Shown here piece after piece: positions 1 through 44,331 of a stretch of 44,331 nucleotides of DNA. The position numbers and the translations under genes were made by a program. The stretch lies in the NCBI GenBank assembly GCA_038063855.1, contig JBBTUF010000008.1, forward strand, positions 1-44,331, written 5' to 3'. The notes beneath the pieces are model-generated. The model searched no databases and was not told the origin of the DNA. It saw only the letters and a list, made by a program, of their open reading frames with translations. The number at the start of each line of letters is the position of its first letter. Positions within the stretch are counted from its first letter, which is position 1. The stretch is from Patescibacteria group bacterium (lineage in GTDB: Bacteria; Patescibacteriota; Minisyncoccia; Ryanbacterales; GWA2-47-10b).

Positions 1-1241
1 GAAATATCTCCAGTCGGTGATGTCCATATTCCATTATATCCAACCGCAAGATGTGCCCCACGGAACACCAAAATAACATGTTTTATATTGGAGTAATTTA
101 CATACGGGCGAGAAGCTTCGATTGCGTCTTCAAGTAATGCATTTGATGCCGCACTTGCAGTTGTAACCCATTTTTTCGTAAAGTTGCAATTCGATGCAAT
201 TTCACCAGCGACTTGAGTACAATAACTGCTTCTTGGGTATGGCATGGTATGCCAACTGTAGGTGTGCCCATTGAAAAGAAGTTTATCGTATGAAACTTCT
301 TTGTAATATGCTTTTAGGGATGTGGGCGAGCCAAACACTACTGAATCAGCAAAATTCACATCAAACGGCTCATCTTGCTTATCTGGAAAATTAAAGAGGA
401 GGACGGCGGTATTTTGTAAGCCTGGGTCGGGTTGATAAGCAGAGACTGGTGATGGCGGAGGAGGTGGTACAGGAGAAGGTGCAACCGTAGAAACAGTTTG
501 AACTGTAACTAAACTTTCTGAATCATCGAAATTTGTGAATGCAGAACAAGGGCTTAAGTAACAGGCAATTCGTACATAATAGCTCCCAGATAAGTCGGCA
601 GGAATCGTTATCGTCTCATATCCATCGTTTTCCGTATTGATGATAAGAGGATAAGATATTGACTTAGCGGGATTTAGAAATGATATGACAATCTTCCAAT
701 CTTTTACACCACCACCCCAGCGTATTGTCTGTGAGGAGCCCGCTTGCCATATTTCTCCCCCATTGTATGAAACGAGGCTGGGTAAAGTTTGCGGTGTAGC
801 AGGAGGAATAGTTGTTGGAGGGGGTAAAATGCTTGGAGGCACAACAGTAACTGGCGGCGGCGGAATTGGGGTGGGAGGCGTTATTGAAGCAGGAGGATTG
901 GCCGCAGAGACGGGAAAAACCTCATTCAGTTTCGCTCGTGTTCGTTTCCCAACAAGACCGTAGCCAGTAGAAGCAGGAGTTCCATAATTTATAATGCCGT
1001 ATTTTGATTGAAATCTTTGGACTGCTTTTTCAGTAAGCGCTCCGAAATATCCCGTTGCAAGCCCTTCTGGATATACTGTATTATCAGTTTTGAGCGCGAG
1101 TTGTAGCTCTTTCACTTCATTGCTTGATGAACCTTTTTGAAGGAGTTGAGTGAATGTATATGCCGAAACGCTATGAGGAGCCAATATACCCACTAAGAAC
1201 GCGATGCTGATTATTTTTACTGTAAGTCTATGTGTATCCAT
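1..1241 (-). CDS. Secreted protein with a peptidoglycan-binding-like domain and Pro-rich linkers. The 3' end is cut by the window edge.
   Basis: ATG is the complement of 1239-1241. The hand-checked part of the frame (about 540-700) is open; the rest was read only roughly, so openness down to position 1 is not fully verified. The ORF track omits it because no stop lies in the window. The N-terminus MDTHRLTVKIISIAFLVGILAPHSVSA looks like a signal peptide. LQKGSSSNEVKELQLALK...GYFGALTEKAVQRFQSKYGI resembles PG_binding_1. PPxP-rich linkers follow. The track ORF 685..963(+) is the Gly-rich antisense of the Pro-rich linker. Confidence 0.6.
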   Translation of the reverse strand, partial: MDTHRLTVKIISIAFLVGILAPHSVSAYTFTQLLQKGSSSNEVKELQLALKTDNTVYPEGLATGYFGALTEKAVQRFQSKYGIINYGTPASTGYGLVGKRTRAKLNEVFPVSAANPPASITPPTPIPPPPVTVVPPSILPPPTTIPPATPQTLPSLVSYNGGEIWQAGSSQTIRWGGGVKDWKIVISFLNPAKSISYPLIINTENDGYETITIPADLSGSYYVRIACYLSPCSAFTNFDDSESLVTVQTVSTVAPSPVPPPPPSPVSAYQPDPGLQNTAVLLFNFPDKQDEPFDVNFADSVVFGSPTSLKAYYKEVSYDKLLFNGHTYSWHTMPYPRSSYCTQVAGEIASNCNFTKKWVTTASAASNALLEDAIEASRPYVNYSNIKHVILVFRGAHLAVGYNGIWTSPTGDI

Positions 1242-1254
1242 ACGAGGTCGTTTA

Positions 1255-1647
1255 TTATAATTGCTCTGATAAATTATAAAGTGTCGGAAGTGTTTGCATT
1301 GCAAAATAAGCGTTGAAAATGTGGACAATGACGATATTTATGATTGGGAACATTATCCAGAATATCTTTGACGAAACAAATTCTCCTTTGTGGAGCTTGG
1401 AACGCATATGAAGAGCATACAGTGCCTCACCTACTAAAATAAGGACAGTAATTCCACTCGCAATGTATATTTTTTGCCAATTAAACTCCAAGCCCAATTT
1501 TTCATCAAGACTCAAAAAAGATTTTATTGAATAAAAAGTATTGTAAGCGAGAAATATAATTTCTAAAACTGCAGCATAAAACAAAAACCAAGCCATCCAT
1601 GGTTTTGCTTGAGATTTTTGTGTAGCCAAAAAGCCGTTTTGTATCAT
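1255..1647 (-). CDS. Hypothetical multi-pass membrane protein
   Basis: 130-aa ORF with several hydrophobic helices. No family recognised. Confidence 0.45.
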   Translation of the reverse strand: MIQNGFLATQKSQAKPWMAWFLFYAAVLEIIFLAYNTFYSIKSFLSLDEKLGLEFNWQKIYIASGITVLILVGEALYALHMRSKLHKGEFVSSKIFWIMFPIINIVIVHIFNAYFAMQTLPTLYNLSEQL

Positions 1648-1730
1648 GCCTTTATTTTATCTGTAGTTATATTATTCCGCTATGTATAGATAATCTTCAT
1701 CTTTTCAGGGTCGTTTGGTGTTGATTTTTC

Positions 1731-1754
1731 GCTTAACATTGCTTAACATCAAGC
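1731..1754. promoter_or_regulatory. Tandem GCTTAACAT repeat (complement: ATGTTAAGC x2), about 30 nt upstream of the 1780 gene
   Basis: The sequence reads gcttaacattgcttaacatcaagc. It is related to the TTAACAATG motif found at four other intergenic sites of the two integrative elements. Confidence 0.4.
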
Positions 1755-1779
1755 ATATCGCGTAAGGCGTATATAGACA

Positions 1780-3147
1780 ATGAATATTGCGAAAAATCTT
1801 GAATATAATTACTCTACTTTCATAAACCGAGAAAGTCCGTTTGAATTTTTTAAGGGTCTTGCCGCTTATCTTGAGTACGCTCTTTCAGAGCCAGCTCTCA
1901 AAAAAGTATTTGATGAGCAGTTGAATGAACGGAGAATATTGATAAAAGAAATTGAAATCCTTGAGGGCAAAATACGAATGGAACTCGATGAAGCAAAAAA
2001 TACTTTGGTTAATATTATTCAAAAAAATAAAATAGACATTGCGCTATTTAACCGCCACCAAACTCGCTCTTTTCCAGATGATACAAATATCTTGCAAGAA
2101 TTAGAGTCCTTTGAAAAAGGAGATTCTATAGGGAGCATATTCGTATCAGATGATATTGAACAACACCTTTTTGACATAGCTGCAAACTTACTACAGGCTG
2201 GCTATAAAAAAGAATTGCAAGAGTTTATTCTAATGTCCGATGAATATGCAGAGTATCGAAGCCGCATCAATGGCCCTGATAGGTGGGTAGTAACTGACAA
2301 TCAGCACGGAAACTTTGTGTTCTCAAAAACCTGGCCAGAACGTTGGGAAAAAAGTGAAGGCTTTGAACGCGAGAGAATGTTAAAACTGTGGGGATACTTT
2401 GAATTGTTACTTCAATTTAATGCGTCATACCAACACGCAATGGGGCGTTTATATTTTTCCTCAACTCCCCATGGGGGCCTCGAAAGCCAACACTGGTTTG
2501 GAGGCGTAACAGAAGGCGTTAAAATTTTTAGTATGGCACGGGAGATACAGCAACTGGCCGAAAATAACATGGATTTTTATTCCAGAGTTAACCGAAATTT
2601 TCGAGAGAAGAAATCCATTGAATCAAATATTTCGAGAGTACAACTAAAAGCATCTGCAGAGGCCGTCCATTTCTACCTATTAACAAAAATAGAAAATAAC
2701 ACTACACAGGCTTCTGAAAATAATAATATTGATAAAAAAAGAACTCTTCAGTCTATACACTTAATAACTAACAGCTTAGAGCCAAAGGATACTATTTTTT
2801 TAGTCCTCGATGAACAATTCCAAATGCCCGTTAGGTTTGAGGTAGAGAATAATAAAGGGAGTATTTCGTCAATAAAAAAATTATATGATATTGCTTATTT
2901 TGTCGATGCACCCAATCGGAAAGTTATTTATAGCAAAAAATCTGCCGACGGCATCAATAACGGTTTATTTAAGAAAAGCCAGGTAAAAATATACTTGAAG
3001 ACAAATAAGCTGGTAAAACCAACACTGGTCATGAAGGCAAGCAATAATACATTGGTCTTAAAAAATGAGATTCCTGTTTTAGGGGGGCTTCTAAAAAATA
3101 TCGTCCCAACTCAACATCAATCTCTTTACATTGATAAAACCCGTTAA
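1780..3147 (+). CDS. Hypothetical protein (455 aa), cargo of element 1
   Basis: Long ORF followed by a clean terminator. No motif recognised. Confidence 0.6.
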   Translation: MNIAKNLEYNYSTFINRESPFEFFKGLAAYLEYALSEPALKKVFDEQLNERRILIKEIEILEGKIRMELDEAKNTLVNIIQKNKIDIALFNRHQTRSFPDDTNILQELESFEKGDSIGSIFVSDDIEQHLFDIAANLLQAGYKKELQEFILMSDEYAEYRSRINGPDRWVVTDNQHGNFVFSKTWPERWEKSEGFERERMLKLWGYFELLLQFNASYQHAMGRLYFSSTPHGGLESQHWFGGVTEGVKIFSMAREIQQLAENNMDFYSRVNRNFREKKSIESNISRVQLKASAEAVHFYLLTKIENNTTQASENNNIDKKRTLQSIHLITNSLEPKDTIFLVLDEQFQMPVRFEVENNKGSISSIKKLYDIAYFVDAPNRKVIYSKKSADGINNGLFKKSQVKIYLKTNKLVKPTLVMKASNNTLVLKNEIPVLGGLLKNIVPTQHQSLYIDKTR

Positions 3148-3190
3148 TACGTAAATCATCCGACTACAATGTAGGTCGGATAGCATAAAT

Positions 3191-3211
3191 GCCCCAATCT
3201 GGGGCTTTTTT
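3191..3211 (+). terminator. Rho-independent terminator
   Basis: gccccaatctggggc hairpin followed by tttttt, 44 nt after the stop at 3147. Confidence 0.6.
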
Positions 3212-3252
3212 AGCTCCCTTATCCGACCAAACTGACAGCTACACTGCTTTTA

Positions 3253-3441
3253 ATGCTATCGGATGAACAGGTCAAAAAATTTCAAGAACTTTGGCTGAAA
3301 AAGTTTGGCAAAGAAATCAGCAAAGAAGTGGCCTATGAAAAAGGAGTAAAACTCCTTCGGCTTGTTGAACTCGTATACAAACCCATGACCGAGGCTGAAT
3401 TTGATTTGGTCAAGAAACGGCGCAAAGAGACAGGCTCATGA
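3253..3441 (+). CDS. Small element-encoded protein (62 aa) coupled to the Rep-like gene
   Basis: Its stop overlaps the next start (ATGA). It shows weak, position-consistent similarity to the 54-aa ORF at 16941..17105 of element 2 (KKF..W....E......K..LL.L...VY..P). Confidence 0.5.
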   Translation: MLSDEQVKKFQELWLKKFGKEISKEVAYEKGVKLLRLVELVYKPMTEAEFDLVKKRRKETGS

Positions 3442-4580
3442 TTGATAGCGTCGTACTTCAACTGAATAGTAACCAATTCAAACTGCGAGAGAAAAATCGC
3501 TTCCATGAAATTCGGACACAACAGGGTCGAGGATTTAGCACAAATACCCGCTATTGTGCCGAGTACTCCGAGACTTGGAAGAAAAAGGGTGTCTATTGCC
3601 CCATGTTCGGGCTTCCGATACGAAAACAGGGATTGGCTGAACCTAAAAGCTTTTTGGAAATCCAAGAATCCCTGCCAAAGCACGTACATGGAACGAGCCT
3701 ATTTGATATTGATAAGAGCGATTTAGATACTATCTTTGAGAAAAATTTGTATTTCCTCGATGACTTGGGTGTAGATACCTCGAAAGAGGAATTGGAGAGG
3801 GCGGTCGTGAGACGTGCAGACTTCTCAAAAATCTTCAAGCTGCCCGATTATTTGGGCAAAGCTGATGAGGTTGTTCGTACGCTTACGCTTTTCAATTACA
3901 AACCACAATCAGAATTTCGCATGAGAGACTATTGCATTGGGAGTGAGGGTATTGCTTTGAAATTTTGGAACACCACCCAAGGATATGTGGTTTATGATAA
4001 ATTTGGTGAAATTCTAAGCGATGGGTATAAAACCAAACAGGAACTGAAATTGAAAGAGCTTTACGATAAAGGCAGGCTTACCCGAAATGCTCTAAGGTTC
4101 GAACTGTCTCTTCAGCGAAAGGATAGTTTTGAAGCATTGGTTAGAAGGCGGGTCAAGACAGGTAAGAAAAAGGATTTTTTTCTCGAGGAGATACTGGATA
4201 AAGACCTCGCGCAAGCCATTCTCACTGATGCGTTTGAGAAGGTATTTAGTGATATAGCCGTGGGGCTTATAAGCCTCTCGCAGATGGAAGATAATAAACT
4301 CTGGTCATACCTGGAACGCTCAGGAATGAGCCAAAACAAGCAGGAGAAATTGTATTACTGGGTGCGTATGGCTACTAAATCTGGTATTGCAGGCACGTGG
4401 GAGCAGCTGAAGCTTAAGCTGAAAGGTGGCAGCATCCCTCAACGGAAAAAAGAGATTTCACTCGCACTTCAGGAATTGGGGACAATAAGTGGAAATGTGC
4501 CTAATCTGGTCGATTTTCTGCGGGCGGAGCATGAGAAATTTGAGATTATTCGGCCAAAAGGCACACTATTGGACTTGTAA
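3438..4580 (+). CDS. Putative rolling-circle replication initiator (filamentous-phage gene II/X, Phage_CRI-like)
   Basis: The N-terminus MIDSVVLQLNS resembles M13 gpII MIDMLVLRLPF, recalled from memory. LEIQESLPKHVHGTSLF resembles VEIKASPAKVLQGHNVFG. ALRFELSLQRK resembles GLVRFEARIK. No alignment was run. Confidence 0.5.
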   Translation: MIDSVVLQLNSNQFKLREKNRFHEIRTQQGRGFSTNTRYCAEYSETWKKKGVYCPMFGLPIRKQGLAEPKSFLEIQESLPKHVHGTSLFDIDKSDLDTIFEKNLYFLDDLGVDTSKEELERAVVRRADFSKIFKLPDYLGKADEVVRTLTLFNYKPQSEFRMRDYCIGSEGIALKFWNTTQGYVVYDKFGEILSDGYKTKQELKLKELYDKGRLTRNALRFELSLQRKDSFEALVRRRVKTGKKKDFFLEEILDKDLAQAILTDAFEKVFSDIAVGLISLSQMEDNKLWSYLERSGMSQNKQEKLYYWVRMATKSGIAGTWEQLKLKLKGGSIPQRKKEISLALQELGTISGNVPNLVDFLRAEHEKFEIIRPKGTLLDL

Positions 4581-4641
4581 ACCATTGTTAAATGACTTAA
4601 AATCAGGATATAGCATTACAGCAATATAGTTACTAAATATC

Positions 4642-4836
4642 ATGTCACCAAAAACAACAAAAAATAATAAAGAATTTTATCTGGTTGAGGAACTCGCTAC
4701 TGCTTTGCGTGTTTCCAATATGACGATTTACCGCTATATCGCCCGTGGCAAAATCAAAGCATATAAAATCGGTAAGGAGTTTCGGATTGATAAAGTTGAG
4801 TTTCAAGCATTCCTGAATAAAGTAAAAACAAAATAG
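4642..4836 (+). CDS. Excisionase-family helix-turn-helix DNA-binding protein
   Basis: LVEELATALRVSNMTIYRYIARGKIKAYKIGKEFRIDKVEFQAFL is the typical HTH_17/excisionase pattern. It lies 1 nt upstream of the recombinase gene. Confidence 0.75.
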   Translation: MSPKTTKNNKEFYLVEELATALRVSNMTIYRYIARGKIKAYKIGKEFRIDKVEFQAFLNKVKTK

Positions 4837-4837
4837 C

Positions 4838-6472
4838 ATGAGCCGAGACCAAAAAGAGCAAAAAATTGAATACTTCCTTTACGCAAGGAAATCATCCGAA
4901 AGTGAGGACAGGCAGATTCAATCAATTGATGACCAAGAAAGCAACCTACGAAGACTTGCGAGTAATCTGGGAATCAAGATAAAGGAAGTTCTGACCGAAT
5001 CAAAATCTGCAAAGAAACCGTATTGCCGACCGGTATTTGCAAGCATGCTCGAAAGAATCGAGAAAGGAGAAGCACAAGGTATTCTCTGTTGGCAAATAAA
5101 TCGTCTCTCTCGTAATCCAGTAGATAGTGGCACACTCGGCTGGATGCTTCAACAGGGCGCCCTTAAATGTATCCGGACAATTGACCGCCAATACCTCCCC
5201 GATGATAACGTACTTCTCTTTAGCATCGAAACGGGCCAGGCCAATCAATTTATTATTGACCTCAAGAAAAACAGCATGCGAGGAATGATAGGTAAAGTAG
5301 AACGAGGCTGGCTCCCCTCCCGCGCCCCGATTGGATATTTGAACGACACAATTAAGAAAGTCATTATAAAAGACCCTGAACGATTTAATATAGTCCGAAA
5401 AATGTGGGATATGATGCTTACGGGGCACTATACTCCCCCGAAAGTTTTGCATATAGCAAATAATGAATGGGGATTAAGAACCGTAAAATATAAACGAGAA
5501 GGTGGGAAAGAACTTTCTACCAGTGGCATTTATAGAATGTTCACCAATGTGTTTTATATGGGAATTGTCGATTGGGGAGGTCAGCGGCGTGAAGGAAAAC
5601 ACGACCACATGATAACTCCTGCTGAATACGACCGAGTACAGCTTATTCTTGGGCGAGCTGGCAAGCCAAGACCGAAAACCCATAGCTTTGCCTTTACTGG
5701 TGCTATTAGATGCGACTCTTGCGGTTGCCTTTATACTGCAGAAACTAAACAAAGATTACTTATATCTGGAAAAGTAAACGAACATACATACTATCACTGC
5801 ACAAGAAAAACAAGAAAGATTATCTGCGACCAGAAAAAGCATATCCCCGTAGAGAATTTGGAACTTGCTATCGAAAAGGAAATTGAAAAATATACAATCT
5901 TGCCTGAGTTCTTGGAATGGGCGCTGGAAGGCTTGGACAAAAATAATGCTACCGAAATTGAAGATGAGGTAAGGATTCGTGAAATGAAGCAAAAGAATTT
6001 GTTGGAAGCCGAGAAAGAATTGGACGAACTTACCAAGATGCGTCGCCGACAGTTGATTGATGACGACTCATTCATTAAAGGAAAACAGGAGCTTCAACCT
6101 AAAATAGACCAAATGAAAGCCGCTCTCCAAGAGACAGAAACGCAGTCTGAGAAATGGATTGAACTTACCCAAAAGACGTTTAACTTCGCTACATACGCTC
6201 GAAAAGCCTTTATAACCGCCGAAGACAAAGAAGGGTTAGAACGGCAAAAAGAGATTCTGCTGGGACTTGGAGAAAGGCCTGTAATTAAAGGAGAAAAGCT
6301 CATTATTGAGCCTTATGAATGGTTGATCCCTATCAAAAAAGAGTACCCAGCCCTTGAGCGCGAATATCGAAGGTTAGAACGGCGTAAAATGCTTACGCCT
6401 CAAACAAAAACAGAGGCTCTCGCCTCTGTTCATGCACGATGGGGTGGCTATCGGGATTCGAACCCGGACTAA
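4838..6472 (+). CDS. Large serine recombinase (resolvase domain, recombinase domain, zinc ribbon and coiled coil)
   Basis: YFLYARKSSESEDRQ..., GILCWQINRLSRN and the Cys cluster CDSCGC...YYHCTRK. The last 11 codons (WGGYRDSNPD*) are antisense to the 3' part of tRNA-His. Confidence 0.9.
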   Translation: MSRDQKEQKIEYFLYARKSSESEDRQIQSIDDQESNLRRLASNLGIKIKEVLTESKSAKKPYCRPVFASMLERIEKGEAQGILCWQINRLSRNPVDSGTLGWMLQQGALKCIRTIDRQYLPDDNVLLFSIETGQANQFIIDLKKNSMRGMIGKVERGWLPSRAPIGYLNDTIKKVIIKDPERFNIVRKMWDMMLTGHYTPPKVLHIANNEWGLRTVKYKREGGKELSTSGIYRMFTNVFYMGIVDWGGQRREGKHDHMITPAEYDRVQLILGRAGKPRPKTHSFAFTGAIRCDSCGCLYTAETKQRLLISGKVNEHTYYHCTRKTRKIICDQKKHIPVENLELAIEKEIEKYTILPEFLEWALEGLDKNNATEIEDEVRIREMKQKNLLEAEKELDELTKMRRRQLIDDDSFIKGKQELQPKIDQMKAALQETETQSEKWIELTQKTFNFATYARKAFITAEDKEGLERQKEILLGLGERPVIKGEKLIIEPYEWLIPIKKEYPALEREYRRLERRKMLTPQTKTEALASVHARWGGYRDSNPD

Positions 6473-6514
6473 AAGCTCCACAAGCTTCTGTGCTGCCGTT
6501 ACACCATAGCCACC
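6440..6514 (-). tRNA. tRNA-His: tRNA-His(GUG) with encoded G-1 and CCA
   Basis: Hand fold of GGTGGCTATGGTGTAACGGCAGCACAGAAGCTTGTGGAGCTTTTAGTCCGGGTTCGAATCCCGATAGCCACCCCA. The acceptor GTGGCTA/TAGCCAC is perfect, the extra 5' G pairs with C73, the anticodon loop is TTGTGGA and the T-loop is TTCGAAT. Confidence 0.9.
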
Positions 6515-6598
6515 ATATTTTATTTTTACTTTCTTGTTTCTATAAAAATATTTTTTGTGCAAGTAAAAAGCGAAGTCATACTATCATGAATTTTATGT

Positions 6599-6847
6599 TT
6601 ACACAAGATTTGTTACCTCTGATCCCGGCTCAACTGGATCAGATACTTTTACACCAACTTCCATGCCTTCAGCAGCTTCTGGAACATCTTTGTGATCAAC
6701 CTGTATTTCAACCACCGCTTGTTTTATTTCGCGCCCACGCGAGCGAATGTTGATTAAATCGCCAAGGCGAACTTTGCCAGTAAGCTTCACTACCGCGACA
6801 CCAATTTTGCCATAATAATGAGTAACCGTACCAATAAGTCTTTTCAT
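6599..6847 (-). CDS. Small EF-Tu-domain-2-like beta-barrel protein
   Basis: MKRLIGTVTHYYGKIGVAVVKLTGKVRLGDLI... matches the pattern of stand-alone translation-factor-like barrel proteins. The internal Met (residue 19 of the track ORF) was chosen as the start. Confidence 0.5.
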   Translation of the reverse strand: MKRLIGTVTHYYGKIGVAVVKLTGKVRLGDLINIRSRGREIKQAVVEIQVDHKDVPEAAEGMEVGVKVSDPVEPGSEVTNLV

Positions 6848-6937
6848 ATAATGTATATTATATAACATCGCTAAACGACCTTTTATTACATTGTGCCACA
6901 AAAAGACTCTTTCATATAGAAAAGAAAAGAGGCTCGC

Positions 6938-7951
6938 CTATTGGCGGGCCTCACGAAGCAATGAAAGAAGAGCCATGCGGCATATCCATCCATTGTAAAC
7001 TTGTTTACGATACACAATACGGCTATCTGCAAGCGACGGGTATTTGCCCGATATCTCTCCGCCACGCGGGAGTGGATGCATAATGATCGCACTCCGCCGT
7101 ATTTCAGAGAGAAAATGATCATTCACTCCGTATGCCGTAATATACTGCTTTTCGAATTCTGGGTTTGGTGGCGCCGATTTGCGTTCATGTTGCAGGCGCG
7201 TGAAATACCAAACATCTACTTCCGAGGCAATTTCCTCCCAACTCTCCATTTTTGTAACAGAAAGTTGTACTGGGCTTTTGCCGCGGTAATGCAAGATTTT
7301 CTTTGGCAAATTATTATCTCGAGAAGAGACGGTAAACACCGTACCCCCAAAATTTCGAAGTGCGATAATATCTGAATGAATCGTGCGTGAATCGGCGATA
7401 TCACCAACAAATGCGTAGGTAAGTTTCCCGTGCTCCATTTCATCGCCAAATTCACGCCACACCGTGTACAAATCAAGCACCATTTGCGTTGGATGTTCGA
7501 CATTTCCTTCACCCGCACTAATAATCGACGTCGGGTGGCCATATGCTTCCATGGTGTCGGCTGCGCGCCTCATCGCATTTTTCTCACGACCATCGTGACG
7601 AAAAATGAGTACATCGTATCCATACAGTGCAGACATGTCGACCGTGTCTTCGAGGCTTTCACCTTTTGCCATAGAAGAGGTCTGCTTCATGTTTGTATTT
7701 GTGCGCCATTTTGCACCAAGCGTATCGCACGCCTCAAGAAACGACTCCATAGTACGCGTCGACGGCTCATCAAACATGATTTTTGCACGCCACGGCCTTC
7801 CATCGGAATGCTTAAGAGTTTCTGCAAGTTGCCGCCTGCCAAGCGATGACGTCATCATTTCTCGAATATAATCAGACTTGCGAAAAGCAGTGATCAGATC
7901 TTCGCGGCTAAAATGCCGAGCAGAAATAATATGTTTCTTCTTATAGAACAC
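6938..7951 (-). CDS. pyrB: Aspartate carbamoyltransferase-like protein
   Basis: Motifs STRTM (canonical STRTR), HPTQ, HPLPRGGEI and Q..NG...RMALL. No other pyrimidine genes are nearby. The carbamoyl-phosphate motif is slightly divergent. Confidence 0.7.
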   Translation of the reverse strand: MFYKKKHIISARHFSREDLITAFRKSDYIREMMTSSLGRRQLAETLKHSDGRPWRAKIMFDEPSTRTMESFLEACDTLGAKWRTNTNMKQTSSMAKGESLEDTVDMSALYGYDVLIFRHDGREKNAMRRAADTMEAYGHPTSIISAGEGNVEHPTQMVLDLYTVWREFGDEMEHGKLTYAFVGDIADSRTIHSDIIALRNFGGTVFTVSSRDNNLPKKILHYRGKSPVQLSVTKMESWEEIASEVDVWYFTRLQHERKSAPPNPEFEKQYITAYGVNDHFLSEIRRSAIIMHPLPRGGEISGKYPSLADSRIVYRKQVYNGWICRMALLSLLREARQ

Positions 7952-8043
7952 TTTGGCACCTCCTGTGTGTTATATTTTTTAATCCTCTATTCAACGAGCA
8001 AGCCCGCTTTATACTACCCGCCCAAGCACTTTTCGGCAAGATC

Positions 8044-8895
8044 CTACCCCTGCATCAAATGTGATATTGTAATACTTGCAAGAACAATAAGAAACGCAAT
8101 CGCTTTTCTTCTATCCAACCTTTCTTTAAGAAACAGCACGGCAGCAAAATATACAAGTAAGGGTTCGAGCGAAAACAGTAATGTTGTATAGACAATGCCT
8201 GAATTTTTATAACTTATAAAAAATAGCACCCATGCGGTTACGCTCAAAAAATTGGTCAACAAAAAATAACCGTATGCATTAAGAGGCACGTGCTCTGTAG
8301 CGCGCGAAAAAAGAAACCAAAAAAACATTGCTACGATGCCATCGTGTACAAACAAAAACGCAATTGGATCCCATGCGGCAAGTAACGGCTTCAATGTAGA
8401 AATACCTAAAGGAACCACCACAACAGTCCACATTAAAAACGATAGTGTATGGCGAGCAATTTTAAAATGAGTTCCATCCCAATGCGACCAGATAACTGCC
8501 GCGGCTGCAATAAATGCTGAGATCACAAATACCGGATTGCGTTCGTCGGCAAAAAGGAGAGACGAAAAAAGAATGATTGGAATATTTTTAAATAAATCTA
8601 TCGCTTGGAGTTCTGCCAATTTGTCACTATCAAGCGCTCGGTAATACAGTATGTTTGACATTGATGATATGGCGATCGACAACGCAAGAAGCCACGCGAG
8701 ATACCCTGTGAAAAGTTCGGGACCAAGGGGGGGTCGAAAAATTAAAAATAAAATAAATCCGCAAAACCAAAATAATGGGAAACTTATCCCAAGATACATC
8801 TTGTACCCTACGTGACGCATCGAAAGAATAACCTTATCGAGCGTAAAAGATCCTGCCTGCAAAATCGCCGCTACAACTGGAATTAATGCATTCAT
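8044..8895 (-). CDS. EamA/DMT-family membrane transporter
   Basis: 283 aa with about 10 hydrophobic helices in two similar halves. Confidence 0.6.
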   Translation of the reverse strand: MNALIPVVAAILQAGSFTLDKVILSMRHVGYKMYLGISFPLFWFCGFILFLIFRPPLGPELFTGYLAWLLALSIAISSMSNILYYRALDSDKLAELQAIDLFKNIPIILFSSLLFADERNPVFVISAFIAAAAVIWSHWDGTHFKIARHTLSFLMWTVVVVPLGISTLKPLLAAWDPIAFLFVHDGIVAMFFWFLFSRATEHVPLNAYGYFLLTNFLSVTAWVLFFISYKNSGIVYTTLLFSLEPLLVYFAAVLFLKERLDRRKAIAFLIVLASITISHLMQG

Positions 8896-8907
8896 AAATA
8901 TTTCATC

Positions 8908-9444
8908 TTAACAATTCACACAATACCCCGGATAATTAAGAGCTTCAGAAACATGCGAACGACATGGCCCTTGAATACAATAATACATACTGCTATTCAC
9001 ATTAAAATTTGCTGCCCATGGCTCGGGTGGAAAATGACATGCTGAAAGCGGGCCTCCAATCGGGCAAAAACGAATTGATATTTGATATACTTGTTCCTTT
9101 GGATTTTGCGCAATATCACTTGGTACCCAATTTTCCCAATCATACACGCTTCCGAGCCACGGAGCATCTGGCCAAATACCCGGGCCGAGATATTTTTCGA
9201 GACCCGGGGGTATATCTCGACTCACGTCTACCGGATACTGAGCATTATCGTTAAGATAAATATTAAGAGCATCAACCATGACTCGCAATTCTTTTTTAGC
9301 GCGTACGAGCGTCGCCGCCTCTCGTACCGCTTGAAGCTTTGTAAGCATTATTGTCGTAAGAATCGAAATAATTCCTATGGCAATAAGTAATTCAAGAAGC
9401 GTAAAGCCAAAAGAATGTTTTTTTTGAGTCCTCAAAATAGACAT
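8908..9444 (-). CDS. Type IV pilin-like protein (prepilin N-terminal cleavage/methylation domain)
   Basis: The N-terminus KKHSFGFTLLELLIAIGIISILT is the classic G/FTLxE prepilin signal. Confidence 0.8.
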   Translation of the reverse strand: MSILRTQKKHSFGFTLLELLIAIGIISILTTIMLTKLQAVREAATLVRAKKELRVMVDALNIYLNDNAQYPVDVSRDIPPGLEKYLGPGIWPDAPWLGSVYDWENWVPSDIAQNPKEQVYQISIRFCPIGGPLSACHFPPEPWAANFNVNSSMYYCIQGPCRSHVSEALNYPGYCVNC

Positions 9445-9446
9445 AC

Positions 9447-9647
9447 TTACGGAACATTCAATATTCTAACTTTTCGATTTGCAAATTGTTGATTGATTTT
9501 TTCAGTATAATCAAGCCTTTCCAGCGTTAAACTTAAATCCTCTTTAATAAAATATATTTTAATCTGCCCCCAAGAATAAATAGAAAGGCATACACAAAAA
9601 ACAACACTCCATACAACCGCTCGCCGTGGGTACAGAACGCGAAACAT
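9447..9647 (-). CDS. Possible small membrane protein (66 aa)
   Basis: The internal Met of track ORF 9447..9764 was chosen because a terminator lies within the longer version. One hydrophobic helix. It ends 2 nt before the pilin start. Confidence 0.3.
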   Translation of the reverse strand: MFRVLYPRRAVVWSVVFCVCLSIYSWGQIKIYFIKEDLSLTLERLDYTEKINQQFANRKVRILNVP

Positions 9648-9668
9648 ATATATATAGTATACACCAAA

Positions 9669-9699
9669 CAAAAAACAGTCGCCTAGGCGACTGTTTTTT
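9669..9699 (-). terminator. Bidirectional rho-independent terminator
   Basis: Perfect palindrome cagtcgcctaggcgactg flanked by an A-run and a T-run, just downstream of the stop at 9713. Confidence 0.6.
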
Positions 9700-9712
9700 G
9701 TTGATACAATAT

Positions 9713-10042
9713 TTAGCGAGGAATTGTTGGCGCTGTGCCTGATCCAGATCCCTGTGTATACCATCCACGCATCATGGGAGGAACTGAATAATAATTATTA
9801 GGATCGCCATAGCCACCCCACATCATTTGGTGCCTACCAAATCCTCCATAATACCCGCCACCTTCAATACTATTTTTAAATTCACCTATTTTCACACCAA
9901 CACTGAAGACAATTGCCAAAATGGCAACGCCGAGAACCCAGCGAAGAATAACGTGTTTTCCACCACAATGCCCAACACATGAGCTTCCGGATGAACAACA
10001 TCCGTGATCGTTATGATGTTCATGGTGATTTGTATGTTCCAT
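9713..10042 (-). CDS. His/Cys-rich single-pass membrane protein
   Basis: MEHTNHHEHHNDHGCCSSGSSCVGHCGG, then one TM helix, then a Gly/Tyr-rich tail. Confidence 0.5.
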   Translation of the reverse strand: MEHTNHHEHHNDHGCCSSGSSCVGHCGGKHVILRWVLGVAILAIVFSVGVKIGEFKNSIEGGGYYGGFGRHQMMWGGYGDPNNYYSVPPMMRGWYTQGSGSGTAPTIPR

Positions 10043-10081
10043 AAAATTTTTATTTATTATTTTGTTAATGACCTTTTAATT

Positions 10082-10318
10082 CTATATAATTTCTCGATGC
10101 GATGGAAGCCAATCCATAAATTTTTTACGGTGGCGGTCGATTGACCATTCATCGCCACGCTTAAAAAGTATTGGATGCATTATTTGAAATTGTTTTAAAT
10201 CTTTTTGTGATGCGTGAGGAAAGGTTGGAGGAATACTTTTATTGTACGAATCCATAAAAATCAGAAGGGGTGTTCCTGTTTGATTGATCTTTAATTCATC
10301 GGTACTTTTTCCTCTCAT
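10082..10318 (-). CDS. Hypothetical protein (78 aa)
   Basis: ORF only. Confidence 0.35.
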   Translation of the reverse strand: MRGKSTDELKINQTGTPLLIFMDSYNKSIPPTFPHASQKDLKQFQIMHPILFKRGDEWSIDRHRKKFMDWLPSHREII

Positions 10319-10385
10319 CGTGCCTCAAACTATATCACACATCGACTAAAGATTCAAGCGCTCCTTGCGGGCGAGCAATTCTACC

Positions 10386-11315
10386 TTACGCGTCTTTATT
10401 ATCGTCAAAAAGGCGTCGTCTTATTATTTTGGTAAAACGTGATCCGATCATGATGATCACGAACGCAATAACCAGCCACAATACAATAACGGGAATGTAA
10501 ATCACGAGCGCCAAAATCAAATCAAATGATCCCGCGAGCGCCGCAAACATACTATGTAACGCTTGTTTTGCGGAAATCAGCGGGCGCCACCGAATACCAA
10601 ATACTTGAGCATCTGCCTCCTCGGTTAAAGAAATAGTTATGACCGACATATCTACTTGACTCGAAAGGTATTTGAGCTGACCTTCAATTTGCTCGATGCG
10701 ACCTCGCACATCGTGGAGGCGCGATGCAACGGAAAGTGTATTTTCAATAGTAACTGCTCGTTTCATAATTTCTTGGTATTGCTCTTCTTCTGCTCGAAGG
10801 TTTTTGAGACGTGCCTCAAGATCAATAAACTGTTCGGTAACATCGCGCGCATCACTGCTTTCACGTTGGACTTCTACCGCAGATTTTTTTAATTCAATTA
10901 TAACCTCGTCGAACCGCGAAGATGGTATGCGAATTGAAACCGAGCCAGATTTTATGCCAGCAGTTCCTTCGTACACATTCGAACTTTGTACAAAACCACC
11001 CATCCGTTCCGCCGTGCTTGCGACAATAGTAGCTGCTTCTTCAACCTTTTTTACTAAAAGTGTGAGGGTCCCATTTTTGACAATTTTACGATCATTTATC
11101 TGTACCTGGGACAAGCCTTGTGTTTTGCTAACACTATTTTCACTTGTGTAATTATCACTAAATGATGGCACTCCAAGCCCTTCCCTTAATGGCGCGCCTG
11201 TTGATTTGTATCGAGCTGTATTGAGACTCGCTAATAAAACCGACCCAATAAAACCAAAAGTGATGACCAGCACGACAAAACCAAAAACCTTTTTTATAAA
11301 TGATTGATTGTTCAT
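10386..11315 (-). CDS. DUF4349-like membrane-anchored protein
   Basis: N-terminal TM, then RKIVKNGTLTLLVKKVEEAATIVASTAERMGGFVQSSNV..., a coiled-coil segment and C-terminal TM helices. This is the typical DUF4349 layout. Confidence 0.55.
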   Translation of the reverse strand: MNNQSFIKKVFGFVVLVITFGFIGSVLLASLNTARYKSTGAPLREGLGVPSFSDNYTSENSVSKTQGLSQVQINDRKIVKNGTLTLLVKKVEEAATIVASTAERMGGFVQSSNVYEGTAGIKSGSVSIRIPSSRFDEVIIELKKSAVEVQRESSDARDVTEQFIDLEARLKNLRAEEEQYQEIMKRAVTIENTLSVASRLHDVRGRIEQIEGQLKYLSSQVDMSVITISLTEEADAQVFGIRWRPLISAKQALHSMFAALAGSFDLILALVIYIPVIVLWLVIAFVIIMIGSRFTKIIRRRLFDDNKDA

Positions 11316-11462
11316 ACTTCTATATTATCAACTCTATACTCAACTGTCATGTACATCCTATACAGAAGAGACCCGATTTCGCCTCTCACAAAATACGCGA
11401 ACACTTGCTCGAACCGCTGGCACAAGTGTTCAGTTCAAGTCACTTTCATACATGCAACAAGC

Positions 11463-11493
11463 AAAAACCACAGACATGGCGCCTGTGGTTTTT
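11463..11493 (-). terminator. Rho-independent terminator (bidirectional)
   Basis: aaaaaccacag...ctgtggttttt hairpin downstream of the stop at 11527. Confidence 0.55.
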
Positions 11494-11526
11494 GCTTGTG
11501 TGCAAAGGAGTGGACGAAGTTGGAAC

Positions 11527-12291
11527 CTATTTTTTAAGGCTGGAACCGGCAAATCTTCTTCTCAAATAACGAAGAAGAAGGCAGAACCCAATAATTACAA
11601 CTAAAAATATGATTATCGGAACGATATACAAATTAAAAGGGTTGCATGCCCCTCGATTCTTTTCTCCCCTTTTAGAATCATAGTTACCATTTAATTGGAA
11701 ACTTTTTATACCATTTATGGTAATTAATCTATCTTTGTAAAAAGCGAGAAAAGTGAATGGTTGGGATTTTGGAAGATTGATATTTGCGGGCCTATCATCT
11801 CCTATCTTAATCGAATAATAGTAGTCCTCTATATTTTCTTCAATAAAATCTTTTGAGACGATTATATTGTAATCATCTATACTAGCATTTCCAACAGGGT
11901 TATTATTGGTATCAGTATTTTCCATCCAACCCACGGGAGTATCTACAAAGCTACCGGGATTATATAAAAAGTTTCTACCCTTCTCTAACTTTGAACTTAC
12001 CCGATAAGTTTGATTTGTTGAGGAGGCAGTAAATACAGGATAATTTTCATTGTATGTCGGTTCTTTTGAGACTAAATACAAAGGCTCTTCGTTGAGATTT
12101 CTAATGGCGTAGGGATGGTATTGATCGCTAGTTTCAACAATTTCAACCCCGACAGGTAAATTTGATTTATCAAAAGTTAATTGAGAACTAAACCATGGAT
12201 CAGGTCCTTTGGGACGGCAGGCACTAACAAATAATGGTGTGACAACCAAGAATGCAACCAACCCAAGCAAGAAAGGGTCTCTCTTTACCAT
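11527..12291 (-). CDS. Putative lipoprotein with a C-terminal TM anchor
   Basis: Signal peptide with the lipobox-like LFVSAC, and a hydrophobic C-terminal helix. Confidence 0.5.
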   Translation of the reverse strand: MVKRDPFLLGLVAFLVVTPLFVSACRPKGPDPWFSSQLTFDKSNLPVGVEIVETSDQYHPYAIRNLNEEPLYLVSKEPTYNENYPVFTASSTNQTYRVSSKLEKGRNFLYNPGSFVDTPVGWMENTDTNNNPVGNASIDDYNIIVSKDFIEENIEDYYYSIKIGDDRPANINLPKSQPFTFLAFYKDRLITINGIKSFQLNGNYDSKRGEKNRGACNPFNLYIVPIIIFLVVIIGFCLLLRYLRRRFAGSSLKK

Positions 12292-12326
12292 ATCTTTATT
12301 TTACATCACATCTACCCTCTCTGAAC

Positions 12327-12354
12327 ATTAACAATGTTAATGATGTTAACTAGG
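12327..12354. promoter_or_regulatory. TTAACAATG / ATGTTAA repeat cluster (site A), likely near the left limit of element 2
   Basis: attaacaatgttaatgatgttaactagg matches 18496..18519 (attaacaatgttaacaaagttaac) at 21 of 24 positions. It contains the palindrome TTAACA-A-TGTTAA. Confidence 0.4.
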
Positions 12355-12450
12355 AGCTTTTATGCCTGTTGATAAATAATTCTATTTCTTCTTGGATTAA
12401 GTATAATTAAAAGACAGGGCGTTAAGCCCCATCTTTGCTTATAAAATCCC

Positions 12451-12660
12451 TTATTGTCCCGTGATCAGGTCGTTAAGGGATTTTATGTTATGTTGCTTGA
12501 GATAGTTCCCAAGCTTCATATCACTTCTGACACCGAAGTTCTTACCGTACTGCTTCTCAATGGTCCCCATTTGGGTGTCATCGCGCTTATCGCGCAATTG
12601 GCCATCTTGATTTCGTGAACGATATCCCTTCATGCCAGGAGCGTCTTTATGTTTAGTCAT
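12451..12660 (-). CDS. Small basic hypothetical protein (69 aa)
   Basis: ORF only. The C-terminal LGNYLKQHNIKSLNDLI is reminiscent of a helix-extension-helix DNA-binding motif. Confidence 0.4.
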   Translation of the reverse strand: MTKHKDAPGMKGYRSRNQDGQLRDKRDDTQMGTIEKQYGKNFGVRSDMKLGNYLKQHNIKSLNDLITGQ

Positions 12661-12919
12661 AAGACTCTCTTCCTAGATTAAATAATAATTTTAGAAGGCT
12701 CGACCATGTTCCTTCTTGCCGTCTTCACGGCCTTGCTGCTTAGCCGATACTTATGCAAGCACGATCGAGATTATGAAAAAACATATTGATGGGACAGGAA
12801 ACGCCCTGTCTATAGAGTATATTACTCCTTTAGCAGTCACCCATCAAGAGTGCCAATTTATATCTTGTGGATTATCTTCTCTTAGGTCCAAGCCAGTAAA
12901 ATTTGAAATATTTGTCAGA

Positions 12920-13729
12920 TCAAATTTTAATTTGATCATTCATAACTACTTGCACGCCATGGCTACCTACAACATCTCTCACACAAAGAATTCGTTCTTT
13001 AAATTCACCCGATTTAATACTCATGTCTCTTATACAGTCCCGACTCCATTTTCGCATCATTAATTTCGCCGCTCCCCGTAAAATCTCGAAAAGATCTTCT
13101 GGTGAAAGAAATTTTGCTTGAAATTTTGTAGCTAATTCTAGCTTTCTAGATTTCTCATTTAGTAAGTCGTGAGCAACTCCCATACCCTTACCAACCGAGA
13201 AAAAATGGGTCAAAGCATTTCTCAATTTTCTTAGATCATCTGGCGAGATATGTTGTATTCTTTCTGGATTTTTAATACTCCAATCATTATCTTTACTTAA
13301 ACAGAAATTTTCTATAAAAGCCTTTACAACTTTTTGATCCATCGCCCTACTAATGATCTCTCCTTGATCAAAAGTCTTATTATCATACGCAATATCCAAA
13401 CAAAATAGAGTTTCAAGATTAGCAAATAAAACAATCATTTCCGAACGAAGAGGATGATGAAATTTTAGATCGTCTGCAATATTAGCTGGATCCTCTGAAA
13501 GCTGATAATTAAAATCTATGGATTTCTCTTTCAGCTTATTTCCAAGAAATTCAACAAACTTGATTATCTCCAAATATCGATTTCTAATCGACTCTATTTT
13601 TTTATCAAAATTAAGAAGACTTTCGATTTCCTTCTCAATTTCTTTAAGAAAAGAAAATATGATTCGTAAATCTGGAGAGATTAAGACCCTTTGCTCATCA
13701 AAAATAAAATGCGTGCTTTCTTCTGACAT
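12920..13729 (-). CDS. Hypothetical protein with an Rx4H motif (HEPN-like, putative RNase)
   Basis: 269 aa with the motif DDLRKLRNALTHFF. The start lies 1 nt after the stop of the upstream gene. No family recognised. Confidence 0.5.
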   Translation of the reverse strand: MSEESTHFIFDEQRVLISPDLRIIFSFLKEIEKEIESLLNFDKKIESIRNRYLEIIKFVEFLGNKLKEKSIDFNYQLSEDPANIADDLKFHHPLRSEMIVLFANLETLFCLDIAYDNKTFDQGEIISRAMDQKVVKAFIENFCLSKDNDWSIKNPERIQHISPDDLRKLRNALTHFFSVGKGMGVAHDLLNEKSRKLELATKFQAKFLSPEDLFEILRGAAKLMMRKWSRDCIRDMSIKSGEFKERILCVRDVVGSHGVQVVMNDQIKI

Positions 13730-13730
13730 A

Positions 13731-14375
13731 TCATTGTGTATATCTAGAAAATATTTTAATATTTTCGAACAATGCTTTCATATATATTTCGAGAAATTCT
13801 TTATATGATATACCGCATTGGCCATATAATATTTTACCATTTGCTTTAAAACTAAAAAGAGATCCGTTGGCATCATCTACAACCCTCTTAAATATTCTAC
13901 CCGTATAGCTTCCTTCATGAGTATATTCACATCGTATTTTATATAAAACATCAGCAAAGTTCATATCGGGCACTTGTCCATCAATTCCAAAACTGGGTTT
14001 TATTTTATACTTGAGCTTAGATTCGACTGGCTCAAAGTATTTTTTTACTAGAGCTATTTTTTCACCCCTTTCTCCAAAGTTTCGGGATGTAATTTCGGCG
14101 TGTGATATTAGAATATATATTTTTATAATATCGACATCTTCGTGATTATTTTTCTCAAGAGCATCCAAAAAATCGCATATCTTTATAGCCTTATCTATCT
14201 TACTCAATAGATAACAAATCGTTTGCATCTTCTCGTAATTTATACCCATCACATACTTGTACACATGCTTTATATCCACATTAAACCGCTTAAAAAATAA
14301 TGAGATTTTACCCTCATCACTTTTCCAATTTTCTATCTGCCCCTGCTCCCATTTTTTCTGAAATTCATCATCCAT
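13731..14375 (-). CDS. Hypothetical protein with an Rx4H motif (HEPN-like, putative RNase)
   Basis: 214 aa with the motif LYKIRCEYTHEG. It is the first gene of the two-gene operon. Confidence 0.5.
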   Translation of the reverse strand: MDDEFQKKWEQGQIENWKSDEGKISLFFKRFNVDIKHVYKYVMGINYEKMQTICYLLSKIDKAIKICDFLDALEKNNHEDVDIIKIYILISHAEITSRNFGERGEKIALVKKYFEPVESKLKYKIKPSFGIDGQVPDMNFADVLYKIRCEYTHEGSYTGRIFKRVVDDANGSLFSFKANGKILYGQCGISYKEFLEIYMKALFENIKIFSRYTQ

Positions 14376-14483
14376 ATATTATTCTTGAATTCGCTCATTA
14401 TGTTGTTTTTTGGTCTTATTTTCAAGGTGAGTTTCACTGCTTAAGGAACTTGAAAAACGACTTGGAGGCGTTACACTAGATAC

Positions 14484-14604
14484 GTACCCCACGAAGTTTT
14501 TAAATAACCGGCGAACCGTTTTTATATTTGGTTCCAATCGTGCCCAGCAAGGGGCAACCCTATGCCATGATTGGAGCCATCGCTGGTTCTATTTTGTGGG
14601 GTAC
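14484..14604. other. Nested inverted repeats (candidate structured RNA or regulatory element)
   Basis: GTACCCCAC (14484-92) pairs with GTGGGGTAC (14596-604). GGTTCCAATC (14530-39) pairs with GATTGGAGCC (14569-78). TGCCC (14541-45) pairs with GGGCA (14552-56). Confidence 0.3.
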
Positions 14605-14677
14605 AACATAGCGGTTGTCCCTTTTTGTTTTGGTCGTGAATTATATAAAGCTCGATAAAATAAATAGTAAAGTTAAA

Positions 14678-15202
14678 ATGCTTGCCGGTAAAAAGCAGTA
14701 CTATTTTGGCAAGCTGATACCAAACACCAAAGTTATGTTTATAGCGGAGATGCCAACACAAGTACCACAAAATATATGGCATCAGAGCAAAAACTTTGAG
14801 TATTTTGAACATAGTAATACCGATGAAAAATTTATTGAGATTTTACAAAAGCATGGTTTTGGAGGATGTTATTTAACAGATATCATAAAAACAGCAACCG
14901 AAGCAAGAAGACCCACAAAACGGGAGTGTAAAGAATTTGTTCCTCTGCTCTTGAATGAGATCGAGATCATAAAACCTCATCTTATAATTGCCTTGGGGCG
15001 CAGTGCTGAAAAAATCTTAAAAAATAAAAAAATTGTAGGTGATCTTGTTGATGAGTATGAAATTAAATATTTGCGACACCCCTCGTCTGTATGGCGTATA
15101 AAACACCCAAGAAAAAAGCTTACTATTGCACAGAAGTGGAATATCTACGAGCTACAAATCAAAAAGCTTCAGTCTAAGCGTATAAAAACATGTGGACGGT
15201 AA
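14678..15202 (+). CDS. Uracil-DNA glycosylase superfamily protein (family 4/5-like)
   Basis: FIAEMP (GE.PG-like motif A), CYLTDIIK and YLRHPSSV (HPS motif B). The internal Met was chosen as the start. Confidence 0.5.
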   Translation: MLAGKKQYYFGKLIPNTKVMFIAEMPTQVPQNIWHQSKNFEYFEHSNTDEKFIEILQKHGFGGCYLTDIIKTATEARRPTKRECKEFVPLLLNEIEIIKPHLIIALGRSAEKILKNKKIVGDLVDEYEIKYLRHPSSVWRIKHPRKKLTIAQKWNIYELQIKKLQSKRIKTCGR

Positions 15203-15292
15203 AAACATATACCTTTCATTATTCCATCGCTCCCTTGCGTTTTTGGCCGTTTGCAGACGTAATCTCCAACCAATCTGCCATTGTTAAATAAC

Positions 15293-15466
15293 ATGCCGCA
15301 CGCCTTTTATACAATTAACTGCAAGAAATGTGGGGTTGGATATTGCCCGATATGCAAAGAAATGTGCCCCTCTTGCGATGAGCGGGATACGGCAGATGAA
15401 AAGACAATGAAGGAACGAGAACAAATGCGCCGACATTTGAACAGGAACAATGAATACCATAAATAA
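15293..15466 (+). CDS. Small zinc-ribbon protein
   Basis: CKKCGVGYCPICKEMCPSCDE. The ATG at codon 5 of the track ORF was used. CCATTGTTAAAT lies just upstream. Confidence 0.4.
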   Translation: MPHAFYTINCKKCGVGYCPICKEMCPSCDERDTADEKTMKEREQMRRHLNRNNEYHK

Positions 15467-15653
15467 AACCCACCAAAAAATACTTTGGTTTGTTGTCGGC
15501 TTTGTAAGCTGTTTCGTATTAATGGCAACAATCGGTTTTTATTTTGAAGAAGCGGAAGGTAAGGAACATGAGCCATCGTTAAAATTTGAAGACTTCTATT
15601 ACATACTACCTGATTCTTACCTAGATCAATTCGATACCTACAATCTTGTATAA
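15450..15653 (+). CDS. Small membrane protein (67 aa)
   Basis: One TM helix (ILWFVVGFVSCFVLMATIGFYF). It overlaps the previous ORF by 17 nt. Confidence 0.35.
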   Translation: MNTINKTHQKILWFVVGFVSCFVLMATIGFYFEEAEGKEHEPSLKFEDFYYILPDSYLDQFDTYNLV

Positions 15654-15738
15654 AAACTCTATTTTACAAATTCCACAGCATTGGGTATATCTGAACTGCC
15701 GAACATATTTCTAGGTTACTAGGTTTTCAAACATTTAC

Positions 15739-16050
15739 ATGGCAGGTGACATATCCCGCACTAACGGACAAAAAGGTGGCAGACCAAAAGCTAACCATAC
15801 GCTTATGGCAGAAAAAATGCGTGAGCTTTTGATACAAAAGGTTTTTGATGAATTTGGACCTCTTATTGATGCTCAAATACAAAAAGCGAAAGGAACAACT
15901 ATCGTCTCAGAAAAAGACGGCACGATTGTATTTAAAGATAACCTTCCTGATACCCAAGCTTTTAAGACCCTCTTGGAGCAGGCAGTTGGTAAACCCAAAG
16001 AAACTATTGAGCAAACCACGCAAATAAAAACGTTGATCATGGATCTATAA
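15739..16050 (+). CDS. Hypothetical phage-like protein (103 aa)
   Basis: The N-terminal NGQKGGRPK motif is common in phage and element small DNA-binding proteins. Confidence 0.4.
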   Translation: MAGDISRTNGQKGGRPKANHTLMAEKMRELLIQKVFDEFGPLIDAQIQKAKGTTIVSEKDGTIVFKDNLPDTQAFKTLLEQAVGKPKETIEQTTQIKTLIMDL

Positions 16051-16090
16051 AGGGCTTGCAAAATAAGTAAAACCCCGTCAGTGTTTAAGA

Positions 16091-16804
16091 ATGGCAGCTA
16101 AAAAGTTTCCATTCAAAGTTGACTCTCAAATTAAACGCTATATTAGCGAGATACTTGCTCATCGAAGAATGTACGAGCTTCTTTCGCCCAAGGAACTTGC
16201 GACCCATGAATTGGACTTGGAGCTATATAAACACCCTGAACACCCCACTACCCAACCTTCAGAAAATGGAAAATTATTTTTTGAGTATTTAGAAAAAAAG
16301 GGAATTATTAGTAAGCCATATTATCAGGACGAACGCGGCTACAGTTCGGGACCAGCCAGCATTATTGTTTACAAATCAAAAGCAAGTTTCAACTTACTGA
16401 ATGACGTCAAGATTGCACAGATCGGCGACATAATATCTCCGCAAAAACATTCTTATAAAGCCGGGAGGCTAATAACACAGGATTCCGAAGGAAACTTCTG
16501 CTATGGTCGTGATAAGAGAATATTTCTAGAAAAAGACAACCATCTTTACTATTACGTTTTTCTGGCAATATTTGTCCTGAGTAAAGAATGTGGCTCTGTA
16601 AAATATAACCGTATAATCGATTTTGTGAAGAAACATTTTAAAAACCCGAAAAGGACTCGACCTTTAACAGAAAAATCGATACAGAACACAATCAATAACT
16701 CGATCAAAGAAATGCTGCCGGAGACTGCTACGGTGAATGGTGATGAAATACTGAAAGCCTTGGATGGGGTCGGTATAGAGTTCAAAAATCCTTTTATTTC
16801 GTAA
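16091..16804 (+). CDS. Hypothetical protein (237 aa)
   Basis: ORF only. Confidence 0.45.
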   Translation: MAAKKFPFKVDSQIKRYISEILAHRRMYELLSPKELATHELDLELYKHPEHPTTQPSENGKLFFEYLEKKGIISKPYYQDERGYSSGPASIIVYKSKASFNLLNDVKIAQIGDIISPQKHSYKAGRLITQDSEGNFCYGRDKRIFLEKDNHLYYYVFLAIFVLSKECGSVKYNRIIDFVKKHFKNPKRTRPLTEKSIQNTINNSIKEMLPETATVNGDEILKALDGVGIEFKNPFIS

Positions 16805-16940
16805 GTGTCTTAAAACTTATACTTGCTTGTGGAAGCTTATAGAAAGCTTCTTTTTTGTTTTGCAAGATAAGGATTTTTTGAATCAATAAGCCGAATAATT
16901 TTTCGTAAGCACTTTCAATCTATTAGAGAATGGCCTTGTT

Positions 16941-17105
16941 ATGACAACAGGGTCACTGAAAAAATTTATAAGCATTTACCGAAAGCTCTGGCCAGATGAA
17001 GACTTGACCGAAGAAGATGTATTGCGAAAGGCTGAAGCCCTGTTGCAACTTTATCGTGCCGTTTACGGACTGCCACTTGAAACGGGGCCACCTGAGGATG
17101 AATAA
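16941..17105 (+). CDS. Small protein (54 aa) related to 3253..3441
   Basis: Not in the track because it is under 60 aa. Hand translation gives MTTGSLKKFISIYRKLWPDEDLTEEDVLRKAEALLQLYRAVYGLPLETGPPEDE. It sits in the same position, immediately upstream of the replication-type gene, as in element 1. Confidence 0.4.
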   Translation: MTTGSLKKFISIYRKLWPDEDLTEEDVLRKAEALLQLYRAVYGLPLETGPPEDE

Positions 17106-17141
17106 GATCCACGGAATTATTATTTACTTTAAAAATTAAAC

Positions 17142-18500
17142 ATGGAAACAAACGACATAACAGCTACTTCATATATTTTTAATGACGGCAGAATTGCAGA
17201 AATGATCTACGGCCCGTTAAAAAAGATTACTGGCTTTGCACTTTGGGAGAACAACAAAATGAGCATTGAATTAAAGATACAGCTTGATGACGAGAGTAAA
17301 GCAAACATCATCCCACTCTCTGCAAAAAATGGCATGGTCGCAAAAAAGTTTGTACTCTTCCCTTCTACAGCAACGGAGTACGTTTCAAACCTGGAACTTT
17401 ATAATGAGGTGCGAAGCTTCTTAAGTAAGTACATAACACTCCCTTCGCAATTTCTAACAGTGGCAACGGCATACGTAATGATGAGTTGGGTTCATGACCA
17501 ATTCCATACGCTACCTTACTTGAGGGTAATCGGACTATACGGCACTGGTAAAACACGATTTTTGGAGGTAACAGGCAACATAAGCTATAAAAGCATGATC
17601 GCTGGCGGATCAATCTCGCACGCTGCCGTCTTCCGTACAATCGACATGATTAAAGGAACATTGGTATTTGATGAAGCTGATTTTAGAAGCTCTGAAATAT
17701 GGTCTGAAATCGTGAAAATCCTCAACTCCGGCCATACTAAGGGATTCCCGGTTGTCCGAATGGAGAAAAATAAAGGAGATAAATTTGACCCCACAACTTT
17801 TGAGGTCTTTGGTCCAAAAATCTTAGCTTCACGAGAACGCTTTGTTGATGAAGCACTCGAAAGCAGATGCTTGACTCAATACCTTCTCCCCCTGAAGCAC
17901 AATACAGCACCAACACATTTACCAAAAGAATTTGAACAAGAGGCGCTTGATCTGCGTAATAAGCTACTCATGTTCAGGTTTAAAAATCTCGGCCATATAC
18001 CAATTGATGAAACAACCGTAAAAGACAGCGGCATCTTGAGATTAAAACAAAGTGCCCTCGCACTCACATGTGTAGCAAAAGCAATTGATGAGAATATTCT
18101 TACGAAGGTAACTGAATTTCTTAAAGATTATGAAAACGAATTACAAGCACAGCAAGTAAACGATGTTAAAGCGGATGTCCTGATATGCATTCTTGGGTGC
18201 CTGAAGAAAAACAAGACGGAGAAAATTCGAATAGGTGAAATTGCAAAGGAATTTGAAGATCGGTTTAAAGAGCATTATTCGGATATCCAAACAGAAAAGT
18301 ACGACTACGACTCAAAGATGTTCTTTTCAAATCATGACATTCGAATCAGCCCAAAGCGTGTTGGAAGTGTTGTACGGAAACTTGGCATAGGGCTTCGGCG
18401 AGATGGGCATGGATTTTATATCCCCATACCAGAAGAACAACGCAGGATTCAGTTGTTAGCAGAGCGTTACGGCATCGATCAATACCCAGAAAGTAATTAA
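17142..18500 (+). CDS. P-loop NTPase, DUF3631-like (element replication or maintenance protein)
   Basis: Walker A GLYGTGKT and Walker B LVFDEAD. NSGHTKGFPVVRM...FEVFGPKILASRE...ESRCLT resembles the DUF3631 pattern. Confidence 0.6.
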   Translation: METNDITATSYIFNDGRIAEMIYGPLKKITGFALWENNKMSIELKIQLDDESKANIIPLSAKNGMVAKKFVLFPSTATEYVSNLELYNEVRSFLSKYITLPSQFLTVATAYVMMSWVHDQFHTLPYLRVIGLYGTGKTRFLEVTGNISYKSMIAGGSISHAAVFRTIDMIKGTLVFDEADFRSSEIWSEIVKILNSGHTKGFPVVRMEKNKGDKFDPTTFEVFGPKILASRERFVDEALESRCLTQYLLPLKHNTAPTHLPKEFEQEALDLRNKLLMFRFKNLGHIPIDETTVKDSGILRLKQSALALTCVAKAIDENILTKVTEFLKDYENELQAQQVNDVKADVLICILGCLKKNKTEKIRIGEIAKEFEDRFKEHYSDIQTEKYDYDSKMFFSNHDIRISPKRVGSVVRKLGIGLRRDGHGFYIPIPEEQRRIQLLAERYGIDQYPESN

Positions 18501-18519
18501 CAATGTTAACAAAGTTAAC
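18496..18519. promoter_or_regulatory. TTAACAATG / GTTAAC repeat cluster (site B) upstream of recombinase 2
   Basis: attaacaatgttaacaaagttaac overlaps the stop of the P-loop gene, about 150 nt upstream of the recombinase ATG. Confidence 0.4.
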
Positions 18520-18670
18520 ATTCCCTAGGGTATTGGTATAATAAAAATGCTTAGAAGTGGTGGACTTGAAACTATTATCAATTCGCAATATATTTATTTC
18601 AGCACCAGAGCTTCATCACTTCTAAGCAATTTGATGGTTTCAGCTCTGGTGCTTTTAGTTGCTTAAAAAT

Positions 18671-20353
18671 ATGGACAATCATGACATTAAATATTTTCTC
18701 TATGCAAGAAGATCGGTAGAGAAAAAAGACGGGGAGGAAAAAATTATCTCTGTTGAATCACAGCTCAAGGAAATGCGTGAACTTGGAAAGCGAGAAGGCT
18801 TGAAAATTATAAAAACCTTCGAAGAAACAAAGTCTGCAAAGTATCCTGGTCGTCCTGTATTTGGTGAGATGATAAAGAGAATTCAAAAAGGTGAAGCTCA
18901 AGGTATTATCTGCTTCAAGATTGATAGATTGGCTCGTAATCCTTTAGACGAGGGTACTGTTAAATATCTCTTGCGAGAAAGAATTATCAAACACATTAGA
19001 GCTTCCGATAGAAGTTGGTTTCCTGAAGATAATGCTCTCATCGCTTCTGTAGAGTTTGGTGTTGCAGATCAGTTTTCTCGTGATCTTGGTAAGCACGTTA
19101 AAAGAGGTATTCGGGTAAAGCTTGAAAAGGGTGATAGGCCTGGTGTTGCTCCTCTAGGTTACAAAAACAGCAAGCTTCGACTTAAGGGAGAAGAAACTGT
19201 ACTGGTTGATGAGGAACGCTTTCCTCTTGTACGCAAGATATTTGACTTCTTGCTTAGTGGTAAATATTCAGCCCTTGCTATATGGAAAATTGCAACCAAT
19301 GATTGGCTATTAAGAAATCGTAGGGGTGGAAAAATTGCTCGATCTCAAGTTTACAACATCCTCTCAAATCCTTACTACTACGGCATGTTTGAGTGGCCTG
19401 TGGGTTCTGGTACTTGGTACAAAGGGAACCACACTCCAATGATCACCGAAGAAGAATATGATGTTGTTCAATACCTTTTAGGCAGAAAGGGACAACCCAG
19501 ACCTAAGACTCATATCTTTGCTTATACAGGCCTGATGAAATGCGGCCAGTGTGGAGCTTCAATTACAGCTTCAGAAAAATGGAAGCATCAACGAAACGGC
19601 AATGTCCATCATTACATTTATTACCATTGCACAAGAAGAGTGAGTCCTGGTTGCACACAAATCGCTGTTACTGAAAAAGCTCTTGAAAAAGAAATTCTTG
19701 ATTTCCTTAGCCGCATTGAAATACCTCCCGAATTCCATGAATGGGCTATTGAAGAATTGAAAATACGGCATGAACGGGAAAAGAAGGATCGAAACAGTGT
19801 ACTTCACAATCAGCAATTAGCTTACGATAAGGTAATTTCCGATCTTGATATGATATTAGAACTACGCATGGCTAAGGAATTGACTGCGGAAGATTATGCG
19901 GTGAAAAAAGCAAAACTGGAAAAAGATAAACTCACACTCAAGAAAAATCTCGATACAGTTGATGAAAGAGTGGATCAGTGGTTGGAAAAAGCAGAGGAGT
20001 TCTATTCTTTAGCGGAGACAGCACGAGCTGAATTCCAAGCTGGCGATTTAGAGAAGCGGAAAAGTATCTTTGCCAAGCTAGGTTCGCACCACTTGCTTAG
20101 AGACAAAATACTAACAATACAAACGGAAAAACCGGTTTTGGTCATAGAAAGATCCGCAAATGAAGTACGCCGGATTCACGAGAGGTTGGAACCGACAAAA
20201 AATGTTGCAGACAAAGAACAACTAAAGAAACTGTACTCAAAAAATCTTACTCTGTGCGCGGGAGAGGACTCGAACCTCCACGGGATTGCTCCCACATGCC
20301 CCTCAAGCATGCACGGCTACCAGTTACGTCACCCGCGCGTATCTATATTGTAA
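18671..20353 (+). CDS. Large serine recombinase, paralogue of 4838..6472
   Basis: KYFLYARRSVEKKD..., GIICFKIDRLARN, CGQCGAS...YYHCTRR and a coiled coil. The ATG at codon 5 of the track ORF was used. The last 33 codons are antisense to tRNA-Leu and 15 nt beyond it. Confidence 0.9.
   Translation: MDNHDIKYFLYARRSVEKKDGEEKIISVESQLKEMRELGKREGLKIIKTFEETKSAKYPGRPVFGEMIKRIQKGEAQGIICFKIDRLARNPLDEGTVKYLLRERIIKHIRASDRSWFPEDNALIASVEFGVADQFSRDLGKHVKRGIRVKLEKGDRPGVAPLGYKNSKLRLKGEETVLVDEERFPLVRKIFDFLLSGKYSALAIWKIATNDWLLRNRRGGKIARSQVYNILSNPYYYGMFEWPVGSGTWYKGNHTPMITEEEYDVVQYLLGRKGQPRPKTHIFAYTGLMKCGQCGASITASEKWKHQRNGNVHHYIYYHCTRRVSPGCTQIAVTEKALEKEILDFLSRIEIPPEFHEWAIEELKIRHEREKKDRNSVLHNQQLAYDKVISDLDMILELRMAKELTAEDYAVKKAKLEKDKLTLKKNLDTVDERVDQWLEKAEEFYSLAETARAEFQAGDLEKRKSIFAKLGSHHLLRDKILTIQTEKPVLVIERSANEVRRIHERLEPTKNVADKEQLKKLYSKNLTLCAGEDSNLHGIAPTCPSSMHGYQLRHPRVSIL
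20255..20338 (-). tRNA. tRNA-Leu: tRNA-Leu(GAG), class II with a long variable arm, no encoded CCA
   Basis: GCGCGGGTGACGTAACTGGTAGCCGTGCATGCTTGAGGGGCATGTGGGAGCAATCCCGTGGAGGTTCGAGTCCTCTCCCGCGCA. The acceptor GCGCGGG/CCCGCGC is perfect and the anticodon loop is TTGAGGG. Confidence 0.9.
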
Positions 20354-21008
20354 GACCCACTATAGCTAAAGCTTTTTCAATTTTCAACCGCTTTCTTTTT
20401 AAGCACACCTTATGTTTGCTATAATACATCGCTTTTAAGATTTTTAATGATTCTCTTTTCCCATATTTTATTTGAAGCGTACTTTTTTTTCTGCCACTGT
20501 AATTAATATGCCCTTTTATATGAATACGCTTTTGAATTTCTTTGCGAATCCATACGATATATCTTTCGCTCGCTGAAATGAAGCATGTATAGAACATAAA
20601 ACTTGAGCGCCAACGAGGATCATAGTACGAATAAAATGTGCCGTCGCCATCAAACGACCCTCGTAAAAAATCGAAAAAATATTTTTTTGGTATATCGATT
20701 TCCCCAAGAGTACGCGACTTCGCTGGAGTCAAGCCAATAGCAAGAAGGAATTTATAAAAAAGTACGTCTCCGAACTGTACACGATAATATCGCTTCTTGC
20801 TCGACCCTGAGCCTTTTGTTCCAATTTTTACTTTTATTTTTAAACAGTGTAATATGTTCTCGAGTTGATCTCGATCTTTCGATGTTATATCAATATGCCG
20901 CCCATCATTCAGTAAACATCCATCAGTCGTAATAAGTCCAATTGCATAGGCAAATTCTGGCGACCATTCTATTTTGACATTACCCTTTGGCTTTGACCCA
21001 GGTTTCAT
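20343..21008 (-). CDS. LAGLIDADG homing endonuclease (two-motif, free-standing)
   Basis: FAYAIGLITTDGC and FLRGSFDGDGT. It ends 4 nt before the 5' end of tRNA-Leu. Confidence 0.85.
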   Translation of the reverse strand: MKPGSKPKGNVKIEWSPEFAYAIGLITTDGCLLNDGRHIDITSKDRDQLENILHCLKIKVKIGTKGSGSSKKRYYRVQFGDVLFYKFLLAIGLTPAKSRTLGEIDIPKKYFFDFLRGSFDGDGTFYSYYDPRWRSSFMFYTCFISASERYIVWIRKEIQKRIHIKGHINYSGRKKSTLQIKYGKRESLKILKAMYYSKHKVCLKRKRLKIEKALAIVGLTI

Positions 21009-21081
21009 GCCACGTATTATACCTCAAGCTTATAGCGTCTGCCAATAAAAATCCCTTAAATTCATTTAAAAAAGCGAGGAG

Positions 21082-21504
21082 TTATTCCTCGCTTTTTGAT
21101 TCTTCTGTTTTTGCTTTGCTGCCTGAACCTTCCCCGTCTCGACCTGGTCGATCCGAGGCAGACGCGGTGAATCGTGTTTGACGCATTTTCTTGCGCGTAT
21201 CGCGTGCCGCTTTCTCGCGAATGTAATACAATTTTGCTCGGCGTACTCGAGTAGCTCGACGAGTAATTTCAACTTTTTCAATAATTGGAGAGTGAATTGG
21301 AAATACGCGCTCAACGCCAACGCCGGCCGAAACTTTGCGAACGGTAAATGTGCCCGTTGCGCCAACACCATGTTTTGTCGCAATAATAATACCTTCAAAT
21401 GTTTGCAAGCGTGTTTTTTCACCCTCACGAACTTTCTGTACAACGCGCACCGTATCGCCAGGCTTTATTTCAGTCTTCCAGTTAATGGTTTCGCTTGGTT
21501 TCAT
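21082..21504 (-). CDS. rplS: 50S ribosomal protein L19 with a C-terminal extension
   Basis: [29 protein letters not shown]...[18 protein letters not shown]. An acidic/Ser-rich tail of about 25 aa follows. Confidence 0.9.
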
Positions 21505-21524
21505 ATGAACTTCTTTATATCATA

Positions 21525-22235
21525 CTACACGCCATTACGCAATTGCTTGAGCGTGCCTGCAAGATCTTTTGGTAGTGGCGCCTCAACATGAATCTTTGTG
21601 CCTTTTGTATTGATAAACTCAATACTTGATGCATGTAAAAATTGCCGGCCAAGCCCCGCGGGACATAAAAAGCGCTTACCACCGTAAAGAGAATCACATA
21701 CAACTGGATGACCGAGATGCGCCAGGTGTGAGCGAATTTGATGCGTACGGCCAGTTTTCGGCTCTACCAAAAGAAGTGTGAAAGAATCCTTCGACGAGCT
21801 CAGGACAAATCGCTCAACAACTTTGTAATGTGTTATAGCTTCGCGACTCCTTCCTTGTTTGCCGCCAACAACTCGTTTTTCAAAATGCTTTGTCGAGCGC
21901 GCAATTGGAGCGTCAATAATACCTGAATCTTTTTTTACAGCTCCCACCACAAGCGCGCTATATTTTTTATGAACGCCGCGAGCTTGAAAAAGTTTTTTTA
22001 AATGTTCAAATGATTTTTGATTTCGGGCAATTAGTAAAACGCCCGAGGTGTCGCGATCGAGCCGATGTACAATGCCTGACCGAATTATGTCTTCGCCAAC
22101 ACCTTCGATCTCTGGATAATTCTCGAGCAACCAATCGACAACCGTGCCCGACATGTGCCGAGCATCGTGATGCACTACCATGCCAGCCGGTTTTGCTATC
22201 GCGATAATATCTTTGTCCTTATAAATTATTTTCAT
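21525..22235 (-). CDS. RluA-family pseudouridine synthase
   Basis: HRLDRDTSGVLLIAR catalytic motif and ...GRTHQIRSHL. Confidence 0.85.
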   Translation of the reverse strand: MKIIYKDKDIIAIAKPAGMVVHHDARHMSGTVVDWLLENYPEIEGVGEDIIRSGIVHRLDRDTSGVLLIARNQKSFEHLKKLFQARGVHKKYSALVVGAVKKDSGIIDAPIARSTKHFEKRVVGGKQGRSREAITHYKVVERFVLSSSKDSFTLLLVEPKTGRTHQIRSHLAHLGHPVVCDSLYGGKRFLCPAGLGRQFLHASSIEFINTKGTKIHVEAPLPKDLAGTLKQLRNGV

Positions 22236-22309
22236 AACTCAATCAGTAAAATAATGCCTAATTTTTTCAGCTTAACCCAAAGGGCTCCGACGCTGCAAAA
22301 AATTACTTA

Positions 22310-22723
22310 TTATTTTACTGCTCTTATTCTCTCGGCTATTGTTTTAATATCTTCTTTTGGTGGATTTGAAACTACGGAGTGGATTGACGAGCCGCCATCG
22401 CCCTGCCAGCGTGGAATAATATGAAAATGTACATGATCAACCGCCTGCCCCGCCCACTTGCCGTGATTGATACCAAGCGTAAAACCATCGGGAGCAAGTG
22501 AACTCTTTATCATACCAACTACAATTTGCACGCGCTCAAAAAATGGGCCAACATTTTCTTTTTGCATATCGAGAATATTTTCTGCATGTATCTTTGGAAT
22601 CACAAGCGTATGCCCTGGCGAGCGAGGTATGTTATCAAGAAACGCATATACAACATCGTCTTCGTACACACATTCGGTCGCAATTTCTTTTTTAATAAAC
22701 TTACAAAAAATACAGGTTTCCAT
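22310..22723 (-). CDS. HIT-family (histidine triad) protein
   Basis: CIFCKFI... and HVHFHIIPR. The internal Met (METCIFC) was chosen as the start. Confidence 0.8.
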   Translation of the reverse strand: METCIFCKFIKKEIATECVYEDDVVYAFLDNIPRSPGHTLVIPKIHAENILDMQKENVGPFFERVQIVVGMIKSSLAPDGFTLGINHGKWAGQAVDHVHFHIIPRWQGDGGSSIHSVVSNPPKEDIKTIAERIRAVK

Positions 22724-22833
22724 ATTGGTTCGTAATAAACTCAAACTGCTCTTGCAACCCAGATAAAATATAAAAAGAGCCGCCTCGAGAAGAGAGAGCG
22801 GCGGCGATAAAAACACTACTATCTACAAAAACC

Positions 22834-23010
22834 TTAGTTTTTTGCATAGTAATCACGGGACAATTGTTTGCGTGTTTTCTTTGCAGTTGATTTTACTGCC
22901 CGCCAATTTCGTTCGTCAATATTAAAATCAAGCGACTTTTTTAGTGTTCGCTTTACAATATTTAATTCAGCCTCTATATTTAAAATTTTTGATTGCAACG
23001 ATTCAGCCAT
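22834..23010 (-). CDS. Possible small coiled-coil protein (58 aa)
   Basis: Hand-translated ORF MAESLQSKILNIEAELNIVKRTLKK..., below the track cutoff. Confidence 0.3.
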   Translation of the reverse strand: MAESLQSKILNIEAELNIVKRTLKKSLDFNIDERNWRAVKSTAKKTRKQLSRDYYAKN

Positions 23011-23088
23011 GCGTGCATTATAGCAAAATACTACGAGAAAGCAAAGCTAATTGTAGCCTTACAAAAAATACAGGTTTCCATTTTTTTA

Positions 23089-25599
23089 TTATAACCCAGC
23101 AATATCTTCTTTGCTAAAGGTAAATGTGTCACCGCGCTTGAGCGCGCCCTCCAAAATCTTTTTGGCGATTATTTGCTCAACGCGGTCGGCAATGGCACGG
23201 CGCATGGGGCGCGCGCCAAACGCAGGGTCATACCCAAGCTCTACAACACGCCGCGCGAGTTCTTCAGTGGGTTCAAAATGCATTTCATTTATTTCGAGCT
23301 TGAGTTTTAATTCTTTGAGTAACAACATCGCTACTTGCACCAACTGCTCTTTACTCAACGGATGATACACCACAATCGCATCAAAACGGTTTAAAAGCTC
23401 CGGCGAAAAAATGCCGTCTGCACGAATTCGATCAACAACTTCACTTTGAATTTTTGATGGGTCACGTCCCGCCTTCAGCATATCCCACACAAGGTCAGAC
23501 CCTGCATTTGAAGTAGCAATTATCATAGCCTCGCGTGCTGATACACGTTTGCCTGCTCCATCAGAGAAAAGCCCCTCATCAAGAATTTGCAAAAATAGAT
23601 TGTGGACCTCATGTGATGCTTTTTCAAATTCATCGAAAAGCAACAACGAAAACGGCCTCTCGCGAAGGCGCGATGCAAGTATACCCGGCTCTTTCGAGTC
23701 GTACGCTCCAATGAGTTTTCGAATGCCTTCTTCACCATGATATTCCGACATATCAAATCGAATCATTGCGTCCGTCCCGCCAAAATACATCTCGGCAAGC
23801 GCTTTGGCAGTTTCGGTTTTCCCGACTCCCGTAGGGCCGAGCAACAAAAATGACCCCACCGGTCGCGTACCAGTTTTGAGACCCGATCGCGCACGGCGCA
23901 ACGCATCAGAAATTGCTTTGATTGCAAATTCTTGATCGATCATGCGCGTATGAAGTAAATCTTCCATATGCAAAAGTTTATCGCGCTCGCCTGCTTCTGC
24001 TTGCAGTGTTGGAATATGTGTTCGCTTTTGAACTATTGCATCAATATCGTCTGGCATAATAAATGTTGTATCTGCTGAAACGGCTGAAGCAACTTCATCG
24101 AGGAGATCAATTGCTTTCTCGGGCATCGCGCCCGTCGTAATAAAACGATCGGCAAGTTCATACGCCCGCAACACCGCTTTGTATGTATAAAACTTCCCGC
24201 TCCGCGGCTCGAGTATATCAAGAGAATCTTCAAGCATGCGAAGTGCGCGATCGCGATTTGGCTCTTCGATCTCAACGCGCTCAAATAATTTCATAATTCT
24301 TCCGTTTGGCTCGAGCTCTTTATGAAATGCCGCTTTATCAGAAAGCGCAATTGCCTGAATGCTCGCACCGGAAAAATATGGCTCAAGTATTTCCATAATG
24401 TCAGTACCCAGCTCAAAACTCGATGCAATGAACCCCGGCAAATTCTCGAGCACTACTATAATATTGCCGGCTGCAACCGCTTCATTTAAAAGCTTGATGA
24501 TGAGCTCCTCGTATGCACCTTTTGTTTTCGTTGCGGCAGTAAGACCAGAGCCATCAAGCACCACCACACGTTTATGTTCGAGTGCGGGCACCGTGGTTCC
24601 TTCACGAATGCGCGATGCGAGGCCCTCGAGCACGGCATGCTTGCCAACACCTTCTTCGCCTACCAGCAAAATGTTTGCCTCGTACGATCGCGACAATACA
24701 TCTTCAATCGCCTTTATCTCGTCGCGCCGCGCCTCGCGCGACAATCGCGTTGTGCTGTAGGCAAGATCGTGCGAATATCGATCGAGTGTAAATGTGTAAC
24801 CAAAACCAAAATCTTTTCCGATGCCCTGAATGCGCGAAAGATTTTCCACGCTCCACCACATCTCTCGAGCGCGCTCGGTATCAAGCATATCTTCAACCCA
24901 CAGAGCGGCACCCGATAAATCTTCCTTTTTGATTTTCATTTCAAACAAAAGCTTTGCAAATGCTTTATCATAATTCATAAGCGTCTCAAGAATATCGGCC
25001 GCATATATTGTATTTGATTTTTTTGCAACAGCAGATGCACATATTGTTTCAATGAATAATTCTGATTGCACCTGTATTACCCCTCGCTCTGCGTTCATAC
25101 AATCGACGTAGGCTGATCCGTCAATACCAAGTCGCAATAAAAGAATGTTTGTAAATTTACTCTCCGCAAAAGCCATTAAAACTTCGCGAAATTGTAACGG
25201 CCGATTACGTAAGAGTTGAGCATTCATAAAAATACGCAAAGCCTCGGAGCTCGCAAAAAATTCTGTATCTCCTCGCGCAATAAATCGTGCGGGCGCCAGG
25301 TACGATCGATAATAAAACTCAAGCAATAAGCACGGAAATACTATACTAAAAATAATGAGTACAAATCCGGCTACTTGCCACACAGGCAACTCCGCCAACA
25401 TGAGCGCTTTGTCTGCTGGGATTCGCGGTGCAATTGCGTACCGCACAAACGCAAATAACAAAAGTACAAAAATCGAAAATAAAAAGAGCGAAAACAAAAT
25501 CCGTGTTAGTTTTTTTCGCGCGCTCGAACCAAACACCGTATCGAGACGCAATACACGCATTGAAAGTGGGAGTGAATCGAGAATATTAATATCGGTCAT
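23089..25599 (-). CDS. ClpB/ClpC-like AAA+ ATPase with an N-terminal membrane anchor
   Basis: Two N-terminal TM helices. NBD1 has GEEGVGKH and IIVVLENL (degenerate). NBD2 has GPTGVGKT and LLLFDEFEKA (canonical). The sensor/arginine region GARPMRR is present. Confidence 0.85.
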   Translation of the reverse strand: MTDINILDSLPLSMRVLRLDTVFGSSARKKLTRILFSLFLFSIFVLLLFAFVRYAIAPRIPADKALMLAELPVWQVAGFVLIIFSIVFPCLLLEFYYRSYLAPARFIARGDTEFFASSEALRIFMNAQLLRNRPLQFREVLMAFAESKFTNILLLRLGIDGSAYVDCMNAERGVIQVQSELFIETICASAVAKKSNTIYAADILETLMNYDKAFAKLLFEMKIKKEDLSGAALWVEDMLDTERAREMWWSVENLSRIQGIGKDFGFGYTFTLDRYSHDLAYSTTRLSREARRDEIKAIEDVLSRSYEANILLVGEEGVGKHAVLEGLASRIREGTTVPALEHKRVVVLDGSGLTAATKTKGAYEELIIKLLNEAVAAGNIIVVLENLPGFIASSFELGTDIMEILEPYFSGASIQAIALSDKAAFHKELEPNGRIMKLFERVEIEEPNRDRALRMLEDSLDILEPRSGKFYTYKAVLRAYELADRFITTGAMPEKAIDLLDEVASAVSADTTFIMPDDIDAIVQKRTHIPTLQAEAGERDKLLHMEDLLHTRMIDQEFAIKAISDALRRARSGLKTGTRPVGSFLLLGPTGVGKTETAKALAEMYFGGTDAMIRFDMSEYHGEEGIRKLIGAYDSKEPGILASRLRERPFSLLLFDEFEKASHEVHNLFLQILDEGLFSDGAGKRVSAREAMIIATSNAGSDLVWDMLKAGRDPSKIQSEVVDRIRADGIFSPELLNRFDAIVVYHPLSKEQLVQVAMLLLKELKLKLEINEMHFEPTEELARRVVELGYDPAFGARPMRRAIADRVEQIIAKKILEGALKRGDTFTFSKEDIAGL

Positions 25600-25603
25600 G
25601 ATG

Positions 25604-25993
25604 TTATGAAACTATCAACCATAGACCAATAAAAAAACTAGCGGGTATTGTAATGGGAGCCGCAACATACAACAAAAAACTAGCGCCTCCAATACATACA
25701 GCGACTGCCTGAGCAAACACCCCAACTGCGATAACAATGAGCCGAACGATTGCGCCAACCAAGCGCATTAATGTATTGATAATAAAAACCTCAAACCAAT
25801 TTTGCGGATCAAAACCTCGAGTTCGTCTTTCTTGAATGCGATGGAATGGAGCAAAGAGACTTGCGAGTAGTGTTGGGATCGAAAAATAATGAAATAAAAA
25901 CCAGTGAATGTTCCCCCATGCGCGCGTAAATTCCACAACACCAAGACTGTAGTGCCATGAAAGATACTCGCCTAAAAGCATGCCCAATGCCAT
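25604..25993 (-). CDS. Membrane protein (129 aa), co-oriented with the Clp-like gene
   Basis: Hydrophobic helices. Its stop lies 4 nt before the Clp start. Confidence 0.45.
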   Translation of the reverse strand: MALGMLLGEYLSWHYSLGVVEFTRAWGNIHWFLFHYFSIPTLLASLFAPFHRIQERRTRGFDPQNWFEVFIINTLMRLVGAIVRLIVIAVGVFAQAVAVCIGGASFLLYVAAPITIPASFFIGLWLIVS

Positions 25994-26044
25994 GCTTTTA
26001 GTATATCATGCGCTTGTGCGACATTCACGCGCTAAGGCGTCGTA

Positions 26045-26743
26045 TTACGCGCCAAAGCGACGCTCGCGTTTTTTGAAATCGGCTATCGCCTCCTCAAAAT
26101 CCGCAACCGTAAAATCCGGCCACATTTTTTCTTCAAAGCGTAACTGTGCATCAGCTGTATCCCACATCATAAAGCCAGCCGACAAGTGTGGATCTCCTCC
26201 CGTACGAATGACAAGGTCAACAGGCGGCAAATCACGCGTCCATAAAAAATCTTTTGGTGTAGTAAAATTCCCCTTTGAAACACCTGCTTTTTTAAACGCG
26301 CTTATCATTTCTGTTTTGCCGTCATAACACAAAAGAAGATTAACTACGTGTTTTTTGCGGTTTTTTGTTTCCTCTATTATTTTTTCACCAAGGGTAACAA
26401 GTTTTTTTGGAAACCTCTCTCTCCACTCTCCCAAGATAGACACTCGAACATCATATTTTTCTAAATTAGGACTTTTGGCAGCTTTCATTAAAACCTTTGA
26501 AAATGTGTCCAAAAGAAATTTTACTTCGCGCGGTGGCCTTTTATCGATATTATCAACACTCATCCCCCAAAACGAAAGGCAATACACATTTTGTTCAAAT
26601 GCAGATTTAAGAATTTTTTCAAATGTTTTTGCGCCTTCAGCATGCCCCATCCACGGCATCTTGCCACGCGCCTTTGCCCACCTGCGATTTCCGTCAGGGA
26701 TAATAGCTACATGGCCTACCAAATGTTTTTGCATATCTTCCAT
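26045..26743 (-). CDS. uppS: Undecaprenyl-diphosphate synthase (isoprenyl transferase)
   Basis: HVAIIPDGNRRWA, SFWGMSVDN and RTGGDPHLSAGFMMW. Confidence 0.9.
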   Translation of the reverse strand: MEDMQKHLVGHVAIIPDGNRRWAKARGKMPWMGHAEGAKTFEKILKSAFEQNVYCLSFWGMSVDNIDKRPPREVKFLLDTFSKVLMKAAKSPNLEKYDVRVSILGEWRERFPKKLVTLGEKIIEETKNRKKHVVNLLLCYDGKTEMISAFKKAGVSKGNFTTPKDFLWTRDLPPVDLVIRTGGDPHLSAGFMMWDTADAQLRFEEKMWPDFTVADFEEAIADFKKRERRFGA

Positions 26744-26779
26744 AGTATAGCGGATATAACGCAGCTGGGGGAAAAAAAT

Positions 26780-27580
26780 TTATGAAAGACTCTCCAGCTC
26801 TTTTGGGTTATTTTTCTTTCGATATGAATCGCCTGTAATATTAATGATTACAGCATGTTCCATAATTTTATCTAGCGCATCTTCTGTTCTTCGAGGGCTT
26901 CCAAATAAATCCCACTTATCAAATAACTCTACTGAAGTAAAAATAGTTGTAGCTTTTTCTTCATATCGCTTCGTAATAAGTTTATAAAGAAAAGCCGATC
27001 CGTTTTCATCGATACGACTATGAAGTCCGATGTCACCTAAAATAAGTAATTTTTGCTTTATAAGATTCCGCAAAAAACGCTGAGAGGTATCTATATTACT
27101 GATTTTCTGGAAATCTCCAACCAACTCATCTATTCTAAAGAATTTTGTCCGAAATCCATTTTCGATTGCTTTTATCCCAAGCGAGGTTGCTAAATGTTTC
27201 TTACCAACTCCAGACGGACCGAGAATAATAATATTTTGCCCTTTTTCGATAAAGCGGGAAGTGGCAAGCTCTTGGATTTGCACTTCATTAATACTTGGCT
27301 GAAAAAGAAGATCAAAGTCTTCTAGGGTTTTTAGCGCCTTAAATTTTGCTTGTTTTATCCAGAGTTCTCGTCTCCCTTCTTCTTTTAGAGCAATCACCGC
27401 CTTTAGAAATGCTTCGATGTAATCGCAAGGAGGTATCTTTTTTTGTATAGCCGTATCAGCAATATTTTTCAATGAATCATACCCAACTTCAATATCAAGC
27501 AATTTCAGTAAGTGACGAAGACGTTCTTCCTGATTGACTCCGTCGATATAAAAATAACGATTTGGTGTTTTTCTACTCAT
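26780..27580 (-). CDS. istB: IS21-family helper ATPase IstB
   Basis: Walker A GPSGVGKKHLATSLG and Walker B LLILGDIG. Confidence 0.85.
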   Translation of the reverse strand: MSRKTPNRYFYIDGVNQEERLRHLLKLLDIEVGYDSLKNIADTAIQKKIPPCDYIEAFLKAVIALKEEGRRELWIKQAKFKALKTLEDFDLLFQPSINEVQIQELATSRFIEKGQNIIILGPSGVGKKHLATSLGIKAIENGFRTKFFRIDELVGDFQKISNIDTSQRFLRNLIKQKLLILGDIGLHSRIDENGSAFLYKLITKRYEEKATTIFTSVELFDKWDLFGSPRRTEDALDKIMEHAVIINITGDSYRKKNNPKELESLS

Positions 27581-27588
27581 ATCTAATT

Positions 27589-28848
27589 CTATATTAACTT
27601 ATTATAATATGAAATGTCGTGAGCCTTTACGACAAGTGGCAATTCGACTTTATTTGGCGAGTCTATTGTAATATTTTTTTGAATTTCTTTTTTATTGGCT
27701 ATGTGATTTTCATCAATAATCCATGCTCCCCGTACTTTAGACATTGTATGCGAAGCAATACAATGTCCTTGATGGTATATATATACTTTTGAAATTCCTT
27801 TATCAGAAATATCTCTTACATGAAGTTTTTTTCTAGCAAAGTCGCGTGGTACTGAATAAAAATTTAATTTGTATTGTACAAGAGCATCTTTCGTACTATT
27901 TCGTACAAATAACGGGGCAAAATTATAAGTGGGAATTGTAGAGGGAAATTTTAAATTTTCTTTTTCTTGAAGCCATAATGTTAGTGGCTGTTCTCCCGTA
28001 CTTTTATGAACGCGACGCTGAGCTACCCGTTCTATCCAAGCGGTAGTTCTCTGATTTAGATCATCAAGATTGCTGTATGTTTTGCCAAAAATCATGCCTT
28101 GCATGAGATTATAGCGAATATATTTTACTACCGATTCCACTTTGCCTTTTGCACGCGGCCAATATGGCGGACATGCTGATGGGATAAAACCATAATGACT
28201 AGCAAAATCCATAAACGCTGGATTGTAACGAATCTTAATCGTATTATCAGACAGCTTCTCTCTGCCAAGCACAACCGTTTTCATATTATCATATACAACT
28301 TCTTTCGGTATACCAAGCTTTTCAAAAGCATGGAAATGACATTGCTGTAATGTTTGTTGATCTTGTCGTACCACAAACTCAACGTATATTGCCCTACTAT
28401 ACGATAATACGTACACAAAAGCGTATAGCCGTTCTGGTCGACCACTGATATAAATTTTTCCGAAATAACCCCAATCAACTTGTGCTTGGTAACCTGGTGG
28501 AGTTTCGACATGTTTACTAATCTTATATGTGTCTTTTTTACTTCTTTGATTTAAGTAATTACGAACATTACCGTAATTGCCAACATATCCTCGCGCAAGT
28601 AGTTCCTGATAGAGTTTATTGGCATTTTGTATACCAAACTTAATTTGTGTATCAAGGTATTCATAAAATGGCTCAAGTTGATTATTCCTTGTTTGGTGTA
28701 TTTTATTTTCTTTTTTAGGTTGTCTCTGTTGACGAAGATAATTATAAACAGTTCCTACACTCCTTCCTGTTTGCTGAGCAATTTCAGCGACAGTAAACCC
28801 ATTTGTCTGTAAACTAAAAATCAGTAAAATTTCTTCGTGTTTGAGCAT
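27589..28848 (-). CDS. istA: IS21-family transposase IstA
   Basis: N-terminal HTH (FTVAEIAQQTGRSVGTVYNYL), and QVDWGYF followed by a DDE-type catalytic region. Confidence 0.85.
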   Translation of the reverse strand: MLKHEEILLIFSLQTNGFTVAEIAQQTGRSVGTVYNYLRQQRQPKKENKIHQTRNNQLEPFYEYLDTQIKFGIQNANKLYQELLARGYVGNYGNVRNYLNQRSKKDTYKISKHVETPPGYQAQVDWGYFGKIYISGRPERLYAFVYVLSYSRAIYVEFVVRQDQQTLQQCHFHAFEKLGIPKEVVYDNMKTVVLGREKLSDNTIKIRYNPAFMDFASHYGFIPSACPPYWPRAKGKVESVVKYIRYNLMQGMIFGKTYSNLDDLNQRTTAWIERVAQRRVHKSTGEQPLTLWLQEKENLKFPSTIPTYNFAPLFVRNSTKDALVQYKLNFYSVPRDFARKKLHVRDISDKGISKVYIYHQGHCIASHTMSKVRGAWIIDENHIANKKEIQKNITIDSPNKVELPLVVKAHDISYYNKLI

Positions 28849-28864
28849 ATTGTTATAATATAAG

Positions 28865-29009
28865 TGTAGGTTTTATACAAAAAAAGAAAAGATTTGTAAA
28901 AGATTGAAAGCCCTTCTATAAAAGAAAACCCATGCGCTGTATGGGTTTTTGTTCTTTTGATAGTTTTCAATTTTTTACATTTTTCTTCATTTTGGAATCA
29001 AAACTTACA
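28865..29009. repeat. 145-bp repeat, copy 1 (istA-proximal end region of the IS)
   Basis: Identical to 30008..30152 except position 5 (g versus a). The unit has its own terminal inverted repeat TGTA(A/G)GTTTT...AAAACTTACA. Confidence 0.9.
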
Positions 29010-29012
29010 TTC

Positions 29013-29124
29013 TGTAAGATGTGTTTGAAATATGTCTTTTTTGGTTGCCATATTCATATAGCAACCACGGTAACCTATTTATGGCCTATCCACTCCTCGT
29101 TCGGTAACAGTTTTTATGGCCTAT
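29013..29124. repeat. Orphan IS-end-like segment with subterminal direct repeats
   Basis: It starts with TGTAAGATGTG, 3 nt after the CTTACA end of the IS. It contains CGGTAAC..TTTATGGCCTAT twice (29068-89 and 29102-24). Confidence 0.35.
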
Positions 29125-29163
29125 AAGGCGACCTTGACGCCTTCAGCTATCGTCCTTTATACT

Positions 29164-29178
29164 AGGTGTATTACACCT
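29164..29178. promoter_or_regulatory. Perfect palindrome AGGTGTA-T-TACACCT, candidate operator of the TA operon
   Basis: It lies 6 nt upstream of the antitoxin ATG and directly after the TATACT -10-like hexamer. Confidence 0.45.
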
Positions 29179-29184
29179 TAATAC

Positions 29185-29487
29185 ATGAGGAACATGCCAG
29201 TGGCTTATCGAAAACCCGTCTCCGTTTCACTCCCACCCCCCCTTGTCGAGGAGGTCACTCGGCTTGCCAAGCAGCAGCACCAAACGACATCTGAGCTCGT
29301 GCGCGAGGCACTCCGGCGATACCTCTCTGATACCAAGGCGCGTCAGGCCGCGTGGAAAGCGACGCGTGCCTACGGTCGCAAGAAGGCGAAGGAACTCGGG
29401 ATCCGGACCGAAGCCGACGTCCAGCGTGTGATCGACGAGTACCGTCGCGGTGATCTCACTCCGTATGCCCCCGCGCGTCGTCGCTGA
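29185..29487 (+). CDS. Ribbon-helix-helix (CopG-like) antitoxin
   Basis: VSVSLPPPLVEEVTRLAKQQHQTTSELVREALRRYL. Confidence 0.8.
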   Translation: MRNMPVAYRKPVSVSLPPPLVEEVTRLAKQQHQTTSELVREALRRYLSDTKARQAAWKATRAYGRKKAKELGIRTEADVQRVIDEYRRGDLTPYAPARRR

Positions 29488-29872
29488 TTCCAACGTTCTG
29501 ATTTCTGCGCTCCACTGGGGCGGCAAGCCTGCGGCAGTCCTTGACCTCGCCCATCACGGGAAGATTGCACTCTATCTCTCCCCGTTCATCCTTGAAGAAG
29601 TGCATGACATTCTCGCCGTGAAGCTTCTTTGGGACACGCGACGCATCCGCACCGCGCTCGCGAGCCTGCCAGCAACCTGCATTGATCCCGGACCTGAGCA
29701 TCTTACTGTCGTTCGTGATGAGGCCGACAACCGTATCCTCGAATGCGCGCTCGCCGCTCGTGCGGAGTACCTCGTAAGTGGTGACCGCGACTTGCGTACC
29801 CTCGATGCGTACCGACGCATCATGATTCTTTCCCCCGCGGCGTTTCTCAGAGTGATGGTCGAACGAACATAA
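29465..29872 (+). CDS. PIN-domain toxin (PIN_3-like)
   Basis: RVVADSNVLISAL..., ILEEVHDIL and DEADNRILECALAARAEYLVSGDRDL. The ATG at codon 6 of the GTG-initiated track ORF was used. Confidence 0.8.
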   Translation: MPPRVVADSNVLISALHWGGKPAAVLDLAHHGKIALYLSPFILEEVHDILAVKLLWDTRRIRTALASLPATCIDPGPEHLTVVRDEADNRILECALAARAEYLVSGDRDLRTLDAYRRIMILSPAAFLRVMVERT

Positions 29873-30007
29873 GCTGCGCTGACGACCGTCTCCCGCTAGA
29901 GCTGTCGCGCTTGTATTTCCAGCCGCGCGACTTCCTTGACAGATTTCCGCTTTTTCCTATTCTGAAATCAGAAGTTCCCCCCTCGGTCGTTCTTACCCAC
30001 CCAATTC

Positions 30008-30152
30008 TGTAAGTTTTATACAAAAAAAGAAAAGATTTGTAAAAGATTGAAAGCCCTTCTATAAAAGAAAACCCATGCGCTGTATGGGTTTTTGTTCTTT
30101 TGATAGTTTTCAATTTTTTACATTTTTCTTCATTTTGGAATCAAAACTTACA
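30008..30152. repeat. 145-bp repeat, copy 2 (solo, MITE-like)
   Basis: See 28865..29009. It is embedded in GC-rich DNA. Confidence 0.9.
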
Positions 30153-30282
30153 CCTTCAGCTTGTATAGCTCTCGGGTGATGTATGATGAGTCCCGCTCAC
30201 GCATGACGACTCCGGCGAGTGCCGAGTATGCATTCGTGTCGGTAGGCTTGGGATTGCCACTACAGTCCACATAGACCAGCAT
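30148..30282 (-). pseudogene. 5' part of an ORF cut off by repeat copy 2
   Basis: GGAGGAGG, then 5 nt, then ATG at 30282. MLVYVDCSGNPKPTDTNAYSALAGVVMRERDSSYITRELYKLK, then G|TG TAA, where the stop is supplied by the repeat terminus. Confidence 0.35.
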
Positions 30283-30642
30283 TGGAACCTCCTCCGGACT
30301 TCGCCGGCGTTAAAAGGTGGGACCAAAAAAAAAGGCCAGCTTGCAGCTCCGATAAGGAACCACGACTGGCCAATTAAAAGCGACACGGGCCCGTCTCCGA
30401 CTAGGAGACAGTGATCATGCCGACCTCCTATCGGAGGTCAGTCCCGAGTCGAGCGGAACATTAGCTCCGCTTGGCACCCTAGTCAAGGAGAAAATTTAGA
30501 CAGAGAGTGCATTGAAACGAACACTGTTTGTAATCTACACTGGGCGAGCTTACTTTGTCAACTCGCCTGATGACAGCATCCCTTCGTCGCCGATCACAAC
30601 GTTGCCGCTCGAAGAGAGATATCTACGGGACACACAGCTGTG

Positions 30643-30676
30643 AGCCTGCCCTTTGGGCGGGCTTCTTGATTCTAAT
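30643..30676 (+). terminator. Rho-independent terminator-like hairpin
   Basis: agcctgccc ttt gggcgggct followed by tcttgattctaatttt. Confidence 0.45.
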
Positions 30677-30910
30677 TTTCCCCTCCCCCGATGCATGCAG
30701 TCGTCGGCTGGTCTCCACGCTCACCTAGCCAATCCCTTGTTCCAAGGAATGGCTAGGGTAGAATGAAATATGTCCCATATTTCCTCTACTTGTGGTGTCT
30801 TTTTTAAGTATTTTTAAAACTTTTTTAAAATCTTGATCAAATTTAGGTTTATCCCAATATTGTCGGCATATTCATACCGGAATCGCCCGCCGCAATGATG
30901 CCCATCATTG

Positions 30911-30982
30911 CGGCCCCAACGGGAATCGAACCCGTATTTACACATTGAAAGCGTGCTGTCCTAGCCATTAGACGATGGGGCC
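30911..30982 (-). tRNA. tRNA-Glu: tRNA-Glu(UUC), no encoded CCA
   Basis: GGCCCCATCGTCTAATGGCTAGGACAGCACGCTTTCAATGTGTAAATACGGGTTCGATTCCCGTTGGGGCCG. The acceptor GGCCCCA/TGGGGCC is perfect and the anticodon loop is CTTTCAA. Confidence 0.9.
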
Positions 30983-31149
30983 CTCCTACGCTCCGATTTT
31001 CATCGGAGCTTCGAAGGGCAAGCCGGTTTGCTACCAGTACTTGTCCTTCCGAAGCTCAAATACAATAACGAGCGAAGGAGGAGACGATGGAGCCGTTTGT
31101 GCAAATATCCTAGCACTATTTTTTTATAAAAAAAATAGCCAATATTTCC

Positions 31150-31788
31150 CTACCTACCATCAAACGCTCGATCAATAATTGGTGATATAACTTTGTTTGG
31201 CAAGTTAAATAAGCCGACAATTACGCGCGCGAGAGGGTCGTGCGCAAGCGCTGCCTGTTGGCGTGCCGCGTTCCTCCCCGCTTGTTCGAGCGCACGTCTT
31301 CGATACTGCGCCTCTTGTGCTGCAATGCGTGCTTGTTCTTTTGCAAACGCGGCTCCAGCAATATCGTTTGGATTACGCTCAAACTCTGCATCGGCACGCG
31401 CTTGTTGACGAGCGGTTTCTTGAATAGTAGATACATCTCTTTGCGCCTGTTGGCGTGCGATTCGTTCTCGTTCTTGTGTGTATGCATCTCGAGCAATATC
31501 TTGAGCGGTTACCACATACTCATGCCTGTCGCCGGCCTCTGCTTCAGTTGGACTAAACTCCACACCAAGCCCTCCCGAGAGAGCCGTTCCAAGAAGCATT
31601 ACTTTTGCATATTTTCTTACTTTTTCTGGTAATTGAGTAAGAAATCCCTTCCCTTCGTCACCTTCATGAGTTACGCCTTCGCCTAATTTTTCTACAAGCA
31701 TTTCTGCTTCTCGATGCGCGAGCAGAGGCAATTGTGCTTCATGCGACTCTTGTGACCCTGTAGAATCTTCAAAATTTAGACCTTCCAT
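31150..31788 (-). CDS. Hypothetical protein with a Gln/Ala/Arg-rich repetitive coiled-coil region
   Basis: ORF with one TM-like segment. The motif type ARQQA/AAQEAQ recurs. Confidence 0.45.
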   Translation of the reverse strand: MEGLNFEDSTGSQESHEAQLPLLAHREAEMLVEKLGEGVTHEGDEGKGFLTQLPEKVRKYAKVMLLGTALSGGLGVEFSPTEAEAGDRHEYVVTAQDIARDAYTQERERIARQQAQRDVSTIQETARQQARADAEFERNPNDIAGAAFAKEQARIAAQEAQYRRRALEQAGRNAARQQAALAHDPLARVIVGLFNLPNKVISPIIDRAFDGR

Positions 31789-31797
31789 ATAATATTT

Positions 31798-32073
31798 TTA
31801 TGAACTGATAAGTTCTACTAACTGCGCTTCCTCATCTGAAACAATTTCTTGAATTTTCGCGGGGTCATCTCCTGCCGCTATTTTCTTTTTCAAATTATCA
31901 GTAAGCATTACAAGGGCATCCTCATCCTCTGACATAATATCAATGAATAACGAAACTGCCGCAGATGAGACACGAGCCAGCACACTCTGCCACATTATTA
32001 AATCGTCACCGGCGACTCCCCCGCCTTGAAGAATTGCCTCTGCCTTCGTAATAAGTTCCTCTTTTTGCATCAT
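31798..32073 (-). CDS. Hypothetical acidic protein (91 aa)
   Basis: ORF only, co-oriented with the downstream gene. Confidence 0.45.
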   Translation of the reverse strand: MMQKEELITKAEAILQGGGVAGDDLIMWQSVLARVSSAAVSLFIDIMSEDEDALVMLTDNLKKKIAAGDDPAKIQEIVSDEEAQLVELISS

Positions 32074-32155
32074 AATTTAATACTTTCTGTATACCATTTG
32101 TATATAAAATCTCAATGTACAAAAAAATAAAAACACGTTACACTGCCTACCATCA

Positions 32156-32230
32156 GCGCGATTAGCTCAGTGGTAGAGCGTTTGCATGACACGCAAAAGG
32201 CCACAGGTTCGATCCCTGTATCGCGCACCA
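32156..32230 (+). tRNA. tRNA-Val: tRNA-Val(GAC) with encoded CCA
   Basis: GCGCGATTAGCTCAGTGGTAGAGCGTTTGCATGACACGCAAAAGGCCACAGGTTCGATCCCTGTATCGCGCACCA, a canonical cloverleaf. Confidence 0.9.
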
Positions 32231-33357
32231 TGGCATTAAGAAAAACCACAACAATTCTTGCAATAGAAACCTCATGCGATGAAACAGGCATTGCAATTCT
32301 TGACTGCTCTGGTGGCTTTGCGAACCCAAAATTTGAAATTCGTGCGAATGTAATTACATCACAGATTGAACTCCATAAAGAATTTGGAGGAGTTGTACCA
32401 AATATTGCAAAACGTGAGCACATAAAACACTTGCCAATATTACTTGTTGATGCGCTCAAAAAAGCTGGCATTAACCCCGACGCCCTGTGGGATCGGGGCT
32501 CCGACCTTCGACAGGGGTCGAAGCGTCGGAGAAAACCAATTGACGCACTCGCAGTTACCGTGGGACCAGGGCTTGAACCGGCTCTCTGGGCCGGCATCAC
32601 TTTCACACAAGAACTTTCACAAAACTGGAAACTACCCGTAGTTGCAGCAAATCATATGGAAGGGCATATTGCTGCAATCTTGCTCGCACAAAGTGATAAG
32701 TCTAAAGTGAGAAGTGATAAGAAAAAAATTAAGTTTCCAGCAATAGCATTGCTGGTGAGCGGTGGGCACACAGAACTTGTTCTTGTAAAAAACTGGCTCG
32801 ACTATACCGTGATCGGAGAAACGGTTGATGATGCCGCAGGCGAAGCATTTGATAAAGTTGCGCGTATGCTTGACCTCCAATATCCTGGCGGGCCAGAAAT
32901 TAGTCGACTCGCCGAGACCGGTAACCGGTACGCGTATGCTTTCCCGCGCCCAATGATTAATACAAAAAATTATAACTTTAGTTTTTCGGGGCTGAAAACT
33001 GCGGTTCTATACGCGCTTCGTGATTTAAAAAGTAAAAAAATCGCATTCACCAAAAATGATGTTGCCGCTTCATTTGAAGAGGCTGTTGTCGATGTACTGC
33101 TGTTAAAAACAATGCACGCAATCAAAGAACATAATGCACGCACACTAATTCTTGGAGGTGGGGTTGCCGCAAATGTGCGCCTGCGAACGCGCATGCAAAT
33201 TGCCGCAAAAGAAGTTGGTATTCGTATCCACCTTCCTGCGATACAATTGACAACCGATAACGCTGCGATGATCGCGGCTAGCGCATATTTTCATGTAGAA
33301 AAAAATGATTTCACAGGCTGGAAAAAACTCTCAGCGCGTGCTACGATGCCATTGTGA
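32230..33357 (+). CDS. tsaD: tRNA N6-adenosine threonylcarbamoyltransferase TsaD
   Basis: ILAIETSCDETGIAI, HMEGH, LLVSGGHT, DDAAGEAFDK and GGVAAN. The start is MALRKTT, whose A is the last A of the tRNA CCA. The track ORF start at 32170 lies inside the tRNA. Confidence 0.9.
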   Translation: MALRKTTTILAIETSCDETGIAILDCSGGFANPKFEIRANVITSQIELHKEFGGVVPNIAKREHIKHLPILLVDALKKAGINPDALWDRGSDLRQGSKRRRKPIDALAVTVGPGLEPALWAGITFTQELSQNWKLPVVAANHMEGHIAAILLAQSDKSKVRSDKKKIKFPAIALLVSGGHTELVLVKNWLDYTVIGETVDDAAGEAFDKVARMLDLQYPGGPEISRLAETGNRYAYAFPRPMINTKNYNFSFSGLKTAVLYALRDLKSKKIAFTKNDVAASFEEAVVDVLLLKTMHAIKEHNARTLILGGGVAANVRLRTRMQIAAKEVGIRIHLPAIQLTTDNAAMIAASAYFHVEKNDFTGWKKLSARATMPL

Positions 33358-35543
33358 AACTTGAGGATCTATCTAAAAGTTACGACCCAAAACAATACGA
33401 AGAAGAAATATACCGCGCGTGGGAGCAGTCGGGGTTTTTTAATCCGGACTCATTGCCAAACGCAGAACGTCGCAAACCATTTTCAATTGTAATGGCGCCA
33501 CCAAATATTACCGGGCATTTGCATGTAGGCCATGCGCTTGAAAACGTTATGTCTGATGTTCTCATCCGTCGAAAACGAATGGAAAACTACAAACCGCTTT
33601 TTCTTCCCGGAAAAGACCACGCAGGTATTGCTGGCCAATTTGCAGTCGAAAAGGAACTTAAAAAAGAAGGAAAAACGCGAGCTGATTTGGGTCGCGAAAA
33701 ATTTCTTGAGCGTGTGTGGGAATATATGCGCGAAATCGGATCAAATATTGACCAAGAACTGAAAGGCCTCGGCATATCAACCGACTGGTCGCGCGCACGA
33801 TTCACAATGGATGAGGCGTACCAACATGCCGTTGAAAATGTTTTTTTGCATTATCATAAAAAAGGATATATCTATCGTGGTAAAAGAGTCGTCAATTGGT
33901 GTACTCGGTGTCGCACAACACTATCCGATCTCGAGGTTGAATATACTGAAGAGCAGGGGAAGCTCTACCATATCGCGTATGGACAAATAGATATTGCGAC
34001 AACTCGCCCTGAGACAAAACTGGGCGATTCAGCGCTTGCGGCACATCCGGCTGATGCACGATACACTGAATGGATTGGCAAAGATATTACTATCGAGACA
34101 AGTGATCCCACCGTACCGCGCGATAAAAAACCGAAAATGAGCAAAATAAATCTTCACGTTGTAGCCGACATTGCGGCTGATCCACAATTTGGAACCGGTG
34201 TTATTAAAGTAACACCAGCACACGATATGACCGACTACGAAATTTATACGCGCCATCCGGAAATAAATATTGTACAAATCATCGGTGAGAATGGACGAAT
34301 GAATAAAAATGCTGGCGTGCGATTTGAAGGCCTTACAGTTATGGAAGCGCGTGACCTTATGGTTGAAGACTTAACCACACTCAATCTATTAAAAAAAGCA
34401 GAAGACTATACCCATGCTGTCGCGCATTGCGACCGATGCAAATCCGTAATTGAACCGCTTTTATCTGACCAGTGGTTTTTGAAAATGGATAAATTGGCGC
34501 TTCATGCACAACGTGCAATAGAAAAAAATAAAGTTACGTTTGTACCAGAAAATCGAAAACAAATTATGCTTGACTGGATCGCGGGCATTCGCGATTGGAA
34601 TGTATCCCGCCAACTGTGGTGGGGGCATCGCATTCCGGCATGGCGATGTGAGTGCGATGAAAAAACAAAACCCGCCCGACCGGACAGTCGTTCGGGCGGG
34701 TGGCACATTGGACTCATGGCACCCACAGAACTTTGTCGACGTTGTAAAAAACCGTGGCAACAGACAACCGATGTTCTTGACACATGGTTTTCATCAGCAC
34801 TATGGCCGTTTGCAACGCTTCATTGGCCCGATGAAACTAATGACTTAAAAACATACTACCCAACGAGTGTAATATCGAGCGCGCGAGAAATTTTTTATCT
34901 CTGGATTTTTCGTATGCTTTTTTCAGGTCTCGAGTTTATGGGGCGTCCTCCGTTCAAAACAATTTTTGTACACCCAACTATTCTCGATAAGTCGGGGCGT
35001 AAAATGTCAAAATCAGTCGGCAATATTGTCGACCCCATGAAGCTCATTGGCGAATACGGAATTGATGCTGTGCGATTTGGTCTTATGTGGCAAGTGATGA
35101 GTACCCAAGATATTCATTGGTCGGAAGATGCGCTTCGTGCCGGAAAAAAATTCTTAAATAAAATTTGGAACTCGGGCCGTTTTACGCTCGCACAAATTGG
35201 TACACAAAATAGAACGCTCCGAAAACCACGTGCGACTCGTCCTCATACGCAAAAAATTCTTGCCTCTCTTGAAGCAACATCAAAAACAGTGCGAGCAAAT
35301 ATTGAAACGTACGAATTTGGAACCGCACTTCACACACTCTATGATTTTTATTGGCACGAATTTTGCGATGTATTTTTAGAAGAAGTAAAAAAAGATCCGT
35401 CCTCTGAGACGCATCAAGTGCTTTTTTATGTATTTGCCTCTTCATTAAAACTACTCCATCCTTTTATACCATTTATAACAGAAAAGCTTTGGGAGCTTAC
35501 CCCTGTTCAAAATAAAACTTTGTTGATTGTTGAAGAACTATAA
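33354..35543 (+). CDS. valS: Valine--tRNA ligase (short form, 729 aa)
   Basis: PPNITGHLHVGHA (HIGH), KMSKS and WWGHRIPAW. The GTG start overlaps the tsaD stop. Confidence 0.9.
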   Translation: MKLEDLSKSYDPKQYEEEIYRAWEQSGFFNPDSLPNAERRKPFSIVMAPPNITGHLHVGHALENVMSDVLIRRKRMENYKPLFLPGKDHAGIAGQFAVEKELKKEGKTRADLGREKFLERVWEYMREIGSNIDQELKGLGISTDWSRARFTMDEAYQHAVENVFLHYHKKGYIYRGKRVVNWCTRCRTTLSDLEVEYTEEQGKLYHIAYGQIDIATTRPETKLGDSALAAHPADARYTEWIGKDITIETSDPTVPRDKKPKMSKINLHVVADIAADPQFGTGVIKVTPAHDMTDYEIYTRHPEINIVQIIGENGRMNKNAGVRFEGLTVMEARDLMVEDLTTLNLLKKAEDYTHAVAHCDRCKSVIEPLLSDQWFLKMDKLALHAQRAIEKNKVTFVPENRKQIMLDWIAGIRDWNVSRQLWWGHRIPAWRCECDEKTKPARPDSRSGGWHIGLMAPTELCRRCKKPWQQTTDVLDTWFSSALWPFATLHWPDETNDLKTYYPTSVISSAREIFYLWIFRMLFSGLEFMGRPPFKTIFVHPTILDKSGRKMSKSVGNIVDPMKLIGEYGIDAVRFGLMWQVMSTQDIHWSEDALRAGKKFLNKIWNSGRFTLAQIGTQNRTLRKPRATRPHTQKILASLEATSKTVRANIETYEFGTALHTLYDFYWHEFCDVFLEEVKKDPSSETHQVLFYVFASSLKLLHPFIPFITEKLWELTPVQNKTLLIVEEL

Positions 35544-36280
35544 TGATACCCCACATCACACTCTCAACAACTCTCATGGCTTTTGTTGGTGGGTTTTTGC
35601 CCGCTTTCATCTGGCTATGGTTTTGGCTGAAAGAAGATGAAGCTCCAGAACCTCGCCACTTGCTGTTCCTTGCGTTTGTTGCAGGAATGCTTGAAATACC
35701 TGTAGCGCTTTTCTTTGAAAGAATGCTTTTGCGAGAATTATTACCGTTTATAACAAAAGCAACACAGACAAAAGAAACACTTATTGCAACAGGATCTCTT
35801 TTACTTGGTTCTGCGCTCATCGAAGAGTGTGCAAAATTTCTAGCGGTTGCCATTTTTATCTTTTGGCGTAAGGAATACGATGAGCCTGCCGACGCCATGA
35901 TGTATATGATAACAGCGGCACTTGGGTTTGCCGCTTTTGAGAATGCCTTATATCTACAAAGACCCTTTGCCTACGAAATATTCCAAGGACTTACGATTAT
36001 CAACCTCCGTTTTATAGGGGCAACACTTTTACACGCTCTTTCAAGCGGACTTTTGGGCTATTGTATTGCTGGGGCGTTCTTTCGAGGCAAAATTCGCAAG
36101 GAAATTGCTATTTTTTTGGGACTCCTGTTATCCACTCTCTTGCATGCATTGTTTAACCTTTCTATACTAGTAACAGGATTTGCTGGAGGAAATAGTATTG
36201 AGCCTGCACTCGCAATTCTTATTGCCGCGGGAGTACTTATCCTCTTCTCATTCGAACGCATTAAACATACAATACATTAA
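35543..36280 (+). CDS. PrsW-family intramembrane metalloprotease
   Basis: IEECAKF, GFAAFEN and LLHALSSG motifs, with multiple TM helices. Confidence 0.7.
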   Translation: MIPHITLSTTLMAFVGGFLPAFIWLWFWLKEDEAPEPRHLLFLAFVAGMLEIPVALFFERMLLRELLPFITKATQTKETLIATGSLLLGSALIEECAKFLAVAIFIFWRKEYDEPADAMMYMITAALGFAAFENALYLQRPFAYEIFQGLTIINLRFIGATLLHALSSGLLGYCIAGAFFRGKIRKEIAIFLGLLLSTLLHALFNLSILVTGFAGGNSIEPALAILIAAGVLILFSFERIKHTIH

Positions 36281-36285
36281 GTACT

Positions 36286-36816
36286 ATGCCAAAAGATAAA
36301 CGATCATTTTTTGAACGCCTTACGGGTTCAGTATCTGTAGAAGATACAAACGAAGAAGAGCTCGAGGAAGCTGAGACGTACGAGCAACCTCGTGCGCACC
36401 TCGCGGTCTCTTCCGGAACTAAATCTCGAGCGCACACAAAAGCGTCACCCGCTCGAAAAGATGAAGATTGGCTCACGCCAGAAGAAGAAGGCCAGCTTAC
36501 CGTTGATGTTTTTCAGACAGAAAGCGATATTATCATCCAATCGACCGTTGCCGGTGTTCGACCTGATGATCTTGATGTGCAACTCACGCGCGACATGATC
36601 ACGATACGAGGCAAACGTGAACAAACTCGCGAAATTACGCATGATAATTACTTTTATCAAGAACTCTATTGGGGTAGTTTCTCGCGCTCCATACTATTTC
36701 CATGCGAAGTTGATGTAGATTCTGCCGAAGCCTCACTCAAACATGGGCTTCTCACCGTAAAAGTACCAAAACTCGACCGCCACCGCACTGAACGCATCAA
36801 AGTAAAGAATGAGTGA
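36286..36816 (+). CDS. Hsp20/alpha-crystallin small heat-shock protein
   Basis: QLTVDVFQTESDIIIQSTVAGVRPDDLDVQL...GSFSRSILFPCEVD...ASLKHGLLTVKVPK. Confidence 0.85.
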   Translation: MPKDKRSFFERLTGSVSVEDTNEEELEEAETYEQPRAHLAVSSGTKSRAHTKASPARKDEDWLTPEEEGQLTVDVFQTESDIIIQSTVAGVRPDDLDVQLTRDMITIRGKREQTREITHDNYFYQELYWGSFSRSILFPCEVDVDSAEASLKHGLLTVKVPKLDRHRTERIKVKNE

Positions 36817-36822
36817 TTTTTT

Positions 36823-37005
36823 ATGAGCCTTTCAGAAAAACAATCATATCAAAAAGGAAGAGTAGACGGAATGGGTCAAGCTGTTGCCTTTGCATGGATT
36901 GGGTATTTTTTAAATGTTCAAGGAGATTTTCCTTTATTTGTTTCACTAGGGTTATCTTTATTATTGGTTGGATACTATTGGGGTTATCGAAAAAATACTA
37001 AATAA
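36823..37005 (+). CDS. Small membrane protein (60 aa)
   Basis: Two hydrophobic helices, followed by a terminator. Confidence 0.4.
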   Translation: MSLSEKQSYQKGRVDGMGQAVAFAWIGYFLNVQGDFPLFVSLGLSLLLVGYYWGYRKNTK

Positions 37006-37015
37006 TTCAACGCAA

Positions 37016-37046
37016 ACAAAAAATCCGCATAACGCGGATTTTTTGT
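37016..37046. terminator. Bidirectional rho-independent terminator
   Basis: A-run, then the atccgc...gcggat hairpin, then a T-run. Confidence 0.65.
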
Positions 37047-37093
37047 TTGTTATGGTGGGATGCTTAGCGTCCCTAACACAACGCTCAGCGTTG

Positions 37094-37165
37094 TGCCGCG
37101 GGGGTGAATCGAACACCCGACACGACGCTCTTCAGGCGTCTGCTCTACCACTGAGCTACCACGGC
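37094..37165 (-). tRNA. tRNA-Phe: tRNA-Phe(GAA), no encoded CCA
   Basis: GCCGTGGTAGCTCAGTGGTAGAGCAGACGCCTGAAGAGCGTCGTGTCGGGTGTTCGATTCACCCCCGCGGCA. Confidence 0.9.
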
Positions 37166-37278
37166 ATATTAAAAACTACCTCATTATCCTACTGCATTTT
37201 TTTGGCAAAAACAATCCCAACTTTCAAACATAAAAAATGCTCCTACGCGGACGTAAGAGCAGGGGTAAAACTATACTT

Positions 37279-37686
37279 TTATTTAAAACAAACAAGATTA
37301 TGGTGCCCATGAGCAAGCCATACTTCTCCATGAACTCGCATAGAGCTCGAGGTAAACTTTATTCCAATTTCTGGGAAATACATGCAATAAACATATGGGA
37401 TCCAAACGCCGCCGCCTTCATCTTGCCGTTGCGTACCCATGAAAAGTAAATTTGCCGTGTAAAAGCGCTGTGCAATCGGCTTCTGTCGTGAATTGTACTG
37501 CTTAATGAATGAACGTACGTGATTTTCGCCTGGCGTTGCGTGCTCGCGGTGCGCCCACGCAAGAAATTCATCGGCGGGCATAGAGTTTATGCCTAATGAA
37601 GCGCATGAAACATATTCGAGATCATAGACGCTAAAATCTTTATACGGAGTATTGCATAGCTCTCTCACACTCGTATCCTCCTTCAT
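37279..37686 (-). CDS. Hypothetical protein (135 aa from the internal Met)
   Basis: A terminator hairpin at 37719-55 lies inside the longer track ORF, so MKEDTSV was used as the start. Confidence 0.4.
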   Translation of the reverse strand: MKEDTSVRELCNTPYKDFSVYDLEYVSCASLGINSMPADEFLAWAHREHATPGENHVRSFIKQYNSRQKPIAQRFYTANLLFMGTQRQDEGGGVWIPYVYCMYFPEIGIKFTSSSMRVHGEVWLAHGHHNLVCFK

Positions 37687-37718
37687 TGCAAAACAAAGAA
37701 CCTTGTAACAAAGGCTAG

Positions 37719-37755
37719 CAAAAAGAAACGCCACCTGCAATGCTTCGCAGGTGGC
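37719..37755 (-). terminator. Rho-independent terminator
   Basis: cgccacctgc...gcaggtggcg followed, on the minus strand, by TTTCTTTTTG. Confidence 0.5.
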
Positions 37756-37776
37756 GAATGACCTTTTACAGCTTTG

Positions 37777-37881
37777 CTAAATTGTCCACATTGGTCGTAG
37801 CACAAGATACATAAGTGCAAGCGTGCCTGGGATAATAATCCCACACAAAATGAATCGAAGAAACGACATTAGTGTCAACAT
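37777..37881 (-). CDS. Candidate 34-aa hydrophobic peptide
   Basis: GGGAGGA, then 5 nt, then ATG. MLTLMSFLRFILCGIIIPGTLALMYLVLRPMWTI. A terminator follows. Confidence 0.35.
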   Translation of the reverse strand: MLTLMSFLRFILCGIIIPGTLALMYLVLRPMWTI

Positions 37882-37983
37882 GGCGTCCTCCCAATCCCGC
37901 AAGCATTGTGCGGGGCACCCGAGTTCACTCCAAAAGCGATCCAACTCTAATTTATCACGAAAATAGTAAAAATTTAAATTGTG

Positions 37984-38031
37984 GGCACGCAAGGGATTGA
38001 ACCTTGGACCTTCTCGGCTTGCTCTGATGCT
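37984..38031 (-). pseudogene. Orphan tRNA 3' portion (from about the anticodon loop to the acceptor end)
   Basis: The minus strand reads ...GCCGAGAAGGTCCAAGGTTCAATCCCTTGCGTGCCCA, with T-arm CAAGG/TTCAATC/CCTTG. No matching 5' half is present. It abuts the CCA end of tRNA-Val(UAC). Confidence 0.45.
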
Positions 38032-38106
38032 TGGTGGACGGTGCAGGATTCGAACCTGCGGCCTTTCGCGTGTAAAGCGATTGCTCTACCACTGAGCTAA
38101 CCGTCC
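38032..38106 (-). tRNA. tRNA-Val: tRNA-Val(UAC) with encoded CCA
   Basis: GGACGGTTAGCTCAGTGGTAGAGCAATCGCTTTACACGCGAAAGGCCGCAGGTTCGAATCCTGCACCGTCCACCA. Confidence 0.9.
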
Positions 38107-38127
38107 ACCAAGTATCGGAGTGTAAAC

Positions 38128-38179
38128 GGTTAAAAGACATCAATATGTCTTTTAACCTCCACCATTGAGCTAGTCGCCC
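38128..38179 (-). pseudogene. Orphan tRNA 5' portion followed by a 13-bp perfect hairpin
   Basis: The minus strand reads GGGCGACTAGCTCAATGGTGGAGG (acceptor plus D-arm). It runs straight into GGTTAAAAGACAT-ATTG-ATGTCTTTTAACC. No T-arm follows. Confidence 0.3.
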
Positions 38180-38207
38180 ATATAAAATCAACCGCCCGTG
38201 AGTTTTT

Positions 38208-38311
38208 ATCCCGCACCTTCACAATACCGAATTAAATCATACTAGAAAATTTTATAATCCACCAGTTCACTCATATAACAAGATTATATTACCTTCTAGA
38301 AGGTGCGGGAT
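38208..38311. repeat. 13-bp perfect inverted repeat separated by 78 nt
   Basis: ATCCCGCACCTTC (38208-20) pairs with GAAGGTGCGGGAT (38299-311). The right arm overlaps the local palindrome ACCTTCTAGAAGGT (38291-304). Confidence 0.4.
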
Positions 38312-38330
38312 TTATTCTAGCGGATTTATA

Positions 38331-38369
38331 TAAAAAAGAAACCCCGCCTTTCTTTGTGAAAGGCGGGGT
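38331..38369 (-). terminator. Strong rho-independent terminator
   Basis: 12-bp stem accccgcctttc/gaaaggcggggt followed, on the minus strand, by TTCTTTTTTA. Confidence 0.7.
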
Positions 38370-38374
38370 TGAGA

Positions 38375-38497
38375 CTAGAGCTGGCCTGGAAGACCGGTTG
38401 AGCGAGGCCCCTTGCCGTTGTCACCATACGAAAGCACGTGGCGAACAGCCAAGAAAACCAAACCAACGACCACAAGCCATACAACAGCATACATCAT
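38375..38497 (-). CDS. Candidate 40-aa membrane peptide, translationally coupled
   Basis: GAAGGAGAA SD, and an ATGA overlap with the stop of the upstream gene. MMYAVVWLVVVGLVFLAVRHVLSYGDNGKGPRSTGLPGQL. Confidence 0.4.
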   Translation of the reverse strand: MMYAVVWLVVVGLVFLAVRHVLSYGDNGKGPRSTGLPGQL

Positions 38498-38865
38498 GCG
38501 GTTCTCCTTCTTTGTTGTCCAGTCACTACTCGCCTGTCAGCAGGAACGGAAAAGCCAAATTCTGCCGCAAGCCGACGAGCCTTCAAAAAGTTGTCATGCT
38601 GACGCCTAGCGAAAAACCTGTTTCTGTTCCAGCTAGCCTTGAGGCTTTGGCGATTCAACTCACTAAGTATTATACTCACTTCTTCTCGAGCAAGAGTTGA
38701 ATCATTTGGTAATTTTCCAAAGATCAACCTAAAAGACTCCCTTCGCCGTTCCATTAATTCCATTGCGAGCCGCCTTAAGCGACTTCTACTCCTGCGGACT
38801 TGCGCCCACGCAAGCAAAGGAATAAAAAGAATGGCTACCGGTAAAGCAATAATGCCTTCAAGCAT
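38494..38865 (-). CDS. Hypothetical Arg-rich protein with an N-terminal TM helix
   Basis: ORF only. Confidence 0.45.
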   Translation of the reverse strand: MLEGIIALPVAILFIPLLAWAQVRRSRSRLRRLAMELMERRRESFRLIFGKLPNDSTLAREEVSIILSELNRQSLKASWNRNRFFARRQHDNFLKARRLAAEFGFSVPADRRVVTGQQRRRTA

Positions 38866-38947
38866 ACGCGCCCCCTCCTTCCTTGGTTATATGTACTTTG
38901 TCTGCTAACGATTATAACAAATAGAGCGTTTTTGTCAAGTTTTTTTA

Positions 38948-39019
38948 TGCCCTCGACAGGAATCGAACCTGTACCTTCTCCTTCGGAGGGAGGTGTTGTA
39001 TCCATTCAACTACGAGGAC
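38948..39019 (-). tRNA. tRNA-Arg: tRNA-Arg(CCG), no encoded CCA
   Basis: GTCCTCGTAGTTGAATGGATACAACACCTCCCTCCGAAGGAGAAGGTACAGGTTCGATTCCTGTCGAGGGCA. Confidence 0.9.
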
Positions 39020-39025
39020 TATCCC

Positions 39026-39544
39026 TTATGTATGCTTATCCGCAACTACAAACGCGCCGTATGAAAAAGGCTTTATCACCGGCACAAAGCCATACCCTTT
39101 TACCATGCCTGATATGCCGTCAATTAAATCTTTTGTGGGGCCGTTCATGCCCACATCAATATGAATACAGCGAAACTCCACACGCCCTTCCCAAAATATT
39201 TCTTCTCCAATTTCTTCTTTCATAAGTGTACGAAGTTCTTGCGCAAGTGTGATCGAAAGCATTGCTTCTTTCCAAATACGATCTTTTAGATTAAAAAATT
39301 TTTCTTCATGTCGTGTCCAAAAAGATACCCCTCCATTGCCAATACGGCGAACCACAATTGCCGTAACAAATGCCGCTTGCCCTTTGAGGGTTGCTTGTGA
39401 ATCACTCCCAATAACAATTTCGTATGATGAATCTGCGTGCGCCGAAACGTAATTGCGAATGTCCGCAACAACACCGCGAAGTGCAACCATCGATCCTGTC
39501 GCAGTATGAAAAATTTCTTTAGATAAGACTTTGCTGGACGTCAT
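39026..39544 (-). CDS. YkuK-family RNase H-like protein (DUF458)
   Basis: YEIVIGSDSQ...AFVTAIVVRRIGNGG...CIHIDVGMNGPTKDLI matches the B. subtilis YkuK pattern, recalled from memory. Confidence 0.65.
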   Translation of the reverse strand: MTSSKVLSKEIFHTATGSMVALRGVVADIRNYVSAHADSSYEIVIGSDSQATLKGQAAFVTAIVVRRIGNGGVSFWTRHEEKFFNLKDRIWKEAMLSITLAQELRTLMKEEIGEEIFWEGRVEFRCIHIDVGMNGPTKDLIDGISGMVKGYGFVPVIKPFSYGAFVVADKHT

Positions 39545-40316
39545 TTTGTAATTGATATAGTTCTGAAGTTGGCGTAGCGGCCGTTACGCGTTCGATATGA
39601 AATGTACGAATTCCACCTCGTGTATGGCAATACCCTTCAAATGAATTTACTCCTATCGAATAAATATCGATTTTTCTTCGGCTTGGAAGTACCCTTGAAC
39701 CATCTTCTACTTTATAGTCAACCATGATTGCTACACGACGTGCAAGCGCATCAGCCAAAATTCTTTTTATCGCGGGGGCAGTATCACGCCAACGAACTTC
39801 AATTTTTACTCGCCCACGATCCCGCGTATCAGCCAATACATATCCATGCTCTTTGCCAAATTCGTACAAATCACGCGTGAGTCGTACATCTTGCAGACAA
39901 TAGTCTTTTACTTTATCTTTTTGCCCATCGCGCCACCAATCAATCGCTTCAAGCCCCATGCCGGTCTTGCCGACACCAAGTGTCGCGCGAGAAAGATTAT
40001 CGAGAGATACACGAAAGCCAAGACCACGCTCAACCTCATCCATAAGATCAAGTACATCGAGCCGCCCCAAATCAAACTTCACGTGCGGCTGAAGAACGGG
40101 AATATCAAAATGCTTTATATTAAACCCAATCAGTATACTTGAGGCCTCAAACATGCTCTCGAGCCGAGGAAATTCTTCTTTTTCAAATGCTATAAATGCG
40201 TTCGCGCTATATTCGTACGCTCCTACAACCGTGACCCCGAGCAAATGCATATTCTGCTTGCCACCGACTTCTTTGAAATCTTTTTCTGTTTCAATATCAA
40301 TAACAATCGCGTTCAT
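39519..40316 (-). CDS. DEDD 3'-5' exonuclease fused to a C-terminal WYL-like domain
   Basis: VIDIETE (Exo I), GFNIKHFDIPVL (Exo II) and YCLQDVRLT (Exo III). The C-terminus RRVAIMVDYKVEDGSRVLPSRRKIDIYSIGVNSFEGYCHTRGGIRTFHIERV fits the WYL pattern. Confidence 0.65.
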   Translation of the reverse strand: MNAIVIDIETEKDFKEVGGKQNMHLLGVTVVGAYEYSANAFIAFEKEEFPRLESMFEASSILIGFNIKHFDIPVLQPHVKFDLGRLDVLDLMDEVERGLGFRVSLDNLSRATLGVGKTGMGLEAIDWWRDGQKDKVKDYCLQDVRLTRDLYEFGKEHGYVLADTRDRGRVKIEVRWRDTAPAIKRILADALARRVAIMVDYKVEDGSRVLPSRRKIDIYSIGVNSFEGYCHTRGGIRTFHIERVTAATPTSELYQLQNDVQQSLI

Positions 40317-40374
40317 GAATACACCTTTGTATCACAAAATATGCTCGTGGTCAAAAATCTGATAGAATTATGCA

Positions 40375-41250
40375 ATGGAACAAGGCACGATTATTTTGCT
40401 TGTACTGCTCATCGTTATTATTGCTTTTGCTGCTTTTTCATATACTGGGATATCGAGCAACAATATTCCACGCGCAACCCCACCAAATCCAAAAGCTGAA
40501 TTTGGTGTTATTCATGAACAAAAATCATTTTTCAGTTCAGGATCAAAAAACACAGGTGGATCCCCGACGGTACCGTCGGGGCAAGCTCAAACAGCCTTAG
40601 AACTTCAAAAAAAGTTTATCTCACTTTCAAAAGCCAATTAAAGTCAACGCGATATAAATCAAGAATATGTTCAAATTTCGTACTCGTCATCAGCCACTGA
40701 TCCCATCGATCTTACCGATTGGGTAATTTCAAACTCGAGAGGCGAATCATTTAAACTTGGGAATACAACGCAACTTCCTGGAGTCACACCGGTGGGCAAC
40801 CAAGAGAGACTTATTATTCAAAAAGGCAGTAAAATAAATGTTATTACAGGACGAAGCCCACGAGGCGAAAATTTTAGAGCAAATAAATGCGTGACCTACC
40901 TAACTCAATTCAAAAAATTTGTTCCATCACTTCCTGGTTCCTGCCCTGCGCCAAACAAAGAACCCGGGCAAGAATCATTAACCGACACGTGTTATCTGTA
41001 TGTGAAAAATTTATCGAGCTGCCGCATGCCTTCGACCCTACCATTTAATCTCGATAACACATGCCGTGAATATATAACAAAAATTGCAAGTTATGATGCG
41101 TGTATAAAACTTCATAAAAATGATACTGATTTTTATAAAAACGAGTACTGGACCTACCTCAACCGCCCCACTGAACTTTGGAGCCAAGTACGTGATAGCA
41201 TCATACTTCGCAACTCTCGTGGTGAAGTCGTAAAATCAATTTCGTATTAA
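40375..41250 (+). pseudogene. Secreted lamin-tail-domain (LTD) protein gene interrupted by one in-frame TAA (40639-40641)
   Basis: Track ORFs 40375..40641 and 40792..41250 are in the same frame, and the 150 nt between them has no stop. The read-through sequence ...ISLSKAN*SQRDINQEYVQISYSSSATDPIDLTDWVISN... forms one LTD-like domain. Confidence 0.6.
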
Positions 41251-41723
41251 ATAGTTAAAGTATAAACTGCTATTCCAAACGCGACGGAGACATTAAGAGA
41301 TTCTTTGCGGCCACGCATGGGGATTGAGATTATAACGTCGCACTTTTTTAGAAGCGCAGGCGAGAGGCCGCGTACTTCGTTGCCGATAATTAATACCGCC
41401 TGCTCACGGATTGGTTTAAATCTTCGATAATCAACCGCATTTTTTGTATTTTCAAGTGCAATGATCTGCACTCCACTTTTCTTGAGCCATTTGATTAATG
41501 TCGTAATATTTCTTATCACTTCCCACTTAACACTCTCCTCTGCTCCTAATGCAGTTTTTGAAATTTCTTTTCGCGCTCTCCCCATCTCATCGAGTGGACT
41601 CGGCGTGTAGCCGGTTAAATAGATTTTTGAAACGCCAGCGCCGTCAGCAGTACGAAATACGGAGCCTACGTTGTGTAGGCTCCGTACATTATGAACAATT
41701 ACTGATAAATCCTTCTTAGACAT
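41247..41723 (-). CDS. SpoU/TrmH-family RNA 2'-O-methyltransferase
   Basis: NVGSVFRTADGAGV, LIIGNEVRGLS and IPMRGRKESLNVSVAFGIAVY. Confidence 0.85.
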   Translation of the reverse strand: MSKKDLSVIVHNVRSLHNVGSVFRTADGAGVSKIYLTGYTPSPLDEMGRARKEISKTALGAEESVKWEVIRNITTLIKWLKKSGVQIIALENTKNAVDYRRFKPIREQAVLIIGNEVRGLSPALLKKCDVIISIPMRGRKESLNVSVAFGIAVYTLTI

Positions 41724-42556
41724 TATCGAATTTCGTAGGTAAGCGAAACGGTGCTGACGATTTCGTTTTGACCGGGAGTTATCGCAGGCGCGGGACTACC
41801 GGCAACACTATCCATAGCAACACCGCCGCCTTTGCCAAAATAAATTGGGTACGGGCTACTGCCACCTTCGTTGAAACTCGCAAGATCCCCAAGGCTTACG
41901 CCAAGGCTACCGGCGAGTACTTTTGCATTTTCACGCGCCTTTTTAATCGCTTCGTCGCGTGCCTCCTTCTGCAAACGTTCGCGCGTTTCGTCATTGACTG
42001 TAAACTGTAAAGAGCCTACTTGGTTAACTCCTACATTAGAGACGCCCGCAATAATATCACCGGCTTTATCAAGATTCTTGATTTTTACATCAAACGTTTG
42101 TTCAATAACATACGTTTTTGTTGTTTTACGAGGAGGGCAAATGGTTTGAGAGCCTGATGAAAGTACGCACGGCCGTGAATCATACACCTCTTGTGGATAC
42201 ATATTGTATGATGTTGATTTTATGTCTTTTTCGTCTACACTCTGGCCTTTGAGATATTCGATAACTTTGTTCGATGCTTTTGATGCTTCGTCTCGAGCAG
42301 TAACGAGGGACGCATTTTCTTTTCGAATCGTAAACGATGCTTGAGCAGTATCGGGCACTACAAGCTTTTTTGATTCAGCAGAGACAGTGATTGTATTTTT
42401 AGCGAGTGGATCTTTGCCGCCTCGTTCAAATGCATTTTTTGCGCTCGCCGTTAAAAATAAAATAAGGGTTGCGAGAACCAAAAAAACCAAATATTTCATC
42501 GGCCCTTGTGGGTTTGGGCTAAAGTCTAACTTTACATCTTTTGATTCATGTTCCAT
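41723..42556 (-). CDS. SIMPL-domain (DUF541) secreted protein
   Basis: N-terminal TM, then ITVSAESKKLVVPDTAQASFTI..., the typical SIMPL layout. Confidence 0.65.
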   Translation of the reverse strand: MEHESKDVKLDFSPNPQGPMKYLVFLVLATLILFLTASAKNAFERGGKDPLAKNTITVSAESKKLVVPDTAQASFTIRKENASLVTARDEASKASNKVIEYLKGQSVDEKDIKSTSYNMYPQEVYDSRPCVLSSGSQTICPPRKTTKTYVIEQTFDVKIKNLDKAGDIIAGVSNVGVNQVGSLQFTVNDETRERLQKEARDEAIKKARENAKVLAGSLGVSLGDLASFNEGGSSPYPIYFGKGGGVAMDSVAGSPAPAITPGQNEIVSTVSLTYEIR

Positions 42557-42603
42557 ATATTTAAATATAACGATTAATTATAACTAATTCGACACTGTGT
42601 ATT

Positions 42604-43875
42604 CTAGCTTACTTTATTTAAAATGTCGCGTACCACTTCGCGATCATCCCATGGTATGCGTTTTCCGTCTTCAAGCATCATAAGTGGTTCGGCACCCTTA
42701 CCGGTTATAACAACCGTATCGTTAGACCTCGCCTTTTTTATGGCAGCTGTTATCGCCTCGCGTCTATCAAGAATAATATTTGGCTTTTGCTTTGAAATAC
42801 CTTTTGCGATATCGCGAATAATCTCTTCTGGATTTTCATCGTACGGATCTTCATTTGTAAGAAAAATTTCCGCGCAATACTCGTCAGCAATCTTTCCCAT
42901 CTCTGATCTCTTCCACTTGTCGCGACCTCCCCCGGCCGACCCCAACACGCAACACAGGCGACGATCTTTTTTAGTAAGCGTTGTATACACATTAGAAAGC
43001 GCGTCTGGCGTGTGTGCATAATCAACAACAACTTGAAAGATTGAACTCGTGGGGCTTGTTATAAACTCAAGCCGACCCGGCACACCCGCAATACCTACAA
43101 GCGCATCTCGAATGTCTTCGGTAGCAATCCCTCGAGAAAGCGCAATCGACACAGCACACAGAGCATTATACAAATTAAATTTTCCAAAAAGTTTTAACGA
43201 AAATTCTAAACCATGCGTTATAAATCGGATCCCTTCGTCATGCAACGTAAATGATTGTGGAATCACAGCGTGCCCAAGCGTATCCCACTTGTCTTGCGTA
43301 AGCGCGTACATCCATGCCTCGGATCGTTGCGTTTGCAAAAAAAGTTTTGCCGACGGGTCATCGCCATTGATAATGATTGCCTTCCCATGCTTTGGTGAAT
43401 GCGCCACCGCTTCAAACAATTTTAATTTAGCAGCACGATATTTTTCAAAACTACCGTGTGACTCAATATGTTCTGGGGTTATATTTGTAATAGCTGCCAC
43501 ATCGAAATCAATATACGCATGGCGCGATTGTCGAATACCTTCACTTGTTACCTCTAAAATAGCGACATCGCATTTTGCAGTAACCGCATCTCGTAAAAAT
43601 TTCTGCATGAAAAATCGCCCCGGCATAGTCATTTTGAGTTCATTTTTTTTCTCGTTGCCGTCAATAATAAATCTCAGCGACGAAGCCGATGCCACACGAA
43701 AACCAGCTTGAACAAAAATGCGATGTACAAGATCAACGGTTGTCGATTTACCATTGGTGCCCGTGATCCCGATAACAATGAGTTTCTTTGATGGAAAACC
43801 ATATCGAATCGCCGAAACAAGCGCAAAAGCCTTATGATATAAACTTAAAATAAAAAATGGTATAAGGCTTTTCAT
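42604..43875 (-). CDS. Mur ligase family protein (MurE-like, short N-terminus)
   Basis: GITGTNGKSTT P-loop, EVTSEGIRQSRH, ITNITPEHIESHGSFEKY and a C-terminal Mur ligase domain. Confidence 0.75.
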   Translation of the reverse strand: MKSLIPFFILSLYHKAFALVSAIRYGFPSKKLIVIGITGTNGKSTTVDLVHRIFVQAGFRVASASSLRFIIDGNEKKNELKMTMPGRFFMQKFLRDAVTAKCDVAILEVTSEGIRQSRHAYIDFDVAAITNITPEHIESHGSFEKYRAAKLKLFEAVAHSPKHGKAIIINGDDPSAKLFLQTQRSEAWMYALTQDKWDTLGHAVIPQSFTLHDEGIRFITHGLEFSLKLFGKFNLYNALCAVSIALSRGIATEDIRDALVGIAGVPGRLEFITSPTSSIFQVVVDYAHTPDALSNVYTTLTKKDRRLCCVLGSAGGGRDKWKRSEMGKIADEYCAEIFLTNEDPYDENPEEIIRDIAKGISKQKPNIILDRREAITAAIKKARSNDTVVITGKGAEPLMMLEDGKRIPWDDREVVRDILNKVS

Positions 43876-44331
43876 TTTGAGAGCGATTTGAGTGCTGTTT
43901 TTATTTTTTCATCAATTGATTTTTCTGGACTTACCTTGTGCAAAGCCTCGCGCGCCTCTCGAGCGTTATACCCAAGCGCTATGAGAGCATCGAGTGCATC
44001 GGTATCGTCAGACCCAAGCACAACTCCATCGACACCTCCTAGCTTGTCGCGTAGTTCAAGAATAATTTTTTCGGCAATACGACGCCCAATGCCAGAAACT
44101 TTCGTTAAATAGCTCGACTCGCCAGATGCAATCGCACGTTTGAGTGAATCGATCGGAGCTACAGACAATACTCCAACCGCGGACTTTGGCCCAATGCCAG
44201 AAATACAAATCAACATTTCAAAAAACTCGAGCTCCGCCATTGAACAAAAACCATAAAGTTCCATTGCATTTTCTCGCACATACAAGTGTGTGTATAGATT
44301 TACTTTTGAACCATGCGCTCCCGCCGCCTTG
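43872..44331 (-). CDS. ruvA: Holliday junction DNA helicase RuvA (5' end outside the window)
   Basis: LYGF...ELEFFEMLICISGIGPKSAVGVL...VSGIGRRIAEKIILEL...LIALGYNAREAREAL. The frame stays open up to the window edge. Confidence 0.85.
   Translation of the reverse strand, partial: KAAGAHGSKVNLYTHLYVRENAMELYGFCSMAELEFFEMLICISGIGPKSAVGVLSVAPIDSLKRAIASGESSYLTKVSGIGRRIAEKIILELRDKLGGVDGVVLGSDDTDALDALIALGYNAREAREALHKVSPEKSIDEKIKTALKSLSK

Follow-up and report, generated by a model that had tools for sequence, protein, structure and literature searches.

It is known that at least 16 clades of HEPN domains are linked to restriction-modification (R-M) systems, with PrrC as an analogy (Anantharaman et al. 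2013, Biol Direct 8:15, PMC3710099). The stand-alone families among the R-M-linked HEPN proteins (Abi2/AbiD/AbiF, Ymh, DUF4209/C6orf70, pEK499_p136-like) are small and have a conserved Rx4H motif (RNxxxH), placed at a helix end and preceded by an upstream acidic residue. PrrC and RloC are anticodon nucleases that act in second-line defence and whose HEPN-type RNase gene lies inside a type I R-M operon. Another arrangement is found in the HEPN-MNT toxin-antitoxin systems, in which a small Rx4H HEPN toxin is paired with a nucleotidyltransferase in a tight two-gene layout on mobile DNA. Dazbog (DzbA, a DUF262 protein, and DzbB) acts by abortive infection and is linked to the methylation status of DNA (Millman et al. 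2022).

We analyzed two adjacent genes, A and B, in a window of 44,331 nucleotides (the whole stretch of DNA under study) from a Patescibacteria group bacterium. Their products share the size and the conserved motif at a helix end of the stand-alone R-M-linked families, and each has a largely conserved Glu upstream that may correspond to their acidic residue; relatives of both likewise occur within R-M operons of types I and III and on mobile islands. In contrast to those families, A and B of the window stay below every Pfam HEPN-clan threshold, and the window contains no R-M genes. A masking partner like that of PrrC is therefore absent, which leaves unexplained how toxicity would be controlled. 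Relatives of A and B fill the same slot between hsdS and hsdR as the genes of PrrC and RloC, but these nucleases have a large N-terminal ABC-ATPase domain, whereas A and B have no ATPase domain according to Pfam and NCBIfam and are too short to hold one; moreover, the window pair lies outside any R-M operon. With HEPN-MNT systems the pair has in common a small Rx4H protein, mobile DNA and the tight layout; a nucleotidyltransferase, however, was detected with Pfam neither among the window neighbours nor among the recurrent neighbours of the relatives. A first-pass annotation of this DNA had stated that the genes lack an MNT, ATPase or Cas partner, and indeed none was found for either gene. We consider it moderately probable that each of the two genes encodes a putative endoribonuclease of the HEPN type (Rx4H) that is separate and stands alone, the two lying side by side on an island.

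Gene pair and probable integrative island

Both genes are ORFs on the minus strand. A (13731..14375) encodes an HEPN-like protein of 214 aa, and B (12920..13729) an HEPN-like protein of 269 aa that belongs to an unannotated family. The junction reads ...CAA TGA t ATG..., i.e. the genes are spaced by 1 nt. The best sigma-70-like promoter match (TTGAAA-17-CATAAT; 14397..14425, minus strand) is located 22 nt upstream of the start ATG of A; it is a consensus match only, and the count of sigma-70-like sites is not above the shuffled expectation. With the candidate promoter at this position, A and B could be co-transcribed. No terminator-like site was found between the genes, which are probably co-transcribed.

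The motif of A, R148-C-E-Y-T-H153, is encoded at 13917..13934 (minus strand) and lies in the stretch VLYKIRCEYTHEGSY. In B, the canonical R-N-x3-H form, R170-N-A-L-T-H175, is encoded at 13205..13222 (minus strand), within the stretch DDLRKLRNALTHFF. A bare R-x4-H occurs in 11 of the 48 gene-like ORFs of the window and hence not above chance; the motifs of A and B are raised above chance by the invariance of R and H in both families.

The GC content at 13-14 kb is 0.319, compared to roughly 0.40-0.46 across most of the window. A large serine recombinase gene (18659..20353, plus strand), encoding 564 aa with the Pfam domains Resolvase, Recombinase and Zn_ribbon_recom, overlaps with its 3' end the tRNA-Leu(GAG) gene (20254..20338, minus strand; identified with ARAGORN). 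This overlap supports an integrative island, and the tRNA gene marks its right-hand boundary. A and B are probably carried by this low-GC island of roughly 8 kb at tRNA-Leu, the left end of which is undefined. Recombinases homologous to that of the window were found near A or B in three other loci (L021, L025, L047). A search for a duplicated tRNA-Leu fragment marking the island ends returned none, and the one noteworthy repeat spans 24 nt, with copies at 12327 and 18496. What the first-pass annotation had read directly from the DNA (two minus-strand ORFs one nucleotide apart, an R-x4-H motif in each protein, and AT-richness) was borne out, and the position inside a tRNA-Leu integrative element that it had noted is supported.

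HEPN-like signature of the two families

For A, 62 homologues were collected, and the family comprises 58 clusters among 1.84 billion representatives. In an alignment of 40 diverse relatives (17-47% identity), R148 and H153 were the sole invariant residues; both were invariant in 35 close relatives, too. The residue after R is Cys in A of the window and its close family, whereas the consensus of the wider family, LYxIRNxxxHEGxY (RNxxxHEG), has N, one of the residues (N/D/H) found here in HEPN domains. E94, located in helix 82-99 ahead of the motif, was at least 90% conserved in the 40-relative alignment; its context reads E-x3-R in A of the window only, whereas the acidic residue of HEPN domains often stands in the form Ex3[KR]. 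Two other residue sets in A were considered and rejected: a Cys/His metal site (C67, H92, C149, H153), of which C67, H92 and C149 are unconserved in the 40-sequence alignment, with N in place of C149 in the consensus, and a catalytic set D80/D82/K85, which is likewise unconserved there.

A of the window gave no above-threshold match in Pfam, NCBIfam, PADLOC or PHROGs. Neither its close nor its wide profile matched PDB sequences, and tblastn searches of plasmids and phages with A gave no matches. Homology to a named HEPN protein was detected with profiles: the close family of A aligned with Vibrio WP_050921859.1 with a probability of 95.9% (hhalign, E 5.7e-9), and the wider alignment with 99.9%. 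This protein, missed by tblastn with A and reached only via the distant relatives P0204 and P0184, is called 'HEPN domain-containing protein' in RefSeq and UniRef and represents a 52-member cluster. The alignment spans the AE helix, the FF motif, LYxIRCxxxHEGxY and the last helix. Like A, the Vibrio gene lies on a mobile element; it is solitary and adjoins a recombinase-family gene. Unlike A, its product has 190 aa and lacks the N-terminal ~40 residues, and the gene is carried by a proteobacterial conjugative plasmid. Relatives of A also gave weak PADLOC matches to AbiD, DUF3644, Cas13a and Cas13d, and sub-threshold Pfam matches to Abi_2 (0.0024), HEPN_Swt1 and HEPN_Apea. A is well supported as an HEPN-type domain. 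Judged by this homology to RefSeq-annotated HEPN proteins, A is already partly described.

Seven of the 40 A relatives matched the DzbB model (PADLOC PDLC03836), with a best E-value of 3.8e-6. This match and the R-M-related biology are what the A family shares with Dazbog. The match suggests, from sequence only, that the uncharacterized DzbB component belongs to an HEPN-like family; the published Dazbog accounts that we examined do not call DzbB HEPN. If true, this would hint at an RNase effector for Dazbog. A of the window itself matched no PADLOC family, including DzbB, even at E <= 10, and no DUF262 gene was found with Pfam beside A in the window or among the recurrent neighbours in any locus. 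None was seen next to P0184, P0185, P0187, P0192, P0201 or P0204, most of whose contigs are short. We therefore rejected the idea of a divergent Dazbog pair, as B is not a DUF262 protein and A has no DUF262 neighbour. The DGQQR signature occurred only in L032, 2.4 kb away.

The B family has 87-132 homologues, none of which is named or has a Pfam domain; it is wholly unannotated and has no annotated relative. In 37 relatives, R170, N171, L173 and H175 were invariant. E106, in helix 94-117, was at least 90% conserved; the equivalence to HEPN helix-2 is not established. B of the window had no above-threshold match in Pfam, NCBIfam, PADLOC or PHROGs, and the B-family profile had none among PDB sequences. 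Only scattered sub-threshold matches were obtained, to HEPN_Apea (0.12), Csx1 (0.0028), CARF_HEPN (0.004) and Cas13a (0.026). Searches of plasmids and phages by tblastn with B and its divergent relatives P0148 and P0149 gave no matches, B was absent from IMG/VR, and hhalign gave no signal between B and the HEPN-like neighbours of A or the Vibrio HEPN protein. An HEPN-type domain is moderately supported for B. Six family members matched DpdA at 0.0026, which is unexplained.

The AF2 models of both proteins are largely helical and have a pLDDT of 93 (A) and 88 (B). According to DSSP, the motif of A lies at the C-terminal end of helix 140-154, after which come a loop, a beta-hairpin and helix 191-210; that of B lies at the C-terminal end of helix 163-174, ahead of a loop. 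In the published description of HEPN domains, which have an all-alpha core, the motif is placed where helix-3 ends or where the loop towards helix-4 begins (Anantharaman et al. 2013, PMC3710099), and the predicted position in both models agrees with this placement. Foldseek searches against the PDB yielded best E-values of 0.14 (A) and 0.41 (B) with TM scores of at most 0.25 and no HEPN structure among the top matches; whole-chain Foldseek is weak on small helical domains with inserts, and we regard this result as a failed test and not as disproof. A search of BFVD with A gave a single, unnamed match.

These data bear on whether the proteins are RNases at all. One or both could instead use the R...H pair for nucleic-acid or ligand binding, for regulation or for anti-defence in R-M operons, the HEPN likeness being superficial, most plausibly in B. 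Consistent with this are the failure to match a solved HEPN structure significantly, whether by fold or by profile, the lack of annotated relatives of B, the housekeeping contexts of some distant A relatives such as P0185, and the metal site weighed for A. However, the residues of that site are unconserved, A relatives have been annotated as HEPN independently, and the published HEPN signature is matched by the combination of R and H as the only invariant positions, N as the polar residue behind R, a conserved Glu further upstream, the helix end and the R-M embedding. We find this alternative distinctly improbable. Both proteins have the conserved Rx4-6H that characterizes HEPN domains, and by analogy they are putative metal-independent endoRNases whose activity would depend on R and H.

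The HEPN-type reading of the first-pass annotation thus stands as far as motif invariance, with R and H conserved in the homologues as it had proposed to check, and the homology of A to named HEPN proteins are concerned; against it, Foldseek retrieved no HEPN structure and B has no significant profile match. Its fold check came out similarly divided, with confident helical models and a well-placed motif on one side and the Foldseek result on the other. The word 'undescribed' is only partly apt: B has no annotated relative, but A has RefSeq-named HEPN homologues and its wider family overlaps PADLOC DzbB.

In P0185, the distant A relative mentioned above, the gene is flanked by a Memo/AMMECR1 gene on one side and by RNA-methyltransferase and radical-SAM genes (PF04452, PF00919) on the other.

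Genomic contexts and linkage of A and B

The two families are nearly restricted to uncultured lineages, chiefly Patescibacteria. B was located between or adjoining HsdS and HsdR of type I R-M systems in four loci (L009, L011, L014, L016) and adjoining type III Mod/Res or a type II MTase in others (L001-L005, L007, L013, L020). A was found between HsdS and HsdR (L041, L043-45, L047, L048), in L047 and L048 directly so and with -1 nt overlaps, as well as near Mod/Res (L022, L027, L031, L040, L049); in L029, L030 and L033 it is flanked by opposite-strand genes. Both families also recur singly on serine-recombinase islands. Their membership in mobile or defence contexts is thereby supported.

The first-pass annotation had proposed that A and B could be a two-gene cassette encoding the subunits of a heterodimeric HEPN RNase, which could act as an abortive-infection or element-addiction module. 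The TGA-t-ATG junction on one strand, the promoter-like site upstream of A without a terminator-like site before B, and the invariant Rx4H in both proteins fit this proposal, and the pair is kept in four assemblies, all of the same population. In other genomes, however, the partner was never linked: among the 20 B loci that extend 700 nt or more upstream, none had a member of the A family, and among the 18 A loci that extend 850 nt or more downstream, none had a member of the B family, which amounts to 0/38 testable loci and 0/51 loci overall. B was also absent from the IMG/VR contig carrying A (L051). The nearest A homologue (68% identity, L022) and the nearest B homologues (60-61%, L001-L004) have different neighbours. 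In addition, hhalign of the close families detected no relatedness between A and B. The wide A alignment, when compared with the B alignment, pairs E94 with E106, FF with F138, R148 with R170 and H153 with H175, and could be counted in favour of a cassette; despite motifs in register over 140 columns, the probability was only 4%, and we do not claim homology of A and B. A dedicated, conserved cassette is not supported, the missing linkage being the very outcome that its proposal had named beforehand as contradicting it, and we regard it as highly improbable. The locus is a cautionary case, as the tight junction and matching motifs resembled a cassette and comparative context resolved it into two independent genes.

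Under the stand-alone reading that we favour, A and B would each belong to a family of their own, made up of accessory genes, for defence or toxins, that are small and mobile. Elsewhere such a gene would typically have inserted singly between hsdS and hsdR, beside type III mod/res or into a serine-recombinase island, while here the island would have acquired both as adjacent cargo. By analogy with characterized HEPN RNases and the R-M-linked PrrC and RloC, each protein may homo-oligomerize, so that two Rx4H motifs would build one metal-independent active site. The enzymes would presumably stay latent until infection and then cleave cellular or phage RNA, leading to abortive infection or growth arrest. 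The known R-M-associated 'second-line' effectors would gain two small HEPN-like families, both largely from Patescibacteria and other uncultured lineages, organisms whose genomes are tiny and whose phage defence is poorly charted.

HEPN-like genes next to A

The motif R[NDH]x3H was present in 9/42 ORFs directly flanking A, compared to 3/136 other ORFs of the same loci (Fisher p = 1.4e-4; near-identical loci removed), this regex being a crude proxy for HEPN. Such a neighbour was found in 9 of 25 loci. The HEPN-like neighbours belong to unrelated families, namely c9 (RNQLFH/RHKLDH), c14 (WRNxLAH, with a weak RiboL-PSP-HEPN match), DUF4209 (L049), DUF7380 (L039) and an upstream ORF in L022.

These neighbours raise the question of whether A family members work with a variable second HEPN protein, B being drawn from at least five partner families that can stand in for one another, either in a hetero-oligomeric, Cas13-like composite site or as a toxin/regulator pair. 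The enrichment among flanking ORFs, the unrelatedness of the neighbours and their tight or overlapping spacing argue for it, and two HEPN families in one operon have a precedent in Bxe_C0808 with AbiU2. On the other hand, 16/25 loci have no HEPN-like neighbour, and chance probably accounts for one of the nine hits (RDIVEH in HsdR, L047). A stands directly between HsdS and HsdR (L047, L048) or amid opposite-strand genes (L029, L030, L033), the Vibrio relative is solitary, and the enrichment, measured with a crude proxy, could also arise if accessory effectors of defence islands insert at a common hot-spot. We consider such partner exchange rather unlikely; it would rescue a generalized heteromer idea for A, not the fixed A-B cassette.

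A more specific version, to which we attach little probability, is that the DzbB-related HEPN family of A acts as a 'universal half-enzyme' that pairs with whichever HEPN protein is adjacent (B, c9, c14, the DUF4209-type protein or others). The two would form a hetero-dimeric composite RNase site, with the variable partner determining trigger or target specificity. If true, such an enzyme would mirror, with two polypeptides, the pair of dissimilar HEPN domains in Cas13. The adjacency of A to unrelated HEPN-like genes is, in any case, a testable lead on whether separately encoded HEPN proteins can cooperate, and together with the 1-nt spacing in the window it leaves room for functional coupling of A and B.

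Genes A and B and their lack of linkage in other genomes

The two minus-strand ORFs of the first-pass annotation, gene A (13731..14375, 214 aa) and gene B (12920..13729, 269 aa), were confirmed; their junction reads TGA, a single T, and ATG. The Rx4H motif of A lies in LYKIRCEYTHEG (codons for R148 to H153 at nt 13917..13934) and that of B in DDLRKLRNALTHFF (codons for R170 to H175 at nt 13205..13222). Since 11 of the 48 gene-like ORFs of the window have an R-x4-H of some form, the bare motif carries little meaning. The GC content at 13-14 kb is 0.319, compared with about 0.40-0.46 across most of the window. By consensus matching only, the best minus-strand promoter-like site (14425..14397) was located directly upstream of A, and no terminator-like site was found between A and B.

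It had been proposed that A and B form a dedicated two-gene cassette encoding a heterodimeric HEPN RNase. We fetched 21 genome loci with B relatives and 29 metagenome loci with A relatives, and all six-frame ORFs were searched with both family HMMs. None of these loci held both families. When only the loci able to show a partner were counted (20 B loci with at least 700 nt upstream and 18 A loci with at least 850 nt downstream), the partner family was present in 0/38. B was also absent from the IMG/VR contig carrying A, and the nearest homologues of A and of B have other neighbours. The A/B gene order was seen in three other assemblies, apparently from the same groundwater population. The dedicated cassette was not borne out, absence of linkage in other genomes being one of the refutations named in the first-pass annotation. 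No relationship was detectable between the two families; when the wide alignment of A relatives (40 sequences) was compared with the B-family alignment (37 sequences), a conserved Glu, Phe, Arg and His fell in register, at only 4% probability.

HEPN-like features of the two families

Neither protein was matched by a Pfam, NCBIfam, PADLOC or PHROG model, and all homologues of A (62) and of B (87-132) are named 'hypothetical'. An exhaustive profile search with A against 1.84 billion representatives returned 58 clusters only. In an alignment of 40 of them (identities of 17-47%), no column is invariant except R148 and H153, and E94 reaches at least 90% conservation. At the motif, the family consensus reads LYxIRNxxxHEGxY. 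In the family at large the Arg is thus followed by the classic polar Asn, and the window protein's Cys is a variant of its subfamily. The same alignment, with R148 and H153 as its only invariant residues, ruled out a metal site built from C67, H92, C149 and H153. The AF2 model of A (pLDDT 93) is largely helical and places the motif at the C-terminal end of helix 140-154, followed by a loop.

In tblastn searches, two distant A relatives (P0204 and P0184) matched a plasmid gene of Vibrio harveyi, named 'HEPN domain-containing protein' in RefSeq and UniRef. The hhalign probability of alignment to the Vibrio protein was 95.9% (E 5.7e-9) for the close A family and 99.9% for the wider alignment. A relatives also gave sub-threshold Pfam matches to Abi_2, HEPN_Swt1 and HEPN_Apea, and PADLOC matches to DzbB (7/40, best E 3.8e-6), AbiD, DUF3644, Cas13a and Cas13d. 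We regard A as a probable HEPN protein.

The B family shows no variation at R170, N171, L173 and H175 across 37 sequences with identities down to 36%. The AF2 model of B (pLDDT 88) is likewise largely helical, with the motif at the C-terminal end of helix 163-174 before a loop. Single weak matches were obtained to HEPN_Apea, Csx1, CARF_HEPN and Cas13a. The DpdA model (PADLOC PDLC02809), which has no obvious HEPN relation, weakly matched 6/37 members (best E 0.0026), and this match may be compositional. HEPN support is thinner for B than for A, and membership of B is favoured with modest confidence. Motif invariance and the position of the motif at a helix end speak for the HEPN-type reading of both proteins, and homology to a named HEPN protein for that of A. 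Against it, Foldseek searches of the two models in the PDB yielded neither a significant match nor a HEPN structure. Foldseek of A against BFVD gave one match, which is unnamed, and PDB sequence-profile searches for both families were empty.

Some relatives deviate in structure or context. Four B-family members (P0137, P0141, P0142 and P0146) lack roughly residues 55-95 of the long helical hairpin at the N-terminus and retain the N-terminal strands and the entire RNxxxH core, so that this segment appears dispensable. In one locus from Candidatus Gracilibacteria (L012), the B homologue is fragmented under table 11, with one ORF covering only residues 59-180. Gracilibacteria use an alternative genetic code in which UGA encodes Gly, and this, not a pseudogene, is probably the cause. 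A distant A relative (P0185; loci L052-L055) has a non-defence context: its gene overlaps a Memo/AMMECR1 gene by 4 nt and is flanked on the other side by RNA-methyltransferase and radical-SAM genes (PF04452, PF00919). The A family may thus include a branch with a housekeeping role in RNA processing.

Neighbourhoods and comparison with known systems

Neighbouring ORFs were clustered and the cluster representatives scanned with Pfam. A and B each recur inside restriction-modification (R-M) operons, independently of each other. In type I systems, B is found as HsdM-HsdS-(x)-B-HsdR (L009, L011, L016) or HsdR-B-HsdM (L014), and A as HsdS-A-HsdR with 1-nt overlaps (L047, L048) or, with a neighbour of cluster c9, as HsdS-c9-A-HsdR (L043-45; type I genes also in L041 and L042). 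The neighbours of B in L001-L005, L007, L013 and L020, and those of A in L022, L027, L031, L040, L049 and L051, include type III Mod/Res or type II methylases. Further typical 'R-M-linked ORFs' near the relatives encode DUF3800, RhuM, YgjP-like, WYL and PIN proteins, and large serine recombinases homologous to that at tRNA-Leu in the window occur near A or B in L021, L025 and L047. The first-pass interpretation is partly supported: the HEPN-like character of A and B and their mobile/defence context stand, and the dedicated heterodimeric cassette falls.

A generalised form of the heterodimer idea is that A acts with some second HEPN protein. In loci L022-L050, with near-identical loci removed, R[NDH]x3H was present in 9/42 ORFs flanking A versus 3/136 ORFs elsewhere in these loci (Fisher p = 1.4e-4); the occurrence in HsdR of L047, counted among the nine, is probably due to chance. 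For B, the counts were 2/38 and 4/203 (not significant). The HEPN-like neighbours of A belong to at least four unrelated families: c9 (RNQLFH/RHKLDH), c14 (WRNxLAH, weak RiboL-PSP-HEPN match), a DUF4209 protein (a recognised HEPN family), a DUF7380 protein and one further ORF. However, most A loci lack such a neighbour, the Vibrio relative is a solitary gene, and the same enrichment would arise if accessory effectors shared an insertion slot. We consider this idea unlikely.

Instead, we lean slightly towards A and B being two independent, stand-alone, putative HEPN-type RNases, mobile accessory defence or toxin genes carried as adjacent cargo of a serine-recombinase island. By analogy with established HEPN enzymes, each would presumably form homo-oligomers uniting two Rx4H motifs; upon an infection cue, each would cleave RNA and arrest growth.

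Closest in kind are the stand-alone HEPN families linked to R-M systems, a setting shared by the relatives of A and B. At least 16 HEPN clades occur in this setting and were read as latent RNases forming a second line of defence once restriction is subverted, by analogy with PrrC in EcoprrI; the same study places the HEPN motif at the end of helix-3, matching its helix-end position in the models of A and B, and describes a polar residue next to the Arg and, further upstream, a conserved acidic residue (Anantharaman et al. 2013, PMC3710099). PrrC/RloC and HEPN-MNT were rejected for A and B, which have neither an ATPase domain nor a nucleotidyltransferase partner.

In sequence, A is closest to the Vibrio 'HEPN domain-containing protein' cluster and to proteins matching DzbB, a component of the Dazbog defence system (PADLOC PDLC03836). 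The DzbB model did not match the window's A, and no DUF262 gene (as in DzbA) accompanied A in any locus checked; A was therefore rejected as a Dazbog system. Judging from the seven matching relatives, the family to which DzbB-like proteins would belong has no invariant residues other than the R and H of RNxxxH, and the uncharacterised DzbB may itself be a HEPN-like RNxxxH protein. We found no paper to this effect.

The probable tRNA-Leu island and other features of the window

The annotation of a tRNA-Leu integrative element is reasonable. A large serine recombinase gene (18659..20353, 564 aa; Resolvase, Recombinase, Zn_ribbon_recom) runs into tRNA-Leu (20254..20338). Housekeeping genes (L19, pseudouridine synthase) follow to the right of the tRNA, and the DNA left of about 12.3 kb holds chromosomal genes, among them one for a DUF4349 protein. 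No duplicated tRNA fragment marking the left end was found. Besides A, the stretch from B to the recombinase holds a UDG-superfamily gene (14615..15202, plus strand), several small ORFs, a 237-aa ORF (16091..16804, plus strand) and a 452-aa ORF (17142..18500, plus strand) with P-loop-like motifs (Walker-A-like GTGKT and DEAD-like). No family match was found for the small ORFs or the latter two, which may be replication or maintenance genes of the element. R-M genes were absent from the entire 44 kb window.

A 24-nt direct repeat with a near-palindrome (ATTAACAATGTTAAyrAwGTTAAC, 88% identical) occurs at 12327..12350, just left of a small ORF (12451..12660) preceding B, and at 18496..18519, where the copy falls between the recombinase gene and the 452-aa ORF. 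For the island, this repeat could serve as an operator, an iteron or an att-related site. Adjoining tRNA-Leu, upstream of the L19 gene, is a free-standing LAGLIDADG_3-type homing-endonuclease-like ORF (20343..21008, minus strand, 221 aa). A second large serine recombinase gene (4838..6472, plus strand, 544 aa; Resolvase, Zn_ribbon_recom) runs into tRNA-His (6440..6513, minus strand) with the same geometry of its 3' end as at tRNA-Leu. This overlap and the low GC content (0.35-0.36) at 1-3 kb, left of this gene, suggest that another integrative island of this kind lies at tRNA-His.
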